This document shows, one piece after another, positions 1 to 64,000 of a stretch of 64,000 nt of DNA. The notes under the pieces are model-generated. The model was not told the DNA's origin and searched no databases. It saw only the letters and a list, made by a program, of their open reading frames with translations. The first letter of the stretch is position 1. Each line of letters begins with the position of its first letter. Both the position numbers and the translations under genes were made by a program. The stretch lies in NCBI RefSeq assembly GCF_003019035.1, contig NZ_CP027448.1. The stretch is one strand, 5' to 3'. This DNA comes from Escherichia coli. Lineage in GTDB: Bacteria; Pseudomonadota; Gammaproteobacteria; Enterobacterales; Enterobacteriaceae.

Positions 1-539
1 CGCTGTCTGTTTTCCCATTCAACACGACTGCGGCGCGCAGCAACCACTGCATCCTCAGACACATCAAGGGCGGCAAATAGCGCCGGTGTGAACGTGATAT
101 TGGTCGGAATGTAGCACCCGATAAGCGGATCATATTCCGTCTGGTAGGTAATCAGTCCCAGCTCTGCAAGGAACGTCAAGGCTCGGGTGGCCCGGGTGAT
201 GGAGAGTTTTCCGGCAGCAGACTCCGTCGCCAGTCCGCACTCAATGGCCAGCGTAGTGATGGAGCACTGGACGCGGTTGGCCAGCGGGTCATAGTGAAAA
301 CACAGCCCCTGCAGCAGCGCATCAATAGCCCGGCGACGCAGTACCGGTGGCATGCGCCGACGCAGTCCCTTCGAACGGGCATGTGCCACATGAATGGCGA
401 AATCAAAACGGGAGGTGAAGTCCACCGCCTTTTCCATCAGTTTTTCGCAGAACTTCAGCGTTCCGGCACCTTCACGGGGTGTGAATACCGGATTCGGGTT
501 CTTTACCTGGCGGTAATACGTTTGTTGAAGATCAGTCAC
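1..539 (-). CDS. repA1: RepA1 replication initiator (IncFII/RepFIIA), N-terminal ~179 codons; rest lies beyond window start
   Basis: Minus-strand frame open from window edge up to GTG at 539..537; translation (V)[91 protein letters not shown]... recognised as R100/R1-type RepA1; GTG overlaps tap stop as in R1. Absent from ORF track because it runs off the window. Confidence 0.9.
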
Positions 540-606
540 ACCATCCTGCACTTACAATGCGCAGAAGGAGTGAGCACAGAAAGAAGTCTTGAACTTTTCC
601 GGGCAT
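532..606 (-). CDS. tap: Tap (RepA6) 24-aa leader peptide translationally coupled to repA1
   Basis: Manual translation of minus strand 606->532: [24 protein letters not shown]; stop TGA overlaps repA1 GTG (tGTGACTGA), the R1/R100 arrangement. Too short for the ORF track. Confidence 0.75.
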
Positions 607-618
607 ATAACTATACTC

Positions 619-709
619 CCCGCATAGCTGAATTGTTGGCTATACGGTTTTTAGATGGCCCCGGTAATCTTTCATGTCGCCAAACTTGAAGAAGATTATC
701 GGGGTTTTC
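619..709 (+). ncRNA. copA: CopA-type antisense RNA (copy-number control) against the repA1 leader (CopT)
   Basis: Plus strand is antisense to the copB-repA1 leader; long hairpin CCCCGGTAATCTT...AAGATTATCGGGG (659..704) followed by TTTT (705..708) fits CopA stem-loop II/terminator. The 5' end is only estimated from the ~90-nt size of R1 CopA. Confidence 0.6.
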
Positions 710-821
710 ACTTTTCTGGCTCCTGTAAATCCACATCAGAACCGGTTCCCTGCCACCTTATGGCGTGGCCAGCCACAAAATTCCTTAAACGATCAGCAAT
801 CTATCACTCACGCCTGAGATA

Positions 822-851
822 AGCAATAATGTGAATATTCACATTATTGCT
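822..851. promoter_or_regulatory. 30-bp perfect palindrome spanning the copB stop codon; candidate CopB operator / PrepA control element
   Basis: AGCAATAATGTGAAT|ATTCACATTATTGCT read directly; lies just upstream (in repA direction) of the repA leader, where CopB-repressed PrepA sits in R1. Confidence 0.35.
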
Positions 852-1096
852 CTGCGTTTCAGCTCTGATTCAATCAGTTTTTCAAGCATCTGCGCCTGGG
901 TAATACCTTCCTCATCTGCCAGTTCACTCAGCCTGTCTTTTAAACGGGCCTGGATAACCGCATGAAAAGCCTTATGAGTGTTGCTTCTGCGAGCCAGAGA
1001 AGCCCTTTGCCTCTCTCTGGCCGGAACAGGGTTACCTTTCCGGTATGCACGCTTGTTACCTGATGAGGAAGTCACTGCATTTTCTGTCTGCGACAT
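839..1096 (-). CDS. copB: CopB/RepA2 transcriptional repressor of repA
   Basis: 85-aa [14 protein letters not shown]...[19 protein letters not shown]; same start and C-terminal helix pattern as R100 RepA2/CopB; position immediately upstream of CopA/tap/repA1. Confidence 0.85.
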
Positions 1097-1335
1097 CTCG
1101 CCTCCTCAATACTTAAACAGGGATCATTTCGCAGAGGATACTACAGTTTTTTGAAATCAGCGACTTGAGAATTGTGACAAAGATCTGTGTTGGCGCACAA
1201 ATCAACGGGGATTACTGTCGTTTAATGTGATTTAAACTGTGAAATAGTATGGTTTTCAGTTATGGAAACGCCGGGAGCGGAGAAAACTTGCTTTTTCCCG
1301 TTTCCGGGGTTGGACAACTGAGCAACGCGAAGGCG

Positions 1336-1926
1336 TCAGCTACGATGTTCAGGTGGCTGCTGATCAGCCCCTGTTGTATTCAGCCATTCGCCGGTCATCT
1401 GCAGCAGTTTTCTGGCATCGTGGCTTCTGAGCAACGGTATACCAGCCTGCCTCATAACCTCTTCCAGAAGAATATCCCGGCGTCTGCGTTCCGGTCGTAA
1501 ATGGCTGGCATCATCCAGCTCTACTGCTGCAACAATACTGAACGAACGCCGCTCAACGATAACCACATCAACATGCCACTGGGACACCATCCTGAATAAC
1601 TGCCACCACTGACGTGATCGTGGCCGGATATTCCCGTTCAGCTGGACGATATCAGCGCCCCGTACCTGCGGGCACAGATACCACCGCTTCATATCCACAA
1701 TCCTGAACAACCCTTTCATGAAACTGACCTCTCTTTCTGTCAGCAACGTTTTCTGACGCTGCCAGTATTCACCGCTGACCAGTATTCGCTCAGCTTCACT
1801 GGGGCGTATGCCTGCTGCATGTAACCGTATCAGTGCGGGAGGACAGTTTTTACTCCTCCGGAATATTATCCGGACAGACAAAACAGCTATAATAATAACG
1901 ACTACAATGAAAATAATTAAATTCAT
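1336..1926 (-). CDS. Membrane-anchored restriction-endonuclease-fold protein (recalled as DUF2726-like)
   Basis: ATG at 1926 (MNLIIFIVVVIIIAVLSV = N-terminal TM), core HVDVVIVERRSFSIVAAVELDDASH...RRRDILLEEVMRQAGIPLLR resembles the D-x(n)-E-x-D/H nuclease-fold pattern. ORF-track start at 1995 is less likely. Confidence 0.55.
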   Translation of the reverse strand: MNLIIFIVVVIIIAVLSVRIIFRRSKNCPPALIRLHAAGIRPSEAERILVSGEYWQRQKTLLTEREVSFMKGLFRIVDMKRWYLCPQVRGADIVQLNGNIRPRSRQWWQLFRMVSQWHVDVVIVERRSFSIVAAVELDDASHLRPERRRRDILLEEVMRQAGIPLLRSHDARKLLQMTGEWLNTTGADQQPPEHRS

Positions 1927-2077
1927 TATTATGTCCTTAATTACATATGAGTCCAGATGAACGAATGTAGTTTTCACCCGAAGTAAGACTCGCAATATTT
2001 ATCCCATGAATTACCTGAACGTTATCAGAAATACGACAAACCAGATCCGCAACAGATAATTCTGTTGTGATAAGGGG

Positions 2078-2704
2078 TCACCGCCTCGTTAACCAGACAA
2101 TTTTATCAGCCTGGATTTTAATTACCCCACGACGAACCAACTCACTACGTATACTAACAGCCCGTTCTTTATGCCATTCTCCTCGCATATGCGATTTTAA
2201 ATAATTATTAAACCCCTCCACTGACACCGGTAAATTCCGCACATCACTTCCGGATGCCTGCTGCATTCTGTTAGCCCACCGGATAATAACATCCCCCTCA
2301 GGGACAATCAGGTGAGATACCGGCAAATGACTCTCAGCGTGCTCTGGCGCAATACGTTCGCAACGAAAACCCCGTTTTTGCAGAGTATGAATTATTCCAT
2401 CATAGCCTTTATCGTTTGAAATAATATGCCAGGTGTTGTTTCCGGCACTGCAGCACGTCATCCTGCCGAGCTCCATAACAAGGTGAAAGTCAACATTATT
2501 CTTCGAAATGTTATCTATCTGTCTGATACTCACTCTGATATTATCTGGCCAGGTATCAGCAGGTAAGACCACTGTTTGCTGAAGAGGACCAGCAAATAAA
2601 ATCAAATCGGTATAATCAGCAAGCGATATATTTCTCAGATTGCAACAGTTTTCATAATCAATGAGCGCAATGCGTAATGCTTCATTTCTCATCATGTTTT
2701 CCAT
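2078..2704 (-). CDS. Hypothetical protein with NYN/LabA-like N-terminus
   Basis: ATG at 2704 preceded by GGTGA; RIALIDYENCCNL resembles the (A/V)xFIDxEN motif of NYN/LabA-type domains. ORF-track start at 2740 is a TTG. Confidence 0.45.
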   Translation of the reverse strand: MENMMRNEALRIALIDYENCCNLRNISLADYTDLILFAGPLQQTVVLPADTWPDNIRVSIRQIDNISKNNVDFHLVMELGRMTCCSAGNNTWHIISNDKGYDGIIHTLQKRGFRCERIAPEHAESHLPVSHLIVPEGDVIIRWANRMQQASGSDVRNLPVSVEGFNNYLKSHMRGEWHKERAVSIRSELVRRGVIKIQADKIVWLTRR

Positions 2705-3115
2705 TATATATTCACCATAATAAAACAGAATAAACTGCAAACCCGACGCAGTGTATCTACCGGTCTGGTTAAGTTTTCATTATCGGAATATAAAATATTG
2801 TCTGCCGCCAGTCAGGCAGCCCGGAGTTCCGTGAGTGATATAACAAATCAATAAACCACCACTTAATTCATAAACATCCTTGTGTCACTATAAGCCGGTC
2901 GGTTATCCGGTGCGCCATGAGTAATCCGTTCTGAAGAACGGAAATACAGAGTGCCAGGTTGTCTCTCATAATACAAAAGCAAATTTCATGCATCATTCAG
3001 CCTCCTTACCCTGGAGAAACGGAGGCTGTTTTTTTATATTCCTGAAACACCATCCGCAATGATTCATCGCTGGTGAGTTTTATGAATTTAATCTCAAATA
3101 TGCCAGCCTCTTTAT

Positions 3116-3325
3116 TTATTCCTTCCGTCCATATTTCCGGCATCGTTCTGCGCGTAGCCGGGCAAATCGTCGCCAGTCCGCCCGGGGAGCAATTCCGGCG
3201 GCCTGACACCACGCCTCAGCAGCCTCCATCCAGAATCCACGGATTTCCAGATTAACAGCCCTGTGTCCGGTACGCTGCCAGCGCCAGACCTGGCCGTTTC
3301 GTGAACTGTTTCTGAATCCATTCAT
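3116..3325 (-). CDS. Small ANR-family-like (Aar-like) regulator
   Basis: 69-aa ORF with GGGGGA SD; pattern LEIRGFWMEAAEAWCQAA...ADWRRFARLRAERC matches the two-helix W..AA..W..A / W...RA..C signature I recall for ANR proteins. Overlapping ORFs 3112..3321 and 3006..3212 rejected. Confidence 0.45.
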   Translation of the reverse strand: MNGFRNSSRNGQVWRWQRTGHRAVNLEIRGFWMEAAEAWCQAAGIAPRADWRRFARLRAERCRKYGRKE

Positions 3326-3428
3326 TTTCCTGTCCCCCTTTAGTTGTCAGTATTATTGTGATAAATAATTCAGTGGACTAGTTTTCTTTCGGGTACGGAA
3401 GTTATTTCCTTTTAAGCCTTATTTCCCT

Positions 3429-3456
3429 GCCTCCTCTCTCTGAGGGAGGCTTTTTT
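3429..3456. terminator. GC hairpin abutting the finO stop
   Basis: GCCTCC...GGAGGC stem followed by TTTTTT on the plus strand (A-run on the finO strand); the orientation of the U-tract does not match finO, so function is uncertain. Confidence 0.3.
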
Positions 3457-4016
3457 CATTTCTCATCAAGCACGGCCTGAAGTTCTGCCTTTATCCGGTT
3501 CTGGCGGCGGATTTTATCCAGACGCGTTGCCGCATACGCTTCCTCCTCCTGAGAAATATGCTCCGTCACATACCCTTCCGTGTCATACCGGCAGGCACCG
3601 GCTTTCATGGCACACAGATAGCTTTCTGAACGGGTGATGGCCTTCAGCGCCCTGCGCAGTTTTTTATGCGAGAGTGGGATATTCCGCTGCGCCACGTCTT
3701 CCATTAACACGTCCCGGATACCACAGGCCAGAAGCCGGGGTGTGTCACCGTCAAACAATCCCGGCCACCAGGGCTTCAGGGTGTTCACGGCCTCATCCAG
3801 CGTGGGCAGGTTCAGATAAATGGACAGCGCCTGTCTGGCCTGCGCTTTTTTTGCCGCCAGCTCCGCTTCCCGGGCTGCTTTCTCGGCCAGCTTCTGCTTT
3901 TTCACCTTCCATTTTGGTGGCGTGGTGACATTGATGATGGTTTTCCGGCTGCGGACAGGCGTCTCTCCTTCCGTTTTCCGCTTCAGTGTCAGTACAGGTC
4001 GTTTTTGCTCTGCCAT
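3456..4016 (-). CDS. finO: FinO RNA chaperone (fertility inhibition), intact 186 aa
   Basis: From ATG at 4016: [53 protein letters not shown]...[10 protein letters not shown], near-identical to FinO as recalled; no IS interruption. Confidence 0.95.
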
Positions 4017-4118
4017 GCTTACTCTGACCTTCGTGAAAATATGCCCTGCAGGCCGTTGAAACAACTCATCGTAACAGGAAGTTAATTTCAACGACCTTTA
4101 ACGTATAAATACTGACAA

Positions 4119-4978
4119 TTAAAGATATTGTTTAAACCATTGTGTCTGCACAGCTACTACACGTTCAAAAAACGCGCCCTCATAAATATCATAATGGCAT
4201 GCATCAGCTTCCTCGTATAATTCCTTAGTACCAGAAGCAACAGCATCATATAATGCTCTTCCCTGTTCCGGTGGATTAACGCTATCCTGGCCGGCAATAA
4301 CAACCAAAACTGGGCACTGGACGCTGGCTGCACTCTCTGCCGGTTTATATTGCAACGTTTCCATGACCGTAAGGAAAGGTATTTTTATATCCATTTCGGG
4401 ATGCCGGGCTTTGATTTTCTCGAAGAATACCTTCGATTCATTATCACTTAGTACCCGTGTAACCCCCACAAACATCTCTTTCCCGGTGTTTTTCTTCTTC
4501 TCTGCCATTTTATTCAGCGTGGATAGAAAAGACGCTCTCTCCGATTCATTCATCTCTCCGGTAACCAGAACATCACCGTCAGCAAAAGCCAGCTGGCTGA
4601 CAATACATTTTACGCGTTGGTCCTGCGCAGCTGCACTGAAGACATGCCCCCTCCCAGCGATGTTCCCCATAACCCAATACGCTGATTATCAATACATTCC
4701 TGCTTTTCTGCCCAATTGATAACTGAAATAATATCTTCGGTCTGCATTGCAGGAACCAGACGCCCTCGTTCTCCATCACTCTCACCGAATCCTCGATAAT
4801 CAAAAGTAATCGTTGCGAATCCTGCTTCTGTGAAGGCATTCGCAAAGCAAGGGAGCAGAACATTCCTGATACCGCAAAACCCATGGCATAAGATAATCAA
4901 CGGATGTTTTATATTTCCTTCAGGAACACGAAATGTCAGGGCAATACCTTCAGAGAGTTTGTGATCCGTAATTTTCAT
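4119..4978 (-). pseudogene. Alpha/beta-hydrolase gene split by a frameshift in a G/C homopolymer
   Basis: ORF 4610..4978 carries HGFCG and nucleophile elbow GTSLGGG, then goes out of frame. ORF 4119..4670 continues the same fold in another frame (HVFSAAAQDQRVKCIVSQ...). The shift lies in CCCCCTCCC at 4647..4655. Confidence 0.7.
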
Positions 4979-5036
4979 AAATATCCTGTGTTATGTTGTT
5001 TATTAATAATCAGAATCAGCGTCAGTATCATACCAG

Positions 5037-5783
5037 TCACAACGCCAGAATGCCCAGCACAGCCAGATGACAGGCATAGAACGTCGGGAAAAAATCCCCG
5101 GGCCAGAAACGGGGTAATGATTTCCCTGCACACGACACCAGACCAACGGTCAGCACCGTCATCACAAGACCAGCTACAGCCGCCACATCACTGATAGTAA
5201 GGTTAAGAGCAGGAATAACAGCCAGCAGGCATGTAACCAGAACCAGACTCTCCGCTCTGTATTCCGCCCGGTATACCCGGTAGCTGGCCGCTAACATCAA
5301 CACCCCGACAATACCGTAACTGGTACCGGACAAAGGCAGCCATACTGCCAGAAGCGACATAGTCCCTGCGGAACGCCACAGGCTGCGCGTTTCACACCAT
5401 GTCAGCACCTGTGCCGCAACGGCAAAGGCAAACAGGATATTCCCCTCATACCAGGGAAAGCCGGCCAGATAATATGCGAACTGGGCAATCACTGCCCATC
5501 CCCACAACCGGTTAATGGCCTCCTGCCGGATATGCGTATGACGGGACAGATTCAGCCCCCACACCAGGGCAAAAAGCGGAAAGGCTCCTCGACCGGCCAG
5601 AAACATCCACGTCTTGTCCAGATGCAGAATGCGGTTTGCATGGTCCAGTACCATCAGCACCAGTGCCACCGTTTTGATGATATCCCGCTGTCCGGGTGAC
5701 CAGACCAGCAACGACTGCAACCAGGTATCGGTCCGGGCAGCCAGTGAATCGTTACGTGTCGTGTTCGTGTTATCCGTTGTCAT
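5037..5783 (-). CDS. traX: TraX pilin N-acetylase, 248 aa
   Basis: ATG at 5783: MTTDNTNTTRNDSLAARTDTWLQSLLVWSPGQRDIIKTVALVLMVLDH..., polytopic membrane protein, last gene after traI as in F. Confidence 0.93.
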   Translation of the reverse strand: MTTDNTNTTRNDSLAARTDTWLQSLLVWSPGQRDIIKTVALVLMVLDHANRILHLDKTWMFLAGRGAFPLFALVWGLNLSRHTHIRQEAINRLWGWAVIAQFAYYLAGFPWYEGNILFAFAVAAQVLTWCETRSLWRSAGTMSLLAVWLPLSGTSYGIVGVLMLAASYRVYRAEYRAESLVLVTCLLAVIPALNLTISDVAAVAGLVMTVLTVGLVSCAGKSLPRFWPGDFFPTFYACHLAVLGILAL

Positions 5784-5802
5784 CAGTGTTTGTCTTCCTG
5801 TA

Positions 5803-8800
5803 TCAGTCTCCGCCCAGGGTTTTCTCTTTCTGCAGGTCACGAACCATATCCCGCTCCATCTGCTGCAGACGCTCCTGCAGCAGATTTTCCCGGGCAACCT
5901 CCCGGACCGCTTCCCGCTCCCGTTGTGATTCACGCAGCACACTATCCGGCAGCGCGGCTTCCCGTTCAGTTATGGCAGCCCGGTCACGCTCCTGCCCGGC
6001 AATTTCCCTGACAGCCAGCTCTGTTTTGCCATCCGGCAGGTCAGGTTTGTTCTCTGCCATTTTACGGACAATTTCATCTGCGCGGCGTTCCGTTTCACGG
6101 CGGATGGCCTCTTCAGCCTGCCTCTGTGCCAGCACCTCTGCCGTGACCGGTTCGCCATTTCCGGCTCCCGGCTGGACGCTGTTGTCCGGGATATCCCCCC
6201 ACACGCGGCCACCGGTTATGGCACCGGGATTCCACGGACGGCCTTCACCGGCGATTCTTACCACCACACCACTGTCAGGATTATCACGGGCAATCCGGAC
6301 ACCATCCTGCATATTATCAGCCAGCAGGCTTTCTCCGTTACGGCTGCCCTGCAGGGCCACAAACTGTGCATCTTCACTGCCCTTCACCCGGCCTTCACCA
6401 CTGAATCCCCGCAGCCCGTTTCCGTCATCCGTGGTCAGCGGGTTCAGCCAGATACCGGCAGACTTGCCGTTACGGTCAAAAGCCGGCAGTGCCACATACG
6501 GCTGTGGGTATTTGCGCCCCGGAGCAATAAACCGTGCAGGACTGTCTCCCCCGGCCAGCCCCGCCTGACGAAGAACGGCTCGGCCTGCCGCCACGTCCCG
6601 CAGCTCCCGCGCCGTACTGAACAGCCGCTCTGCATTCATGACCTCCCGGTCCGATTTCGGCTCAAACACATCGTGGGCAGTTCCTTTCTGTTCGGCATTG
6701 TTAATGGCATCCGTCCAGCCCTGACGGTTATCGGTGTACACCTGCACATGCTGCTTCATACGCGACAGGGCCACGTAGGCTGACTCAAAGCCGGCCATCT
6801 GTTTCCGGCTGCCTTCCGTGCCTTCAAGCGCAATGGCAAAGGTTTCACTTGCCCCCTGCGCACCGTGGGCGGTGATGGCATAGGCCAGGTCAATATGTTG
6901 CTCTGCCCGCTCCTGACCGGGGCGAATCACCCGGGTCTGCTGTCCGCCCGACAGCGTGACACTGTCACCGGAAACCGCTGTCACCGTCCAGACGCTGTTG
7001 GCCACATAGCCGCGCTCCCGGTCACTCTTCGTGAAGCGCATCCGGTCACCGGTCCCCACCCGGATGGTGTCCGGGGTGTACAGTGTGACACCTTCAGCCA
7101 CCGCCTCCCGGGGCGAAATCAGCCGCGTGTTACCTTCCGCATCCTGCAGGGTTATCAGCCCGTCACCCTTACTGATACCGGCAATCCGGTGATACACATT
7201 ATCCACCAGGACAAGTGCGTCCCGATGTGTCTCCCAGGTGGAGAGACGACGCAACTCCCCGTCGCGTATATTCGCTGTGTTCAGGACAGGCACCATGACC
7301 TGCTCTTTCCCCAGCTCACCGGCCTTTTCCCGTGCATCATGAATCATGCTGTTCAGTACGCGCCGGTCCTCATTCAGGTGCGTGACAATAAGCGTCTGCT
7401 CCCGTGCTTCCGGCGTCCTGCCGGTATAGTCGCGGACAATGGCTTCATACAGTGTCATGGGGACATCCGGAAAAGCCTCGCCGTTCTGCATCGCCTTCTG
7501 CTGCGCTTCTGCCAGTTTCGCTTCCTGGCTGTGACTGAACTCCGTCACAGAGTGCTCCGGTACCCATGCGCCCTCCTGACGTGGCACCTGAGACGGTTTC
7601 ACACTCTCAAGCCCGGACAATGCCCTTTCCACATCCCGGTTAATCAGGCTGTATACCGCCTCCCGCAGTTCCGGCGTCTGACGCACAATCTCCTTCATGA
7701 TGGCCACATCGGCAGCGCTGCGCGTCTGCTGGAGACGGAAAGGCTGACCGGGCGCGATGGCCTGCAGCTGGTCCGTGTCACCGCTGGCCACTGCACGACC
7801 ACCACCGGCCGCAATCAGGGCATATGCCCGTGCCATGTCGGTATTGCCCACCATTGAGCTCTCATCGAGCAGGAACAGCGTGTTGCTGAAATCCGGCGTT
7901 TCTCCGCTGCGCAGCTGCAGCTGCGTGCCATGCAGAAAGGACGCCAGTGTCTGTGCATCCACGCCGGCGCTGCGCATCTCCCCGACCGCACGGTGCGTGG
8001 GCCCCAGCCCCACGACACGGGGACGCTCACTCTCCGGCAGCATGTTCACGGCTGACATCACCGCCCGGAACTGTGTGGTCTTACCCACACCGGCATAGCC
8101 CTGCACCACCGTGAAACGGTCGGACGTTTCCAGTATCATGCGGGTGGCGGCACGCTGTCCTGATGTCAGACTCTCCATGACTCCGCCAGGGACTCTCTCC
8201 ATCAGCGGCGTGACCGCCTCCTTACCTTCGAGAATATGGCGAAGAATGCTCTTTTCTGCCTCATACGACGCACGGGAAACCAGCAGGCCTGTGCCATAGC
8301 CTTTTGCCACATCCACATACAGTAAATCACCGCGTTTTATCTGCGCATTGATTTCCCCTCCCAGTTCAGTAAAACTGGTTCCTTCTGCAGCAAACGACTT
8401 CGCCTCTGTCAGCAGGTCCACCATGCTGAAGGCCAGGTTTTTACTTTCCAGCACAGGAAGGGCCAGATGAATGGCCTGCTGTGCCGGCGTGTGAAGCCCG
8501 GCTTTCTGCAGACTGATAGCGGTTTCCAGCAATGTCTCACCGGCACGCGCCTTTATCTGCTCAGAAACCACCGTAAAGGAGGGATGGCGGGCAAGGTTTT
8601 CCGCCGTACGGGTTTCATCCAGCGAGGAATACAGCCGGACATCACGACCGCTGCGGGCCAGACCGTTCAGGGTGGCGTTGTCCATTGCCATCTGTGTGAC
8701 GGAGGCAAAAACCTTCGCACTGTCGCTGACGGAATGCCCGGGCGTTTCCACCCAGCCGTTCTCCAGCTTCAGTGCCGTGAACGGTGAATCGCTCACAGGC

Positions 8801-11073
8801 AGGGAGGCCGGTTCAGCCCGCCCCGGCACAACAACCGTCATCGAATCTTCACTGACGGATGCCACCTGCAGGCGGTCACCGCCGGAGACGCGGAGTCCGG
8901 GAATTTTCCCTGTCACCCTCAGACGCTCGCCGTCTGCCACCGGCATTTTTTCCGGCCGGAACAGCGACCAGCTGCTGTCCAGGGAGGAAATACGCACCAC
9001 CTGCGTTTCGCCCTGCGCATCCCGCAGGGTCAGGCTGTGACTCTGCGCCGTCACCCGATCGATAACATAGAGGTCATGACTGCGTGTCTCCGGGTTCCAC
9101 TGCTCCATCACCATCCCCGGACGGTACATATCCCGCAGATAACGGCTCCGGCTGTCCAGCCAGACCGGTGACAGAGCGGTCATGGTCACCTCCGGGTGTC
9201 CGAGCACGCCCTGTGTTTTCAGCTCACTGCGAACGGCCTGTGTCAGTATGGCCTGTTCCCGTACCCCGCTGACCTGTGCCACGCTCTCTTCTCCGGCTTT
9301 CACGCTGGCCGCAAAATCTCCGGCCAGCCGGGCATAGCGGACATTACGGTCCGGTTCACTGATGATGGTGGCCGGTCGCTGTTCTCCCCCCTGCCAGCGA
9401 TATGTGTTCACCCCGGCATCTTTCATGGCCATCAGTGCACTGCCTGTACCGGTTCGCTGCCCGCTGTCGGTTATCAGGACCTGTACGTTATGACGTGCGG
9501 CACCGTCCAGCAGGGTTAACGTCTCTTTCAGGGAGAGTTTTTCGCCCTGGTCAACGATAACAGTACTGCCCAGCGTGAAGGCCATGCCTTCCAGCAGCTG
9601 ACGACGTCCGGTTATCAGCTCACCGGACAGCCGTTCATCCTGCTTCAGGTTCATCTGCGAGCGACGGTCAGCAGCGATAATCTGCACTTCCCGCCCCTGC
9701 TCCCGGGCCATCATGACCAGTTCAGCCACCCGCTCACGCTGCCCGGCTGCACCGCCCTGCCCGGACACAATGGCCAGCGACGGACGGTCCTGTGCCAGAA
9801 CACTGACGGCATCGCTGTAGCCGGCCGTCCGGGGGACACTTTTCTCCGGATGTACGGTCACCCGGTTCTGTTTCATGATATCGCGACTGAGTGCCCGGAC
9901 TGACAGTTCATCGAGCACATGAATCCCGGACGTGAACAGCCCCTTCTCACGGTCAAGGGGGATGAGTTGCTCACGGCTGATGGCCTCATCGATACCGGCG
10001 CGTGCCCGTTCAATCACACCATTTTCCGGCGGCAGTATACCGACCGTTCTGGCCAGCACGTCCGTGTACGTAAACTGCACTTTTCGTTCACTTAATCCGG
10101 CAATCGCCTGTGTCACCGCCTGCTGCACATCCGGCCCCTCCTGTGAAACAGCCCCGGGCGCCTGCGTGCGGGTCTCCGCACGCTGATCCGCCGCGTCACG
10201 ATATGCCCGGATGTCGAACCCGGTTTCCTTCAGCGTCTGCATCCATTCAGCCATTCTGACTTCAGGATCGACGTGCTGTTTGGATTTTCGCGTATCCAGT
10301 GCCGCCACATCCCGGGATTTCAGCGAGGCGTCCTCCCCGACGGCCTCCCGGATAGTCTGCGAGCGTCCAGAAAAGGCCTCCACCGGTATGCCCAGCATTT
10401 CCCACATACCGTGCTGACCCACCACTTCGGTTTCATAGCCCAGCGCCTCAACCTGCTCTTTCAGTTTTTCCCGGTAGAGCCTGCCAAAGGCAATCTGATT
10501 AGCGTACACATTCTCAATGAACCCCGTTTTCCCCACTTTGTCACTGCTCAGTGTCTTCCATTCGCCGTTATGCTGCGTGACATTAGCCACCACCGCATGC
10601 GTGTGTAACTGTGGTTCCTGATCGCGACTGGTGTCGTGGTTAAACAGTGCCATCACCAGATTACCGGTCAGCACCGTTTCTGACTGTCCGTCCGTCATCA
10701 CCCGTGTGGAGGCCAGCGCCTCCACCTGACGGACAGCAAAATCCACGGCCTGGTTATGTGCTTCAATAAGACGTTTGTCCCCCCCGAGCATGGCCATCAT
10801 GGAGACACTTTTGGGAGCGGAAAAGGTCAGGTCGTAGCCGGGACGATGCCTGTTACGGCCATCCTGCATGCGGCTTAAATCCGCCCCGTCTGGCAACCTG
10901 CCCTCCAGAAGGCGGGTAAAGACATCCTTATCGACACTGCCCTGCAGCCCCAGTTGTTCAGCCCCCTGGCCGGCCCAGCGTTCTCCCATGCTGCCCAGCA
11001 CATAGTAATTATCCTTGTCGGTATAATAGTTCCCGGCACTTCCGGCCGATCTGACCTGCGCAATACTCATCAT
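5803..11073 (-). CDS. traI: TraI relaxase/helicase, 1756 aa
   Basis: From the MM at 11073: MMSIAQVRSAGSAGNYYTDKDNYYVLGSMGERWAG..., HTHAVVANV (3-His relaxase motif), Walker A GYAGVGKT; length equals F TraI. Confidence 0.97.
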   Translation of the reverse strand: MMSIAQVRSAGSAGNYYTDKDNYYVLGSMGERWAGQGAEQLGLQGSVDKDVFTRLLEGRLPDGADLSRMQDGRNRHRPGYDLTFSAPKSVSMMAMLGGDKRLIEAHNQAVDFAVRQVEALASTRVMTDGQSETVLTGNLVMALFNHDTSRDQEPQLHTHAVVANVTQHNGEWKTLSSDKVGKTGFIENVYANQIAFGRLYREKLKEQVEALGYETEVVGQHGMWEMLGIPVEAFSGRSQTIREAVGEDASLKSRDVAALDTRKSKQHVDPEVRMAEWMQTLKETGFDIRAYRDAADQRAETRTQAPGAVSQEGPDVQQAVTQAIAGLSERKVQFTYTDVLARTVGILPPENGVIERARAGIDEAISREQLIPLDREKGLFTSGIHVLDELSVRALSRDIMKQNRVTVHPEKSVPRTAGYSDAVSVLAQDRPSLAIVSGQGGAAGQRERVAELVMMAREQGREVQIIAADRRSQMNLKQDERLSGELITGRRQLLEGMAFTLGSTVIVDQGEKLSLKETLTLLDGAARHNVQVLITDSGQRTGTGSALMAMKDAGVNTYRWQGGEQRPATIISEPDRNVRYARLAGDFAASVKAGEESVAQVSGVREQAILTQAVRSELKTQGVLGHPEVTMTALSPVWLDSRSRYLRDMYRPGMVMEQWNPETRSHDLYVIDRVTAQSHSLTLRDAQGETQVVRISSLDSSWSLFRPEKMPVADGERLRVTGKIPGLRVSGGDRLQVASVSEDSMTVVVPGRAEPASLPVSDSPFTALKLENGWVETPGHSVSDSAKVFASVTQMAMDNATLNGLARSGRDVRLYSSLDETRTAENLARHPSFTVVSEQIKARAGETLLETAISLQKAGLHTPAQQAIHLALPVLESKNLAFSMVDLLTEAKSFAAEGTSFTELGGEINAQIKRGDLLYVDVAKGYGTGLLVSRASYEAEKSILRHILEGKEAVTPLMERVPGGVMESLTSGQRAATRMILETSDRFTVVQGYAGVGKTTQFRAVMSAVNMLPESERPRVVGLGPTHRAVGEMRSAGVDAQTLASFLHGTQLQLRSGETPDFSNTLFLLDESSMVGNTDMARAYALIAAGGGRAVASGDTDQLQAIAPGQPFRLQQTRSAADVAIMKEIVRQTPELREAVYSLINRDVERALSGLESVKPSQVPRQEGAWVPEHSVTEFSHSQEAKLAEAQQKAMQNGEAFPDVPMTLYEAIVRDYTGRTPEAREQTLIVTHLNEDRRVLNSMIHDAREKAGELGKEQVMVPVLNTANIRDGELRRLSTWETHRDALVLVDNVYHRIAGISKGDGLITLQDAEGNTRLISPREAVAEGVTLYTPDTIRVGTGDRMRFTKSDRERGYVANSVWTVTAVSGDSVTLSGGQQTRVIRPGQERAEQHIDLAYAITAHGAQGASETFAIALEGTEGSRKQMAGFESAYVALSRMKQHVQVYTDNRQGWTDAINNAEQKGTAHDVFEPKSDREVMNAERLFSTARELRDVAAGRAVLRQAGLAGGDSPARFIAPGRKYPQPYVALPAFDRNGKSAGIWLNPLTTDDGNGLRGFSGEGRVKGSEDAQFVALQGSRNGESLLADNMQDGVRIARDNPDSGVVVRIAGEGRPWNPGAITGGRVWGDIPDNSVQPGAGNGEPVTAEVLAQRQAEEAIRRETERRADEIVRKMAENKPDLPDGKTELAVREIAGQERDRAAITEREAALPDSVLRESQREREAVREVARENLLQERLQQMERDMVRDLQKEKTLGGD

Positions 11074-11087
11074 AAACGTATATCCCT

Positions 11088-11116
11088 TTGACATATCCCG
11101 GCATCAATCCCACAAT
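11088..11116 (+). promoter_or_regulatory. Candidate vapBC promoter with ATATCC/GGATAT operator-like repeats
   Basis: TTGACA (11088..11093), 17 nt, CACAAT (11111..11116); ATATCC occurs three times and GGATAT once between 11081 and 11140, upstream of AGGAGG-ATG of vapB. Confidence 0.3.
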
Positions 11117-11154
11117 GGATATACACAAGACATATCCACATAAGGAGGCAAATA

Positions 11155-11382
11155 ATGGAAACCACCGTATTTCTCAGCAACCGCAGCCAGGCGGTCAGAC
11201 TGCCAAAAGCGGTTGCATTGCCGGAAAACGTAAAACGCGTTGAAGTGATTGCTGTCGGACGAACCCGAATCATTACGCCTGCCGGAGAGACATGGGACGA
11301 ATGGTTCGACGGAAACAGTGTCAGCGCTGATTTTATGGATAACAGGGAACAGCCTGGTATGCAGGAAAGGGAGTCATTCTGA
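11155..11382 (+). CDS. vapB: VapB/VagC antitoxin (AbrB/SpoVT-type)
   Basis: 75 aa: METTVFLSNRSQAVRLPKAVALPENVKRVEVIAVGRTRIITPAGETWDEWF...; stop overlaps vapC start (TGATG). Confidence 0.9.
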   Translation: METTVFLSNRSQAVRLPKAVALPENVKRVEVIAVGRTRIITPAGETWDEWFDGNSVSADFMDNREQPGMQERESF

Positions 11383-11780
11383 TGCTGAAGTTTATGCTCA
11401 ATACCAACATCTGCATTTTTACGATAAAGAACAAACCCGCCAGTGTCAGGGAACGTTTTAACCTGAACCAGGGGAGAATGTGCATCAGTTCGGTCACTCT
11501 GATGGAGCTGATATATGGTGCAGAAAAAAGCCAGATGCCTGAACGTAATCTCGCTGTGATCGAGGGATTTGTTTCCCGCATTGACGTTCTGGATTACGAC
11601 GCTGCTGCTGCCACACACACCGGCCAGATAAGAGCAGAACTTGCCCGTCAGGGACGCCCTGTCGGGCCATTTGATCAAATGATCGCAGGTCATGCCCGCA
11701 GTCGGGGACTGATTATTGTGACTAATAACACCCGGGAATTTGAACGTGTGGGCGGCCTGAGAATTGAAGACTGGAGTTGA
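11382..11780 (+). CDS. vapC: VapC/VagD PIN-domain toxin
   Basis: 132 aa: MLKFMLNTNICIF...LMELIYGAEKS...DQMIAGHARSRGLIIVTNNTREFERV; PIN acidic residues in the usual positions. Confidence 0.9.
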   Translation: MLKFMLNTNICIFTIKNKPASVRERFNLNQGRMCISSVTLMELIYGAEKSQMPERNLAVIEGFVSRIDVLDYDAAAATHTGQIRAELARQGRPVGPFDQMIAGHARSRGLIIVTNNTREFERVGGLRIEDWS

Positions 11781-11788
11781 CCTGTTCA

Positions 11789-13942
11789 TCAGAAATCATC
11801 TCCCGGCTCAACATCCTCCCCGCGCTCCCGGTGCACATTAATGTTCACCTCTTCACGACGCTGCATCTGCTGCTGGATGTCCGGATGATTTTCCTGTTGC
11901 CATGCCTCATAAGCGGCCATATCCACCACTTCACCGGATTCACTGATCCCGGGTGGCAGTTGCTGTTCCATCTCTTCTTCCGGTTTCATTTTCAGCTCCT
12001 GCTCGATCCCCCCTACCGGAACATTCACACCTGAATCTGACTTCTTATCGTTGATGGCAGGAGACACCGGCTGTTGCGGCTGTTCAGCCTGAGTCACGTC
12101 TTCTCCGGAAACAACCTCCGGGACATCCGGTTCGAAGAGGCTGGCCATCTGACGACCTTCTGCTTCCCTTGCGGCAAGTACGGCACTCAGACGGTTCTCC
12201 ATTTCCGGGTTGATGTCACGCGGAATAAACTCCGGAGCGACCTTCGGTCGTGTCTGATATTTCAGAGAGAGTTTTACTGCCGGATACGGTCCGGGCAGGG
12301 TGACATAACAGGTCAGATCCGGCAGAGACTGAATGTCGGAATAACTGACCAGCGTCTGGCGCTCCATATCCTTACCGGTCGATACCCCGTCACGTACCGG
12401 ATCAGCACCGTAGGAATACTGCTCGCTGGCTTTCAGGTGCTCTTTCTCACCAATTTCACCGGCAGCGAACTCTGCAATCTTATGGCTGGGAGAACGGAAA
12501 AAGGCACGGGTGTTCATGACGTCAAACAGCGAGGCAGCCGCTTTCTCACCGTAGATATCTTCCAGCTGGGCATAGGACTGGATACCAAACACATAACAGC
12601 CACCGAACTTACGGGCTTCCGGCAGGATCTCCACCAGGTCCGGCAGTTTGTGTAACGTGGGTAACTCATCACAGAAAAACCACACACGACGGTTACGGTT
12701 TTCTCCCATTGCCAGCAGACCACGAATGGCAATGGACAGCCACATGGAGATCACCGGCTTCAGGGAGGCATGGGTGTCGGCATTCGACGAAATAAACAGC
12801 CAGCCGTTTTTCTGATCTTCCCGGACACCACGCATCCAGTCACGGATGGTAAAAGACTCACCGTTATGCTCAATCCCCTGCAGGTAACGGATGGCTTTCA
12901 CGTAGTTGGTCAGCACAGCACGGATGGAAATCGCCGTTTTCTCAATTTTCTCTTCCACCAGGTTGGCCGCCGGTGAATTACGCAGGAAGGTACGCAGTTT
13001 TTCGATTTTGATGGAAAGCAGTGTGTCCACCAGTTTGCTGTAGCTGCGGTTGGGGTCATTACGCATCAGGTACGCCGCTTCCGCAAAAATGGTACGTCCT
13101 GACCCCTGCCAGAACGGGTCCTCTTTTGTGCCCATCGGGATCAGCGTGTTCGCGGTATTATCAAAATCCGGCTGTGTCAGGCACTCCTTCCACAAATCCC
13201 AGGCGGCACAGCGGGCATCCAGCGGATTCAGGATTTTATCGATGGAGGGATCATAGTAACTTTTAACAAATTCCCCTGAACGGTCATAAATCACCACCAT
13301 ATCTCCACGCTGACGGGCGTAGTTGGCCAGACGACGGATAACTTCCGACTTACCGGCCCCGACCGTGCCGTGCAGACAGAAGTTCTGGATTTCGGAATCC
13401 CGGATAATCGGCAGGTCGCCAATCCGTATATCGGAGTCCTTGCCGTCTTTTTTCAGCATCCGGGCAACGTCTTTCGGATTGTCTGTCAGCTGACGACCAC
13501 CTGTGACTTCATTTTCGCTCTGTTGTTTACCCTGACGCCCCAGAATCCAGGAGACAACAAAGAAGGTAATCAGGCAAATAACCAGTGCCACAACTGTGGC
13601 CAGAACGAATGCGGACCATAGCTGCTCTCCGCACCAGATCATATATTTATCATGCAGTACCTGAGCAGCATTCATCCGGAAGGTTTTGCCGTAATACTGG
13701 ATCTCATATACCGGCTGGGACTTGATTAAATCCCGCATGCCTTCCAGCGTGGTACACCACCAGTAAATACAGCCGTTCACAAACGTCTGCCAGCTTATTT
13801 TTACCCATAAAACCAGACCAACGAGTATCCAGAAAAAAATAAACAGGCAGTAAAGCATGATATTGGCGATCTGGCTGAACATGCGGATACGCATGGACGC
13901 AATCTGACCGCCCTGGGTCATATCCTTTGCGTTAAAACTCAT
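11789..13942 (-). CDS. traD: TraD type IV coupling protein, 717 aa
   Basis: [31 protein letters not shown]..., Walker [10 protein letters not shown]-terminal ...[10 protein letters not shown] as in F/R100 TraD. Confidence 0.97.
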
Positions 13943-14193
13943 GATGATATTCCGAAGAAAAAAGTCAGTCGGACTGATTATTAATGATGAAAAGATTAAT
14001 AACCGTTAAATTCCGGCTTCGCCGGCAACACTTCACGGTCGCACAAAGAATTTGCACAACCGCTCAGTGTTTTCATATTTATTTCGGAAACGCCGGGGAG
14101 AAATAAAATTTATTTTATTTCTTTCCGGGGTTGGACAACGAGCAAAGCGAGGCGTCAGTCAGGAGGCCGGTCAGACCAGCCTCCGGAAGATAA

Positions 14194-14925
14194 TCAGAGA
14201 ATATTTGCGATTGATTTGGCCAGCTGGTCTTCGAGAACAGGCTTCGCCTCTTCAAATTTCAGGTTAACCTTGTTCGCACTGGAGACCACACGGGTCTGAT
14301 ATTTATGCTGGTTACCTGTTTCAGTACTGGTCTGAATTTTCGCACCTGAAGTGCCCTGACGCAGGGCGGCAACATTATCTGTTGTCACCGTTGTCTTAGT
14401 ACGCTCTGCAATCTGCACATCCGTGATCATGGTATAGTTCACATCTTCCACCATCGCATCTGCAGCCATACCCACCAGACCAGCAGCAAGGCCCACACCG
14501 AGTGTGGCACCGGCAGAATTGGAATTATATCCGGTAATACCGGCACCTAACGCTGCACCAACAGCTGCGCCTTCATAACCACGGTTCAGCCATCCCTGAG
14601 ACTCCCGCAGATCCATCTTATCGGCCTTCAGCACATTCGCCTGAATCCAGTAGTAGGCTTTATCCGGAGAAGTCACCACCTGATACCCTTTTGCTTTCAC
14701 AGCATCAGCAATTTTGCCCTGCAGCCCACTCATGTCTTTATCAGACGTGTTTTTGATCTGCAGAAATACCGTGCGTTCGCTGGCGGGTTCAAGCCAGATG
14801 GTCTCACTCATCTGGGTCTTCACCTCAAGGTTACGCTTCTTGATTGCTGTGCTCATCGCACCACACCCTGAAAGGGCCAGAGTGGAACTGACCAGTGCAA
14901 CCATCATCAATTTTTTTGTTTTCAT
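14194..14925 (-). CDS. traT: TraT surface-exclusion / serum-resistance lipoprotein
   Basis: 243 aa, lipobox [21 protein letters not shown], sequence recognised as TraT. Confidence 0.96.
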
Positions 14926-14938
14926 CCAAAATATCCTT

Positions 14939-15448
14939 TTAACTAACAGACTCTTTTTTGAACAGCCCTATTACTGAGGCTATAGCTGAGAGATTATAAC
15001 GATTTATGTCTATAGCATAAATAAAGAAAAAGATTATAAACAAAGCAATTAATAAAAACTCATATAAGAGTGTATGGGCAAATGAAACCATTGAAAAAGC
15101 AATCAAAAATGACAAGATATAAGTTTTGTTCTTATCATACATAAAAGATATAACTTTCGACTCATCTCTGAATTTTTCAGGGATAGCAAGATACAACATC
15201 ATTCCATTAGTAATGGCAACAAAAAGGATAAAACCCATTACGCCACTAAAACATATATCAAATCCGGCATCTCGGATATCAATTTTATCTGCCAGCAAAC
15301 GAAGAAATGTTGGCCATAATAAAACCCATAAAAACACATACCCCCCTGGCTTTATGACCTGTAATAATGGCGGGATATTAACCCCGTCTACAGAGAGTAC
15401 ATCCTTTAGTTTCTGTGTCTCCATTTTTATATCATAGTGAGTGATCAT
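14939..15448 (-). CDS. traS: TraS entry-exclusion inner-membrane protein (allele not recognised)
   Basis: 169-aa very hydrophobic, AT-rich ORF in the conserved slot between traG and traT; called by position only. Confidence 0.65.
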
Positions 15449-18270
15449 AATGGCCCCTTCAGTCGTTCCTTTTTACCATCAATCATTTTTTTCACAGCCT
15501 CTCCTGATGGCTCAGGTATTATCTTTTGACTTTCTCGCTCTTCATTATATTTATTATTCTGAGATAATGCTTCTGTTTTATGGTGATTCTGCAGTTCAGA
15601 ATACTGTCCTCTTACAATATTTTCCTCGCCATGTATGCTGTTCTGAGTATCACCTATATTCCCTTTATATTCTGTGACCATATTATCAACCTGATGTTTT
15701 ACATCATTACGGATATTACTGTCCTGTGTTCTTTGATCAATAATGGCCTGATGCCCCTGATGGTCAGCAATAATATTCTGGCTGCCACCACCCGAAGGTA
15801 CGCTCTCCATTCCTTTACCAATATCGCCACGGGATTCACGCCAGGCATTATCAACACCAGGTTGTACCTGTTCTTGCACAAAAGACCATGCCATCGCCCG
15901 ACGGCGTTCTGCAATCTCCGGTGAACTGGTGTTTGTCAGAATAGCTTCTGCATACTGCGGCGCGTGTTTCATCACATACTGTGCAAACTGTTGCGACAGG
16001 TCTTCACTCATCTGCCCACTCATGCTTTCAGTACGGGATGCCATTTCAGCATATTCATGGCTGCGGGTCATATTCGTCGTGTACTGGTCGTAACTCTGTT
16101 TCGCTGAGTTCAGGGCTGCAGACAACTGGTCCACGCGGGAATCGGCATTATTGTCAGTATGGCTTCCGGATTCACTGACTTTGCGACTGGTAAAGTAATC
16201 GCTGGCCTCTTTAAAGTCCTTACTGGCTCTAGCGTCAATATCATGGCGAGCATCATGGGAAGCCCTGCTGCCACTACTGGCTTCATGTGAGTCCAGATCA
16301 CTACCGTCAATACTGGCTCGCCCACCAACCTTAGCGCCAACATCAACACGCACACCAAAAAGGCTGGGCTTTGCATCTAATCCGGCATGAGCATCACCAT
16401 ACAATCCAGCTGATGCAGTCGTACTTCTCGATGCCAGTTCTCTTGTCGCCTGCTCATTACTGATATTATGCGCCTTCGCATAGCTTTCCACTGCACTGCG
16501 CATACGGCTGGCCATCATGGAGTCCTGAGCACTCATCGTGCTGTCAGCACCACCGGTGACAGAATCACTGCTCCCCCGGTTAGAACCAAACTGACTGAGC
16601 GTGTTCCAGGCACTGGCAATACTGCTGCTGAACCCATGCAGGGCACTTTCTGCTCTGTTCGATGCTTCCCGGGCCATTTCCTGTTGTGCCGCCGCAATCT
16701 GACGCGTTGCATTGATGCCGACCGGTAACCGGGACATCGCTCCGCTTGCATCCATCACCATATTACCATCACGGGTCTGTGTGGCGGTTGCGCCACTGCC
16801 GGTCTGGTACATCATCTGACCAAACGACGTGGTGCTGTTGGTGCTCCAGCTGAAGCCGTTCACGTTCTCCGTCTGCATGTTGCCGTAGGAGTAATTACCG
16901 TCAACCACACTGCCTGCTGCACTGGCGGTCGGGCTGATAGCAGAGGAAGCGAAATGGCTGTACACACTGGAAAATCCTGCCCCGAGCCCCCTGACCATCA
17001 TCCAGGATAATGGCGGGATCATCATGGAAAGATACCCGGCAGTGGAAGCCAGATCGGAGTATTTCAGCTGTATCTGTGAAATTTCCGAGAGCACCACCGG
17101 TGCACCATTCTGCTTCGCATAAAATGTCATGGCGCTGTTCAGAATGGCGTACAACATTGGCCATGACTGCAACCACATCAGGGCAAACACATAGCCTTTC
17201 AGGACGGACAGCGTCAGTTTGTTGAAGACAGCCGCCAGTACCAGGAGCGGGAAAATACCGATGGCGATCCCCGTCAGGATGGTCTGCGTCATGGGCAGTG
17301 TCCGCATCGCCACATGACCGATGGAGACATGTGCCAGACGTTGCTTCTCCATCGATGATGTGGTGGCCAGATTCACCAGGCTGGCCGAATCACCATTACG
17401 TGCGGCATAACTGGTGATCCCCTCCTTCAGCGCATTGATGGTGACATTCTGGCGGATGATCTGGCTGGCTGATTTACTTGAGCCATAGAAGTAACTGTAA
17501 CTGTCGCCAATCAGCGTACTGAACAACAGGTTCGGATCAGGGCGTCCACCAAATAGCTGCTGGGCATAATAATGCCATGTTTTTCCGCCACTCTGTGTGT
17601 CCAGATTCAGCTTGTCTTTCAGCGAAACCGACGCGTCCTTACAGGTCACGAAATTATTATTGCTGTCATAAACGCCCCGCAGCGGACTGGGGCGGGAAAA
17701 AATCAGCGTGTAAGGATCAGCGGAGGCCATCAGTTCCTCCAGCGTGTATTTGTGGTTCAGGTAAATATCCCCCATCACGCAGTTCTGCACATAATCCTGG
17801 AAAAGATTGGCGATTTCCGGATTACGGGACAAAAAGTCGGTGCTTTTTGATACCAGTTCTGCGCCAAACAGCATCCCCGTTTTGCTGTAGGTGACACTGT
17901 CCGGTTGCGTGAAGATCATCTCGTAACTGGCCACCATTGCATGCCCGATACGGGTCGTCAGTGAAAGTGGCATCGCCAGTCCGACCGGCACATTATCCAC
18001 CCGGTGAATTTTGACCAGGTCACTGTTATCAATAATCTGCACCGATGTGCGGACATTAACCAGCAGGCTGATAAGCACAAACACGGCCACCCAGCCCAGC
18101 AAATCCATCACGTTGTGCCGCTGTACCCACATTACGGCCACCGCTAGAACAGACAATGTGAGCGCAATTTTTTCAATGGAATCCCACGTCCGGGTCCCCA
18201 TAAAGGCGGCAATGGCATTCAGGTTATTCCGCAACCACTCACCACCGGCAATCACATAAACTTCATTCAC
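15445..18270 (-). CDS. traG: TraG mating-pair stabilisation / pilus assembly protein
   Basis: 941 aa: MNEVYVIAGGEWLRNNLNAIAAFMGT... matches F TraG N-terminus; start overlaps traH stop. Confidence 0.95.
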   Translation of the reverse strand: MNEVYVIAGGEWLRNNLNAIAAFMGTRTWDSIEKIALTLSVLAVAVMWVQRHNVMDLLGWVAVFVLISLLVNVRTSVQIIDNSDLVKIHRVDNVPVGLAMPLSLTTRIGHAMVASYEMIFTQPDSVTYSKTGMLFGAELVSKSTDFLSRNPEIANLFQDYVQNCVMGDIYLNHKYTLEELMASADPYTLIFSRPSPLRGVYDSNNNFVTCKDASVSLKDKLNLDTQSGGKTWHYYAQQLFGGRPDPNLLFSTLIGDSYSYFYGSSKSASQIIRQNVTINALKEGITSYAARNGDSASLVNLATTSSMEKQRLAHVSIGHVAMRTLPMTQTILTGIAIGIFPLLVLAAVFNKLTLSVLKGYVFALMWLQSWPMLYAILNSAMTFYAKQNGAPVVLSEISQIQLKYSDLASTAGYLSMMIPPLSWMMVRGLGAGFSSVYSHFASSAISPTASAAGSVVDGNYSYGNMQTENVNGFSWSTNSTTSFGQMMYQTGSGATATQTRDGNMVMDASGAMSRLPVGINATRQIAAAQQEMAREASNRAESALHGFSSSIASAWNTLSQFGSNRGSSDSVTGGADSTMSAQDSMMASRMRSAVESYAKAHNISNEQATRELASRSTTASAGLYGDAHAGLDAKPSLFGVRVDVGAKVGGRASIDGSDLDSHEASSGSRASHDARHDIDARASKDFKEASDYFTSRKVSESGSHTDNNADSRVDQLSAALNSAKQSYDQYTTNMTRSHEYAEMASRTESMSGQMSEDLSQQFAQYVMKHAPQYAEAILTNTSSPEIAERRRAMAWSFVQEQVQPGVDNAWRESRGDIGKGMESVPSGGGSQNIIADHQGHQAIIDQRTQDSNIRNDVKHQVDNMVTEYKGNIGDTQNSIHGEENIVRGQYSELQNHHKTEALSQNNKYNEERESQKIIPEPSGEAVKKMIDGKKERLKGPL

Positions 18271-19643
18271 AGTGTGCTCCCTCCGAAGTGATAGTTGTTC
18301 TGGTAACGACTGAGCATGCGGGCGGAAAGCTGCTGACGCATGTAGCTCATCTGACGATCGACAACCAGCAGCGCATCCTGCTGTACCTGCACCTGTGACT
18401 GAAACGCCGCAATCTGCCGGGTGGCATCATTCATGTTGTCGTTAATATGCTCGATAACCGCTTCGTCATAATTTCCCGTGGCCACCATCGCCCGGGCCTG
18501 CTGTATCAGCTCCTGAATGTACTGCAGCAGGATGTCGTAACCGATATAGTCCGTCAGCTGGTAAATCATGCTGTTGGAAACGCCGAGCATCTGCGGGTCA
18601 ACCAGATATTTGAAGACGGGGATGGTGGTACTGGAAATAAAACCTTTTTCCTTGTCATCCAGAGGCGTGTCACTGACCGCTTTGTTCTGAATGCTGGCCA
18701 GAAGTTTAGTAATCTGAGACTTCAGTGCATTATCCCGGCTGATGGTCACCGGTGTGTCAGCCACCACTTTCAGGCATTTATCAGAATCGTTGCAGTGATA
18801 AATTTTTGCTGTGCCGCCTTCCATCATGGCCCGGATAATTGAGCGGTCAGAGGTTCTGGCTGACAGCGGTGTGATTTCGCCGTTGGGACCAAACACCAGT
18901 GAGCCGGTCAGCGTCATCACAAATTCTTTCAGCTCTTTGTTGCCGTCAAACATTCTGTTTTTGGAAAGCGCATTCCACATGATGTTGATGTTTTTGGTCA
19001 CCCGCTCCTTATCCTTGTCGCTGGCTTTATCCCTGACACTGTCAGATTTCCCGCCAACGGTACATCCCTGCCGGGAAGCCGCCCAGTCAGCAAAAATATT
19101 GCTCTCACCGGCAATGTCCTGACAGACTTTCTGCTGGGACACCTGCGTCCGGGGGAAAAGCCCGCCGATAATCCCCTGTGCAGCCTGGCAGGAACTGAGG
19201 TTCATACTGTTAATGTCGCTTGCCATTTTCTGCACGAAGTCTTTTGCGGTTTTTATTTCCGGCACCGTTGTCTGCAGGGCAAGGTCAAAAAAGTAACCGG
19301 CAGCATTGCTCATAATCTGCTTAACAAAACGCTGCAACTGCTCACCATTAATAAAACTGAACGAGCCGAGATAGGCGTCGATGCCGCCACATCCAGCATT
19401 GATATCCGGCAGCGTCATGGAAATTAGCTGAACATTTTTGACCTGAGTACGGGCATACAGGGAGCCACCGTAAGCATAGCCGGCGGCCTGCCCCTGCCAG
19501 ACGCCCGGCTGTGTGGTATTGGAAGCAAATCCCAGCTTATTAAAGAACTGATTCATGTCGCTGTTCACATCCGCTGACGCTGCAGGCGTCACCGTCAGTA
19601 AGGCGGCACAAAGAACCAGAAGAGGTTTAATGCGTGGCATCAT
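18267..19643 (-). CDS. traH: TraH pilus assembly protein, 458 aa
   Basis: Signal peptide MMPRIKPLLVLCAALLTVTPAASA; size and order as in F. Confidence 0.93.
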   Translation of the reverse strand: MMPRIKPLLVLCAALLTVTPAASADVNSDMNQFFNKLGFASNTTQPGVWQGQAAGYAYGGSLYARTQVKNVQLISMTLPDINAGCGGIDAYLGSFSFINGEQLQRFVKQIMSNAAGYFFDLALQTTVPEIKTAKDFVQKMASDINSMNLSSCQAAQGIIGGLFPRTQVSQQKVCQDIAGESNIFADWAASRQGCTVGGKSDSVRDKASDKDKERVTKNINIMWNALSKNRMFDGNKELKEFVMTLTGSLVFGPNGEITPLSARTSDRSIIRAMMEGGTAKIYHCNDSDKCLKVVADTPVTISRDNALKSQITKLLASIQNKAVSDTPLDDKEKGFISSTTIPVFKYLVDPQMLGVSNSMIYQLTDYIGYDILLQYIQELIQQARAMVATGNYDEAVIEHINDNMNDATRQIAAFQSQVQVQQDALLVVDRQMSYMRQQLSARMLSRYQNNYHFGGSTL

Positions 19644-20020
19644 TCTTGCCCTCCCTTAATGTGTTCTCCCGGTGCATACGACATTTCAGCAGGAATATCT
19701 TGATATTTCCGTATATTAATTCGTACATTGGGGACAGAAAAAAATGTAACAAGAAACCCGGCTGCAAGCGCATATAACGTATACGGAATGGCATATATCA
19801 GGATATTCCACATATAACTCGAATTATTTAATTCCGGGTCCGCTTTCCACGAATCAATACAGGCATCAAAAATAATATCCATAACTGTCCATAAAACAAT
19901 TCTGGCAGTCAGGAATACCAGAGACAACCCAGCATACCTGCCAGTAATTCTGGAAATGTATTTATAATCTCGTTCTGTACTTCTGATTTTGAGTTCAGGA
20001 TTACTTTTATTTTCTCTCAT
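19640..20020 (-). CDS. trbF: TrbF, 126 aa membrane protein
   Basis: ATG at 20020 (MRENKSNPELKIRS...) gives the F TrbF length; position between trbJ and traH. Confidence 0.7.
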   Translation of the reverse strand: MRENKSNPELKIRSTERDYKYISRITGRYAGLSLVFLTARIVLWTVMDIIFDACIDSWKADPELNNSSYMWNILIYAIPYTLYALAAGFLVTFFSVPNVRINIRKYQDIPAEMSYAPGEHIKGGQE

Positions 20021-20288
20021 TATAAGCCCCCTCTGATATTTCCGATAATTCATTCAGACCGGTCATGCGGCTGTAATATATTTCAGACACCGAAATCCAT
20101 CCCACAATTGCCCCCACAAAAAACACAACAGAAACAGAAAAGGTAAGACTCAGAGAAACGACAATTTCTACAGGGCTGGCGGGATAAAAAAGCCCCTGAC
20201 GGATAAAGGGGATATTCAGGCTGACGATTATTCCCGTCACGATGCCGGATATTCCGGCAATGAGTAACACCACCTGCTTATTTCGCAC
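20007..20288 (-). CDS. trbJ: TrbJ, 93 aa membrane protein
   Basis: Size and position match F trbJ; two predicted TM segments. Confidence 0.7.
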   Translation of the reverse strand: MRNKQVVLLIAGISGIVTGIIVSLNIPFIRQGLFYPASPVEIVVSLSLTFSVSVVFFVGAIVGWISVSEIYYSRMTGLNELSEISEGAYNERK

Positions 20289-20823
20289 CTTTTTTTCCTC
20301 CGTACATCTGCAAAACGGTATTCACCCGCGCCATAAAACCGGCGGCATCCGTTGCCCCCTGTAAAAGCGGTAATGCCTCAAGCGTGTTGACGTTGACCAG
20401 GAAGGTGGTCGGTGTGGCCACCGGGATATTCGGGAAGAAGGTCTGCATCACCTCCGGTGGCACCGGTAATGCTTCAGGAAAGGCCGTATCCCCCTGACCA
20501 TCCAGGGTGTAGGAAAAAACGGAAAAGCCGTACTGCTGTGCCAGCTGTTTCAGTACCGGGTCAAACTGGTGACAGTAAGGGCAATGCCCCTGCATAAACA
20601 GCACCACCTTCCAGTCGGCCAGGTTAACCTGCCTGCCATTACTGAGGCGGAACCAGCGGGGAGTCGGCTTTGCTGTCCTGGCTGACGTGCCTGCTGCCGG
20701 TTGTGCAGGCTGCGTAGCCATACCCTGCGGATTCCAGAGTCGCTCTATTTCATCCCGGGTGGAGGCCTGCACAGCAGCGGCGCTCAGCAACAGGGTGAAC
20801 AGCAGTGATTTAGTGAGAGACAT
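20278..20823 (-). CDS. trbB: TrbB periplasmic thioredoxin-fold disulfide isomerase
   Basis: 181 aa, signal peptide, CPYC active site (QGHCPYCHQF). Confidence 0.9.
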   Translation of the reverse strand: MSLTKSLLFTLLLSAAAVQASTRDEIERLWNPQGMATQPAQPAAGTSARTAKPTPRWFRLSNGRQVNLADWKVVLFMQGHCPYCHQFDPVLKQLAQQYGFSVFSYTLDGQGDTAFPEALPVPPEVMQTFFPNIPVATPTTFLVNVNTLEALPLLQGATDAAGFMARVNTVLQMYGGKKGAK

Positions 20824-21094
20824 GTCCGCCCTCCTGCTGCCCTTCCATCATGGCCTGTTGCCTGGCTTCCAGTGCCTCACGCTCTTCCCGGCTGACACGG
20901 GCAATCCATGCATCCAGCACCTGGTATGCGCCGAACAGTACGAGAATGGCCGCAATCAGCTCCGCCAGAAAAAAAGCCATCCAGGGTTTGCTGTAAACAA
21001 GACGGGCGACGATATGAAACCAGACACCCAGGGAAAATACCCACATTCCCGTAATATCAAGCCGGGGTAAAGAGAATCTGCGTTTACTTATCAT
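20810..21094 (-). CDS. traQ: TraQ pilin chaperone, 94 aa
   Basis: Size, hydrophobic core and position (between trbA/artA and trbB) as in F. Confidence 0.82.
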   Translation of the reverse strand: MISKRRFSLPRLDITGMWVFSLGVWFHIVARLVYSKPWMAFFLAELIAAILVLFGAYQVLDAWIARVSREEREALEARQQAMMEGQQEGGHVSH

Positions 21095-21174
21095 GTTAAA
21101 CTCCGGTTATTATTTACATGAGAGTATTCATGTCTGTAATATTCGCGTTTGTGTGATATTAATCAGAGGTACAA

Positions 21175-21489
21175 ATGGAAAAGCGATCTTTTAAAGAAAA
21201 ACTGGAAATAATCAGAAACATAATAAGAGAGTCGTTACTGGGAAATGCGGCAATTATTGCGCTGATATATGCAGCATCACATTCATTACCGGTCAATGCC
21301 TTCCCTGACTATCTTGTAATAACTTTATTAAGTATCGCAGCAGGCATCGTTGTATTATGGTTATTTTCAATTATCTATATTTATTTTTGTGAGCTATTCA
21401 GAAGCCACTGGATTGCGGTATGGTTTATCATATGGTCTTCAGTAATCAACCTCATTATTTTGTATGGTTTTTATGACCGTTTTATATGA
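21175..21489 (+). CDS. artA: ArtA, 104-aa membrane protein on the anti-tra strand
   Basis: Only plus-strand ORF in a gap of the tra operon, 104 aa like F artA, between traQ and trbA. Confidence 0.6.
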   Translation: MEKRSFKEKLEIIRNIIRESLLGNAAIIALIYAASHSLPVNAFPDYLVITLLSIAAGIVVLWLFSIIYIYFCELFRSHWIAVWFIIWSSVINLIILYGFYDRFI

Positions 21490-21490
21490 C

Positions 21491-21838
21491 TTAGCCTGTC
21501 ATAAGCCCCCTTATAAAAAACCACATCACTCCGGACCATACCGATGACAACACAATACAGATAAATATTCTTCTGAACCTGTCGAAGTTCGTAACGTCCG
21601 GTAATGCGGCCGCAACTATTGAAACAACCAGTGCTGCGCCCTGACTCATAATTGCACCACACAGAGACCAGAGACTGGCGGTAAGCACATATAAACACGC
21701 GATATTAATAACAAGGAAAACCAGTGAGCTCAAGAGAAACATTTTCCTGTCATTACGCTCAGAAAAGAAATAACCGGCAATAATGACAAATATTAACAGA
21801 ACAACACCTGTAAACATTTTCAAATAATCTTCACTCAT
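21491..21838 (-). CDS. trbA: TrbA, 115-aa membrane protein
   Basis: Size and position as F trbA. Confidence 0.7.
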   Translation of the reverse strand: MSEDYLKMFTGVVLLIFVIIAGYFFSERNDRKMFLLSSLVFLVINIACLYVLTASLWSLCGAIMSQGAALVVSIVAAALPDVTNFDRFRRIFICIVLSSVWSGVMWFFIRGLMTG

Positions 21839-21853
21839 AAATCAAATCCGCGA

Positions 21854-22597
21854 TTAAAAATTGGGTTTAAAATCTTCAGAAACGTTCAGGAACTGTTTTG
21901 CCAGGTCGTCCTGCGAAATAAAGCCGTATGATAACGGGCGAACACTGCCCTGTTTCGGGTCAACCAGCATCATGGCCGGGAAATATTTCACGCCGAGGCG
22001 CTGCGCCTGCCCCTGGTCAGTCCGGGAATCCGGCAACAGCGGATTAATCACGCCATCCACGGAAACGGGAATAACACTCAGACCATACGTATCCCGGAAG
22101 CCATTAATGACCTGCGCCAGTTGCCCGTCGATGGGGTCCTGCCCCCGGTAAAAAAACATGATGCCGTAGTGTTCAGCCAGTTTCGCAATGGCCTGTCGCT
22201 GCTGCGCCTGGTCTGCTGCCAGCTGGTTCCGTACCGTGCCGTTGTAATGGCTGTACTGCAGGTTATAGTCCAGTTCAGGATGTGCCAGCATGGCCTTTCT
22301 GGCGCTCATGGTGAAAAGCCCGGCCTGCTGAGTCCAGTAATTTTGCAGCCGGAAATATTTCACAAAATTATCCACGCCGGGATACAGAATGGCTTCGTAC
22401 AGCGCCCGCTTTGTTGCCGTCTGCAGTGCGGCCAGTTTCTGCATAATATCCGGTTCCTGACGGGGGGCTGCAGGTACAGGTTTATTTTCTTTTTCCTTCG
22501 GATTTATTTTCTCGTTATACCACTGCCAGCCTGCATCTTTTCCTGACGCCGGAAAAATAAAGCAGCAGAGTAACAGTGGCAGTAATGCTTTATTCAT
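21854..22597 (-). CDS. traF: TraF pilus assembly protein (thioredoxin-like fold), 247 aa
   Basis: ATG at 22597: MNKALLPLLLCCFIFPASGKDAGWQWYNEKINPKEKENK... recognised as F TraF. Confidence 0.93.
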   Translation of the reverse strand: MNKALLPLLLCCFIFPASGKDAGWQWYNEKINPKEKENKPVPAAPRQEPDIMQKLAALQTATKRALYEAILYPGVDNFVKYFRLQNYWTQQAGLFTMSARKAMLAHPELDYNLQYSHYNGTVRNQLAADQAQQRQAIAKLAEHYGIMFFYRGQDPIDGQLAQVINGFRDTYGLSVIPVSVDGVINPLLPDSRTDQGQAQRLGVKYFPAMMLVDPKQGSVRPLSYGFISQDDLAKQFLNVSEDFKPNF

Positions 22598-22850
22598 CTT
22601 CATTCCTTTCATCACTTTTTCTTTCATCAGGTTTCTGCAGGTCAGTCAGGGCAGAAAAACAAAAATACAGAATAAACAGGAGCACACCGGAGTAAAGGAT
22701 AACGAAAGCAGCGGCAAGCATCCCGTCTGCCGTGGTTTCTTTTACCGTATCCCACGACCAGATAATTACCGGAGAAATGACAATCGCTGTAATCAAAAGC
22801 CGGATAAGAAAATCAATAAAACGGTTCGACGTGAATATGACTTTCATCAT
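22590..22850 (-). CDS. trbE: TrbE, 86 aa membrane protein
   Basis: Size and position between traN and traF. Confidence 0.7.
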   Translation of the reverse strand: MMKVIFTSNRFIDFLIRLLITAIVISPVIIWSWDTVKETTADGMLAAAFVILYSGVLLFILYFCFSALTDLQKPDERKSDERNEDE

Positions 22851-22873
22851 TTCCCCCGGTTATTTCCCATACC

Positions 22874-24682
22874 TTACTGTCCTGCCTGTTTCAGCTGGTC
22901 AGCAATCTGCTCTTTCACTTTCTGCGTCAGAACGCCACTGTCCGGGATTTTCTGGTTATTCATCAGGTCTTCGTAGAAGTTAGTGAAATCCAGTCTGTTG
23001 AACTGAATTTTCTGCAGCTCATCAACCGTAATCCCCCGACAGTCAGGATGCTTCGCTCTGCCAAAACTGATACGCAACTGACCGTTGCGCCCCTGCTGCT
23101 GGACTATCTGCGCCAGCTTCGAATCAAACTGACAGTAGCTGCGTTTTTTCTCCAGACAGACGCCCAGCACTTTCTTCGAACAGAACTCCCCGACGCTGAC
23201 GGTCAGTTTGTTTGATTTTGCTTTAGCCAGGGCTTTTTCATCACTGCTGCATTTGGCCAGCCCGATATCCTGTCCCCAGCCGCTGTCCTTACAGCAGTTG
23301 CTGTATCCGGCTGCAGCCTTCTTACAAAATTTCGCCTGACCGGTGAAAGCACGGACATCCACCCCGTTCAGCGCCGCAACATCCTTACCTGCAGCGGCCA
23401 GTGCTGCCAGCTGAGAAACAGCTTCAGCAAAATCATTACTCTTCCCGCCCTGAGCCTTATCGCATTCGCCATCGAGACAGAAGACGTCTCCCCCACAGAC
23501 CATCACTTTCCCTGATGTTTTTGACTCGCAGGAGTAGGTGGCATATTCATGCAGACAGGCACCTTCTTCGGAGTAAAAGGCGCACTGGTGTGACACCAGG
23601 GTACAGGCAGGATTGTCGGTGTAGGTCTGACAAGTTCCCTTGTCTGCTGACTGCGTGACATACGTGTCCCGGTATGCCCAGCAGCTCTGGTACATGCTGT
23701 ATGACTGACCATCTTTCACCAGCGTCCTGTTCCCGCCAGCCTCCGTACATTCTGTTTTTGTCAGTTTCCCCAGCTCCTTGCTGAACGGGCAGCTTTCAGA
23801 CCAGACAACATACGGGGTGTACGAGGCTTTTTTTACCCTGACAACCAGACGCAGCTTCATTGCCGTATGACGTTTGAATTTTGTATTCCCGACCCGGACG
23901 GGGTGAGATGACGTAAAAGCCACACCGGCAGTCAGTGTTTTCTGTACTGGTGTAAATGAGGCATCTGCTGAGTATTTGGCATTCCAGCTCAGTGGGGTTC
24001 CCAGTACTGTAATTGTCATAGGTACACTCTTCTGCAAGTAAGTACGACTCCAGCTGTAATGCGCATCGACAATTTCACCGGTAACGGGAGAGGTAATGGA
24101 GACAACATACTGACCATTCACTTCACGTGCAGGTAGCTGACTCATTTCATACTCCAGCGTCCGGGTTTCCCATGTGGTACTCCCCTGCAGCTTCATACGG
24201 GCAGTTCGTGTGCAGTACTGCTCCACCTGTAAATCCCGCTCACAGGTGTAATTCGTGTATTCACTCCTGCTAATCTCCTGCGCACTGCACTGCTGCCCGG
24301 TGTTTCCCACAATGCTGTCAGCCCGGTTCACCACATCCCTGCCGGTCTGGATAAACGGTGCATCCGGTGAAAGAATGTCTTTCGGCTTGTTCATGAATGA
24401 TTCTGTAATGGTTTTTCCGGTTTCACCGGTCGCCCATTCCGTGGTGCCGTCATTTTTCAGGCCGCCATCCCCGCCGGCAGTCACGCCACCGTAATATTTT
24501 GTCTCGTCCGGATTCGCGTTATAGCCGGGGATACTCTCCTGTGGCTTAAAGCCCTGAATACTGCTGCTTCCCTGCCCTTTGATCTGGTGAGCAAAATCAG
24601 AACCGGCCCGGTAATCACTGTTGCTGTCAGCCTGTGCCATGCCGGCAACCAGAGCCAGTATCAGAGGTAAAATACGTTTCAT
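22874..24682 (-). CDS. traN: TraN outer-membrane mating-pair stabilisation protein, 602 aa
   Basis: Signal peptide MKRILPLILALVAGMAQA, Cys-rich C-terminal half, F TraN length. Confidence 0.95.
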   Translation of the reverse strand: MKRILPLILALVAGMAQADSNSDYRAGSDFAHQIKGQGSSSIQGFKPQESIPGYNANPDETKYYGGVTAGGDGGLKNDGTTEWATGETGKTITESFMNKPKDILSPDAPFIQTGRDVVNRADSIVGNTGQQCSAQEISRSEYTNYTCERDLQVEQYCTRTARMKLQGSTTWETRTLEYEMSQLPAREVNGQYVVSITSPVTGEIVDAHYSWSRTYLQKSVPMTITVLGTPLSWNAKYSADASFTPVQKTLTAGVAFTSSHPVRVGNTKFKRHTAMKLRLVVRVKKASYTPYVVWSESCPFSKELGKLTKTECTEAGGNRTLVKDGQSYSMYQSCWAYRDTYVTQSADKGTCQTYTDNPACTLVSHQCAFYSEEGACLHEYATYSCESKTSGKVMVCGGDVFCLDGECDKAQGGKSNDFAEAVSQLAALAAAGKDVAALNGVDVRAFTGQAKFCKKAAAGYSNCCKDSGWGQDIGLAKCSSDEKALAKAKSNKLTVSVGEFCSKKVLGVCLEKKRSYCQFDSKLAQIVQQQGRNGQLRISFGRAKHPDCRGITVDELQKIQFNRLDFTNFYEDLMNNQKIPDSGVLTQKVKEQIADQLKQAGQ

Positions 24683-25320
24683 TTCCCGGCATCTCCTTTC
24701 CCTGCCAGTAAATCATGAGCCACCTGCCGGCAGTCACCCGTGGCGGCCACTTTCTCCAGCGCCTGGCCGACCCGCAGGTTTCCCCGGATGATGTCGTATC
24801 CCTGACTGCAGAACACCACCAGTGCCGGTACAGTGCGAATGCCGTACTGTGAAAACAGCGTCGGGTCGATCTGAACACCATCAGTCGCGCCGTCTTTCAC
24901 CAGGGACAACACAGCTTCAGCGGTGGTCTTCAGGTCATTGTTCACCATGCCCCGCAGTGTGGCCGGAATACCGTAGTGCCGGGTTTCGCCCAGCATTCGT
25001 TTCAGCCCCTCTTCGGGAATGGAAAACGACACAAAATACAGAGCACCCTGCCGGGGTTTCCCGTCCTGCGAAGCCTGCTGTTTACGAACCAGCTCATCCA
25101 GGAAATGGTTATCTGAACGCTGAAGGGGGTTTTCCAGCACCTGTTTCTCCGCCCAGGCTTTCAGCTGATGGTCAGGTTTTTCACGCAGTTGTCTGCTTAA
25201 ATTTTCCTGCTGCTTCAGGAACTGGCGGTTTTCAGGAGTGTTCACGTTTTCTGACGCCATAACCGCCCCGTTCAGCATCATCAGCAGTGCTGCCAGAGAT
25301 TTCATACTCAGCTTCATCAT
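24679..25320 (-). CDS. trbC: TrbC pilus assembly protein
   Basis: 213 aa, signal peptide; overlaps traN start; F order. Confidence 0.88.
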   Translation of the reverse strand: MMKLSMKSLAALLMMLNGAVMASENVNTPENRQFLKQQENLSRQLREKPDHQLKAWAEKQVLENPLQRSDNHFLDELVRKQQASQDGKPRQGALYFVSFSIPEEGLKRMLGETRHYGIPATLRGMVNNDLKTTAEAVLSLVKDGATDGVQIDPTLFSQYGIRTVPALVVFCSQGYDIIRGNLRVGQALEKVAATGDCRQVAHDLLAGKGDAGK

Positions 25321-25325
25321 TCACC

Positions 25326-26318
25326 TCACAGGAAGACACAGTTACGTTTACGCCACATCAGGTAGCCGAAGTTTTTCTTTGTGTTGGGCGGATTTTTCCC
25401 GGTTTCCCAGCGGGTCACGCTGCGCCCGAACGGGTGGCACTGCCCGCTGTCCGGATACATATTCACCATCTGGTAACGCCAGCGTTCTTTGGGCAGGATT
25501 GGGGACGGATATTCATTACAGACGGCGTTATTTTTCCCGATGGTTTCCATAATCATGCCCTGACGGTGCAGCTTGAACGCCATGCGTTCACTGACCAGCA
25601 GGGAGGACTGCAACGGACTGGACTCATTACTCACCCAGCCATTGAACGGGTACATACTTCCCTGCGAACCGGCACACCAGAACAGAACATCGAGAGGCAT
25701 ATTAAAGGCGCTGGCAATCGCATCTGCTGCGCAGGCTCCCTGTGCTATCGGATTGGCAAAGATGACAGCTTCCGGATTGAGAATGGTGGTCAGGCTGCTG
25801 TCCGTCCAGGTGGGGTCAATTTCAGAAAGATAAGCGATATCCAGGTCACCACCTTCCAGACAGCCCAGCGATGTGATGATGTTCAGCCAGTACGTCAGCG
25901 GGTATTTGTACCAGTGAACGTGATAGAACGCCCCATTTACCTGCTTCTCATCCTTTTTCGCCGTTCCCTGTGCCGTTTTACCAAAAGCCGGCAGGCTGAA
26001 GCCCAGGTTCACCATGCATCCCGGTGACCGGGTGACGTCCGTCAACGCCATCGGCTCCCAGTAACCAATGGCCAGCCCGATACGCCTGAACAGCGGCGGC
26101 GGTGCCGGACAAATCTGAATGGGCATCGACGGGTTCGCCGTGTCGGGGACCTTACCCTGACTGACTTTGATACTGCCCAGCGAGAGCGGGAAAATACAGC
26201 TCCAGCAGATATCTGTGATCGGGTTTACAAAACGCCCCTCACAGGCAGAATCCGCAGACGCCGCAGGGACATGACCGGCGAAAAGGAATAACATCAGCAG
26301 CCACAGCCTTCGCTTCAT
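25326..26318 (-). CDS. traU: TraU, 330 aa
   Basis: MKRRLWLLMLFLFAGHVPAASADSACEGRFVNPITDICWSCIFPLSLG... recognised as TraU. Confidence 0.95.
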   Translation of the reverse strand: MKRRLWLLMLFLFAGHVPAASADSACEGRFVNPITDICWSCIFPLSLGSIKVSQGKVPDTANPSMPIQICPAPPPLFRRIGLAIGYWEPMALTDVTRSPGCMVNLGFSLPAFGKTAQGTAKKDEKQVNGAFYHVHWYKYPLTYWLNIITSLGCLEGGDLDIAYLSEIDPTWTDSSLTTILNPEAVIFANPIAQGACAADAIASAFNMPLDVLFWCAGSQGSMYPFNGWVSNESSPLQSSLLVSERMAFKLHRQGMIMETIGKNNAVCNEYPSPILPKERWRYQMVNMYPDSGQCHPFGRSVTRWETGKNPPNTKKNFGYLMWRKRNCVFL

Positions 26319-26947
26319 TTTCTGCCCTCCTCTGCCGGAATAAATTCCACCTTCAGGAAGCGATCGCCGGGAACGGCGTTCACCCGTGCCGGGACCTGAT
26401 CAATGCCGAGGCGCTGGCAGAGCACACCGTTCTGGTCAAAGTAAACACGGCTGTCCAGAGACTTCTGCATCTCCGGGATACTGCCCTGCACGAGGATAAT
26501 TTTGCTCTCCAGTGTGGGCGGCGTCTGGCGTTTCATCCAGGCCACCTGCGCCGGATCATCGCCATTGATGAAATACAGCGTCTGGTTAAAAGGAACATAC
26601 TGCAGCGGATTCATCACTTCACCCTGACGGGCAAACACCCGCCCTTCGTTATCCCGGATATCCGCAGCCAGTCTGACGGACGGGTCAAACAACCGGCTGC
26701 CGTATTTCTCCGTGCGTCCGATACCGGGCACGGCAGGGGGCCGCAGACTGTTGCGGATCACCCGCTCCTTAAAGGCATCCATTTTCCGGCCCATCTCACC
26801 GGACTGCTCCAGTGCCGTCAGGCGCTGCATGATCACCGTCAGCATGTCCGGCTCCTTTACCGGCCACAGATCGCCCCAGGTACCAAGATCGGCGGCGGCC
26901 ACACTCTGCCCCCATATCAGCAGGGCAATCAACCCCCGGCATCTCAT
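26315..26947 (-). CDS. traW: TraW, 210 aa
   Basis: ATG at 26947 (MRCRGLIALLIWGQSVAA...) overlaps trbI stop (ATGA); the upstream extension in the ORF track is unlikely. Confidence 0.92.
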   Translation of the reverse strand: MRCRGLIALLIWGQSVAAADLGTWGDLWPVKEPDMLTVIMQRLTALEQSGEMGRKMDAFKERVIRNSLRPPAVPGIGRTEKYGSRLFDPSVRLAADIRDNEGRVFARQGEVMNPLQYVPFNQTLYFINGDDPAQVAWMKRQTPPTLESKIILVQGSIPEMQKSLDSRVYFDQNGVLCQRLGIDQVPARVNAVPGDRFLKVEFIPAEEGRK

Positions 26948-27330
26948 GGTTCCGCCCTCATTCGCCGGGCAATATCCTGCTGGATTTCCCGGGTGATATC
27001 CGGTGCCCCCTGTACCACAGCAGGCGACACCAGAATGACCGCGTGGTGTTTCTGCTGCCACGCCTGCAGGCTGGCTTCCAGTGCCGTGTTAAAACGCGCT
27101 GAAAGAGCTTTTGACTGCGCTTCTGACAGTTGTTTCTGACTGGCGCTGTCAAAAAACGCATCCACGGTCTGTTTCATGTTGAAGGCGACAGTCACCGGTG
27201 CGTTCAGTCTGACAATGCCGTAACTGACGGCTGCGTTCAGTAACACCATTGCCAGGCATCCCGGCACCGTCCACCACCAGTGGCTGCGTCGTTCTGCCGT
27301 GACGTCGGCGGGTTTCTGCGTTGAACTCAT
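26944..27330 (-). CDS. trbI: TrbI, 128 aa
   Basis: Size and position between traC and traW; one TM. Confidence 0.82.
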   Translation of the reverse strand: MSSTQKPADVTAERRSHWWWTVPGCLAMVLLNAAVSYGIVRLNAPVTVAFNMKQTVDAFFDSASQKQLSEAQSKALSARFNTALEASLQAWQQKHHAVILVSPAVVQGAPDITREIQQDIARRMRAEP

Positions 27331-29954
27331 GCCACACTCCTGTATTTCTCATGTTCTTCCAGCCAGGCTTCCAGCGAAGCCATTTCCGGCCCTGACTTCT
27401 TCCACGCCAGCTGCCACACTGCCTCATGAATACTCAGCCCCTCTTTACGCTTCTGCTGCACAAACTCAAAATCCGGGCCGTCAGAGCTGTACATGGCGCG
27501 GCTTAACGGGTCCACAAACAGACGGTGCCAGGAGGAATGGTTTTCCACCTGCAGCAGGAAGGAACTGAACCACTGGTCTTTGGCCGCACCAAACTTACCA
27601 ATCATGTCACGCTGCAGTGGCAGGAACTGGTCCGGATACAGTTGGTTGTATTTCGCGAACTCCTTCGCACTCTGTTTGAGGATAATTTTGTAGGAGGAGT
27701 TACCCCATGCCGCGCGGGCAGCACTGGAGGCCTTATCAGAGTCAAAGTCGACGATGTTCTGTGTGATGGTGATATAGGCACCGGTATGACGGCGGGCCGT
27801 ACGGTAGCCTTTCTCAATAAATTCACCGACCTTGTGATTTTTGAAGTCCAGCAGACGCCAGCCTTCATCAATAACGTTCAGTTTCTTGAGGTTACGCGGC
27901 GTGCGGTACATCCTGTTCTCGATGTAGATAATCAGGGAGAACATCACCGCAACCAGCAGTGACGGACGGTCTTCCAGTCCGCCCAGCTCCAGCACCACCA
28001 TTTTTGCGTCATCCCTCAGGGACGGCTCATCAGAGTTAAAATACTGGCCGTAAGTGCCGTTGGCAGTGTACTGGTCAAGCAGCACAATCATTTCGTCCAG
28101 ACGGCTGCGTATAGTTGGTGACTCGGCATACTGCTCGCTGTCACTGGCGTTTTTCAGGAAATCCACCACGTCATCAATACGTGCTCTGTTCTCTTTGGCC
28201 AGCCAGGAGGCTCTGACCGCCTGCAACAGCAGACCTTCATGCACTTCATCCAGGTTACCGTTGGGGCTGGCCATCACTGACAACTGGTCACGGACACGCT
28301 CCGCTGACTGGTCAATATCGGTGATGTTCGCAAACGGGTTAAAACGCAGGGTTTCACCGTCCAGATACACCCCGCCCATGTTCTCACACAGGGACTTGTA
28401 TCCATCCCCCATGTCGAACACCACGGCAAAGCCTCCGGAGTCCAGCACGCTGCGGATAAGTGGCTGTATCAGCCCGGTTTTACCGGCCCCGGAGGTGCCA
28501 CAGACCGCCATGTTGTAGTTGGTGTTATTCATCCCCCGGAAGAAAATATCGATAAACGCCAGCTGGTTACGGTAGGTGGGTGCCAGCAGACCTGCCGGTG
28601 TCAGGGGGTTATCCGCCACTAACGGCATCAGGTTGGCAACATTAAAGCTCTCTGCGCGCTGAACCACTCCGGCCTCTTTCAGCTGTTTAAACAGCCCTTT
28701 CCCGGCCATAAAGGGCAGGCAGGTCAGGAAATTGCGCATGTGGTTAAAGCGCGGTGAAATCAGCTCAAAACCGTTTTTACGAAAGCTGTTCAGGATGTCC
28801 TGCTCCACTTCCAGCGCCGTTTCATTATTGTCCTTGCAGAATGCTGTGATGTTGAGGAAGTAGGACACCACGGAGGACTGACCGGAGCCCAGCCGCTGAC
28901 GCAGTTCCCCCCACTCCTTCGCCTCTTTCTCCACGGACGGAAACCATTTGGCATAGGAGGTCTTCGACTTTTTCTCCAGGTCCATGTACTTCAGGTTGGC
29001 TTCGCTGTGGGTTTTCACCTGGTCTTCCACCACCAGAGTCAGCGTCAGGATGAACGGACAGGAGATGGACAGTTCCGGGTTCAGCAGGTTGCTGTAGTTG
29101 TCGGCCATGTTCCACAGGAAAGCGATTTCCGGGTTACGGGCCAGATGGAAATTCAGGATGCGGGCCGTGCTGTTCCTGCCGTTCTCACGCAGGCCCAGCG
29201 TCAGGTAATCAGCCCGGACTTTCAGATCAAAACTGTCCTCCACACACTGATAATTCAGATCAGAATACGGGTCCAGCTGACGTCTTTTCGGGTACAGGGA
29301 GTCCGGGTTATGGTTAATCATCTCCCCGACAATATCGATAAAGACCTGTGCATCCACCGTCTGTGTGGTGATACTGGCCCCCTGTAACGACGCCCGGATG
29401 ATTTTCACCAGGTTTTCCATTTCCAGAATGTCGGCCCGGCTTTTTTTCTTCGAAGGAGAACAGTACGAGATAAACACCCGGTAATGGCGCAGGGTCAGGG
29501 GCAGATTCATCCCCTCCGGCAGCGGAAACTGTGTCGCTGCCGCTTTCATATAATAGGCCCGGGTAATGGCGTTAAACCGTTCAGCCTGTTCACCTGACCA
29601 GGAGAACTCACGCAGCCCGTATTCAATCCTGTCACCAACCAGCTGACTGGACATCAGATGGATACACAACGGAATACCGCGCGGCAGTTTGGTGCGCAGC
29701 ATGTGATCGAGGGCCTCCACAATGGACTCATTCGCCCCATTGATGGGAATGGCTTCCAGCATAAAGCCCATCGTGGTGTCATTCATGAACAGACCGGATT
29801 CCTGGTTGTAATCACGGTACGGCAGCAGACGGCTGAACTGCGGGAAGCTCATTTCGCCCAGAACTTCATTGGCCTTTGCGGATTCGTCAGGCAGTTTCAG
29901 TGCTGTGACGAGGGAGTTAACCGCCTGAGTGACGGCCTCAAGTGGGTTATTCAC
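27327..29954 (-). CDS. traC: TraC VirB4-family ATPase, 875 aa
   Basis: MNNPLEAVTQAVNSLVTALKLPDES..., Walker A GTSGAGKT; F TraC length. Confidence 0.97.
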   Translation of the reverse strand: MNNPLEAVTQAVNSLVTALKLPDESAKANEVLGEMSFPQFSRLLPYRDYNQESGLFMNDTTMGFMLEAIPINGANESIVEALDHMLRTKLPRGIPLCIHLMSSQLVGDRIEYGLREFSWSGEQAERFNAITRAYYMKAAATQFPLPEGMNLPLTLRHYRVFISYCSPSKKKSRADILEMENLVKIIRASLQGASITTQTVDAQVFIDIVGEMINHNPDSLYPKRRQLDPYSDLNYQCVEDSFDLKVRADYLTLGLRENGRNSTARILNFHLARNPEIAFLWNMADNYSNLLNPELSISCPFILTLTLVVEDQVKTHSEANLKYMDLEKKSKTSYAKWFPSVEKEAKEWGELRQRLGSGQSSVVSYFLNITAFCKDNNETALEVEQDILNSFRKNGFELISPRFNHMRNFLTCLPFMAGKGLFKQLKEAGVVQRAESFNVANLMPLVADNPLTPAGLLAPTYRNQLAFIDIFFRGMNNTNYNMAVCGTSGAGKTGLIQPLIRSVLDSGGFAVVFDMGDGYKSLCENMGGVYLDGETLRFNPFANITDIDQSAERVRDQLSVMASPNGNLDEVHEGLLLQAVRASWLAKENRARIDDVVDFLKNASDSEQYAESPTIRSRLDEMIVLLDQYTANGTYGQYFNSDEPSLRDDAKMVVLELGGLEDRPSLLVAVMFSLIIYIENRMYRTPRNLKKLNVIDEGWRLLDFKNHKVGEFIEKGYRTARRHTGAYITITQNIVDFDSDKASSAARAAWGNSSYKIILKQSAKEFAKYNQLYPDQFLPLQRDMIGKFGAAKDQWFSSFLLQVENHSSWHRLFVDPLSRAMYSSDGPDFEFVQQKRKEGLSIHEAVWQLAWKKSGPEMASLEAWLEEHEKYRSVA

Positions 29955-30113
29955 ATGAATTCCTTAGTTGAAAAATAAAGCGAGAAATGCGGTAGCCATG
30001 AAGGGAATACCTGTAATTAACGCACCATTTCCCGGCGCATATACAAAGATTTCTGTTTTCTGAATATCCACTCATGTTCATCCGGAATTAAATCACTATG
30101 TTCTGCGACTGAC

Positions 30114-30335
30114 TTATGCATAATGTTTTCTCTGTCTTTCCTGATACGCCTGACATTCAACGCACAACGTCACACCGGGAAATATTTTCCGCCGGGCTTC
30201 CGGAATAGGATTTCCGCATGCTTCACAGAGATAAACAGGAATACCATGAGCATTTATTTTCTGGCGTATCCGGTTTATTCCTGTCATGCTCAGTTGTTCT
30301 GTCACTGAATATGCTTCATCGGCTTCATCACTCAC
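30114..30335 (-). CDS. traR: TraR (DksA/TraR C4 zinc-finger family), 73 aa
   Basis: CEACGNPIP...CVECQ zinc finger; position between traV and traC. Confidence 0.9.
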   Translation of the reverse strand: MSDEADEAYSVTEQLSMTGINRIRQKINAHGIPVYLCEACGNPIPEARRKIFPGVTLCVECQAYQERQRKHYA

Positions 30336-30469
30336 GGAATATTCCTCCCGACATGTTCTGACACGCTACCGCCCATCCCTTTTCACGCACAGGGCACTCG
30401 TTTTACAGGCAGATTTTGAATACAGAAAGCCCGCCGGCATTGCCGGCTGATATACAACTTCAGGGCCAG

Positions 30470-30985
30470 TTAATTAATACGTGGTTTTCCCCATGCAGAC
30501 GGTTTAATAACAAAAAACACACTGGATGGCTGATGATAAACATCCTGATTATCAATATAAGGCGCTATCCATAATGCAGCCGTCTGCTCACCTGTTCTTA
30601 GCGGACGGGGAGGTGTTACCGGCGCAACTGAACTGACCGGAACAACCGTTTTCACTTCCCGGGCAGCGGTAAACAGCGGGCGTGGTGCCAGCAGTTTCTG
30701 CTCCGGATGAGCAGTCACTACAGGCCCGCTGCCGGATGGACTGGCCGTGCTGGCGGCCCGCACCGTGGTTGTCCGGAAGTTCCCTTCAGCCAGGCGCGGC
30801 AGTGATGCCGCAGCCGGCTTTGCATCTGCAGGCTGTTCCAGCTTTTTGGCCTTCTCGTTGGCCTGCTCCATCGTCATACAGGTATCGGATGTGGTGGCGT
30901 TACACTCAAATTCCGTACTGGTTCCGGCACAGCCGGAAAGTAATAAGGTCCCCAGCAGAGGAATAAATAAAGAAATCTGTTTCAT
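30470..30985 (-). CDS. traV: TraV outer-membrane lipoprotein, 171 aa
   Basis: Lipobox LLLSGC, Pro/Ala-rich; F size. Confidence 0.9.
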   Translation of the reverse strand: MKQISLFIPLLGTLLLSGCAGTSTEFECNATTSDTCMTMEQANEKAKKLEQPADAKPAAASLPRLAEGNFRTTTVRAASTASPSGSGPVVTAHPEQKLLAPRPLFTAAREVKTVVPVSSVAPVTPPRPLRTGEQTAALWIAPYIDNQDVYHQPSSVFFVIKPSAWGKPRIN

Positions 30986-31233
30986 TGTCCCTCACCTTTC
31001 TCATCGCAGTTCACAAAATCCTTCTTCAAATCCCTGACCGTACAGGTTTTTACAATGTCAGGATTTTCAAAAACCGTACTCCGTGATGATTTATAAACAT
31101 ATGCCACAATGCGTTTTCCCCCCGCATCAGGTTCTGGTGCACTGACTTCACATAACGGAGGTGTTATTCCGGACTCATACAGCACCGGATAATTTATTTT
31201 TTTGACGCTGCCATCAGAAACCAGCTTATTCAT
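30982..31233 (-). CDS. trbG: TrbG, 83 aa
   Basis: Size and position as F trbG. Confidence 0.65.
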   Translation of the reverse strand: MNKLVSDGSVKKINYPVLYESGITPPLCEVSAPEPDAGGKRIVAYVYKSSRSTVFENPDIVKTCTVRDLKKDFVNCDEKGEGQ

Positions 31234-31244
31234 CGAAGGGTTCC

Positions 31245-31442
31245 TTATATTTCTGAATTCTTCATCACACCGACAGCAGTCATATTAAAATTGTCCGGCA
31301 ATGACTCAGAACCGAATTTCTCCGGTGCAGGAAGTACGATTCTTGTGGCGCAGTTACTGAGAACAGCATGCATAAAATCATCTGACACGGTTTTACCCGG
31401 CACAGAGAGGGCTGTAATAACATTAATATTACGCATGTTCAT
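31245..31442 (-). CDS. trbD: TrbD, 65 aa
   Basis: ATG at 31442 (MNMRNINVITALSVPGK...) gives the F TrbD length; overlaps traP 3' end. Confidence 0.65.
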   Translation of the reverse strand: MNMRNINVITALSVPGKTVSDDFMHAVLSNCATRIVLPAPEKFGSESLPDNFNMTAVGVMKNSEI

Positions 31443-32019
31443 TTTTATCTCCGTTGTTTCTGTTTGTTCTGTCATCAGGAAGATAAACAGGGCATTTCCT
31501 GATTTTTCCCGGCAGGGAAGCGTCTTCCGTATAAACTTCCTTCAGATGTTCATCTGCGGTTACCCCCCGGATACATTTCATTTTTCCGGGTCGCACCGGA
31601 TATTTCCCGGTGATCGCTGCCAGCGAGACATACATCAGTGCCAGTGTTGCCCATAATGCGGTGACCAGTTGCATCAGTGACCGGTCAGTCTCCCTGACAT
31701 AATCTGCAGCATCAGCCGCACGGTAATGGCAGATATCCTGTATTTCTGATCTGCCTGAAGAATCAGAGGAAGAAAACCAGCATTCACTGACCGGGAACTG
31801 TCCGGCAGGTGCTGTTTGTCTTACGAAGTTAATCTCCTTAACCAGTAATTTCCCCGGCGTGGTGTTGTCCTTCCATAAAACAAACAGAGCCATCAGGGCC
31901 ATTGTGGCCAGTGGCAGAATGACTGTGTACTTCAGACACCAGAACAGTCCTCGCAGAACCCGGGCGACAACATACCGAGCGGCATGGCACGCCTGACGGG
32001 ACGACATATTATTTGCCAT
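31429..32019 (-). CDS. traP: TraP, 196 aa membrane protein
   Basis: Size and position after traB. Confidence 0.8.
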   Translation of the reverse strand: MANNMSSRQACHAARYVVARVLRGLFWCLKYTVILPLATMALMALFVLWKDNTTPGKLLVKEINFVRQTAPAGQFPVSECWFSSSDSSGRSEIQDICHYRAADAADYVRETDRSLMQLVTALWATLALMYVSLAAITGKYPVRPGKMKCIRGVTADEHLKEVYTEDASLPGKIRKCPVYLPDDRTNRNNGDKNEHA

Positions 32020-33436
32020 CGTTGCCCCCTCCCTGGCTGCCGGACATAAACTGCTGCGGATTCAGGTTGCCCAGCTGCTTCAGCATCTGGTCAGTATTAA
32101 AGCCGTTAAGATGACTTTCAGCCGATGGCGGAACAGGAACCGGACTTTCCGGATTGTCTTCTTCCGCTCTGCTCTGCGTGCGTTCCAGCGCCATCTCTTC
32201 CACGGTTTTCAGCTGGAAGCCGTCCTGGAACACCACGGTCACTTCGTTGCCCGCACCAATCGGTATCACCGGGTGATACTGTTCGGCACGTTTGATGTAG
32301 TAGTCACTGAGCGTCTGTGCGGCTTTCGATGCGCCGCCACCGATACCCATTTTCAGGACATCACCAGCCCCGTAAGCGGCTGTGGCACCCAGCCCGACAG
32401 CCGGCTGGGAGGCGCGCTCCATTCCCTGACCGATACCGTCAACAAATCCCGCGCCCCATGCCCAGCCGAGGATTTTGCCGTTACGCATCACCACTTCGCC
32501 CTTGATACCGTTTTTACCCCGGAAGCTGACATGCCCCTTAATCGGCATATCAATAGTTTTGCCGTCCTTCAGGCAACTGATATTGCGGGTGCGTACAATG
32601 GCACGCTCACTGGACACATCCCCCCAGGCTTCCAGACCCACAAAACATCCCGTTGCGTCATACGTCTTGCTGTTCGGCATTTCCACCAGGCCGGTGATAC
32701 GCAGCTGCATCGGCACCGTGGATTCATTACCGGTGACAGAGGCATTGGCATCCGCCCCTTCAATCAGCATGGCTTTCGCAAAACTTCCTGACGGAATGTA
32801 CGGCAGTGATGGTCCCTGTTTTCCCTCATTACGGGTAAACACCTTACGCTGTATCCGGTTAGGCACCGGCACAGACTGGTACGTCACCTGTGGTGGTGGC
32901 GTGACACCATTCCCGGGATAAAACGCCGTCGGCGGTGGAACAGCAACGCTGCCCTGCGGCGGGAAGGATACGGGGCTGTTTCCTGGCTGTGGTTCGCCTT
33001 CCGGGCCGGGCGGTGAGGCTGGCATCTGCGGTACTGGCTCACCGGTCGCCGTGACAGGATTAGCACCTAGGGCTTTCACCTGCTCTGCCAGGGCGGCATT
33101 GTCCTGTCCCAGCTTTTCAATACGACGCTGGTCATCACCGCGCTGTTTGTTCAGGACATCCAGCTCGCGACGGATTTCCTCATACTGCTTCTGCATCTGC
33201 GCTGCCGTCACCTGCATCTCTGTGGTGGCATGCTGACGCACCTTGTCATCAAAGGTCGTATCCACCACACCGGTCATATCCGGCACGGGTTCCTGTTCAG
33301 CCACGGCCTCACCGTTACCGGACATGTCCACATCAGACAGATACAGTGCACCACCAATCGCGGAGGCTGTACCGACAACCACAATCCCCAGCCACAGGTA
33401 CTGCTTGCGTTTCACAATGGTATTGATACTGGCCAT
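32009..33436 (-). CDS. traB: TraB (VirB10-like), 475 aa
   Basis: N-terminal TM, Pro-rich linker, conserved C-terminal domain; F length. Confidence 0.95.
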   Translation of the reverse strand: MASINTIVKRKQYLWLGIVVVGTASAIGGALYLSDVDMSGNGEAVAEQEPVPDMTGVVDTTFDDKVRQHATTEMQVTAAQMQKQYEEIRRELDVLNKQRGDDQRRIEKLGQDNAALAEQVKALGANPVTATGEPVPQMPASPPGPEGEPQPGNSPVSFPPQGSVAVPPPTAFYPGNGVTPPPQVTYQSVPVPNRIQRKVFTRNEGKQGPSLPYIPSGSFAKAMLIEGADANASVTGNESTVPMQLRITGLVEMPNSKTYDATGCFVGLEAWGDVSSERAIVRTRNISCLKDGKTIDMPIKGHVSFRGKNGIKGEVVMRNGKILGWAWGAGFVDGIGQGMERASQPAVGLGATAAYGAGDVLKMGIGGGASKAAQTLSDYYIKRAEQYHPVIPIGAGNEVTVVFQDGFQLKTVEEMALERTQSRAEEDNPESPVPVPPSAESHLNGFNTDQMLKQLGNLNPQQFMSGSQGGGNDGK

Positions 33437-34164
33437 CAGTTGCCCTCCCCGTCACGGATGACATACACATCCATGCGCGCACCTGCCAGTAACTGGCTGG
33501 CAGGCTGGCTGAACATCACGGCACGGGTTCCCGGCTGCCAGAAGTCACTTTCCCGGATATTCAGGGCAGACAGCGTTTTATTTTCCACGGCAAAGCGGAC
33601 CATCTTCAGGTGATTCCCCGTCCATACGGCATCTGCCACTGAAGACAGCCCCGCTGGGGCCTGCAGGGTTTCCTTTGTCACCGGGACCTGATACCAGCCT
33701 GCGGGTAATTTTCCGCCACGGACGGCCTGGCTGATGGTCACAAGCAGGGATTCGTAAGGCGTGGACGTTTCCCACGCACCGGCTTCTTCTCCGGTTCCGC
33801 GCAGGTCACTGACCAGCTGAATGGTACGCCCCGCGCCTTCACGGGGAACGGCCTGAATGGAAAGATTCAGACCACGTTCTGTTTCCAGAATGAACGTAAA
33901 GGGCTTTTTGTTGACGGTGGCAACCACCACACCGCCGGAGGCGGTCTGCTCATTATTGGTCAGGGCACCATCCAGACTGTTCACGGCGATAATCCGGTCA
34001 CCGGGAACGGTAAACAGATTCGGACTGGTATTGCTGATGGCAATACTGGCCTGACCACCGTTCACCATTGGCACCACGGTGGGGGCCAGCGTACCGTTTG
34101 CGGCCATCACGCTGCAGGAAAAAAACAGGCTGCCGAATATTATTGCCGTATTATTTTTTCTCAT
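33436..34164 (-). CDS. traK: TraK (VirB9/secretin-like), 242 aa
   Basis: Signal peptide; F length and order. Confidence 0.92.
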
Positions 34165-34717
34165 CGTCTGTTTCCCCGAAATTATCCAGCCAGGTCACCC
34201 CGTTTTCCCGCTTCAGAATAAGGATGTAATGTTTGATATCAGTGAAAGGTTTTGAATCACCAATCCAGGTTTTAAGCACACCACGAATTTCCACACGGCC
34301 ATACTGAGGCCAGACACGAACACTGGTCTGGAAAAAGGCTGAGTTCACGTTATCGTTTTTAATACGCTTAGCTTCTTCAGCCAGAATAACTTTCATCTGG
34401 TTCTGTGCGCCCGGGCGGATATATTGCAGAAGCGCCTGATGTGAGGCATCGACGGTTTCTGATGAAACATTCAGACGGAGGGCAATAAATGACAGCGCCA
34501 TCTGCTGTAAATAAGAGGCGTCGGCACTGTTCTGTGACACGGCAAAGGGGGCATTAAATGCCATTGGCGTCACGGCAGTGCGTTGCTCATTCTGAAGACG
34601 GTAGTTATTCACCCCCTGAATGACGTTAACAGAGAGGCTGAGAACAATAAGCACTGACATAAATATAAAGGCGATGGCCATTACACGACTGGTACTTAAA
34701 CGGGCACCGTGTTCCAT
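34151..34717 (-). CDS. traE: TraE (VirB8-like), 188 aa
   Basis: Single N-terminal TM; F length and order. Confidence 0.92.
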
Positions 34718-34738
34718 ATAACAATCCTGGTATCAGTT

Positions 34739-35050
34739 CTATTTAATCCACTGCCGGAAACACGAATCGGGAACATTATGAAAAATACCGCGCAGCAGGG
34801 CTGTTGGCATATACCAGTAAATCAGGTCTCGTAACCAGGAACTGCCCCGCCCTTTTTTCAGTTTTTTAATCCCGAAATAAACCAGAACCGCTGCACCAAT
34901 ACCGAACAGATATTTCGATGTTGTGATACCCCAGCCAATACAGATTGCTGCGGGGATCAGTTCATCCAGTGGCAGGCCAAACCAGCGGCTCTGGTTGGTC
35001 AGTGTTTCCGGGAAACGATATTTCTTAAGTTTATTCTCGTCTCCCGACAT
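34739..35050 (-). CDS. traL: TraL (VirB3-like)
   Basis: 103 aa: [33 protein letters not shown]... Confidence 0.9.
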
Positions 35051-35064
35051 CGTTTTATTTCCTG

Positions 35065-35430
35065 TCAGAGGCCAACGACGGCCATACCCACAGCAATAAA
35101 TACAGAGATGATGGCAAAACCGGCCAGGAACTTGACGTTTTTGGTCATCATGTACATGACAGCACCGACCAGAACTTCAGCCAGAACAACCCATTTAACA
35201 ACACTGGAGTCCTTACCGAAGGTCGCCTTAACCGTGGTGTTACCGCTTGCCATCAGGTCCTGACCACTGCTACCGGCGGCCATCGCCAGCTGCGGGAAGA
35301 ACATCATCAGAACAGCAGCCGGGATCACAGCGCGAGCCAGGCGAAGTATATTCAGACGAGTGAATTTGGAAAAAAACGATTTCTTTTTGACGGGCGAAGA
35401 AGCACCCTGAACACTTAAAACGGCGTCCAT
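35065..35430 (-). CDS. traA: TraA propilin, 121 aa (F-type mature pilin)
   Basis: Leader ...FFPQLAMA then [70 protein letters not shown]. Confidence 0.96.
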
Positions 35431-35463
35431 ATGATTCCTCTGTTTAATATTGATAGATAAAAA

Positions 35464-35691
35464 CTAAAGTTCTTTAAATGTTGACTCGCTCTCTTCGGTC
35501 ACCTCCCTGAATATTTCTTCGTTATAGAAATCAGGAAACCGTTTCAGATGATCTCTGAGACGGATCTGGACTTCTATCGTTTTACTTCTTCCACTACGAT
35601 CTTTGGCCTTAATAAGTCGGTTATTTGTATCCTCATCGAGATACACCGAGACCGTTCTGCTTATACCGCCTCTCGCGTTACGCCTCCTCAC
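35464..35691 (-). CDS. traY: TraY (ribbon-helix-helix oriT/PY accessory protein), R100-type 75 aa
   Basis: GTG at 35691 preceded by GAGG: (V)RRRNARGGISRTVSVYLDEDTNNRLIKAKDRSGRSKTIEVQIRLRDHL...; the longer ORF-track start at 35784 would abut the traJ stop (35785) with no spacer or SD. Confidence 0.8.
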   Translation of the reverse strand: MRRRNARGGISRTVSVYLDEDTNNRLIKAKDRSGRSKTIEVQIRLRDHLKRFPDFYNEEIFREVTEESESTFKEL

Positions 35692-35784
35692 TAAATTCAC
35701 CTCTGTTTCCCGACTAATAAAATTATGATTGCACAGAAATCGGCGAAAAAAAACACGCCAAAATTGGCGTGTCTTATTTAACAT

Positions 35785-36471
35785 TTATTTAACACCATAA
35801 AATTCACGAATTATACTTAATAGCGAATCTATTTCTCCTTTATATATACATGACACTCTGAATAAATCAAAGTGTTCAAAAAACTCTTTTATTTTCCGTT
35901 TAACTGGTTTAATTCGATCCTCAGATGCTCTGTCTGTAATACCCAATTCTCTGGCAATTGTTGCGTGACCAACACCCAGCATATAAAAAGAGAAAACAAC
36001 CAATGTTCCTGGAGAAAGATCATTCCATATCGTTAATTGACCAGAAGTATTTGTATTACTTACACTCTGATTTAACGCAAAAAATGGATAATCAGGAAAC
36101 GGATTAATTTGCCATAAAACAACAGATTCGTCATTATAAAAAGAAACATTCTCCATCCTTATCTGATAGATTTCGCCATGAAAATTAAAACGACGACAAA
36201 ATGCAGAGCCATGTCCAAGAGCCTGGCATTCCAGTTCAAGTGATGAAAGAAAAATTTCAACCTGCAGACGTATATAACTCTCTCCGGATAAAGGTTTATC
36301 TTCTCTGGAAAAGAGTTCAATAAAAGCCCCATTGGCATAAAGGATTTTCCGGTTTTTGTTACGGACACAAACCGGAACGGGAGAATTTCTGTAGATATTC
36401 TGAACGTTAAGGATGTATTTATTTACAGATTGACTGTTTAGTGGCCTTTCTCTACGATCCAGCGCACACAT
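35785..36471 (-). CDS. traJ: TraJ transfer activator, R100-like allele
   Basis: ATG at 36471 with GGAGG SD: [40 protein letters not shown]...; C-terminal HTH ([18 protein letters not shown]). Confidence 0.85.
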
Positions 36472-36540
36472 AGGAACCTCCAGTAAGGATTCTATGGACA
36501 GTCGATGCAGGGAGTTACAGCTCCCTGCATCGGCGATTTT
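36464..36540 (+). ncRNA. finP: FinP antisense RNA against the traJ 5' UTR/start
   Basis: Plus strand opposite the traJ RBS has two hairpins: ATAGGAACC..GGATTCTAT over the anti-SD, and GTCGATGCAGGGAG-TTACAG-CTCCCTGCATCGGC followed by GATTTT (ends 36540). The 5' end is approximate. Confidence 0.7.
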
Positions 36541-36660
36541 CAGTTTCAATTTTTAACGTGGTATTAACCACATAATTAATATACTAATTATCTGACGTAT
36601 TGTCATCTTTTTGAATCATAAAAATTCTTATATTTGAACCAACTCAAACTTCATTTTCAT

Positions 36661-37044
36661 TTATTCATCATCATTTTTTGGGAAAAACCGGTCCATCTCA
36701 ACAGACACTTTCTCTCTGATATCGTCAACCATACTGGCATATTCAAACTTCGGGTTTCCGGAGACATGAGGACTGAGAGACTCAATACCTAAAATTTTCG
36801 CTACTGATGATTGTGTTTTTACAACGCATTCAAGAAGTAATTTATTAAACTCAGTCTGATTAAATGCAGACTCTTTACGCTCCATCTGAGCGTCATATAC
36901 ACGGAGCCCTAATTCAAGAAGCATTGAAGCAGTTCCTGAAAGGCTTATATCTTTATCTCTTGCTCCCTCCTGACGACGCTTTTCAACAATCATGTTAATT
37001 TTTTCATGAACCTCATTACTGATATACAGATTTACTCTGGCCAT
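36661..37044 (-). CDS. traM: TraM relaxosome accessory protein, 127 aa
   Basis: MARVNLYISNEVHEKINMIVEKRRQEGARDKDISLSGTASMLLELGLRVY... recognised as TraM. Confidence 0.95.
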   Translation of the reverse strand: MARVNLYISNEVHEKINMIVEKRRQEGARDKDISLSGTASMLLELGLRVYDAQMERKESAFNQTEFNKLLLECVVKTQSSVAKILGIESLSPHVSGNPKFEYASMVDDIREKVSVEMDRFFPKNDDE

Positions 37045-37458
37045 AAGACAGTACCTTTTAGATTCTGAAATAAGAGTTTTATTTCATCTACTCATAGTAT
37101 GGTCTGAAAAAATAAGAGCACCCCTAGCAGCGCCCCTAGGGGCATACTATAAAAAAACGCACGGCGCTGCTAGGGGCGGCCCTAATATATCCAAATGTTT
37201 TTCATGAAAATTGTCAAAACTGACCCTAACAAGGGTCGTCATAGGGTCGTTATAGGGTCGTCAACGACCCTATTTAATAATGTAAAATAAATTAAAATAC
37301 ATTATTTAGAACATAAACTAATGATTTAAAAAACAAATCAGCAAAAACTTGTTTTTGCGTGGGGTGTGGTGCTTTTGGTGGTGAGAATCACCAACCTGTT
37401 GAGCCTTTTTGTGGAGTTGGTTAAATTATTTACGGATAAAGTCACCAGAGGTGGAAAA
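37045..37458 (+). other. oriT: oriT; nic between 37367 and 37368 on the plus strand
   Basis: TTTGCGTGGGGTGT|GGTGCTTTTGGTGGTGAGAATCACCAACC is the F/R100 TraI recognition/nic sequence with the adjacent inverted repeat. A BglII site (37502..37507) lies ~140 bp away, as in F oriT maps. The plus strand is therefore the T-strand, entering the recipient 5'->3' towards higher coordinates. Confidence 0.9.
37121..37273. promoter_or_regulatory. TraM-binding (sbm-type) inverted repeats / traM promoter region
   Basis: CCCCTAGCAGCGC (37121..37133) and its exact complement GCGCTGCTAGGGG (37164..37176). GACCCT-AACA-AGGGTC and ATAGGGTCGT-CA-ACGACCCTAT plus repeated AGGGTCGT units lie in 37222..37273. Confidence 0.6.
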
Positions 37459-37968
37459 ATGAAAAAATGGATGTTAGCCATCTGCTTGATGTTTATAAAT
37501 GAGATCTGCCATGCCACTGATTGCTTTGATCTTGCAGGCTGGGATTACAAAATAGATCCTGATTTACTGAGAGCAATATCATGGAAAGAATCCCGTTACC
37601 GGGTTAATGCCATCGGTATTAATCCGGTAACGGGATATGGCAGCGGACTGATGCAGGTAGATTCCCAGCATTTTAACGAACTGGCCCGCTACGGAATTAA
37701 GCCAGAACATCTGACAACAGATCCCTGCATGAACATTTATACCGGTGCTTATTATCTGGCAATAGCATTTAAAAAATGGGGCGTCACCTGGGAGGCCGTT
37801 GGTGCATACAATGCAGGATTCAGGAAATCCGAACGCCAGAACCAGAGACGTCTTGCCTACGCATCAGAGGTTTACCGGATTTATACCGGGATAAAAAGCA
37901 GTAAAGGTATCCGGCTTCCGGCCACGAAGAAATCACTTCCGGAAATTAACAGCGTGCAGAACAATTAA
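37459..37968 (+). CDS. Lytic transglycosylase (gene X / orf169 / P19-like), 169 aa
   Basis: ATG at 37459: [19 protein letters not shown] signal, then ...[15 protein letters not shown]...GLMQVDSQH...AYNAG (SLT catalytic Glu-Ser and family motifs). Confidence 0.92.
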
Positions 37969-38226
37969 TCTTACAGATATTGTCAGATACCGGTTATGCC
38001 GCAAAAGCGGCATGGAAGGCCACACACAAAAATATCATATGAGTGACAATACTGACTGGCCGAAGCCCCGCGAAGAGGTAACCCATCTTATATATACCCG
38101 GTAACTGCGCAGCCTCCTGCCAGACCATTTTTCGCGGGCACAATATTTACAGACAACCGGAAATCCGGTCGATGAAATTGAGGTATATCAGACGACACAG
38201 CAATGCCGAAAAATGATAATATAAGT

Positions 38227-38254
38227 AAAGCCCCGAAAAATTTTTCGGGGCTTT
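38227..38254. terminator. Perfect 14+14 palindromic hairpin, likely bidirectional terminator
   Basis: AAAGCCCCGAAAAA|TTTTTCGGGGCTTT, 10 nt beyond the stop (38265) of the orf273-like frame. Confidence 0.55.
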
Positions 38255-38264
38255 ACTTATATTA

Positions 38265-39086
38265 TCATGACTTCCACTTTCTGAACTGTTCGGCAATCAC
38301 CCATAACGCCTTGTTGATTCTTATATCACCATCAATACCTGTAATGGCTCTTGTCCTGGTATTTTTCCCGGAGGCACTTCACCCCGATAATCCACCTTTT
38401 ATCATATTCTCCTGAACCCGCTGCCAGGTTGTCCAGAGATCGTTCTGTTTGTCTTCCCGACGACGGGGAGTAATTATCTGTTCAGGTGTCACTGGCGTTT
38501 TATTTTCATCTTCATACCTGACCATCAGTGCAGCTCTGCCAAATAAATGTTGCTCGTCACTGTTAAGATGAATTTCTTTCATCGCCTCCATATTATCAGT
38601 GACCTTATCAAAGACACCGAGCACTTCATACGCTCCCTCGATAACCTGCCCGACAATATCACCTTTATGTGGAACGCGGATTTCGCCAAAATTATTTCCG
38701 CACACCAGGCCATTTGTGCAGACAAAACGAAAAATTCCGGGGATCATCTGATAACTGGATGAACCATCATGTGAATTAAGCAGGATAATTTCAGGAGCTT
38801 CCTGTCCGTTAATATGCCCTTCCCTGCGAAGACGTAACATATGTTTACTGTATTCGCGACGTCCCAAATCACGAACCCGACTCTGACAGGCAAAGAATGG
38901 CTGGAAACCTTCATCACGTAACTTATTGATGATATTGATTGTTGGAATATACGTATAACGTTCACTCCGGGACTCATGTTTATCACCGGAAAATACCGAA
39001 GGCACGAACTGCATTAATTCATCATCCGTTAAAGGACGTTCACGGCGGATGGAATTATACCGACCAAAACGGGAAGCTAATCGCAT
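38265..39086 (-). pseudogene. orf273-like leading-region gene (recalled as DUF932 family) with an in-frame TGA after codon 235
   Basis: ATG 39086 (AGGAG SD), MRLASRFGRYNSIRRERPLTDDELMQFVPSVF...NMIKGGLSG, TGA at 38381..38379. The same frame then continues SASGKNTRTRAITGIDGDIRINKALWVIAEQFRKWKS* to 38265; total 273 codons. Confidence 0.75.
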
Positions 39087-39204
39087 AACAGCTACTCCTT
39101 TATGAAAGAATAAATTTAATAAAAAATTTTTCCGCTTAATATCATCCCCCCTGATCTCCATTAACAAGATTGCAACAATCAGGAGGGATATTCATCACAT
39201 CCGG

Positions 39205-39492
39205 TCAGCAGATCGCCCGGATATCGAGGCCGGCACGCTTAATCTGACGCAGGAACTGTTTGAAGTGATCGGCTTCCGCAATGTTGATATGGCGGAACTG
39301 CTTATCCACACCCTGACTGAGCGCGTAGCTATAACTGAAGGCCATCTTTTCCGGGTGGCTTTTGCGATATTTTTTCAGCTCAGTCAGGCTGCTGAATTCC
39401 AGGACGTCCCACTCTTCCCTGGTGTTTTTTTTCTTCCCGGCAACAAGAAGCGTGTACGACGCGGTGTTAACGTGGATATTTCGGGTACTCAT
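39205..39492 (-). CDS. orf95-like leading-region protein, 95 aa, function unknown
   Basis: First ORF downstream of Frpo-like repeat 1, SD GAGAGGAGAAAG; size and position match orf95 of the F leading region. Confidence 0.65.
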   Translation of the reverse strand: MSTRNIHVNTASYTLLVAGKKKNTREEWDVLEFSSLTELKKYRKSHPEKMAFSYSYALSQGVDKQFRHINIAEADHFKQFLRQIKRAGLDIRAIC

Positions 39493-39513
39493 CCTGCTTT
39501 CTCCTCTCTCTGG

Positions 39514-40142
39514 TTTTCAGCCCCCATCATCTTTTGAGTTTCGGGAGCCGCGGTTTTGACGTTTTGCGGGGACCTGCCTTTTGTTCCCTCCGGTATTCAC
39601 CATCACCTTTTTGAGAACCTTCGCCGCAAGGGGCATCACTGCCACGGACGGAAACGACTGTCCGGGGGCAGACCGCAAAAGTTTTTGCCTGCTTTTGAGC
39701 AAAAAGTTTTGCGGGATGTACATTTCACCCCTGGACTGGCGGAGACGGTTGTGGCTGTATCAGCCCCCGGCGACAGGGGCTTAAACAGGTGAATGGCACC
39801 GGACAGAACAACGGGCAGGGACCCGCCGCAACGACGTGAAGCGCGGTTTGCGAAACGGCGTTGCCCCTTACATCCCGGCGGCCTTTTGCCGGGATGCCGG
39901 GAGCGCAGGCCACGGCGCGACAGAGGCGGCGCGACCGGAACGGTCGCTGCAAGCCCGGGGTTTTCACGCATCGGACCGTAGCGACAGCCCGAAACCGCGC
40001 CAGCGGGTTCGGCGGAGACTGGCAGGTGCGCCAGCAGCTGCCTGTCGGAGTCGGGCCTGACGACCGGATGCCGCCAAGCAGCCGGGAGCCGAAGGTGCGC
40101 CCGGCAGATAGGACAACACTGCAGTAGTCAGAATCAGAGCAG
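39514..40142. repeat. Frpo/ssi-like GC-rich repeat, copy 1 (candidate single-strand DNA promoter)
   Basis: 629 bp, near-identical to 44937..45565 and, over its distal two thirds, to 48264..48879. Multiple hairpins, e.g. CATCCCGGC-N8-GCCGGGATG at 39871..39896; abuts the RBS of the orf95-like gene. Confidence 0.8.
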
Positions 40143-40413
40143 AAAGAAAAAGAGAATAATCACAGGGAAGGTGATGTGATTTCTGACAGGCCATAACCAG
40201 AGAAGGCGGGGGAAAAGAACGGGCGCCGCAGGCGCGCGTTCATCCCCGTTCCTGAAGGGAAACGACCTTCCTGAAGTCAGGTTGTTCATGCCCGTACAAC
40301 ATCAGCAAGGAGAAAGGGGCTACCGGCGAACCAGCAGCCCCTTTATAAAGGCGCTTCAGTAGTCAGACCAGCATCAGTCCTGAAAAGGCGGGCCTGCGCC
40401 CGCCTCCAGGTTG

Positions 40414-40572
40414 CTACTTACCGGATTCGTAAGCCATGAAAGCCGCCACCTCCCTGTGTCCGTCTCTGTAACGAATCTCGCACAGCGATTTTCGTGTCAG
40501 ATAAGTGAATATCAACAGTGTGAGACACACGATCAACACACACCAGACAAGGGAACTTCGTGGTAGTTTCAT
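40414..40572 (-). CDS. hok: Hok/FlmA host-killing toxin, 52 aa
   Basis: Manual translation: [52 protein letters not shown]; below the ORF-track length cutoff. Confidence 0.95.
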
Positions 40573-40630
40573 GGCCTTCTTCTCCTTGCGCAAAGCGCGG
40601 TAAGAGGCTATCCTGATGTGGACTAGACAT
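40418..40630 (-). CDS. mok: Mok (modulation of killing) overlapping reading frame, 70 aa
   Basis: 70-aa [29 protein letters not shown]... overlapping hok in another frame, as in R1 parB. Confidence 0.8.
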
Positions 40631-40686
40631 AGGGATGCCTCGTGGTGGTTAATGAAAATTAACTTACTACGGGGCTATCTTCTTTC
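40621..40686 (+). ncRNA. sok: Sok antisense RNA
   Basis: Plus strand: TTGCGC (40586..91), 17 nt, TATCCT (40609..14). The transcript would then start ~40621, covering the mok start (40630) and containing the GGTTAAT-GAAA-ATTAAC hairpin. Ends are approximate. Confidence 0.6.
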
Positions 40687-40851
40687 TGCCACACAACACG
40701 GCAACAAACCACCTTCACGTCATGAGGCAGAAAGCCTCAAGCGCCGGGCACATCATAGCCCATATACCTGCACGCTGACCACACTCACTTTCCCTGAAAA
40801 TAATCCGCTCATTCAGACCGTTCACGGGAAATCCGTGTGATTGTTGCCGCA

Positions 40852-41571
40852 TCACGCTGCCTCCCGGAGTTTGTTCGGCACCATCCACCGCTCCATCTCA
40901 CGGACAGCGTGACCGGCCTCTCTTGCTGCAAGACTGGCTTCCGCAATAACCTGCCAGAACGGCATATCCTGCCACTGCCAGCGTTCCATTCCGGCCAGTG
41001 ACGGAAAACGCTCGCCCCACTGCCAGAACAGGGTTTCCAGGTCATGCTCTGCCACCCGGTCACTCCAGCGTGCATGCCAGCTTCCGACTGTTTCCGGCGA
41101 ATGGAATGCCAGTTCGATTTCAGCCTGAGCGACCAGCGCCTGGTACGCACGGGCTTTCTGCTCTGCCTCCCTCGCCTGCTGGCGGCTGTACTTCTGCATG
41201 ACCAGCGCGGATTTATGGCGACTGCGTTCCCTGACACGAAACCGCACCGACGGGAACAAGCGCTCTGCTGCATCACCGGGAAGGGGAAGGAGGCAGACCT
41301 CGCCCTGTGTTTCAATCAGCACATCGATGGCATACAGCCACTGAAGACGGTTGCCGTGCAGTTCTTCTGCGGTCAGGGACGGCATGAAAAATCGCAGGTC
41401 AGACAGCGATATCCTGCGGCTTCCGTTCAGACAGCGGAAAAACGCCCCCGCATACGGATATTCAGCCAGCGTGTTACCCTGATGGCGGCGTTTTTCGGTC
41501 TCCGCCACCGCCCGCCATACGGCCTGTTGCTCTGTGCTGAGGGGAACCAGTGCCTGTGAACGTGCGCTCAT
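40852..41571 (-). CDS. psiA: PsiA, 239 aa
   Basis: [62 protein letters not shown]... recognised as PsiA; overlaps psiB stop. Confidence 0.95.
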
Positions 41572-42002
41572 GCCTGACCTCCTTCCGCCATCAGGATATG
41601 GATGATGTCACTGACGCTGTACCCCTGCGCGTCCAGTGACGCCGCCAGTGCCAGTGAATGGCTGACGGCTTCCGGTGCAAACCGCCGCTGTACCTGAACC
41701 ACCGCAAACGGCTCACCACCGGCATTCACCAGAACCAGCACCCAGACCTGAGAGACATCGCCCGGTGAACATAACGCCAGGTGAAAACGTTCGTGGGCAG
41801 GCGTGAAACGGACCTGGACGGGGAAAAATCCGCCAAACTCGCTGCCGTACTCGCCGTTCATCGTCCAGTTGTCCGGCGCATCCAGCTCCCGCATCACGGC
41901 GTGTGTCAGCTCACGGCGTTCATCACTTCCGGCAGCCCGGATATCTTCATATTCCTGTGTGTTCATGGTCTGTAATACATTCAGGGTCAGTTCAGTTTTC
42001 AT
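41568..42002 (-). CDS. psiB: PsiB plasmid SOS inhibitor (RecA antagonist), 144 aa
   Basis: ATG at 42002: [53 protein letters not shown]... Confidence 0.95.
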
Positions 42003-42056
42003 CACGGTATCTCCCTTGCTGCCGCCCCGTCTCCGGCGGGGCGGTGTGGTTGTTCA

Positions 42057-44015
42057 TCAGGCGGCATCAGCCAGGTTATCGGTGCGTTCAGTGGCATCCG
42101 TCTGTGGGCGTGGTGCACACATCCAGCCAGGCACCCAGCGGTTGTCTTTCATATGGTGCTCTGCATGTTCAGCCGCATCGCCTTTCTTCATCTTCTCCGC
42201 GTCCCGTGCAGCACCGGACAGTCCTGCCTCATTCAGGGCTGCGATAATCTGCGGCTTTTTCAGGTGTCCGAAGAAGTTTGCTTTTGTCGGCTGCCACCAG
42301 TCGCGCATGTGAAAGCCGATGGCGCTTTCCAGCGAATCCAGCGGACTGCGTGACGTGTGACCATACTCACGGGTCTGAACACCGTGGATGCTGCATGCAG
42401 TGCAGAAACTGAGCAGGGACAACAGAACCTCCTGGCTGAGTGACAGGAACGTCGTCATATCCCGTGCCCATCCCTCCGGTAACAGGGCTGCAAGACGGGC
42501 TTTTTCTGCCATCATCGCCATGAATGCGGCACCGTCCTTCCCCGATGGCGCATCGCTGGTCAGCGCATAATGCTCACATTCCAGACGAATTTTTGCGGGA
42601 TTGCTGTACGCCCCGCTACCAAACACATTCAGGCAGAGCGTCCATGCCAGCAGTGCCAGGGATTTGTCCGGCTGTTGCATAAGCGCCGCCTGGACTGCCA
42701 GCGTGCGCTCTGAGGACATTTTCGTCAGCAGTGGCAGACTGATTTCCTCCACGGAGGCTTTCTCCTGCACCTGTTCCGTGTGGTCAGCGTCGTCAGCCAC
42801 ATCATCCTCACTGCGTAACTGCACACCACGCTGGACACATACGTTTCCATAACGCCAGGACACCACCACGCCACTTCCGGCACGCATCTCCGGCGTCCAC
42901 GCCCTGACCTTCGCCATGCAGTCAATCAGCTTCATTTCTGCTTCCAGCAGGTCGGATTCCTCACACTGGTTTTCCAGCGCATCGTAACGTGCCATCAGTT
43001 CGTTCAGGCGTTCTTCTTCTGCCTCCGTCAGCACCGCTTCCGGCTCCGGCAGACTGCGGTATGTTCCGGCATCCTCACGGCACTCACCAACGGCCTCCAT
43101 GCGTCCGGCACACCATCCCCAGCCCTCGGCTTCCCGAAGGTGTTCAGCAACAGCCTGGAGTTTTTCCAGCAGGGCAGCATCGAGCGCAACACAGTCCACA
43201 TAGCCACCCTCGTCGTCGCTGAACAAATCGGTGCGCAGTTCATCTGGCGAGAAGGCATCAGCCCCCACAAAGCGGAATTTAGTGTTCCCCACCACCGCCA
43301 CTTCACTTTCGGTCACCAGACGACGAATGGTCTGTACTCCCGGTTTTCCGCCCCATCCCGACTGACAGGCAGCTTCAAACACCTGCACCTGACGCGCGGT
43401 GTCGTTCTCCAGCGCCAGCGCCTGACAGTGCTCTGTGGTGATGCGGTCTTCTGCCAGCGCATCGAGGATGACAGGCGCAAGGTCTGCCAGTTTCAGCATT
43501 CGCTGAACGTGGCGGGGTGAATAGCCCAGCAAATCACCGATTTGTGCAGGCGTTTTGCCTTCCTGCGCCATTGCACGGAATCCGGCAATCTGTTCGGCAG
43601 GGTGCATATCCCGACGATGACCGTTTTCAGTCATTGATGCGGCAGTCGCCAGTTCCTGCGGAATAACCTTCACGCGGACAGGCCAGTCAGCAGGAAGGAT
43701 GTTGCGCTCTGCCAGCATGTTGAGTGCTGCCAGTCGGCGACCGCCTGCGGCGACACCGTAACGGTCACCTGGCAGGGCATGAACAACCAGATTCTGCAGC
43801 AGGCCGACGCCCTTAATGGACTCTGCCAGTTCGCTGACGGACTCCGCAGAATACGGCACCGTGCGCACATTCAGCGGTGACTTAATCAGCGAGGCCAGCG
43901 GCACGCTCACTTCAGCCGTCTCCGCCAGCAGGGCCGACAGGACTGTTTCCTGCGTTTTTGCAGGTTTACGGCTGGATTTACGCTCCGTTTTTACCTTAGA
44001 CTCTGTAACTGACAT
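42057..44015 (-). CDS. ParB-like nuclease-domain protein, 652 aa (F leading-region orf652 type)
   Basis: ATG 44015 with AAAGGAG SD; N-terminal ParB/Srx-like box (LLQNLVVHALPGDRYGVAAGGRRLAAL), HTH (TPAQIGDLLGYSPRHVQRML). Confidence 0.85.
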   Translation of the reverse strand: MSVTESKVKTERKSSRKPAKTQETVLSALLAETAEVSVPLASLIKSPLNVRTVPYSAESVSELAESIKGVGLLQNLVVHALPGDRYGVAAGGRRLAALNMLAERNILPADWPVRVKVIPQELATAASMTENGHRRDMHPAEQIAGFRAMAQEGKTPAQIGDLLGYSPRHVQRMLKLADLAPVILDALAEDRITTEHCQALALENDTARQVQVFEAACQSGWGGKPGVQTIRRLVTESEVAVVGNTKFRFVGADAFSPDELRTDLFSDDEGGYVDCVALDAALLEKLQAVAEHLREAEGWGWCAGRMEAVGECREDAGTYRSLPEPEAVLTEAEEERLNELMARYDALENQCEESDLLEAEMKLIDCMAKVRAWTPEMRAGSGVVVSWRYGNVCVQRGVQLRSEDDVADDADHTEQVQEKASVEEISLPLLTKMSSERTLAVQAALMQQPDKSLALLAWTLCLNVFGSGAYSNPAKIRLECEHYALTSDAPSGKDGAAFMAMMAEKARLAALLPEGWARDMTTFLSLSQEVLLSLLSFCTACSIHGVQTREYGHTSRSPLDSLESAIGFHMRDWWQPTKANFFGHLKKPQIIAALNEAGLSGAARDAEKMKKGDAAEHAEHHMKDNRWVPGWMCAPRPQTDATERTDNLADAA

Positions 44016-44079
44016 ATATTTCTCCTTTGACCGGGGTGGTTGTATGTCTGCCGGACGTGATCCCCGTCCGGCACCTCTC

Positions 44080-45565
<1,486 letters not shown>

Positions 45566-45777
45566 CAGGAAAAAGAAGAACAGTAGCAGTAGCAGTAGCA
45601 GGAACAACAACATCAGTAACAGACAAATGACAGGCATGAAGAAACAGAAGCCCCCATCAGAACGTCCGCGTAATGAAAGGGGCGGCGCGTGAGCGCGGCC
45701 CCTTTCAGCGCCACCGGCGCGCGGTCTTTTCCCGGCGCGGGCAGACGGGCATTTATCCTCCCGCCTGCCCGGCGTCT

Positions 45778-46341
45778 TCAGGCACGCAGACGAATAATCA
45801 TCGTCGGGACATCGGTATAAGCAAACGTGCCGCGCGGCAGCTCCTCGCGGACGTCAGAAAACGGTAACAGCTTCTCCTGCTGGCGTGGTCCGTTGAGACA
45901 GACGGCGACCAGCACGCCACCCGGACGCAACAGGGAAAAGGCCCGCAGGATATGCCGGATATCCTGCCCGTGGCTGAACGGCGGATTCATGATAACCCGG
46001 CTGTAATACTGCGCCGGCTGCCATTCCATGAAGTCGCCACACTGAACCCTGACACCGTTAAAATTTTCCCGCAGATACCGGACCAGCCCGCTGTTGATTT
46101 CCACCGCATCACACATGGCCCCCGGCGCGGTATCCCGAATCGCCCGCAGTATGGCCCCGGTGCCGGCAGAGGGTTCCAGAATGTGATCACGGTTGCTGAT
46201 CTCCGCCAGCATCACCAGGCGATCACAGACCGGGGCAGGAGTCACAAAAAGCTGAGATTCAGCCCGGATTTCAGCAACCGGCGCGGCGTTATCCAGCCTT
46301 GCGCGCATCAGCCGGATACGTTCTCTTAACTGACTGTGCAT
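45778..46341 (-). CDS. Orphan class-I SAM-dependent (probable N6-adenine DNA) methyltransferase, 187 aa
   Basis: Motif I ILEPSAGTGAIL followed by motif IV VIMNPPFS; no adjacent restriction gene. Confidence 0.78.
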   Translation of the reverse strand: MHSQLRERIRLMRARLDNAAPVAEIRAESQLFVTPAPVCDRLVMLAEISNRDHILEPSAGTGAILRAIRDTAPGAMCDAVEINSGLVRYLRENFNGVRVQCGDFMEWQPAQYYSRVIMNPPFSHGQDIRHILRAFSLLRPGGVLVAVCLNGPRQQEKLLPFSDVREELPRGTFAYTDVPTMIIRLRA

Positions 46342-46388
46342 GTCATTATCTCCGTCATCCCCCGGGGATTTTCCCGGGGGGATATACC

Positions 46389-47750
46389 TTATTTCTGTGG
46401 AATTTCCGTGATTTTCATGTCGGTGATATACACATTCACCAGGCGGAAATTATTGTCCATTGTGCGGCGGTAGCGGTATGCCCCGTGGTCTTCTGCTTCT
46501 GCCACACTGCGCACGGCCTTACAGTCCCGGGGCAGGGCGGCCCACTGTGCCTTTGTCATTTCCCGGAAACCTTCCCCCGGATAGTTGACTACCGGCGGAC
46601 GCTTCGCGGCCTGACTGGCGACGGCAGCCTCTTCTGCCGATGGTGCTTTGTAGTCCGTGATGCGATCGGGCGTCACTTTCATCGTGCCGCTGTACCCGAG
46701 AAAACTGTAATTTGGCGTTGTGACTGAACTCACCACCCCGTTGCTTTTGTTCACACGGATGATGGTCAGCCACTCGCCCCGGCTGAAAACCTGTCCGCCC
46801 GGCTCAAAATCCTGTGTCCGGGTAACCACGCCGCCGCTTTCGTCCAGCATGGCACGCTCATAGATCAGGCGGTTCTGATAGTGGTTAACCCAGCGTTGCT
46901 GACGCTGGATCTGCCGTTCATGACAGCGGATCGCAATTTCGCGGGCCTGCTCCGTGGTGATGATGTCATCATCCAGGGCCGACCATAACGATCGACTTCC
47001 TTCATACTGGCTTTTTTCTGCCGGGCGCGGATACGTATCCAGCGGGAAACAGGCGCTAATATGGTCATGACTGCTGATGAGTTTTGCCATATTCAGATCC
47101 AGCGATTCAGCCCGCCACATCGTCAGATATTTCTGCGACTGTGCGATGGTCTTTTCAGCCTTGCGCAAATCAGCTTCGATTTTTTTGATACGACGCCAGC
47201 GAACGTCCGGACGTTCTTTATACTTCGCGTGAAGCAGTGCCGACCGCGCGCGTTCTTCCCAGTATTCCGCACGTTCAAAGAGCATCACGGCACGTTTCAT
47301 GCCGTTTTCAATACGCTGCGCATCACGACGGGCGCGGCGTTCGCTGTGATGCCCCACAAGAATGGGCTGACCGGGCGGGATCATCGCGGCCAGTCTTTCC
47401 ACTTCATCAAGTGCCTGTGCGGATTCACTGGCCCGCTTTCCGCTGTATCCGGTAAACCGCTCCGCCCGTGCTTCCTGACGTTCAGCGAGCGTGCTGTCTT
47501 CATCCTCAATCTCTCCGGCAAGTGAGAGGAGCACGTCTTCCCGGCCCGGTGTCCAGGCTGGCGCGACAAACAGCGCCTGTTTGGGTGCCCAGCGAAAACC
47601 GGCATCATGCACTTTTTTATACGTCTCCGGGTCGAGGCGTGACGCGGCATACAGGCGCAGTTTGTTGTCATCCGGTGAGTAGGTCGCGCGGTACATCTGC
47701 ACAGGGCTGGCGGCTTCCGGGGCGGTCATGGTGATGGCTGCTAATGTCAT
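46389..47750 (-). CDS. Conserved leading-region protein, 453 aa, unknown function (recalled as DUF3560-like)
   Basis: Long uninterrupted ORF with a coiled-coil-like middle; in a block with the methyltransferase downstream of repeat 3. Confidence 0.6.
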   Translation of the reverse strand: MTLAAITMTAPEAASPVQMYRATYSPDDNKLRLYAASRLDPETYKKVHDAGFRWAPKQALFVAPAWTPGREDVLLSLAGEIEDEDSTLAERQEARAERFTGYSGKRASESAQALDEVERLAAMIPPGQPILVGHHSERRARRDAQRIENGMKRAVMLFERAEYWEERARSALLHAKYKERPDVRWRRIKKIEADLRKAEKTIAQSQKYLTMWRAESLDLNMAKLISSHDHISACFPLDTYPRPAEKSQYEGSRSLWSALDDDIITTEQAREIAIRCHERQIQRQQRWVNHYQNRLIYERAMLDESGGVVTRTQDFEPGGQVFSRGEWLTIIRVNKSNGVVSSVTTPNYSFLGYSGTMKVTPDRITDYKAPSAEEAAVASQAAKRPPVVNYPGEGFREMTKAQWAALPRDCKAVRSVAEAEDHGAYRYRRTMDNNFRLVNVYITDMKITEIPQK

Positions 47751-47801
47751 AAAATGTTCTCCTTCCGTCTGTTGCCGCCCCTCGCGGGGCGGCTCACCTC
47801 A

Positions 47802-48032
47802 TCAGTTAAAAGCGCGTTTCAGTTCGAGTGTGCGGAGCACCTGCCCGAAGGCCGTGTTTTTCATGGCGGGGATGTGTACACCACGCCCCCGGTGAAAACT
47901 CCGGGCTATGTGTCGCCCGAAGGCTTTCAGCACGGGGTCAATTTCCGGCGCGGGGATGTCTTCGCGTCTGAAACGGGGATGACGGCGGGGCTTTACAGCC
48001 GCTGCGGAAGGTGAAACAATACTTACCGTCAT
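47802..48032 (-). CDS. Hypothetical basic protein, 76 aa
   Basis: First ORF downstream of repeat 3; no recognisable motifs. Confidence 0.4.
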   Translation of the reverse strand: MTVSIVSPSAAAVKPRRHPRFRREDIPAPEIDPVLKAFGRHIARSFHRGRGVHIPAMKNTAFGQVLRTLELKRAFN

Positions 48033-48263
48033 AAATGAAACTCCTTATGACTGTTGAATGGAACCGCAGAAACTGCTCGAACAGTTTTTGCGGTGTGGAT
48101 TAAGCAGGTCCTCCCCGGCCTGCTTTTTTCATATCTGCGTCTGACGTTCTCCGGTGTTTTCCTCCTTCTGTTCCTGCGTTCTCATTACCTGCCAGCCGGA
48201 TGACTGACAGAACAAATAAATGCGTATTGCCGGAGCCTGAAATAAATCCTGATTTTTAAAGAA

Positions 48264-48879
48264 CATCACCCGTTGAGTTTCGGGAGCCGCGGTTTTGACG
48301 TTTCGCGGGAACCTGCTGCTGTATTCCCTGTGGTATGAACTTCACCCGTTTGAGAACCTTCGCCGCAAGGGGCATCACTGCCACGGCCTGACGCACCTGT
48401 CCTGGGCAGAACGCAAAATTTTTTACCGGGTTTGGGGTAAAAAATTTTGTGGGCTGTTCATTTACCCTGGACAGTCAGTGCGGCAGGTTGTGGCTGTATC
48501 AGCCCCCGGCGACAGGGACTCATACGGGTGTGTGGCACCCGGCAGGCAATGAGCAGGGACCCGCCGCAACGACGGAGAGCGCGTGCGCGAAACGGCGTTG
48601 CCCCTTACATCCCGGCGGCCTTTTGCCGGGATGCCAGGAGCGCAGGCCACGGCGCGACAGAGGCGGCGCGACCGGAACGGTCGCTGCAAGCCAGGGGGTT
48701 TCACGCATCGGACCGTAGCGGCAGCCCGAAACCGCGCCAGCGGGTTCGGCGGAGACTGGCAGGTGCGCCAGCAGCTGCCTGTCGGAGTCGGGCCTGACGA
48801 CCGGATGCCGCCAGGCAGCCGGGAGCCGAAGGTGCGCCCGGCAGACAGAACAACACTGCAGTAGTCAGAATCAGAGCAG
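48264..48879. repeat. Frpo/ssi-like GC-rich repeat, copy 3 (proximal third diverged)
   Basis: 48264..~48560 only loosely similar to copies 1/2, with shared blocks GTTGAGTTTCGGGAGCCGCGGTTTTGACGTTT and TTTGAGAACCTTCGCCGCAAGGGGCATCACTGCCACGG. From ~48560 to 48879 it is almost identical. Confidence 0.75.
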
Positions 48880-49072
48880 CAGATAAAGGAACAACAACAA
48901 CATCAGGAACAGTTCCACAACATAAGAAAGAAACACTCCTGAGTCAGACACATCACAGACGGGAAGGGTAACGGGCGACGCGCCAGCGTGGCCCGCTTCC
49001 CTTCCGGCAGGCGTCAGCCTGCCAGGGGTTTTCGCGCGGGCTGACAGGCGGCCTCCACCGCCTGCCCCTGTA

Positions 49073-49264
49073 TCACCTGTTTCTGCTGCCCTGTAAGATG
49101 TAGTGACCGCCCAGGAAAACCGCCTGCTGATTCGCCACAAAATCGCAGATTTCATCAACAATCTGCGCGGTGGTGAGCGGTTTCTGCCCCATTTCACGAC
49201 GCCGCGCATTAATCACGGCCCTGTAATTACGCAGAATTTCGCGGGTTTCTGTGCTGATATTCAT
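49073..49264 (-). CDS. Hypothetical protein, 63 aa
   Basis: ATG overlaps the stop of the upstream ORF (49261..49264), suggesting coupling. Confidence 0.45.
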   Translation of the reverse strand: MNISTETREILRNYRAVINARRREMGQKPLTTAQIVDEICDFVANQQAVFLGGHYILQGSRNR

Positions 49265-49683
49265 GACATCGTCTCCCCGTCCAGCGCCTGTAACACAACG
49301 TCCATTGCTTCGCGTTCCTCCCTGACGAATGCGTCACCGTCGCCCCCGTTCTCACTCCCGACGGCATACAGGCGCTTCATTTCACTGCCTGCCAGCGCCA
49401 TCACTTTTTCCAGCATCACCGCCGGGACTGTCACATGACGGCTGGCGCGCTTTTCTTCCATCAGTTCACGAACAACGTCGTGAACAACGCTGACATCCGC
49501 ACCATGCTCAAAGGCATCGTCCAGCCGCTGCATGACGGTTTCCAGCTCATCGTCTGCCAGACTCCAGTCCTGAGCTATGTGGCGCACATCCCCACGGGTC
49601 AGCACCACGGCAAAAACGCATTCACTGTCCGGCACGTCTGTATCCAGCACTTCGCGGATAATTTCTTTAACAGTACAGTACAT
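49261..49683 (-). CDS. Leading-region protein, 140 aa (recalled as DUF1380-like), paralogue of 51390..51824
   Basis: Shares with the other copy the pattern MY.T..E...E...[n]...L.D.E...V..RL.D...[n]..R.VTVPA..L. Confidence 0.55.
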   Translation of the reverse strand: MYCTVKEIIREVLDTDVPDSECVFAVVLTRGDVRHIAQDWSLADDELETVMQRLDDAFEHGADVSVVHDVVRELMEEKRASRHVTVPAVMLEKVMALAGSEMKRLYAVGSENGGDGDAFVREEREAMDVVLQALDGETMS

Positions 49684-49729
49684 GTTCTCGTCTCCTTTAC
49701 AGGGGCGGCATTGCCGCCCCGTCCGTTAA

Positions 49730-50155
49730 TCAGTCCAGTGCCGCGTAAATCGCGTTACATTCGGGGTGAAATTCGATGTGGCTCCACAACTGCGCATCGC
49801 GCATCCTGTACAGGTGAGTCAGTCCTGCATCACCGCTGTCGTGGTACAGCCACAACTGACGGTTAATCACAAGGGAAGTCACAATGATGCCTGCGGCATC
49901 GGCGCTGACCGTACGGTCAAACCAGTTTTCACCGTTCACCATGTGGAAACGGTCGCCATCCGGCATCATGTAACCGCCACCGTCCGGCAGGCGGATGAAG
50001 TGCCAGAATCCGCCTTCATATTCCGGCATCATTTTTTTCGCCAGCGCGTACACAGATGCCTCGGCATACAGAAAATCATTGCCAAACAGATACAGCAGAA
50101 AGGAGAGACGGTCGCATTCTTCAACATTCAGAGTGACAGGTTTCGCATACTGCAT
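49730..50155 (-). CDS. klcA: KlcA/ArdB-type antirestriction protein, 141 aa
   Basis: ATG 50155 (GGAGG SD): [93 protein letters not shown]... recognised as KlcA. Confidence 0.85.
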
Positions 50156-50537
50156 GGGATTTCCTCCGTTGTTCACATATTCCGCGACACCGGGCGGTGC
50201 CGTGCCTCCATAAAAGCCGGGCGATAAGGCGGGGATGCACAGGGCGCAAGGGAAGCCGCAGCCTGACGCACACGGCTGACGGGAGTTGGAGGGGGAGACC
50301 GCGAAATCTGAGCGGGTGAACGACCGGAAAATCACGGCAGACGGGAAGGAGGGACCGGGTGACCGCAGCGTTCATTTTACCCTTGCATCCCCGCCAGCCC
50401 GGCTAAGATGGAGGCACGGCACAGCCCGCACACGACACGGTGGCCACATAACTGAAAACCCACAAGGCCATGCCTGCATGGCCGGGTAAAGCGGAGCCGG
50501 CGGCGACTTCCTTTGTGCTCTGTCCGGGGACCGGCAG

Positions 50538-50562
50538 AAAAAAAAGCGGGGATTTTCCCCGC
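50538..50562 (-). terminator. Rho-independent terminator after ORF 50568..51344
   Basis: Minus strand: GCGGGG-AAAAT-CCCCGC followed by T8 (plus-strand A-run 50538..50545), starting 5 nt after the stop. Confidence 0.7.
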
Positions 50563-50567
50563 CATCA

Positions 50568-51344
50568 TCAGCCCCTGATTTTTGCCAGGGCATCCGCCAT
50601 GCTGCGGATTTCGGCCCGGGCTTCCCGGACAACTTCCCGCAGAACACCACGGTCAAACCTCTGGCGGGGCGGTTCATCCGGTATACGCAGCACATCGCAG
50701 GCCAGCCCACTGGACAGGATATGTTCAATACAATCGCTGACCAGATACATTTCCACCGCCGAAAAACGTGCGCCCCGGTTCAGGATGGCATCGAGCACCA
50801 CGGGCAGGTTTTCGTCGTCCTCATCGAGCCAGCAGGGGTGATCGCTTTCCTTCACGACCAGGCGAAAGCGGCGCGTCTGGCGGGTCAGTAACGTCTGACC
50901 AGTGGTGGTCAGCGCCGCCCGGATACGCCGCGTATCTTCTGCCACCCGGCAACTGACACTGCGTACCGCATCGCGCACCGCCGCAAGTACAGCCCTGATT
51001 TCGTCTTCGGTCAGCCATTCACCGGCATACGGAAAAGACACCTGCGTTCCGTCTGCCGGAAGTACCGGCAGCGACTGCCACTGACTGCCGGACAGTACAA
51101 GTTCCTCCCCGGTTCCGGTCAGTTTGTGAATGGCGGAGGCCAGGAGCGGCGGCAGTACGCCGCCGTGACGGTTTATAAGTAACGTCGCCAGCTGGGGCGC
51201 ATCCAGCCGCACGTAAATGCTGATCCAACCCGGATAGTTCGGGTTTCGCTGGTCAACATCAGTCTCTTCCGGCCAGCCCTGCGCCAGCAGCAGGTCGCGG
51301 GCGTGACGACAAATCAGTGCATTCAGCGTTGTGTTTTCGTTCAT
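50568..51344 (-). CDS. Conserved leading-region protein, 258 aa, unknown function
   Basis: Clean ORF with its own terminator; no motif recognised. Confidence 0.55.
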
Positions 51345-51389
51345 GATTAATCGTTCTCCCTGTATCGCCGCCCGGAGGCGGCGATAACA

Positions 51390-51824
51390 TCAGTCGTTTT
51401 CGTGTGTGTTGTTTTTCAGCAGGCTGCGGGTCTGATTAACCACCGCCTGACGGCGGGTGACGCATTCCGGGACGGCGAGGCCGTTATCACGGGCGGCCCA
51501 TTCACGCTTCCACAGTGCCTGTTCAGCGGTCTGAATCAGGGACGCCAGCAGTTCAGCAGGGACGGTCACCTGGCGGTTTTCACTCACGTTGCTGATAATC
51601 TCCATCGCCGCACAGGAAGAAATACCGGACTCAGTCCGCTGGTCTTCCGGGATGTCCTCCAGCCGCGCCAGGACGGTCCTGATTTCATGATCGGACAGGG
51701 AAATATCCATTCCGTCAGCGAGGGCCTGAGTTTCTTCCGGGGACCAGATAACCAGCATCAGCGGCGTGTCTCCCGGATACTGCGCTGCCAGCTCCCGGCA
51801 CAGCGTTTCGCATGTTCCGTACAT
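51390..51824 (-). CDS. Leading-region protein, 144 aa (DUF1380-like paralogue)
   Basis: See 49261..49683; MYGTCETLCRELAAQYPGDTPLMLVIW...RQVTVPAELLASLIQTAEQAL. Confidence 0.55.
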   Translation of the reverse strand: MYGTCETLCRELAAQYPGDTPLMLVIWSPEETQALADGMDISLSDHEIRTVLARLEDIPEDQRTESGISSCAAMEIISNVSENRQVTVPAELLASLIQTAEQALWKREWAARDNGLAVPECVTRRQAVVNQTRSLLKNNTHEND

Positions 51825-51837
51825 TCTCGTCTCCTTC

Positions 51838-52059
51838 TCAATCTTTGAAGCAGGAATCCAGTTCCAGAATTTCGGTATACGCCTCCATAAACAGGCGATT
51901 GGCGCGATACAGCGTCTGGCGTGTCAGGCGTTCAACAAGCACATCGGAATCAAAGCGACAGCGATGCTCCATATCGTTCAGCCTGGCCCGAAGGTCACAC
52001 ATGGTGTTGGCCACCTCCGCCACGTCGGCGCGAAGTTTTTCGTGTCCGGCATAGTTCAT
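51838..52059 (-). CDS. Hypothetical helical protein, 73 aa
   Basis: Start codon directly abuts the stop of the methylase gene (52060), so probably co-translated. Confidence 0.5.
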   Translation of the reverse strand: MNYAGHEKLRADVAEVANTMCDLRARLNDMEHRCRFDSDVLVERLTRQTLYRANRLFMEAYTEILELDSCFKD

Positions 52060-52743
52060 TTACGCAGCCTCCGGTTCAAACCAGTTATCATTCGCGGCCC
52101 CCTGCTGCATGGCCCGTTGCACGGCGGCCATTCGTTGCTGTCCGGCACGGTGATACTGTTCAAGCAGCTCGATACCGATATACCGGCGTCCGGACTGAAG
52201 GGCGACCACGCAGGTTGAGCCGCTGCCTGCAAACGGGTCCAGCACAATCGCGTTCGGATGTGTGAAGCTCTCAATCAGTGGTTGCAGGCTGGTAACGGGC
52301 TTTTCCGTCGGGTGATGGCGGTTGCCTGAATATTTCCAGCCCAGCACGTCCGGCAGCAGGTTTTGTGGCAGACGTGGACGGCCTTTTGCCAGGATGTAGG
52401 CGCATTCGTGGCGATAGCCCACATATGCGGCCTTCGATGTGTAGTTTTTGGTGAAGACCAGGTGCTCGACCACACTGAATCCCGCATTTTTCCAGGCGGC
52501 CATAAAGCGATCGACGCGGTTCCAGCCATAGAGGCTCACCATCAGCGCGTCTTTTTTCAGCACACGGTACATTTCATTACAGGCCGGTTGCAGCCATTCA
52601 TCGGTTTTATCACCCGCGATGGTACGTCCCTGACGGTCACGAAAACCGACGAGGTACGGCGGGTCAGTCAGCATGAAATCAATGGCGTTATCAGGGATAC
52701 GGGCCATAACATCGATGCAGTTACCGAGGACAAAACGGGACAT
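52060..52743 (-). CDS. Orphan DNA N6-adenine/N4-cytosine methyltransferase (beta-class), 227 aa
   Basis: Motif IV LTDPPYL near the N-terminus, motif I VLDPFAGSGSTC near the C-terminus, HPTEKP in between; no cognate endonuclease. Confidence 0.88.
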   Translation of the reverse strand: MSRFVLGNCIDVMARIPDNAIDFMLTDPPYLVGFRDRQGRTIAGDKTDEWLQPACNEMYRVLKKDALMVSLYGWNRVDRFMAAWKNAGFSVVEHLVFTKNYTSKAAYVGYRHECAYILAKGRPRLPQNLLPDVLGWKYSGNRHHPTEKPVTSLQPLIESFTHPNAIVLDPFAGSGSTCVVALQSGRRYIGIELLEQYHRAGQQRMAAVQRAMQQGAANDNWFEPEAA

Positions 52744-53085
52744 AACAACGCTCCTTCTTTCACAGAGGGCACCGGGAGGGCCCCCTGTGGTGCCCGTTCC
52801 CCGCTGCCTGTGGGCTGTTCACCGCGTCCGGTAACTGGTCAGGCCGACCGTGGAATACCGCAGCCGTCGTCTTTTTGACGGCAAGGTTATGCCGCGAAAG
52901 CGGCTTGAAGGGCGTTCATCAGAAAAGGGCGACGGGCTGGCGTACACTGTCACCGACGCCAGCCGGGAGCGGTAAAAGCGACCGTTCCGTGCCCGCCGGA
53001 CGCGGGACACTGACCACAGGCAGCGTTCCTGCCGCGCCGCGTCAGCCGGCGCAGTAAAAAGAGGAGCACGGCGACATCCTTTGTC

Positions 53086-53114
53086 GGAAAAGAAACGGGC
53101 GGTTGCCCGCCCGT
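53086..53114 (-). terminator. Terminator hairpin after ORF 53127..54053
   Basis: Minus strand ACGGGCGG-GCAA-CCGCCCGT followed by TTCTTTTCC. Confidence 0.55.
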
Positions 53115-53126
53115 CTCCGTCATACT

Positions 53127-54053
53127 TCATCCGCCATAATGCGCCACATTGTCGACTATCCACGCAGGTCCGGTGACCTCCGGCAGCTCATCGTCATCTG
53201 TCGGGGAAGACCATTCCTGTTCCCCCCACAGAACATCAACAAGCTCTCCACGCTCATATCGCTGCCAGCCACAGAAATTGCAGCCCTGTTCGGCATACCA
53301 GTGCTCCAGCGTGCAGCCGAAACGGCGGCTTAATTCTGCAACAACGTCGCTTTCCGGCTGACACCACGGCGTGTCAAAATCCACCTGAATGAAGTTTTCT
53401 CCCTGACGGCCGATATTCAGGTCATACCCACAAGGCCACTTCACGCCATACCGTTCCGTATACCAGTGATATGCAGAAGGAACACCGTTCAGAACACCAC
53501 CGTTAAAGCCGTTCACTTCAACATCCAGGCGGGTCGGCAGAACCGTCAGCAGGTCAAACGGCATGGTTTTTTCCGGCACTACGTTGTCACACAGACGGTT
53601 CCACCACACCGATACATCCTCGTTACTCCAGAAGCCACACCAGTCACCTCTTTTTGCGGTGAAAAGTGCGGTGATGGTATCCCTGACATCGTCCGGTAAT
53701 CCTTCCCAGCGACGCTGTCCAGTACCGCTCTGCAGCCAGAGTTCATGCAGCATCAGGCAGTTTTGCTCATCCAGCAGTACACCGTCCTGCAGATATGTCA
53801 GCCAGCGGGTGAACGCGATATTCTCCGGCGATACAACGCCACGCCCGGCAGCCGTCAGTCCGGGGCATGGTTCAAACCGCACATCTTCAGTGGTCTGCAG
53901 AAGTCCGGCACTTCCGGCCAGAAACAGCTGAATACCTTCATTTGTGGCGCGGCGATAAAGCGGTGTGACTGCGCCGCTGGCCAGTCGTTTAATCTCAGCG
54001 ATCTGTGCCGGTTCACCAGAAAAATACATACGATTCGAGCACCAGTTTGGCAT
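53127..54053 (-). CDS. Conserved leading-region protein, 308 aa (recalled as DUF1281-like)
   Basis: ATG 54053 with GAGGAG SD: MPNWCSNRMYFSGEPAQIAEIKRLASGAV...; the upstream extension in the track is unlikely. Confidence 0.6.
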   Translation of the reverse strand: MPNWCSNRMYFSGEPAQIAEIKRLASGAVTPLYRRATNEGIQLFLAGSAGLLQTTEDVRFEPCPGLTAAGRGVVSPENIAFTRWLTYLQDGVLLDEQNCLMLHELWLQSGTGQRRWEGLPDDVRDTITALFTAKRGDWCGFWSNEDVSVWWNRLCDNVVPEKTMPFDLLTVLPTRLDVEVNGFNGGVLNGVPSAYHWYTERYGVKWPCGYDLNIGRQGENFIQVDFDTPWCQPESDVVAELSRRFGCTLEHWYAEQGCNFCGWQRYERGELVDVLWGEQEWSSPTDDDELPEVTGPAWIVDNVAHYGG

Positions 54054-54407
54054 GGGAATTCTCCTCTCACATGCGGCCTCCATCAGGCCGTGCCGCACCT
54101 GTAACCGGGCGACCGCATACGAATGCAGGTGCGGCCCCGAAGCCGCAGCGCGTGGAGGAGGAACGACGAAACGTGACCGGGTGAGGAGGCCGGCGACAGC
54201 GACACACTTGCATCGGATGCAGCCCAGTTAACGTGCCGGCACGGCCTGGGTAACCAGGTATTTTGTCCACAGAACCGTGCACAAAATGCTGTGGATAAGC
54301 TGGACACAGCAGCCCACAGCAGGCATACAGCCACACCCTCAGAGAATTGAACGTTTTTTAGCCGCAACAATGACATTTGACTGTATGTGGATTCAGTTAT
54401 TAGAATG

Positions 54408-54423
54408 CTGTATATGCATACAG
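54408..54423 (+). promoter_or_regulatory. LexA (SOS) box of the impCAB operon
   Basis: CTGTATATGCATACAG = perfect CTGT-N8-ACAG, 24 nt upstream of impC; a weaker box CTGTATGTGGATTCAG lies at 54381..54396. Confidence 0.8.
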
Positions 54424-54446
54424 CAAAAGAAAAGAGAGATGAGAAC

Positions 54447-54695
54447 ATGATCCGCATTGAAATTCTTTTCGACCGCCAGAGCACAAAAAACCTCAAATCA
54501 GGCACACTTCAGGCGCTACAGAATGAAATCGAACAACGACTGAAACCACACTACCCGGAAATCTGGCTGCGTATAGACCAGGGCAGCGCCCCGTCTGTAT
54601 CTGTCACAGGAGCCCGCAACGACAAGGATAAAGAACGTATCCTGTCTCTGCTGGAAGAAATCTGGCAGGACGACAGCTGGCTGCCTGCAGCATGA
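54447..54695 (+). CDS. impC: ImpC, DinI-family protein, 82 aa
   Basis: ATG 54447: MIRIEILFDRQSTKNLKSGTLQALQNEIEQRLKPHYPEIWLRIDQGSA... (DinI-like pattern); overlaps impA start (ATGA). Confidence 0.8.
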   Translation: MIRIEILFDRQSTKNLKSGTLQALQNEIEQRLKPHYPEIWLRIDQGSAPSVSVTGARNDKDKERILSLLEEIWQDDSWLPAA

Positions 54696-55129
54696 GTACC
54701 GTTTATCACCGTCCGGCTGACCCTTCAGGCGATGACAGTTACGTGCGACCGTTGTTTGCCGATCGTTGCCAGGCCGGTTTTCCTTCGCCTGCCACTGATT
54801 ATGCTGAGCAGGAACTGGATCTGAACAGCTATTGCATCAGCAGACCTGCAGCCACCTTCTTTCTGCGCGCCAGCGGTGAATCGATGAACCAGGCTGACGT
54901 GCAGAATGGTGATCTGCTGGTAGTGGACAGGGCCGAAAAACCACAACACGGGGACATCGTTATCGCTGAGATCGACGGTGAGTTCACCGTCAAACGACTG
55001 CTGTTGCGCCCACGCCCGGCACTGGAGCCGGTTTCAGACAGCCCGGAGTTCCGCACACTGTATCCGGAAAACATCTGTATTTTTGGTGTTGTCACTCACG
55101 TGATACACAGGACGCGGGAGTTACGCTGA
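54692..55129 (+). CDS. impA: ImpA, UmuD-family S24 self-cleaving protein, 145 aa
   Basis: ...GFPSPATDY..., catalytic Ser in RASGESM and Lys in FTVKRL. Confidence 0.9.
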   Translation: MSTVYHRPADPSGDDSYVRPLFADRCQAGFPSPATDYAEQELDLNSYCISRPAATFFLRASGESMNQADVQNGDLLVVDRAEKPQHGDIVIAEIDGEFTVKRLLLRPRPALEPVSDSPEFRTLYPENICIFGVVTHVIHRTRELR

Positions 55130-55256
55130 TGTTTACACTGGCTGATATCAACAGTTTCTACGCCTCATGTGAAAAAGTTTTCCGCCCGGACCTTCGCAAC
55201 GAACCGGTCATCGTACTCAGCAATAACGATGGCTGTGTGATCGCACGCAGCCCAGA
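55129..55256 (+). pseudogene. impB: impB (UmuC-family Y-polymerase) 5' fragment, codons 1-42
   Basis: MFTLADINSFYASCEKVFRPDLRNEPVIVLSNNDGCVIARSP, then the frame is lost at 55257. Confidence 0.9.
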
Positions 55257-55301
55257 TTATGTGGAATTGCAAGTAACGTTGTAGTGCTGATGAGGAAAAT
55301 T

Positions 55302-57530
55302 TTATCTGACTACAATATTGATATCGTTTTCCGCAACAATCAGCATCACGGCAGGTAAACCCTCCACACGCATTTTCTGGTGTAATTTTTTGATTAAATT
55401 ATCATCTTCATTACTGGCTTTTGCGGAAAAGCCTTGTGGATGGGAGTGCCATTCGCCAACATAATCGACAACACGAGCGGTCAACTGGTGAACCCGTTCT
55501 AATGCTTCTTGTTGTCCCGCTTCTCCCCGGACAAAGGAGGCTGGAGAGGATTTACTGTCGATAGGTTCAGGGAGCACGTCAACCAGAATAATCGTTTTGT
55601 TCTTAAAATCTGTTATGCCAACAATTGCACCTCCTGTTTCATTAGGCAGTGCCTGTAAGCGGGTGTGCTGCAATTTTTGCGCTAAGCCCTGGTCATATTT
55701 AACAACCCATTCGCCAGAAATTATAGATACCACGGAATAGAGTTCAATTTCATGTGCATCCATCGCGCCTGATATTTCATCAGATACCCAGATACACAAT
55801 CGAGCATTTCCTTTGAGTGCAGTCTGGCGAAGTTGGCGTGAGAGGATACCGGCATGAACATGAATACATTCACTGGACATACGTACAGAAATATCCCGAC
55901 ATCCACCACCGACCCAACGATCGCCATAATTGTGCTGTAGGTGAGTACTTCCCCACTCACTGCTCAAAATTGCCCGATAGTATTGCCCCTCAATTGCATC
56001 AATTCGGCATTGTCTGTCTACATCCTCCATTAACATCACGCTAGACTGACCCGATGGAGTCAGAAACAGGCTAACTATTCTGGGTATATCATCTTTTAAC
56101 ACTAGAGTCCTCGGCACCTCAAAGGTGGTACTGACATCCACAACTAAGTCTGCCTCATTCATTGCCTTAGCAATATCATCATCGTCATCAAGAATACTTT
56201 TATGGATCGCCTGAGGGAGGGGCTCATGCGGATAAATAGATTTGGCAATATGCTGAATAATATGGGGTTTTGAGACTCCAATATGACAATCAAACCCAAT
56301 ATGGCGAGACAAATTATGTGGAAGAAGCCGATCTGGATCAATAAAAGTCCATGTCCCCCACCCCATTCGAATCCAAATATCAGCCAATGTACTACCAAGA
56401 GCGCCAACTCCAGCTAAAATACCTCGAAAAGCTGCACTCTCTGAATCAACAGCAGATATGTCTCTCGCATGTGTGGCCTTCATAGCCGAACGTATTTCAA
56501 CTGGTAAAAGCGGTAATTGTCGCCACTTGGTACTAATTGATCCGCCAAGAAGCCGTACGCGATGCTGTACTCCTCGCTCATTTTTTGGCGCCAGCATATC
56601 TAGTGCAGTGGCAAGTTCACCGAGTGAACTTTGCACAACATAGCCCATCACATCCGTACGTTCTGTTTCTCCGTTTCTTAGACGGGGGATCCAAAGCAGG
56701 ATAAGTAAGCCTTCTCCTTTACCAGACGTTGGGCGGATACCATCACTTGGTATTGCTTCATAAACAGCGTCAGTTAGTGGTTTTAGGAGCTCACTTCCCC
56801 ATTCATTAAGTTGTTCTTCTAATTTTCCCAGATTATCCGGGTATGTAGCCACCGTAGAAACATCGACAGGAGGAACAGCAATAGTTAATAAGCGAAATGG
56901 CTTAACGCTTGAGGTATCTTGTTCTGGTACAGCCCTTAAAATAATCGGTCGCCCCTCACTGACCATCTGGAGACTGAGCTTATTGTCAGTCGCGTGATGA
57001 TAATCGGGGTAATTGGCTGGCAAAATGAGCTGATAGGGACTCAAATAAAAAAGTTGCTCAAGTGGCTGATCTTCTCGATGTAGATGCAGTTCGGCCGATT
57101 CTCTAAGCCACCAAAAAATGCGCTCAAGGAATCTCTCGGGGGTCCAACTGCGCTCAACTGCGCTCCAGGAGGCCTCATATAGGCAAAGAATTCGTGGTGA
57201 GCCAGGTTCTCCAGCATGCTGGTGAGAAAGAACAGGGAAATCTTTCCGCAATGCATGAACCAAGATAGGTATGCTTGATTTGGGATTGACCTCAATAGCC
57301 AATCGTTCTTTACGACGAATACGGGCTTGATTACCAGAAGCCACAGTCCCATCAGCAGCATCAATGATTAGATATTCCGAGCGGTTATCATTTATTTCAG
57401 AAAATCGTAATTCTCTGACTGTGACGTAAGGATGATTCTCGCATGCTTTAAGCAGCGAAATCGTTTGTGGATAAAGGCTATCGCGCCCCGATGAATCGAG
57501 GCGCTCACCCAATTCGAAATATTCGATCAT
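55302..57530 (-). CDS. E2-like / E1 (ThiF) adenylation / JAB deubiquitinase-like triple-fusion protein, 742 aa (Cap2+Cap3-like)
   Basis: E2-like LSHQHAGEPGSPRILC(116)LYE. E1 GILAGVGALGS (G374-x-G-x-x-G379), FIDPDRLLPHNLSRH, ADLVVDVSTTFE, GGGC(544)RD. JAB NE(631)TGGAIVG and EWH(695)SH(697)PQGFSAKAS(706)NED(709). Confidence 0.8.
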   Translation of the reverse strand: MIEYFELGERLDSSGRDSLYPQTISLLKACENHPYVTVRELRFSEINDNRSEYLIIDAADGTVASGNQARIRRKERLAIEVNPKSSIPILVHALRKDFPVLSHQHAGEPGSPRILCLYEASWSAVERSWTPERFLERIFWWLRESAELHLHREDQPLEQLFYLSPYQLILPANYPDYHHATDNKLSLQMVSEGRPIILRAVPEQDTSSVKPFRLLTIAVPPVDVSTVATYPDNLGKLEEQLNEWGSELLKPLTDAVYEAIPSDGIRPTSGKGEGLLILLWIPRLRNGETERTDVMGYVVQSSLGELATALDMLAPKNERGVQHRVRLLGGSISTKWRQLPLLPVEIRSAMKATHARDISAVDSESAAFRGILAGVGALGSTLADIWIRMGWGTWTFIDPDRLLPHNLSRHIGFDCHIGVSKPHIIQHIAKSIYPHEPLPQAIHKSILDDDDDIAKAMNEADLVVDVSTTFEVPRTLVLKDDIPRIVSLFLTPSGQSSVMLMEDVDRQCRIDAIEGQYYRAILSSEWGSTHLQHNYGDRWVGGGCRDISVRMSSECIHVHAGILSRQLRQTALKGNARLCIWVSDEISGAMDAHEIELYSVVSIISGEWVVKYDQGLAQKLQHTRLQALPNETGGAIVGITDFKNKTIILVDVLPEPIDSKSSPASFVRGEAGQQEALERVHQLTARVVDYVGEWHSHPQGFSAKASNEDDNLIKKLHQKMRVEGLPAVMLIVAENDINIVVR

Positions 57531-58708
57531 TGGTTTGATACACCTGCCCTAGGAGCGGCGGCCGTAGCAGCACTTACCGCAGCTGAAACAGCACCAACAA
57601 TAGCGGGTATTAACTTCCCGTCTCCAGCCACTTCAAATTCAAGGAACGCTGTATCTTTAAGATCCCCCGTACAGCTAAACCAACCATCAACACTGTCCAG
57701 AATATCCTCATACTCACGCTTAGCCCGGATGCACGGTGGATCATAATCATCATCAAGTATCTGATTGCTACTCGATACAATTGTTGCCCCGGAACGAGCC
57801 TGACCTAAAGCATTACGGGCCGCATCACAAACTTCAGCATTCTCCCCCCATTGTGACCAGCTATCATAGGAAAGTGAATGCCATGAACAATGATGCGGTG
57901 TGAGGAGAAGATCATATTCTAGTGCCTCAGCATTGCTTTTGTAACGATCCCATAATCGCTCCCAGATGAGAACTTCTGCGTCTCCACCTAATAGAAAGTG
58001 CATAGGATTACGGGAATATGCAGAGGGCAGTATTTTCATGTTCATGATGATACTGGATTCGTTTTTAGAAAGAGCTTCTTCCAAATATTCATCATCTTCA
58101 TGTGGTGCGGGCGCCAGAAGCTGTGCGGAGAACACTTCTGAAATTTGCCCGTCAATTCTGGTGAATGTATCTCCAGCTTTGATAAGAATGGCACTCAGAT
58201 CATCTGTTTTGCCATTAATATCTTCACCCATGATAAGGATTCGATTACCGCTAGATGCATAACCATGTTCCCGCCAGTATTTTACTCGGCGCCGTGCTTC
58301 TGTATTAAATGCCTGAGCATCTTCGCAAAGTGTGTGACTTTTGGAACGACGCCGAAAAATCAATGGTGATGACCACAATTCTCGAATAATGATACGCTTT
58401 TCTGAACGTTTCACATCGTCATCTGGATAATCTTCAGGACGGCCCAGCCAGAAATGTTTACGCAGGCCACCGCAATGATCCTGATCGGGATGACTGAGCA
58501 TAAAAACATCAATAAAGGGACGATCTTTTTCATCATACTTCAATCTGCTACGTAATGCCGAGGCAACATCAGGTGTGTCATCATTGGGGTTATCAGCAGC
58601 AGAGCGAATATGTACATCAATCAGAATGGATGTGCCCCGGGTGTCGGCCAAACGTACCAGTGTCATATCACCGTTGCCGACTTGGAAAAAAGTAATTTTG
58701 GCTGCCAT
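57527..58708 (-). CDS. Metallo-beta-lactamase-fold hydrolase, ComEC/Rec2-like subtype, 393 aa, with Ala/Gly-rich C-terminal tail
   Basis: FFQVGNGDMTLV, LSHPDQDHCGG, LLGGDAE and LTPHHCS follow the ComEC-type MBL motif order. The AGGAG SD favours ATG at 58708 over 58714. The stop overlaps the next gene's start (ATGA at 57527..57530). Confidence 0.78.
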   Translation of the reverse strand: MAAKITFFQVGNGDMTLVRLADTRGTSILIDVHIRSAADNPNDDTPDVASALRSRLKYDEKDRPFIDVFMLSHPDQDHCGGLRKHFWLGRPEDYPDDDVKRSEKRIIIRELWSSPLIFRRRSKSHTLCEDAQAFNTEARRRVKYWREHGYASSGNRILIMGEDINGKTDDLSAILIKAGDTFTRIDGQISEVFSAQLLAPAPHEDDEYLEEALSKNESSIIMNMKILPSAYSRNPMHFLLGGDAEVLIWERLWDRYKSNAEALEYDLLLTPHHCSWHSLSYDSWSQWGENAEVCDAARNALGQARSGATIVSSSNQILDDDYDPPCIRAKREYEDILDSVDGWFSCTGDLKDTAFLEFEVAGDGKLIPAIVGAVSAAVSAATAAAPRAGVSNQ

Positions 58709-58767
58709 CGACATCTCCTTTAGGGATACGAAAGATTGAGGTTAAGAGCATCTATTGCTAAGATACA

Positions 58768-58795
58768 TCTAGTAATTATACTAGTCTAGTAATTA
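58768..58795. promoter_or_regulatory. Candidate operator in the divergent promoter region
   Basis: Direct repeats TCTAGTAATTA at 58768..58778 and 58785..58795, enclosing the palindrome TACTAG-T-CTAGTA (58779..58791). Confidence 0.4.
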
Positions 58796-58842
58796 GACGT
58801 ATATTTTGGACTTAAATTGTAAGTACAGGAAATTATTGATAA

Positions 58843-59697
58843 ATGAGTGATAAAATGGTGAGAACTGGTCATTGGAGCCAAGAAAGACGGCTTGAATTCA
58901 TCGATTTTCGCCTACTGTGGGAAGGTCGGCTTAACCGTGCAGATCTCACGACATTTTTCAGAATTTCAGTTCCGCAAGCCTCATTAGATTTGGCAAAATA
59001 TCAAGAAGTTGCGCCAAACAACATGGTGTATGATCGAACTCAGAAGGCTTACATTACGACTCCTGATTTCAAACCTGTTTTTACAAGCTTTGACAGTAAT
59101 CATTACCTGAATGAACTACTTGGGCGAGAAAATGAAATAGTGGATCCTGATGATAGTTTCATTGGGTGGGTACCCCCGGTAGCCAGCCTTCCTCTCCCTG
59201 CCAGGAAAGTACAACCTGAAATATTGATTGATTTAATTCGAGCCATGCAAAGAAAACAGGCTTTGGTTGTTGATTATCGCTCAATGACTAATGAACCAGC
59301 AATTCGTACGCTATACCCAACAGCATTTGCACATGATGGGCATCGGTGGCATGTTCGTGCTTATTGTTTTAAGTCTACAATGTTTAAAGATTTTGTTCTT
59401 GGTAGGTTTTTTAAAATCGTTGAATTTGTTTCCCCACCGACATCAATTCCACAAGATGTGGACTGGAATACATTTATTGACGTGGTAATAGGTCCAAACC
59501 CTAACTACGATATGAATAAACGGCTATCTATTGAACATGATTATCAAATGGTAAAAGGAGAAGCAAAAATCCACATACGTAAAGCGCAATTATATTATCT
59601 TAATCGTCGATTAAATTTGGATGTAAATAGCGATGGTTCAATAGATGACAAACAGCAGATCATCATGCTCAGAATAGACGAGTCTAAAACCTATTAA
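58843..59697 (+). CDS. wHTH-WYL-domain transcriptional regulator (CapW/BrxR-like), 284 aa
   Basis: N-terminal RRLEFIDFRLLWEGRLNRADLTTFFRISVPQASLDLAKYQ (wHTH); WYL-type core ALVVDYRSMTNEPAIRTLYPTAFAHDGHRWHVRAYCFKSTMFKDFVLGRF. Confidence 0.78.
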   Translation: MSDKMVRTGHWSQERRLEFIDFRLLWEGRLNRADLTTFFRISVPQASLDLAKYQEVAPNNMVYDRTQKAYITTPDFKPVFTSFDSNHYLNELLGRENEIVDPDDSFIGWVPPVASLPLPARKVQPEILIDLIRAMQRKQALVVDYRSMTNEPAIRTLYPTAFAHDGHRWHVRAYCFKSTMFKDFVLGRFFKIVEFVSPPTSIPQDVDWNTFIDVVIGPNPNYDMNKRLSIEHDYQMVKGEAKIHIRKAQLYYLNRRLNLDVNSDGSIDDKQQIIMLRIDESKTY

Positions 59698-59709
59698 GGG
59701 AATATTTAT

Positions 59710-60228
59710 ATGAATGCGAATGATGTTAACAAACGGAATAAAGAATGGATGATTGTAATCATTATTATCTATCTTTTTATTTTGTTATGTATAGCAACAT
59801 ACGCTATTGGGGCTATGTCTCTAGGTTGGTTACCAACACCTTACGCACCATTAAGGGTGCCACTGATGTGCGGAGCAATTGCCTATATAGGTGGTTGTTT
59901 ATATTGTTTTCGTGCAATTTACCTCAATAAATGTATTAGAAAACAATGGGATCCAGATTGGCATGTATGGTATTTCATTCGCCCACTGACCAGTACAATC
60001 GCAGGTGCTATCAGTTATTTATTCCTTAAGGCGGGGTTGTTAGTTTTGGAGTCTAGTTCCAATGTAGGAGCTAGTGAAATGGGTTTCTTTGCGCTGGCAT
60101 TTATTGCTGGTTTTAACGTCGATAAATTTGTCGCAAAAATCGAGGAAGTTGCAAAGGCTGTCTGGGGTATTGAAAAAACTCGAAGCTCGACTAATAATGA
60201 TGCGAAAAATTCGGAAAAAAAAGAATAG
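59710..60228 (+). CDS. Four-TM membrane protein with charged C-terminal helix, 172 aa
   Basis: Hydrophobic segments ~13-35, 50-70, 85-108 and 122-137; starts 13 nt after the WYL gene stop; no motif recognised. Confidence 0.6.
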   Translation: MNANDVNKRNKEWMIVIIIIYLFILLCIATYAIGAMSLGWLPTPYAPLRVPLMCGAIAYIGGCLYCFRAIYLNKCIRKQWDPDWHVWYFIRPLTSTIAGAISYLFLKAGLLVLESSSNVGASEMGFFALAFIAGFNVDKFVAKIEEVAKAVWGIEKTRSSTNNDAKNSEKKE

Positions 60229-60274
60229 TCTGGATGTATTTAAATTAAAATGAAATTAGTGCTGAGCTATTTTA

Positions 60275-62486
60275 TTACTTTCTCTTATTTCCTGGGGTCG
60301 CGCCCCCAGTGAGCTTATTCAAAAGTTTGTCCACTGCCTGTATATCGTTTTCTACAGCGGCTTGTTCGTCATCAGTCAAAGGGATTTCCTGCATCAGCTT
60401 GAGTAGATTCTGGCGACCTTCCAAGTATTGTGCTTCAGATGAAGATTTTGGCATATAAAATGAGCATTTTGCACATGCCATCCGATGGGGGCATTGCTCA
60501 AAAAAGTCATAAGTACAGAAACCGTGTCCAAGATCATAATAACGCCATGGCTTCCCGGATGCTACCAGCCCTTCAGCTATCGCGTCTTGATCAATGAGAA
60601 CTGAAACCATGCGGCGATTACATTCAAAGTAACCAGCTTTATCCAGTGATCCTGCCAACCTCGTCGGTGTAATTTCGACATAATGTCGGGTAGATTCAGG
60701 TGAAGAATGCCCCAACCATTTCTGTAGCTCAAAAATATCAAGTGGTTCCCTGGCGTTGTAAAGCTGACTGGCTATAGTGGCTCTTGCCCGATGGCTGGTG
60801 ATTTTACCTCTGGCATCCTGCTCAGGTATACCAGCCTTTCTGCATAGCAAAGGGATTAGCGAATTATTAATATAACTACTGTGTACCCGTTTCCCCCTGT
60901 GCATGAACAAAAAACGGACGCTTTCACCTGTTTTAGAATCTTCCTGGAGGGGGTGGGGGTTACGAACAAGTTCCCATTGTTCGATATATTCCCCGATAAT
61001 AGGGTCAACTGGCTTTGTGAATGCCGCGTAAGTCTTGCTAACGGGTACATCTATCAGACAGATACGGGATACATTATTTTCTTCTGGCTGTTGCCAGCGG
61101 ATACACCCACACTGCATACGTAGAATTTCATCACGTCTGAGGCCTCCAAATAACCAGAGAACGCTGAGTGCTCTGACCATCTCCAGTGGATAAAAATAAG
61201 GATATGCAACACAGTTTGGTAAATCCGACTCCTGCAGGTTCTGTCCGGCGTGAAGTAATTTACACCACATATCATCGGCCACAATACGAGGCTCTGGTCC
61301 AACCAGGGAAGTCAAGCTACGCGGTGCCCTGAAAACTCTTTCTGGGCTGAATCGTACAGGTATCCATCCCCATTCCTGCAAGTCATGAAAGAAAGTTCTA
61401 ATATGACCCAACATCCTGGCTCTCGCTGCAGGCATCATCATTTTGCCACGACGGTCACGATACATGCCCCCAGGGGTTGCCCATTCACCAACTTTCATTC
61501 TACAAGCGGCGGTCACCCAGACGATCGCGGTGTCCCGTGTCCAATCAGATGGTGACAGACAGGTTGGATAGCACTCAGCTAACCAGCTGACCACACTTTA
61601 GCAAAACGTACCAACCGGACAAAATAGATGAAGGGCGAAGTACTGAGGTAGCACGCCACCGTTTGCACCATACCAGCCATTTAGTTGGTACATCAGCTGT
61701 TGCATTATATTCGCGGGGAGGACGGCGACGTTGTGTTATTCGGTAATCAACCCCTTCCTCAATAGTCCCTGATGCAGCCAGTATACGCGATAGAGTAGCT
61801 GAGGCTTCCCGGAGGGAATCCGGGCACGTTGCAGCAATCTGTTGCAACGTGGTCACGGTGATATGGTCTAGTTGAGCATCCCTTTGCAGAAGCATTGCCA
61901 TACACATGGCATTTCTGATGCCGTTGTTCCGACTATCACGAGGCACATATCCCAGAACCTGCATCATATTGTCAAGCTGGCTGACGGCAAAATCGGTGCT
62001 CTGTCGGCCAAAAACCTTAAGACAGAGCCGATATTGATAGAATATGCCACAGTGTTCCAGCCGCTCAAACCCACATAGCAACCATGCTAACGCTATAACA
62101 TATTGCCGACAGTTGCCGCTGGCTCCAAACCGTCGACGAAATTCCCCTTCGCTGTTGCAAATAACTTCTAACCACTCTTCTTGTGTCCAGGCCCAGTATG
62201 TTTTCCGGATGCGCTGCATCTCTAGGACTATATCGTGAATAGATGAATTGTAGGGGGCCTTGGCCGCATGCATTTTTGTTAGCGTGTCGCGTAGTGGTAA
62301 AAGAAGGCGGGAAAGCCGTTTTTGTATATCAGGTGACCAGTTTTTACCTCCTTGCTGGAAGTGGTCGACCAATGTATCCAGTGCCGCAAGCTCGCTTTCA
62401 GAGATCTCCGATCGGGTATCCCAAAGTAGGGCAGGAAGACTGAGTGATGTTGTCGGACAAGGCGCTGTATGTTCAGATTGCATCAT
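60275..62486 (-). pseudogene. Large tyrosine recombinase (Tn554 TnpB-like) split by a 1-nt frameshift into 303-aa N-terminal and 439-aa catalytic ORFs
   Basis: ORF 61575..62486 has no catalytic residues and ends ...GWYVLLKCGQLVS*. ORF 60275..61594 (track start is a GTG) continues ...WLAECYP... and carries GGLRRDEI, SHRARATIASQL, GHSSPESTRHYVE (R-H-R-Y) and a CPHRMACAKC motif. The frames overlap at 61575..61594. ATG 62486 overlaps the upstream stop (ATGATG). Confidence 0.65.
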
Positions 62487-63535
62487 GGAGAAGGATCCTG
62501 CTGTTGTAGTACAGTAAGGCGGCAAGTATGCAAGGATGCGACCGTGTAATTGAAACGACTACTCAGATCACGTGCGCTGAGATGAATATAGAGCAGAGTT
62601 GACTGGATACGACGGTGGCCAGCGAATGCAGCAATTTCGTGGATGTCCCACCCCACGCGTGCCAGTTCTGTCAGACAAAGATGTCGGAATGTGTGGGTGC
62701 TGATGAGTGGAAGATCAGCCTTAATAGCTAAACCGCGAACTACTTTTGACCAAGTCCAGTTGCTAATAGGTTCTGCCCGATTACGCGGAGAGCGTGAGAG
62801 AAACAACGGACCGCGAGATGAGCTTAGCATACGACGTTCAGTGAGCCATGCTGTGTAGAGTTCCCCCGTCACAGGAGAATAGGGCACAACCCGACCAAAG
62901 CGGTTTTTGGTATGCTCAGCGCGCACAGTGAGCAAGCGTTGAGAAGGGTCAATATCTCCGGTAGCTACTGTGCAAAGTTCTTCTCTGCGTAATCCGCAGT
63001 CGTAGGCCAGTGCCAGCATAAAACGAGTACGGATATCAGCTTGTCCGGCTACCTCAAGAAAGCGCAACCACTCCGCATCATCCGGGATCCACGGTAGCCG
63101 CCGCTGCAACGGCACTATACCAGCTTTTCCTTTCCCTCCGTTTTTCCAGACACCTCGTCTGACAGGATTTCTCTCCCGTATCCCCTCCTCACAAAGCCAA
63201 TAGTTGTACAGTCGTACCACCGTCAGCCGGTGGCGGATAGTGGCAGCTGCCAGCTGGCGACCGGTATGCAGGCTGCGGACATAGAGTGCGACCGTATCAC
63301 GTCCAGCGACAGCAGCCGTCAGGGCAACAGAGTGACAGAAAGCGAGCCAGTCATTGACGCCACGGGCATAGGCATCAATGGTGTTTGGAGCACACAGCAG
63401 GTCCTCCTGCAGGCACACCCACCGGCAAGCTGAAGGATCGGCCGACAGAAAAGGCAGCGCATCCAGCAGTTTCTTGTGCACAGCATCCCCCTTTTCGATA
63501 ACAGAATGTGTTGTATGAAATATAGTCAATTCCAA
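62483..63535 (-). CDS. Tyrosine recombinase (TnpA/XerD-like), up to 350 aa
   Basis: Catalytic set GLRREEL, HTFRHLCLT, GHRRIQSTLLYIH. The track start (63535) is a TTG only 8 nt from the element end; GTG at 63481 with a GGGGGA SD is a plausible alternative. Confidence 0.85.
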   Translation of the reverse strand: MELTIFHTTHSVIEKGDAVHKKLLDALPFLSADPSACRWVCLQEDLLCAPNTIDAYARGVNDWLAFCHSVALTAAVAGRDTVALYVRSLHTGRQLAAATIRHRLTVVRLYNYWLCEEGIRERNPVRRGVWKNGGKGKAGIVPLQRRLPWIPDDAEWLRFLEVAGQADIRTRFMLALAYDCGLRREELCTVATGDIDPSQRLLTVRAEHTKNRFGRVVPYSPVTGELYTAWLTERRMLSSSRGPLFLSRSPRNRAEPISNWTWSKVVRGLAIKADLPLISTHTFRHLCLTELARVGWDIHEIAAFAGHRRIQSTLLYIHLSARDLSSRFNYTVASLHTCRLTVLQQQDPSP

Positions 63536-63543
63536 ATAACATA

Positions 63544-64000
63544 GAAGCGAAGCGGCTGGGCATAAAAATGGGAGTACCGTGGTTTCAGCTGAAGTCGGTG
63601 AAATTTCCGGAGCCGGTCATCGCCTTCTCCAGTAATTACGCGCTATACGCATCGATGTCGAACAGGGTTATGTCTCATCTCGAGGAGCTGGCGCCGGGCG
63701 TGGAGCAGTACAGTATTGATGAGATGTTTCTCGACGTGCGGGGTATTGACAGCTGCATCGATTTCGAGGATTTCGGCCGGCAGCTGCGTGAACACGTCAG
63801 GAACGGGACTGGCCTGACTATCGGTGTCGGAATGGGGCTAACCAAAACGCTGGCAAAGTCAGCACAGTGGGCTTCCAAAGAGTGGCCACAGTTTGGTGGC
63901 GTGCTGGCGTTAACGCCAGGCAATATCCGCCGTACGGAAAAACTGCTGTCACTGCAGCCGGTGGAGGAAATCTGGGGGGTAGGCAGCAGGATATCAAAGA
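63544..64000 (+). pseudogene. impB: impB 3' portion (from codon 43), continues beyond window end
   Basis: Open frame EAKRLGIKMGVPWFQLKSVKFPEPVIAFSSNYALYASMSNRVMSHLEELAPGVEQYSIDEMFLDVRG...GVGMGLTKTLAKSAQWASK...IWGVGSRISK, colinear with UmuC residues ~43-195. Confidence 0.9.

What the first reader, a model, noticed from the sequence alone, without database searches (positions are those of the whole stretch)
58715..59697. CapW/BrxR-like WYL regulator with repeat/palindrome operator candidates in a 128-bp divergent promoter region
The 284-aa protein has a wHTH followed by a WYL-type core (GHRWHVRAYCF...DFVLGRF). This is the architecture of the repressors that gate CBASS (CapW) and BREX (BrxR).

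The region between the two start codons (58715-58842) contains:
- two 11-bp direct repeats TCTAGTAATTA at 58768 and 58785, spaced 17 bp start to start;
- the palindrome TACTAG-T-CTAGTA between them.

This suggests one operator controls both transcription units, so the module would be kept silent until a signal is sensed.
Basis: partly seen in the sequence, partly recalled or inferred. Interest (0 to 1): 0.6.

Follow-up and report, generated by a model that had tools for sequence, protein, structure and literature searches.

The report
CapW repressor guarding a 6A-MBL defence operon
This is an ordinary but well-preserved member of the known CapW/BrxR family of DNA-damage-sensing repressors.

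Summary

- **Regulator.** ORF 58843-59697 is a full-length CapW homologue (E=1e-62 to solved CapW). It keeps the wHTH-WYL-WCX architecture, the RWHVR motif and the DNA-contact residues.
- **Divergent operon.** This is the known 6A-MBL anti-phage system: an MBL-fold protein plus an E2-E1-JAB fusion.
- **The repeats.** The two 11-bp direct repeats are the cores of two abutting 17-bp CapW boxes. O1 is 58766-58782 and O2 is 58783-58799. Both have the geometry CGTnTA-N5-TAnACG, the same as the experimentally verified E. coli upec-117 CapW site.
- **Family-wide support.** A box with at most 1 mismatch lies upstream of 46% of 85 CapW homologues, against under 1% of composition-matched shuffles. Boxes recur at 17- and 15-bp offsets.
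It is only the O1/O2 junction and is not conserved.
- **Promoters.** The boxes overlap every candidate core promoter element in both directions.
- **Likely mechanism (inferred).** CapW dimers silence both transcription units until single-stranded DNA binds the WYL domain.
- **Verdict.** A new member of a known kind, of modest interest.

The parts
58843..59697 (+). capW: 284-aa wHTH-WYL-WCX transcriptional repressor of the CapW/BrxR family
   Evidence: - phmmer against PDB sequences: 7tb6 Sm CapW E=1.2e-62 over residues 10-282, 7tb5 Pa CapW 4e-62, 9c5g Rl CapW 2e-49, BrxR 7t8k 2.5e-38.
- 40% identity to Sm CapW.
- Pfam WYL. Precomputed Pfam hits WHD_BrxR, WYL and BrxR_CTD on the identical protein.
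- AlphaFold2 model pLDDT 82.9. Foldseek top hits are CapW, then BrxR.
58766..58782 (.). O1: CapW box CATCTA-GTAAT-TATACT, 2 mismatches to CGTnTA-N5-TAnACG.
   Evidence: - Pattern match.
- The left arm (GATACrTmTAG) is conserved in all 19 aligned 6A-MBL loci. The right arm is conserved only in Enterobacteriaceae.
58783..58799 (.). O2: CapW box AGTCTA-GTAAT-TAGACG, 1 mismatch, arms 5/6 self-complementary.
   Evidence: - One of only two sites with at most 1 mismatch in 64 kb (expected 0.92 per window).
- GTCTA and CG are invariant in relatives.
- Same 6+5+6 geometry as the verified site CGTATA-ATAAT-GCTACG of E. coli upec-117 CapW (PMC11662680).
58798..58814 (.). O3 remnant: CGTATA-TTTTG-GACTTA, 4 mismatches, right arm lost
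   Evidence: - Relatives carry a third box 15 bp after O2, for example CGTATATTTTTTATGCG in L084 (1 mismatch) and CGTATAATTTTTAATCG in L012.
- The window and L082 have a 2-bp deletion in the T tract.
58736..58764 (+). Candidate capW promoter: -35 TTGAGG (58736-41), 17-nt spacer, extended -10 TGcTAAGAT (58756-64). The predicted start near 58771 falls inside O1.
   Evidence: - Read from the sequence. The TTGAG and GCTAAGATAC blocks are conserved in 15 of the 19 aligned loci (window plus 14 relatives).
- It scores 8/12, below the scan threshold.
- The scan instead lists TTGCTA (58755)-16-TATACT (58777-82), which is not conserved.
- Inferred, not mapped.
58760..58788 (-). Candidate 6A-MBL operon promoter on the minus strand: -35 TAGACT (58788-58783, which is the left arm of O2), a 17-nt spacer that is exactly O1, and -10 TATCTT (58765-58760). 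A lineage-specific alternative is a perfect TATAAT at 58780-58775 inside O1.
   Evidence: Read from the sequence. The underlying blocks are conserved. Inferred, not mapped.
57527..58714 (-). 6A-MBL system MBL-fold protein (395 aa from the first ATG; the likely start is 58708, giving 393 aa)
   Evidence: NCBIfam NF058524 6A-MBL_enzyme, E=1.4e-127, 425.6 bits against a cut-off of 220.
55302..57530 (-). 6A-MBL system E2-E1-JAB fusion ('cap2_3'), 742 aa
   Evidence: - NCBIfam NF058523, E=2e-198, 661 bits against a cut-off of 320.
- Pfam Prok-E2_A, ThiF and Prok-JAB.
59710..60228 (+). 172-aa predicted membrane protein, 12 nt after the capW stop codon, probably co-transcribed with capW
   Evidence: - No terminator-like site lies in the gap.
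- A homologue follows capW in L002, 3, 5, 7, 8, L083 (same 172 aa) and L089 (P0140). A small protein of 153-180 aa follows capW in L082, L084-86 and L088, and its homology was not tested.
- No match in Pfam, NCBIfam or PADLOC.

Best explanation
ORF 58843-59697 encodes a CapW-family repressor. CapW dimers bind two abutting 17-bp boxes, O1 (58766-82) and O2 (58783-99), in the spacer shared with the divergent 6A-MBL operon. The boxes cover the predicted core promoter elements and start sites of both transcription units.

Occupancy would therefore silence two units at once:
- the MBL and E2-E1-JAB genes in one direction;
- capW plus the downstream membrane-protein gene in the other (autoregulation).

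Single-stranded DNA made during DNA damage or phage or prophage activity would bind the WYL domain at the RWHVR motif (R168-R172). That pushes the two wHTH domains apart, releases the DNA and derepresses the module.

Shown here: homology, domain architecture, conserved contact residues, conserved boxes with the family geometry, and conserved gene linkage.

Inferred by analogy with characterised CapW and BrxR: dimer binding, repression, the ssDNA signal and the exact promoters.
For: **Protein**
- E=1e-62 to solved CapW across all three domains. Foldseek ranks CapW first, then BrxR, then DriD/PafBC (5e-26, 1e-19 and 1e-8).
- The DNA-binding residues mutated in Sm CapW (R32, S42, Q45, S47; PMC9122588) are identical here. 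They are invariant in 23 homologues, as is R-W-x-x-R.

**Operator**
- O2 has the same 6+5+6 layout as the verified E. coli upec-117 site (PMC11662680). BrxR sites also have 10-11-bp arms with a 5-bp spacer (PMC9122601, PMC9122589).
- In the 210 bp before capW homologues, boxes with at most 1 mismatch occur in 14/34 6A-MBL-linked loci and 25/51 other loci. The rate in dinucleotide shuffles of the same regions is 0.5-0.8%.
- Boxes with at most 2 mismatches occur in 29/34 and 48/51 loci, against about 8.5% in shuffles.
- The G and T at box positions 2 and 3, which lie 7 and 6 bp from the centre, are the bases BrxR R38 contacts (PMC9122589; matrix).

**Tandem boxes**
- Pairs of boxes are spaced 17 bp (34 pairs), 15 bp (25) or 32 bp (18). 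Other spacings are rare, 12 pairs in all.

**Linkage**
- Every homologue of at least 55% identity that was examined is divergent from MBL plus E2-E1-JAB. This covers 11 species genomes and 8 further contigs.
Against: - No binding, transcription-start or expression data exist for this locus.
- The box pattern was defined after looking at the window and one published site. Only the 51 non-MBL loci are a fully independent test.
- At up to 2 mismatches the pattern is not enriched in the window as a whole: 14 found, 15.6 expected. O1 on its own would therefore be unremarkable. Its support comes from position, abutment to O2 and conservation.
- The right arm of O1 is not conserved outside Enterobacteriaceae.
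- Promoter hexamers are weak, and several alternatives fit (and reading of the sequence).
- For E. coli upec-117 CBASS, CapW-dependent induction was not needed for defence against lytic lambda (PMC9122588). 'Silent until a signal' may therefore overstate the biology.
Confidence: 0.85

Rival explanations
1. The repeats are chance features of an AT-rich spacer (30% G+C), or merely promoter elements (-10-like TATAAT and A/T tracts), and are not regulator sites.
For: - The 6-bp-arm palindrome alone has p=0.22.
- Boxes with up to 2 mismatches are as common as chance across the window.
- The box consensus itself contains -10-like strings (CGTATAAT).
Against: - The 11-bp direct repeat has p=0.006.
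- The half-site bases are the most conserved columns across Enterobacteriaceae and Pseudomonas loci whose proteins are only 55-70% identical.
- The same box occurs upstream of CapW genes linked to Wadjet, CBASS and Pycsar. Those promoters are unrelated, and the rate is 50-90 times that in composition-matched shuffles.
Confidence: 0.04
2. The protein is a WYL-type activator like DriD or PafBC. On this view it switches the operon on when it binds ssDNA, not off.
For: DriD and PafBC share HTH-WYL-WCX domains and also sense ssDNA (PMC10853764, PMC11804915). They appear in the fold search at E=1e-8 to 1e-5.
Against: - The protein is much closer to CapW and BrxR, which are repressors: E=5e-26 by fold and 1e-62 by sequence.
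- The boxes lie over the predicted -10, spacer, -35 and start sites, not upstream of the -35.
Confidence: 0.05
3. The dyad symmetry acts at the RNA level, as a 5'-UTR hairpin or attenuator. Alternatively it is a recombination site for the neighbouring tyrosine recombinases, or a LexA operator tied to the flanking umuDC genes.
For: - A 46-bp imperfect dyad spans 58760-58805.
- The island is bounded by recombinase genes and umuDC.
Against: - RNA folds are no better than shuffles (z = -0.67 and -0.81), and there is no Rfam match.
- The motif is conserved in loci that lack the recombinases.
- No LexA box with 3 or fewer mismatches is present in the spacer.
- The long dyad follows automatically from two similar palindromic boxes placed side by side.
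Confidence: 0.02

Closest known systems
CapW (CBASS-associated WYL repressor; S. maltophilia 7TB6, P. aeruginosa 7TB5, R. leguminosarum 9C5G, E. coli upec-117)
   Same: - Same length and wHTH-WYL-WCX architecture; about 40% identity to Sm CapW.
- Same DNA-contact residues and RWHVR motif.
- Encoded divergently from a defence operon.
- An imperfect palindrome with 6-bp arms and a 5-bp spacer lies over the core promoter.
- A second gene follows capW, as cap17 does in E. coli upec-117.
   Different: - The controlled operon is 6A-MBL, not CBASS.
- There are two abutting boxes (three in relatives), whereas a single palindrome was assayed for CapW.
- Nothing has been tested experimentally for this protein.
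BrxR (BREX-associated WYL repressor; Acinetobacter 7T8K, E. fergusonii pEFER 7QFZ)
   Same: - Same fold family (E=1e-19 by fold, 2.5e-38 by sequence).
- Operator made of two half-sites 5 bp apart.
- G:C and T:A contacts 6-7 bp from the centre.
- NCBI's pipeline names the identical protein 'BrxR family helix-turn-helix transcriptional regulator'.
   Different: - Lower identity (27-31%).
- BrxR uses an SRQQ recognition motif, whereas this protein has S-V-P-Q-A-S.
- BrxR lies upstream of BREX in the same orientation.
- The two R-boxes of pEFER are about 800 bp apart, not abutting.
6A-MBL / 'MBL pathway' anti-phage system (relative of type II CBASS)
   Same: Both signature proteins score far above the NCBIfam equivalog cut-offs. 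The order MBL then E2-E1-JAB is the same in all relatives.
   Different: - In the papers I could search, I found no statement that CapW is a regular partner of this system.
- Seven MBL operons are reported with the regulators CapK and CapS instead (PMC13373217).
- The primary 6A-MBL paper (van den Berg et al. 2024, as cited in PMC13276650) is not in the library.

Membership tests
CapW/BrxR wHTH-WYL-WCX repressors | Three-domain architecture: N-terminal winged HTH, WYL domain, C-terminal WCX dimerisation domain, about 280-300 aa | tested here: met
   - Full-length alignment to solved CapW (residues 10-282, E=1e-62).
- PF26109 WHD_BrxR, PF13280 WYL and PF26107 BrxR_CTD on the identical protein.
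- Foldseek top hits are CapW and BrxR.
CapW/BrxR wHTH-WYL-WCX repressors | RWHVR motif on the WYL domain, the ssDNA-contacting arginines | tested here: met
   R168-W169-H170-V171-R172 are present. R168, W169 and R172 are invariant in 23 homologues. The motif is defined in PMC11662680.
CapW/BrxR wHTH-WYL-WCX repressors | Conserved DNA-contact residues of the recognition helix (Sm CapW R32, S42, Q45, S47) | tested here: met
   The residues are identical at the same positions and invariant in alignment A1.
CapW/BrxR wHTH-WYL-WCX repressors | Imperfect palindromic operator with half-sites 5 bp apart, in or over the promoter of the adjacent defence operon | tested here: met
   - O2 has 1 mismatch and O1 has 2 mismatches to CGTnTA-N5-TAnACG.
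- Family-wide enrichment over shuffles.
- Computational only.
CapW/BrxR wHTH-WYL-WCX repressors | Encoded next to an anti-phage or anti-plasmid system | tested here: met
   - Here the gene is divergent from 6A-MBL, and this holds in 19 related loci.
- More distant clade members sit next to Wadjet, CBASS and Pycsar.
CapW/BrxR wHTH-WYL-WCX repressors | Homodimer that represses transcription and is released by ssDNA | not testable with these tools
   Needs EMSA or fluorescence polarisation with and without ssDNA, plus reporter assays.
6A-MBL anti-phage system | MBL-fold protein and E2-E1-JAB fusion encoded as an adjacent pair | tested here: met
   NF058524 scores 425.6 bits (cut-off 220) and NF058523 scores 661.1 bits (cut-off 320). 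The two genes overlap by 4 nt.
6A-MBL anti-phage system | Protection against phage | not testable with these tools
   Plaque assays are needed. The literature lists 6A-MBL among jumbo-phage defences of P. aeruginosa (10.1101/2025.09.30.679545).
DriD/PafBC-type WYL activators | Closest relatives are activators, and the binding site lies upstream of the -35 | tested here: not met
   Fold E-values are 1e-8 or worse, against 5e-26 for CapW. The boxes overlap the core promoter candidates.
LexA/SOS-controlled operon | LexA box CTGT-N8-ACAG in the promoter | tested here: not met
   No site with 3 or fewer mismatches lies in 58690-58850.

The most novel reading that the evidence does not exclude
CapW-clade repressors may not work from a single palindrome. 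They may work from a fixed array of two or three 17-bp boxes: O1, then O2 17 bp later, then O3 15 bp after that and sharing a CG with O2.

Neighbouring dimers would then sit on roughly opposite faces of the helix and coat both divergent promoters. This array is conserved whether the cargo is 6A-MBL, Wadjet, CBASS or Pycsar.

In the window's lineage, O3 has decayed through a 2-bp deletion, and O1 and O2 have become nearly identical. Cooperative multi-dimer assembly would give a sharper switch than the single-site model in the literature.
Probability: 0.4. Interest if true: 0.45.

Novelty: new member of a known kind. Interest (0 to 1): 0.3.

Why it matters
- **A concrete target.** The result gives a mutable operator (58766-58799) for the regulator of a ubiquitin-like anti-phage system. 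That system's activation and targets are still unknown, and it travels on E. coli, Salmonella and Klebsiella plasmids.
- **Cross-system consensus.** The box consensus (TAy-n-CGTCTA-gTwAt-TATACG-n-rTA) and the 17/15-bp array hold across CapW genes linked to four different defence systems. They could therefore be used to predict CapW regulons and to design derepressed or tightly silenced constructs.
- **Limits.** It does not change the current picture of how WYL repressors work.

Tried and rejected
Its centre (58785) scores lower than the O1 and O2 centres in a cross-locus dyad profile, and it is absent from Pseudomonas relatives. Rejected.
- **Dyad profile with 12-bp arms.** The top centre (58798.5) reflects the overlap of the O2 right arm with the O3 left arm plus A/T-rich flanks. 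The profile was not decisive alone.
- **Promoter scan.** It found one hit, at chance frequency, and the hit is not conserved.
- **NCBIfam scan of the regulator.** No model matched, although PGAP names the protein BrxR family.
- **Sm and Pa CapW site sequences.** The paper's supplements held only figure legends.
- **Literature on 6A-MBL plus CapW.** No explicit statement was found, and the primary paper is not in the library.
- **RNA structure and Rfam.** Nothing found.
- **LexA box.** None. An earlier window-wide listing was uninformative.
- **Second 1-mismatch box at 19769-85.** It lies inside an ORF and is consistent with chance.
- **One context look-up failed** (P0217).

Full report
**1. 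The observation**

The sequence shows TCTAGTAATTA at 58768-58778 and at 58785-58795, 17 bp apart. TACTAG-T-CTAGTA lies at 58779-58791. The palindrome overlaps the second repeat; it does not lie strictly between the two.

ORF 58843-59697 encodes 284 aa with GHRWHVRAYCF and DFVLGRF.

The divergent ORF has two in-frame ATGs. The second (58708) has AGGAG 6 nt upstream and is the start that PGAP uses in identical plasmids. The spacer is therefore probably 134 bp.

In 5000 dinucleotide shuffles of the spacer:
- a direct repeat of at least 11 bp arose in 0.6% of shuffles;
- a 6-bp-arm palindrome arose in 22%;
- both together arose in 0.1%.

The repeat is therefore beyond chance. The palindrome alone is not.

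**2. The protein**

phmmer against all PDB sequences gives, over essentially the whole length:

| Structure | E-value |
|---|---|
| S. maltophilia CapW (7TB6) | 1.2e-62 |
| P. aeruginosa CapW (7TB5) | 4e-62 |
| R. leguminosarum CapW-ssDNA (9C5G) | 2e-49 |
| BrxR (7T8K) | 2.5e-38 |
| BrxR (7QFZ) | 2.5e-30 |

- Identity to Sm CapW is 40%.
- The identical protein carries precomputed Pfam hits WHD_BrxR, WYL and BrxR_CTD.
- An AlphaFold2 model (pLDDT 82.9) finds CapW first by Foldseek (5e-26). BrxR follows at about 1e-19. The activators DriD and PafBC appear only at 1e-8 or worse.
- The residues whose mutation abolishes DNA binding in Sm CapW (R32, S42, Q45, S47; PMC9122588) are identical here. They are invariant in 23 homologues down to 48% identity.
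- The ssDNA-contacting RWHVR motif (PMC11662680) is R168-R172.

**3. What it sits next to**

The divergent operon is the 6A-MBL anti-phage system:
- the 395-aa protein matches NCBIfam NF058524 (E=1e-127);
- the 742-aa protein matches NF058523, with Prok-E2_A, ThiF and Prok-JAB domains (E=2e-198).

The literature treats 'MBL pathways' as relatives of type II CBASS, in which a fused E2-E1 conjugates the system's enzyme (PMC11601596). 6A-MBL is also listed among P. aeruginosa jumbo-phage defences (10.1101/2025.09.30.679545).

A 172-aa membrane-protein gene follows capW after 12 nt, with no terminator in the gap.

Near-identical copies of the whole stretch occur in 28 of 5426 complete E. coli genomes and in 170 PLSDB plasmids.

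**4. Is the linkage conserved?**

- A scan of one genome per species returned 80 loci. All 11 with at least 55% identity (an Enterobacteriaceae MAG and ten pseudomonads, Pseudomonas/Aquipseudomonas) have capW divergent from MBL plus E2-E1-JAB. So do about 20 of the more distant ones.
- Eight further contigs at 67-92% identity show the same module of E2-E1-JAB, MBL and capW; seven also have the small gene after capW (the Providencia contig ends 68 bp after capW). They come from Cronobacter, Klebsiella, Pectobacterium, Aeromonas, Providencia, Yersinia and P. aeruginosa.
- The other distant clade members (42-48% identity) face different systems. Of 50 neighbours, 24 are type I JetA (Wadjet) and 9 are type III JetA. 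Five are patatin CBASS effectors, one is a Pycsar cyclase and one is a CD-NTase. This agrees with published associations (PMC11662680).

**5. The operator**

Aligning the spacers of 19 6A-MBL loci shows conserved blocks:

GCTAAGATACrTmTAG ... ACyrGTCTAk ... TAkrCGwAT-ATTTTTTATrCC

The published E. coli upec-117 CapW site is TAAAAACTGAT[CGTATA-ATAAT-GCTACG]CT (PMC11662680). It has two 6-bp arms 5 bp apart. BrxR sites likewise have 10-11-bp arms and a 5-bp spacer (PMC9122601, PMC9122589).

The window's AGTCTA-GTAAT-TAGACG (58783-58799, O2) has exactly this layout, with arms 5/6 self-complementary. Immediately to its left, CATCTA-GTAAT-TATACT (58766-58782, O1) is a second copy, 13/17 identical to O2.

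**6. Testing the box**

I fixed the pattern as CGTnTA-N5-TAnACG. It was derived from O2 and the published site, so the 6A-MBL relatives are not a fully independent test.

Within the 64-kb window:
- Only two sites have at most 1 mismatch (expected 0.92). One is O2. The other lies inside an ORF.
- At up to 2 mismatches the window holds 14 sites (expected 15.6). Two of them abut in this spacer.

In the 210 bp upstream of CapW homologues, compared with dinucleotide shuffles of the same regions:

| Best site | 6A-MBL-linked loci | Other loci | Shuffles |
|---|---|---|---|
| at most 1 mismatch | 14/34 | 25/51 | 0.5-0.8% |
| at most 2 mismatches | 29/34 | 48/51 | about 8.5% |

Random windows of the same loci gave 0% at up to 1 mismatch and 2.9% at exactly 2 mismatches.

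The position matrix gives TAy-n-CGTCTA-gTwAt-TATACG-n-rTA. Its best-conserved G and T lie 7 and 6 bp from the centre. These are the positions where BrxR R38 makes base contacts (PMC9122589).

**7. Arrays**

Relatives carry a third box, O3, 15 bp after O2 and sharing its terminal CG. An example is CGTATATTTTTTATGCG in L084. The conserved T tract is the O3 spacer.

In the window, O3 (58798-58814) has lost its right arm, following a 2-bp deletion.

Across all loci, pairs of boxes with up to 2 mismatches are spaced as follows:

| Spacing | Pairs |
|---|---|
| 17 bp | 34 |
| 15 bp | 25 |
| 32 bp | 18 |
| other | rare (12 pairs in all) |

This holds in loci not linked to 6A-MBL too. A 17-bp offset shares no bases, so it cannot be a side effect of the pattern overlapping itself.

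Offsets of 17 and 15 bp would put neighbouring dimers on roughly opposite helical faces (inference). Higher-order assemblies of DNA-bound BrxR dimers were noted at high protein concentration (PMC9122589).

**8. Promoters (inferred)**

- **capW (plus strand).** The conserved candidate is TTGAGG (58736-41), 17 nt, then TGcTAAGAT (58756-64). The start would fall near 58771, inside O1.
- **6A-MBL operon (minus strand).** The conserved candidate is TAGACT (58788-83, the left arm of O2), 17 nt (exactly O1), then TATCTT (58765-60).
- **Lineage-specific alternative.** The window's lineage also has a perfect TATAAT at 58780-75, inside O1.
- **Scan result.** The consensus scan listed only TTGCTA-16-TATACT, at chance frequency.

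Whichever is used, O1 and O2 overlap core elements in both directions. This parallels CapW sites over the -10 and the bidirectional repression shown for E. coli upec-117 (PMC9122588).

**9. Rivals**

- **RNA structure.** Fold z-scores are -0.67 and -0.81, and there is no Rfam hit.
- **LexA control.** No box is present.
- **Recombinase site.** The motif persists in loci without recombinases.
- **Activator role.** The protein is far closer to repressors, and the boxes lie over the core promoter.

**10. Verdict**

Three refinements apply:
- there are two tandem family-type boxes;
- the palindrome is incidental;
- the controlled module is 6A-MBL.

The regulator family, its signal (ssDNA) and its promiscuous association with defence systems are already published. 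NCBI already names this protein BrxR family. This is a new member of a known kind.

The fixed 17/15-bp box array across the clade is the one aspect I did not find described, and it would be worth a footprinting experiment.

Noticed in passing
window about 55250-63535 (umuC parts at 55129-~55250 and from ~63529): The defence module plus three tyrosine-recombinase genes (60275-63535, minus strand) form an island of about 8.3 kb. The island splits a plasmid umuC/impB gene after about codon 41. Relatives also sit beside umuD: in Cronobacter (L082) the module lies between two Peptidase_S24 genes, and in K. variicola (L083) recombinases are present. This suggests a recombinase-driven element that targets umuC.
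   Followed up: partly
window 59710-60228; L002-L012, L083, L089, L090: - The 172-aa four-helix membrane protein has no family assignment but 563 homologues.
- It is 75-92% identical in loci where CapW is only 55-68% identical.
- Its position varies: after capW, or after E2-E1-JAB in L011 and L012.
- It is missing from some loci (L004, L006, L009, L010).
- It could be an accessory effector of the module.
   Followed up: partly
L090 6553-7623; L085 241-1326; L088 204-1289; also L002, L004, L006, L007, L009, L010, L011: A second, unrelated MBL-fold protein of about 360 aa often flanks the CapW/6A-MBL module at either end. In Allopusillimonas (L090) it pairs with the membrane-protein homologue, with no CapW or 6A-MBL nearby. 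It is absent from the window. It may be a separate two-gene system.
   Followed up: partly
L013-L081 (upstream neighbours of CapW homologues): The same CapW clade (42-48% identity) has the same box consensus but faces other systems. These are Wadjet JetA type I (24 of 50) and type III (9), patatin CBASS effectors (5), a Pycsar cyclase and a CD-NTase. The regulator and its operator therefore behave as a portable cassette.
   Followed up: yes
window 19769-19785: A second CapW-box match with 1 mismatch (CGCATATAACGTATACG) lies inside ORF 19640-20053 (minus strand). About 0.9 such sites are expected per window, so it is probably chance.
   Followed up: partly
window 58803-58815 compared with L083-L089 and L002-L012: The window and the Cronobacter copy (L082) share a 2-bp deletion in the conserved T tract. 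The deletion removes the third box (O3) that other relatives keep.
   Followed up: yes

Follow-up and report, generated by a model that had tools for sequence, protein, structure and literature searches.

The DNA between positions 60275 and 63535 of the window (the whole 64,000-nucleotide stretch analysed) raises a question of gene structure. Three open reading frames lie here on the minus strand, each where the initial annotation had placed it. Are they three recombinase genes or, as that annotation proposed, two genes, of which the longer is broken by a single-base frameshift? Sequence comparisons show that the longer gene is broken by a frameshift in the window, and make it very probable that the segment serves as recombination module for a site-specific element of 8.3 kb related to the Tn554 group.

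We consider first the middle frame (61575-62486, minus strand), which encodes 303 amino acids. The R-H-R-Y residues of a tyrosine recombinase had been reported missing from it. Indeed, the 303-residue piece has no catalytic residues and no recombinase domain, and searches of Pfam and NCBIfam returned no match. It aligns to residues 1-298 of full-length homologues, where it forms a family-specific, all-alpha N-terminal domain. The downstream frame (60275-61594, minus strand) encodes 439 amino acids, with core-binding and catalytic domains and a Cys-rich C-terminal tail (Pfam Phage_integrase, 1.8e-13). None of the catalytic residues (R, K, H-x-x-R, H and Y) is missing from it; the invariant residues are R449, K483, H564, R567, H592 and Y601. 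The DNA was aligned with the closest intact homologue, from E. ludwigii. There is exactly one extra base, seen as a single-column gap, in the context GTGTGGTC[A]GCTGG. This is a coding-strand A (T on the plus strand) at position 61588, inside the interval 61583-61590 where a frameshift had been suspected. The A changes GGT CGC TGG to GGT CAG CTG G. Deleting it gives ...LLKCG-R-WLAECYP..., and the regained Arg is present in at least 90% of homologues. The two reading frames are jointly open for only ~20 nt (61575-61597). Joined, they make up a 2212-bp pseudogene (60275-62486, minus strand) for a large, TnpB-like tyrosine recombinase. The intact allele has 2211 bp and encodes 736 amino acids, in line with the ~740 anticipated.

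Whether homologues normally encode the two frames as separate genes bears directly on this reading. They do not. More than 100 homologues (41-79% identity) are all single proteins of ~735 amino acids (732-790), covering 100% of the conceptual fusion. Twelve E. coli records contain an intact 2211-bp gene of 99.2% identity. Wherever the proteins are complete, the N-terminal domain is found at the N-terminus of proteins of 712-786 amino acids. These alignments establish the frameshift, and the single-gene state of both the homologues and the intact E. coli allele; the module has two genes rather than a recombinase trio. A genuine three-gene unit of the RIT, GInt or SE type, with the middle frame as a separate accessory protein, is extremely improbable. 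RefSeq does give three CDSs in ~94 plasmids, and the middle protein of SE and GInt elements is indeed non-catalytic (PMC10214605). However, near and distant homologues alike are single proteins of ~735 amino acids, the intact E. coli allele is one CDS, and the family profile of the large recombinase fails to match SE Tfp (3.6%) or SE IntB (0.7%), or ORF2 (3.1%) and ORF3 (3.9%) of the Pseudomonas integron-like elements (ILEs), with no specific similarity in any case. The idea that a Tfp might be hidden within the large protein was rejected on the same 3.6% match.

It is scarcely credible that the extra base arose in sequencing or assembly and that the plasmid itself has an intact gene. Single-base indels are the commonest assembly error. 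Nevertheless, this base is outside any homopolymer (GGTC-A-GCTGG), and the identical allele occurs in 94 independent complete assemblies, where it falls into two haplotype groups differing at 18 other sites.

Could the split gene still work? In that case the two polypeptides would be made separately, by reinitiation at GTG 61594, or joined by +1 ribosomal frameshifting, and the element would be mobile. We consider this unlikely. Both frames are otherwise open, the catalytic residues are intact and the frames overlap, with GTG 61594 standing 17 nt before the stop; in principle, this GTG could allow separate translation of the catalytic half. However, by eye, it is not preceded by a Shine-Dalgarno sequence and the 20-nt overlap contains no slippery motif; the catalytic frame of the frameshifted copy lacks a good start, and programmed frameshifting was rejected for want of a slippery site. 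Five representative proteins comprising the N-terminal domain alone lose homology exactly at the G-R-W junction, where breaks among homologues are ~2 times denser than elsewhere, but this excess is weak and perhaps a bias of the N-domain query. Furthermore, the intact allele differs by exactly one base, relatives both close and distant are all fused, and across 94 genomes the frameshift allele is never chromosomal nor at a second independent site. The frameshift allele also carries substitutions at invariant residues. We thus favour a broken gene. One missense change, R621C (YFERNRR to YFECNRR; position 60622, minus strand), alters a position at which at least 90% of family members have the same residue, and is specific to the window and the pSE11-2 lineage.

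An AF2 model of a 78%-identical homologue (P0001) has pLDDT near 90 for residues ~20-240. A structure search with the homologue model identified Xer-like core-binding and catalytic domains. The same search, which does not report the aligned part of the model, gave no convincing match for the N-terminal domain.

The second gene of the module encodes a small, Xer-like tyrosine recombinase in the TnpA position. It spans 62483-63481 (minus strand), encodes 332 amino acids and is apparently intact (Pfam Phage_integrase, 5.6e-29, plus a SAM-like N-domain). The initial annotation had extended this gene from 62483 to 63535. The gene is real and ends at 62483, but the likely start is GTG 63481, which has GGGGGA ahead of it and gives 332 amino acids, as in all homologues and in RefSeq. 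The alternative TTG start at 63535 would fall within the terminal repeat of the element. The proposed ATGATG coupling of the two genes is borne out by an ATGA overlap at 62483-62486: the TGA of the small gene (62483-62485) overlaps the ATG of the next frame (62486-62484) within 'ccATGATGcaa'. Against the XerC and XerD equivalog models the small recombinase scores 93 bits, far under the cut-offs of 330-335, and 'XerD-like' is best read as a description of fold only. It is 28% identical to TnpA over 169 amino acids, and Xer models match no worse.

Where does the element begin and end? The flanks belong to a plasmid umuDC operon of the impAB type. The umuD gene (54692-55129, plus strand; annotated as umuD in the near-identical pSE11-2) is host sequence outside the element. 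A 5' fragment of umuC follows (55129-55256, plus strand). It holds codons 1-42 and the GA of codon 43, translates as MFTLADINSFYASCEKVFRPDLRNEPVIVLSNNDGCVIARSP and stops at the left junction. The 3' part of umuC resumes at codon 43 (GAA GCG AAG, E-A-K) and runs from 63544 to 64000 on the plus strand, continuing past the end of the window; in pSE11-2 it is annotated 'umuC, missing N-terminus'. Joining the flanks with GA counted once recovers the UmuC frame, ...ARSP-EAKRLGIKMG. Between them lies a complete integrative element of 8,287 bp (55257-63543), delimited by comparing copies across unrelated umuC alleles. The insertion point is the Glu43 codon of umuC, in a single orientation and with GA at both junctions. 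In six umuC contexts neither the nucleotide nor the orientation of insertion changes. The junctions share GA alone, and the bases that follow it differ (GAA, GAG, TAA). Elements of the Tn554 family take a junction 'core' of 6-7 bp with them from their previous site. The identical 8,287 bp occupy the same nucleotide of the chromosomal umuC, in the hlyE-dsbB interval, and of plasmid umuC alleles; the plasmid 5' flank diverges from chromosomal umuC right up to the left junction.

The two termini are arms of an imperfect inverted repeat, TATGT...GGAATTG. The recombinase-distal arm, TTATGTGGAATTGCAAGTAACG (55257-55280), is identical between the copies on E. coli chromosomes and plasmids and a K. 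pneumoniae relative with 60% identical recombinases. The recombinase-proximal arm, ...TAGTCAATTCCAAATAACATA (63520-63543), is kept in E. ludwigii and K. pneumoniae and, more loosely, in Pseudochrobactrum relatives. All three groups of relatives have the end motif CAATTCC-N5-AACAT(A/T). The repeat was found by manual end-to-end comparison and a pattern search; an automated repeat search on each element end gave nothing useful. The E-A-K site and the orientation are reused by relatives with 78%, 60% and 49% identical recombinases, found in E. ludwigii (Enterobacter), on a K. pneumoniae IncF plasmid and on a Pseudochrobactrum plasmid. The far end of the E. ludwigii element was not found within its 10-kb flank. 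A search of PLSDB yielded no uninterrupted copy of the plasmid umuC allele, the best full-length matches being 80-85% identical. Taken together, the aligned copies fix the exact boundaries of the element and show that site and orientation stay constant from one umuC homologue to another.

The remainder of the element is cargo. A 742-amino-acid fusion of Prok-E2_A, ThiF (E1) and Prok-JAB domains (55302-57530, minus strand; Pfam 3.9e-22, 4.7e-11 and 1e-09) is also matched by the PADLOC E1-E2 and JAB models. The adjoining 395-amino-acid protein (57527-58714, minus strand) has no assigned function. It has no Pfam match and only weak PADLOC matches (LmuA N-terminus, 4.8e-14; RTasMBL, 2.3e-07), and some RefSeq records call it 'ComEC/Rec2 family'. 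On the plus strand are a WYL-domain transcriptional regulator (58843-59697; Pfam WYL, 3.9e-08; 'BrxR family' in some RefSeq records) and a predicted membrane protein of 172 amino acids (59710-60228), identified as an ORF with hydrophobic sequence and matching no PADLOC or Pfam family.

A resemblance to Tn554-type elements had been suggested, and it is partly sustained. Tn554-like elements (Tn558, Tn559, Tn6188; Firmicutes) and the umuC element both pair an ordinary with a large tyrosine recombinase, co-oriented and with a 4-nt overlap; that of Tn554 tnpA and tnpB resembles the ATGA overlap of the 332-residue and repaired 736-residue genes. Both use one conserved site in one orientation, in a gene linked to DNA repair, without conventional target duplication. 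Tn554-like elements use radC in hosts whose target proteins have diverged (PMC3788773), and those of Listeria occupy uvrX, the UmuC equivalent, and bring along a uvrX of their own (PMC8508797). Similarly, umuDC is carried by the relative in E. ludwigii. The Tn554 sequence was located through erm(A) on pWBG14; plasmid pGRT1 is represented by NC_015855. In hhalign, the large-recombinase family profile matched Tn554 TnpB with 95% probability and E 3e-8 (A1) or 89.5% and 2e-6 (A5) over 280-300 columns, taking in the C-terminal motif GxC-x8-CPH-x2-AC-x2-C. A generic Xer-like recombinase, as control, matched at 85% and 6e-6 over 145 columns of the catalytic domain only. Sequence identity between Tn554 and the umuC element is in the twilight zone only, and the apparent homology to TnpB is remote.

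There are also differences. Tn554-like elements have TnpC (DUF6262), whereas the umuC element has no TnpC gene or domain: in five genomic contexts, no conserved third gene comes after the pair. A TnpC hidden within the large protein was considered and rejected (family profile against TnpC, 1.2%). Unlike Tn554 TnpB, the large protein carries an unrelated N-terminal domain of ~300 amino acids. The umuC element targets codon 43 of umuC in Gram-negative hosts, whereas Tn554-like elements belong to Firmicutes. The two-gene architecture also matches, by description, the actinobacterial 'Tn554-related' pairs, a class whose definition is purely in silico; they comprise a long (611-828 amino acids) and a short (~350 amino acids) tyrosine recombinase, one subfamily lacking TnpC (Van Houdt et al., 2012; PMC3414803). 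Homologues on Rhodococcus and Streptomyces plasmids are 41-43% identical over ~87% of the large protein. On Rhodococcus pLP1 two such genes again overlap, no tnpC-like gene adjoins them and, by eye, the short partner resembles that in the window. The pLP1 pair fits the actinobacterial class of PMC3414803; no UmuC homologue was found within 9 kb of it. Taken together, the profile and architecture comparisons support the large recombinase being closest to Tn554 TnpB, in a remote and weak way, and to the TnpC-less actinobacterial pairs.

The initial annotation also drew parallels with RIT elements and with the ILEs of Pseudomonas rulB. The first does not hold: RIT elements have three recombinases of 315-410 amino acids, all with the catalytic Tyr, and the umuC element has two recombinase genes. 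The second holds for the target only. In both cases a umuC-family gene is hit site-specifically near its 5' end by an element with adaptive cargo and recombinases at one end. For ILEs, the insertion point is the Asp codon of SN(S/N)DGC (Rhodes et al., 2014; PMC4542609). The ILE GAT is at pWW0 6488-6490, which is rulB codon 42. The comparison of insertion coordinates thus points to the same conserved 5' region, but the ILE site is 27 bp (9 codons) upstream of the position homologous to that of the umuC element. We judge it very unlikely that the element is an enterobacterial member of the ILE family. Shared features are the target gene family, insertion points separated by 27 bp within one conserved N-terminal region, very short junction repeats beginning GA (GAT for ILEs, GA for the umuC element) and a GHGWC...C...CPGC cluster in ILE ORF3 that recalls the Cys-rich tail. 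Conversely, ILEs have three recombinase genes (385, 525 and 535 amino acids) rather than two, a different conserved end (CTGAGGG; PMC4542609) and the opposite orientation relative to the target: ILE xerD adjoins the 5' fragment, whereas the small recombinase gene of the umuC element adjoins the 3' fragment. None of the three ILE recombinases has specific similarity to the umuC-element pair. Thus, of the proposed alignments, that with TnpB gave a remote match, that with the ILEs nothing specific. The comparisons indicate a real convergence on one target, not kinship. Like the umuC element, SE and GInt elements combine an ordinary with a large RHRY recombinase, are target-specific and lack their own transfer genes. 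They need two more proteins, Tfp/GinC and Srap/GinD, which the umuC element lacks. Indeed, the four-gene operons of ILEs (xerD-ORF2-ORF3-tetR-like), SE (intA-tfp-intB-srap) and GInt (ginABCD) include a non-catalytic recombinase-fold protein and a small protein, and the umuC element has no such set.

These features suggest how an intact element might move. The small Xer-like protein and the 736-residue recombinase, the latter laid out as family-specific N-terminal domain, core-binding domain, catalytic domain and Cys-rich tail, would be translated from the overlapping genes. Together they would bind the imperfect terminal inverted repeats, each being presumably assigned to particular cleavages. 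Both are likely to be needed by analogy with Tn554, since its transposition requires TnpA, TnpB and TnpC (PMC3414803). The element would be excised as a circle, with the predicted junction ...CAATTCCAAATAACATA-GA-TTATGTGGAATTG..., and the circle would reinsert, always the same way round, at the GA with which the Glu43 codon begins, within the A-E-A-K stretch conserved among umuC-family genes.

We think it slightly more likely than not that the intact form represents an active umuC-specific, Tn554-related, TnpC-less family, which ferries cargo, defence-type and other, between chromosome and conjugative plasmid, from Enterobacterales to at least Alphaproteobacteria. If so, the conserved 5' region of Y-family polymerase genes would be a landing pad that at least three kinds of multi-recombinase element came to use independently: at Glu43 for the umuC-element family, after SSNYALY for a 35%-identical sister clade, and at the SNND motif for the ILE and SE type. 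The umuC, rulB and uvrX genes appear to be a landing site shared by several element families, a point of relevance to the arrival of defence and resistance cargo on conjugative plasmids. The literature searched, mostly open-access, contained no description of the umuC element; within that literature, the copy in the window is a decayed member of a Tn554-related family undescribed for Enterobacterales.

The distribution of alleles in E. coli bears on mobility. With a 49-nt allele-specific query over complete assemblies, the frameshift allele was counted in 98 copies in 94 genomes, on plasmids only and with 0 chromosomal. For the intact allele the count is 13 copies in 8 genomes; chromosomes carry 8 of these copies and plasmids 5. 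In CEC15, the chromosomal and plasmid copies of the intact element show 0 differences over 8,287 bp, within flanks that are different alleles. Strain AMSCJX02 also has the intact allele, and SE11 has the frameshifted one alone. The genomes with several intact copies are not independent, because related mouse isolates (M1, M3 and M18) are among them. This distribution suggests that intact copies elsewhere in E. coli move between chromosome and plasmid. One extra base broke the large recombinase gene in the frameshifted copy, which is therefore probably immobile, as the initial annotation had supposed. The way in which the two alleles are distributed in nature supports immobility. Hence, the frameshifted copy is probably without autonomous mobility, passively inherited on F-type plasmids and decaying there. 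Since both of its ends are intact, it could be mobilised in trans by an unbroken copy sharing the cell.

The entries 'hypothetical protein' and shortened 'integrase' in ~94 records of complete E. coli plasmids are thus halves of one pseudogene, and the interruption of umuC there is the scar left by a defined mobile element. With a single base between them, the intact and the frameshifted allele are a ready pair for testing how Tn554-type recombinase pairs work, by means of E. coli genetics. In the large gene, nonsynonymous and synonymous changes number 11:8 in the frameshifted lineages and 2:5 in the intact lineage, counts too small for significance. Changes at conserved positions in the frameshifted lineages include P491L and R507C besides R621C. 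The one double copy of the frameshift allele that was examined sits in a duplicated backbone segment of ~33 kb. In most of the plasmids, cargo has been lost through IS elements.

The window sequence belongs to a conjugative E. coli plasmid of the F type. Across the region studied, its identity to pSE11-2 and to a number of recent plasmids is 99.8-99.9%. Three ORFs, all on the minus strand, form the recombinase module (60275-63535). The first encodes a tyrosine recombinase (Pfam Phage_integrase, 5.6e-29, plus a SAM-like N-domain). Its likeness to XerC and XerD is only loose, at 93 bits against models with cut-offs near 330. The true start is most likely the GTG at 63481, with GGGGGA upstream; the resulting length of 332 aa matches RefSeq and all homologues. 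The stop codon of this gene overlaps the ATG of the middle ORF (61575-62486, 303 aa) as ATGA. No family match to the middle ORF was found in Pfam or in the other family-model search. The third ORF (60275-61594) encodes a recombinase catalytic domain, and its frame and that of the middle ORF are jointly open over only ~20 nt.

The initial annotation described the module as two genes, not a recombinase trio, with a single-base frameshift in the larger. We used a conceptual fusion of the middle and third ORFs as a query. More than 100 homologues were recovered (41-79% identity), each one protein of 732-790 aa spanning the whole fusion. At the junction the homologues align as LLKCG-R-WLA and the window is without only the near-invariant Arg. 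Aligned at the DNA level to the nearest intact gene, that of E. ludwigii, the window has one extra base at position 61588 (GTGTGGTC[A]GCTGG). The E. coli allele without the extra A is 99.2% identical and is annotated as a single 736-aa CDS. The observation was borne out at the coordinates given, and the initial reading is essentially right. When the 303-aa domain alone was the query, 533 protein clusters were matched among 1.84 billion representatives. The domain was N-terminal in every matched cluster and complete proteins were 712-786 aa. Shorter matches stop at points throughout the gene, as expected from short contigs and decayed copies. In five unrelated representatives with only the N-domain (P0143, P0156, P0159, P0166 and P0256), homology stops precisely at the G-R-W junction, and the tails beyond it are unrelated. 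The density of breaks at HMM positions 289-318 is roughly double that elsewhere; this excess may stem from bias in the search or from a weak point at a domain boundary. An AlphaFold2 model of the 78%-identical intact homologue (pLDDT 78) predicts, with confidence, an all-alpha domain at residues ~20-240. No convincing relative of this N-terminal domain was found.

Assembly error was ruled out as the source of the extra A. Base 61588 is outside any homopolymer and the A is seen on two haplotype backgrounds; hence, it is a mutation. Copies of each allele were counted using 48-49 nt allele-specific queries, unable to seed on the other allele. The frameshifted allele is present in 94 records from 94 genomes (98 copies), all plasmid-borne, with zero chromosomal copies. 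The intact allele is present in 12 records from 8 genomes (13 copies; 8 chromosomal, 5 plasmid).

By comparing copies in unrelated flanks, we set the bounds of the element at 55257-63543 (8,287 bp). It lies inside plasmid umuC, with GA at each junction. Joining the flanks gives back VIARSP-EAKRLGIKMG. The UmuC reading is thus restored and the insertion is at the Glu43 codon. The element ends are an imperfect inverted repeat, with TTATGTGGAATTGCAAG on one side and CAATTCCAAATAACATA on the other. The start of the small recombinase gene is 62 nt in from the end adjoining the 3' part of umuC, and the gene is directed away from that end. Within the same end is a promoter-like ATAACA-17-TATAGT (63498-63526, plus strand; 9 of 12 positions match, by consensus only), directed outward into 3' umuC. 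PLSDB holds no uninterrupted copy of the window's umuC allele (query 55106-55256 joined to 63546-63695). This query matches 2,587 plasmids; 33 cover at least 80%, at ~80-85% identity, and ~2,300 match only in part, at 90-95%. The CI5 and CEC15 plasmids have the left flank in common with the window and a different right flank.

The element occurs at one nucleotide, and in one orientation, in two kinds of target: chromosomal umuC (in the hlyE-dsbB interval) and plasmid umuC alleles strongly divergent in sequence. The chromosomal and plasmid copies in CEC15 are identical over all 8,287 positions, and their flanks are different alleles. AMSCJX02, M1 and M3 likewise have both a chromosomal and a plasmid copy. 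Distant relatives keep the E-A-K site, the orientation and the CAATTCC-N5-AACAT end. These are found in the E. ludwigii chromosome, a K. pneumoniae IncF plasmid and a Pseudochrobactrum plasmid (large recombinase identities of 78%, 60% and 49%). The K. pneumoniae junction is TA, not GA. In E. ludwigii the cargo includes an intact umuD-umuC directly after the recombinase genes (locus L003, 8945-14102), as if to replace the gene disrupted; the far end of this element was not found inside 10 kb. The wider family is a umuC-specific two-recombinase element of Enterobacterales, apparently active and with defence-like cargo. We found no description of such an element in the accessible literature searched. 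This family is a more interesting result than the decaying locus in the window.

The cargo of the window element comprises four genes (55302-60228). One encodes a 742-aa protein in which Prok-E2, ThiF (E1) and JAB domains are fused. The others encode a 395-aa protein whose matches are all weak (LmuA-N/MBL-type), a regulator with a WYL domain ('BrxR family') and a membrane protein of 172 aa. Together they resemble an uncharacterised defence system that would work through ubiquitin-like conjugation. The K. pneumoniae cargo is similar: its genes for a WYL regulator and a 393-aa protein keep this order. In other E. coli, on chromosomes as well as plasmids, an 83%-identical version of the cargo accompanies recombinases of the 60%-identical type.

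The window locus is an ordinary decaying pseudogene in a probably immobilised element. Immobilisation by the frameshift had been proposed, and the allele distribution fits lost mobility: no chromosomal copy of the broken allele was found, and in the one double-copy record inspected both copies are in a duplicated backbone segment of ~33 kb. That record, E. coli CD45 plasmid pEc-CD45-2 (locus L021, 1-49900), is marked linear; the tandem F-backbone duplication spans the whole element and may be an assembly concatemer. A tree of three haplotypes, ((window type, APEC type), intact type), places the gain of the extra A on the branch leading to the window and APEC types. Changes in the large gene after the frameshift are 11 nonsynonymous and 8 synonymous, compared with 2 and 5 in the intact lineage. 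These counts are too small to test but lean towards relaxed constraint. Conserved positions are altered by R621C (60622, window lineage), P491L (pSE11-2) and R507C (APEC type). In most plasmids the cargo and far end have been lost to IS1 or IS3 elements; only 8 frameshifted copies are complete. The ends of the window element are intact, so an intact copy could mobilise it in trans. A GTG at 61594 could also, with low probability, still allow translation of the catalytic half.

The initial annotation also drew a parallel with the integron-like elements (ILEs) of Pseudomonas rulB, correctly cited (PMC4542609). The common target gene family stands; kinship does not. The ILE target is the GAT at codon 42 of pWW0 rulB, which encodes the Asp of SNSDGC; the position homologous to the window element's site is 27 bp downstream of it. 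ILEs sit in the opposite orientation and have three recombinase genes, and comparison of their recombinases with those of the window found no specific similarity. The resemblance is one of convergence on a single target. A 339- plus 721-aa pair, 35% identical, is also inside rulB on the P. aeruginosa AR439 megaplasmid (locus L010, 1-14600). It is inserted after SSNYALY (about codon 77) in the other orientation, and its cargo comprises chlorite dismutase and cupin genes. The same rulB holds a second, SE-type element (538-, 617- and 117-aa genes plus a mer operon), ending just before NDGC.

A 2023 paper (PMC10214605) recognises five classes of prokaryotic transposon with tyrosine recombinases: ICE/IME, SE, GInt, RIT and Tn554. 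Of these, SE and Tn554 have one ordinary and one large RHRY recombinase. Using Tn554 from S. aureus pWBG14 as reference, the family profile aligned with TnpB over 280-300 columns at 89-95% probability (E 2e-6 to 3e-8). The match spans the core-binding and catalytic domains and extends into a common motif, GxC-x8-CPH-x2-AC-x2-C. The controls scored lower: the window's small recombinase 85% (145 columns), Tn554 TnpA 16%, SE IntB 0.7%, SE Tfp 3.6% and TnpC 1.2%. Hence, TnpB appears the best match among those tested, on a modest sequence signal. Unlike Tn554, the window module has no tnpC-like gene. Such a two-gene architecture has been described in silico for 'Tn554-related' pairs of Actinobacteria, one subfamily of which is without TnpC (PMC3414803). 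Homologues of the large recombinase (41-43% identity) occur on Rhodococcus and Streptomyces plasmids, and the pair in Rhodococcus pLP1 overlaps as in the window. Tn554-like elements use one conserved radC insertion point across genera (PMC3788773); those of Listeria occupy uvrX, whose product corresponds to UmuC, and bring a copy of that gene with them (PMC8508797). The window element behaves in the same way towards its target. In the pWBG14 Tn554 copy (locus L011, 9175-11102), tnpB is likewise broken into two ORFs (519 and 105 aa).
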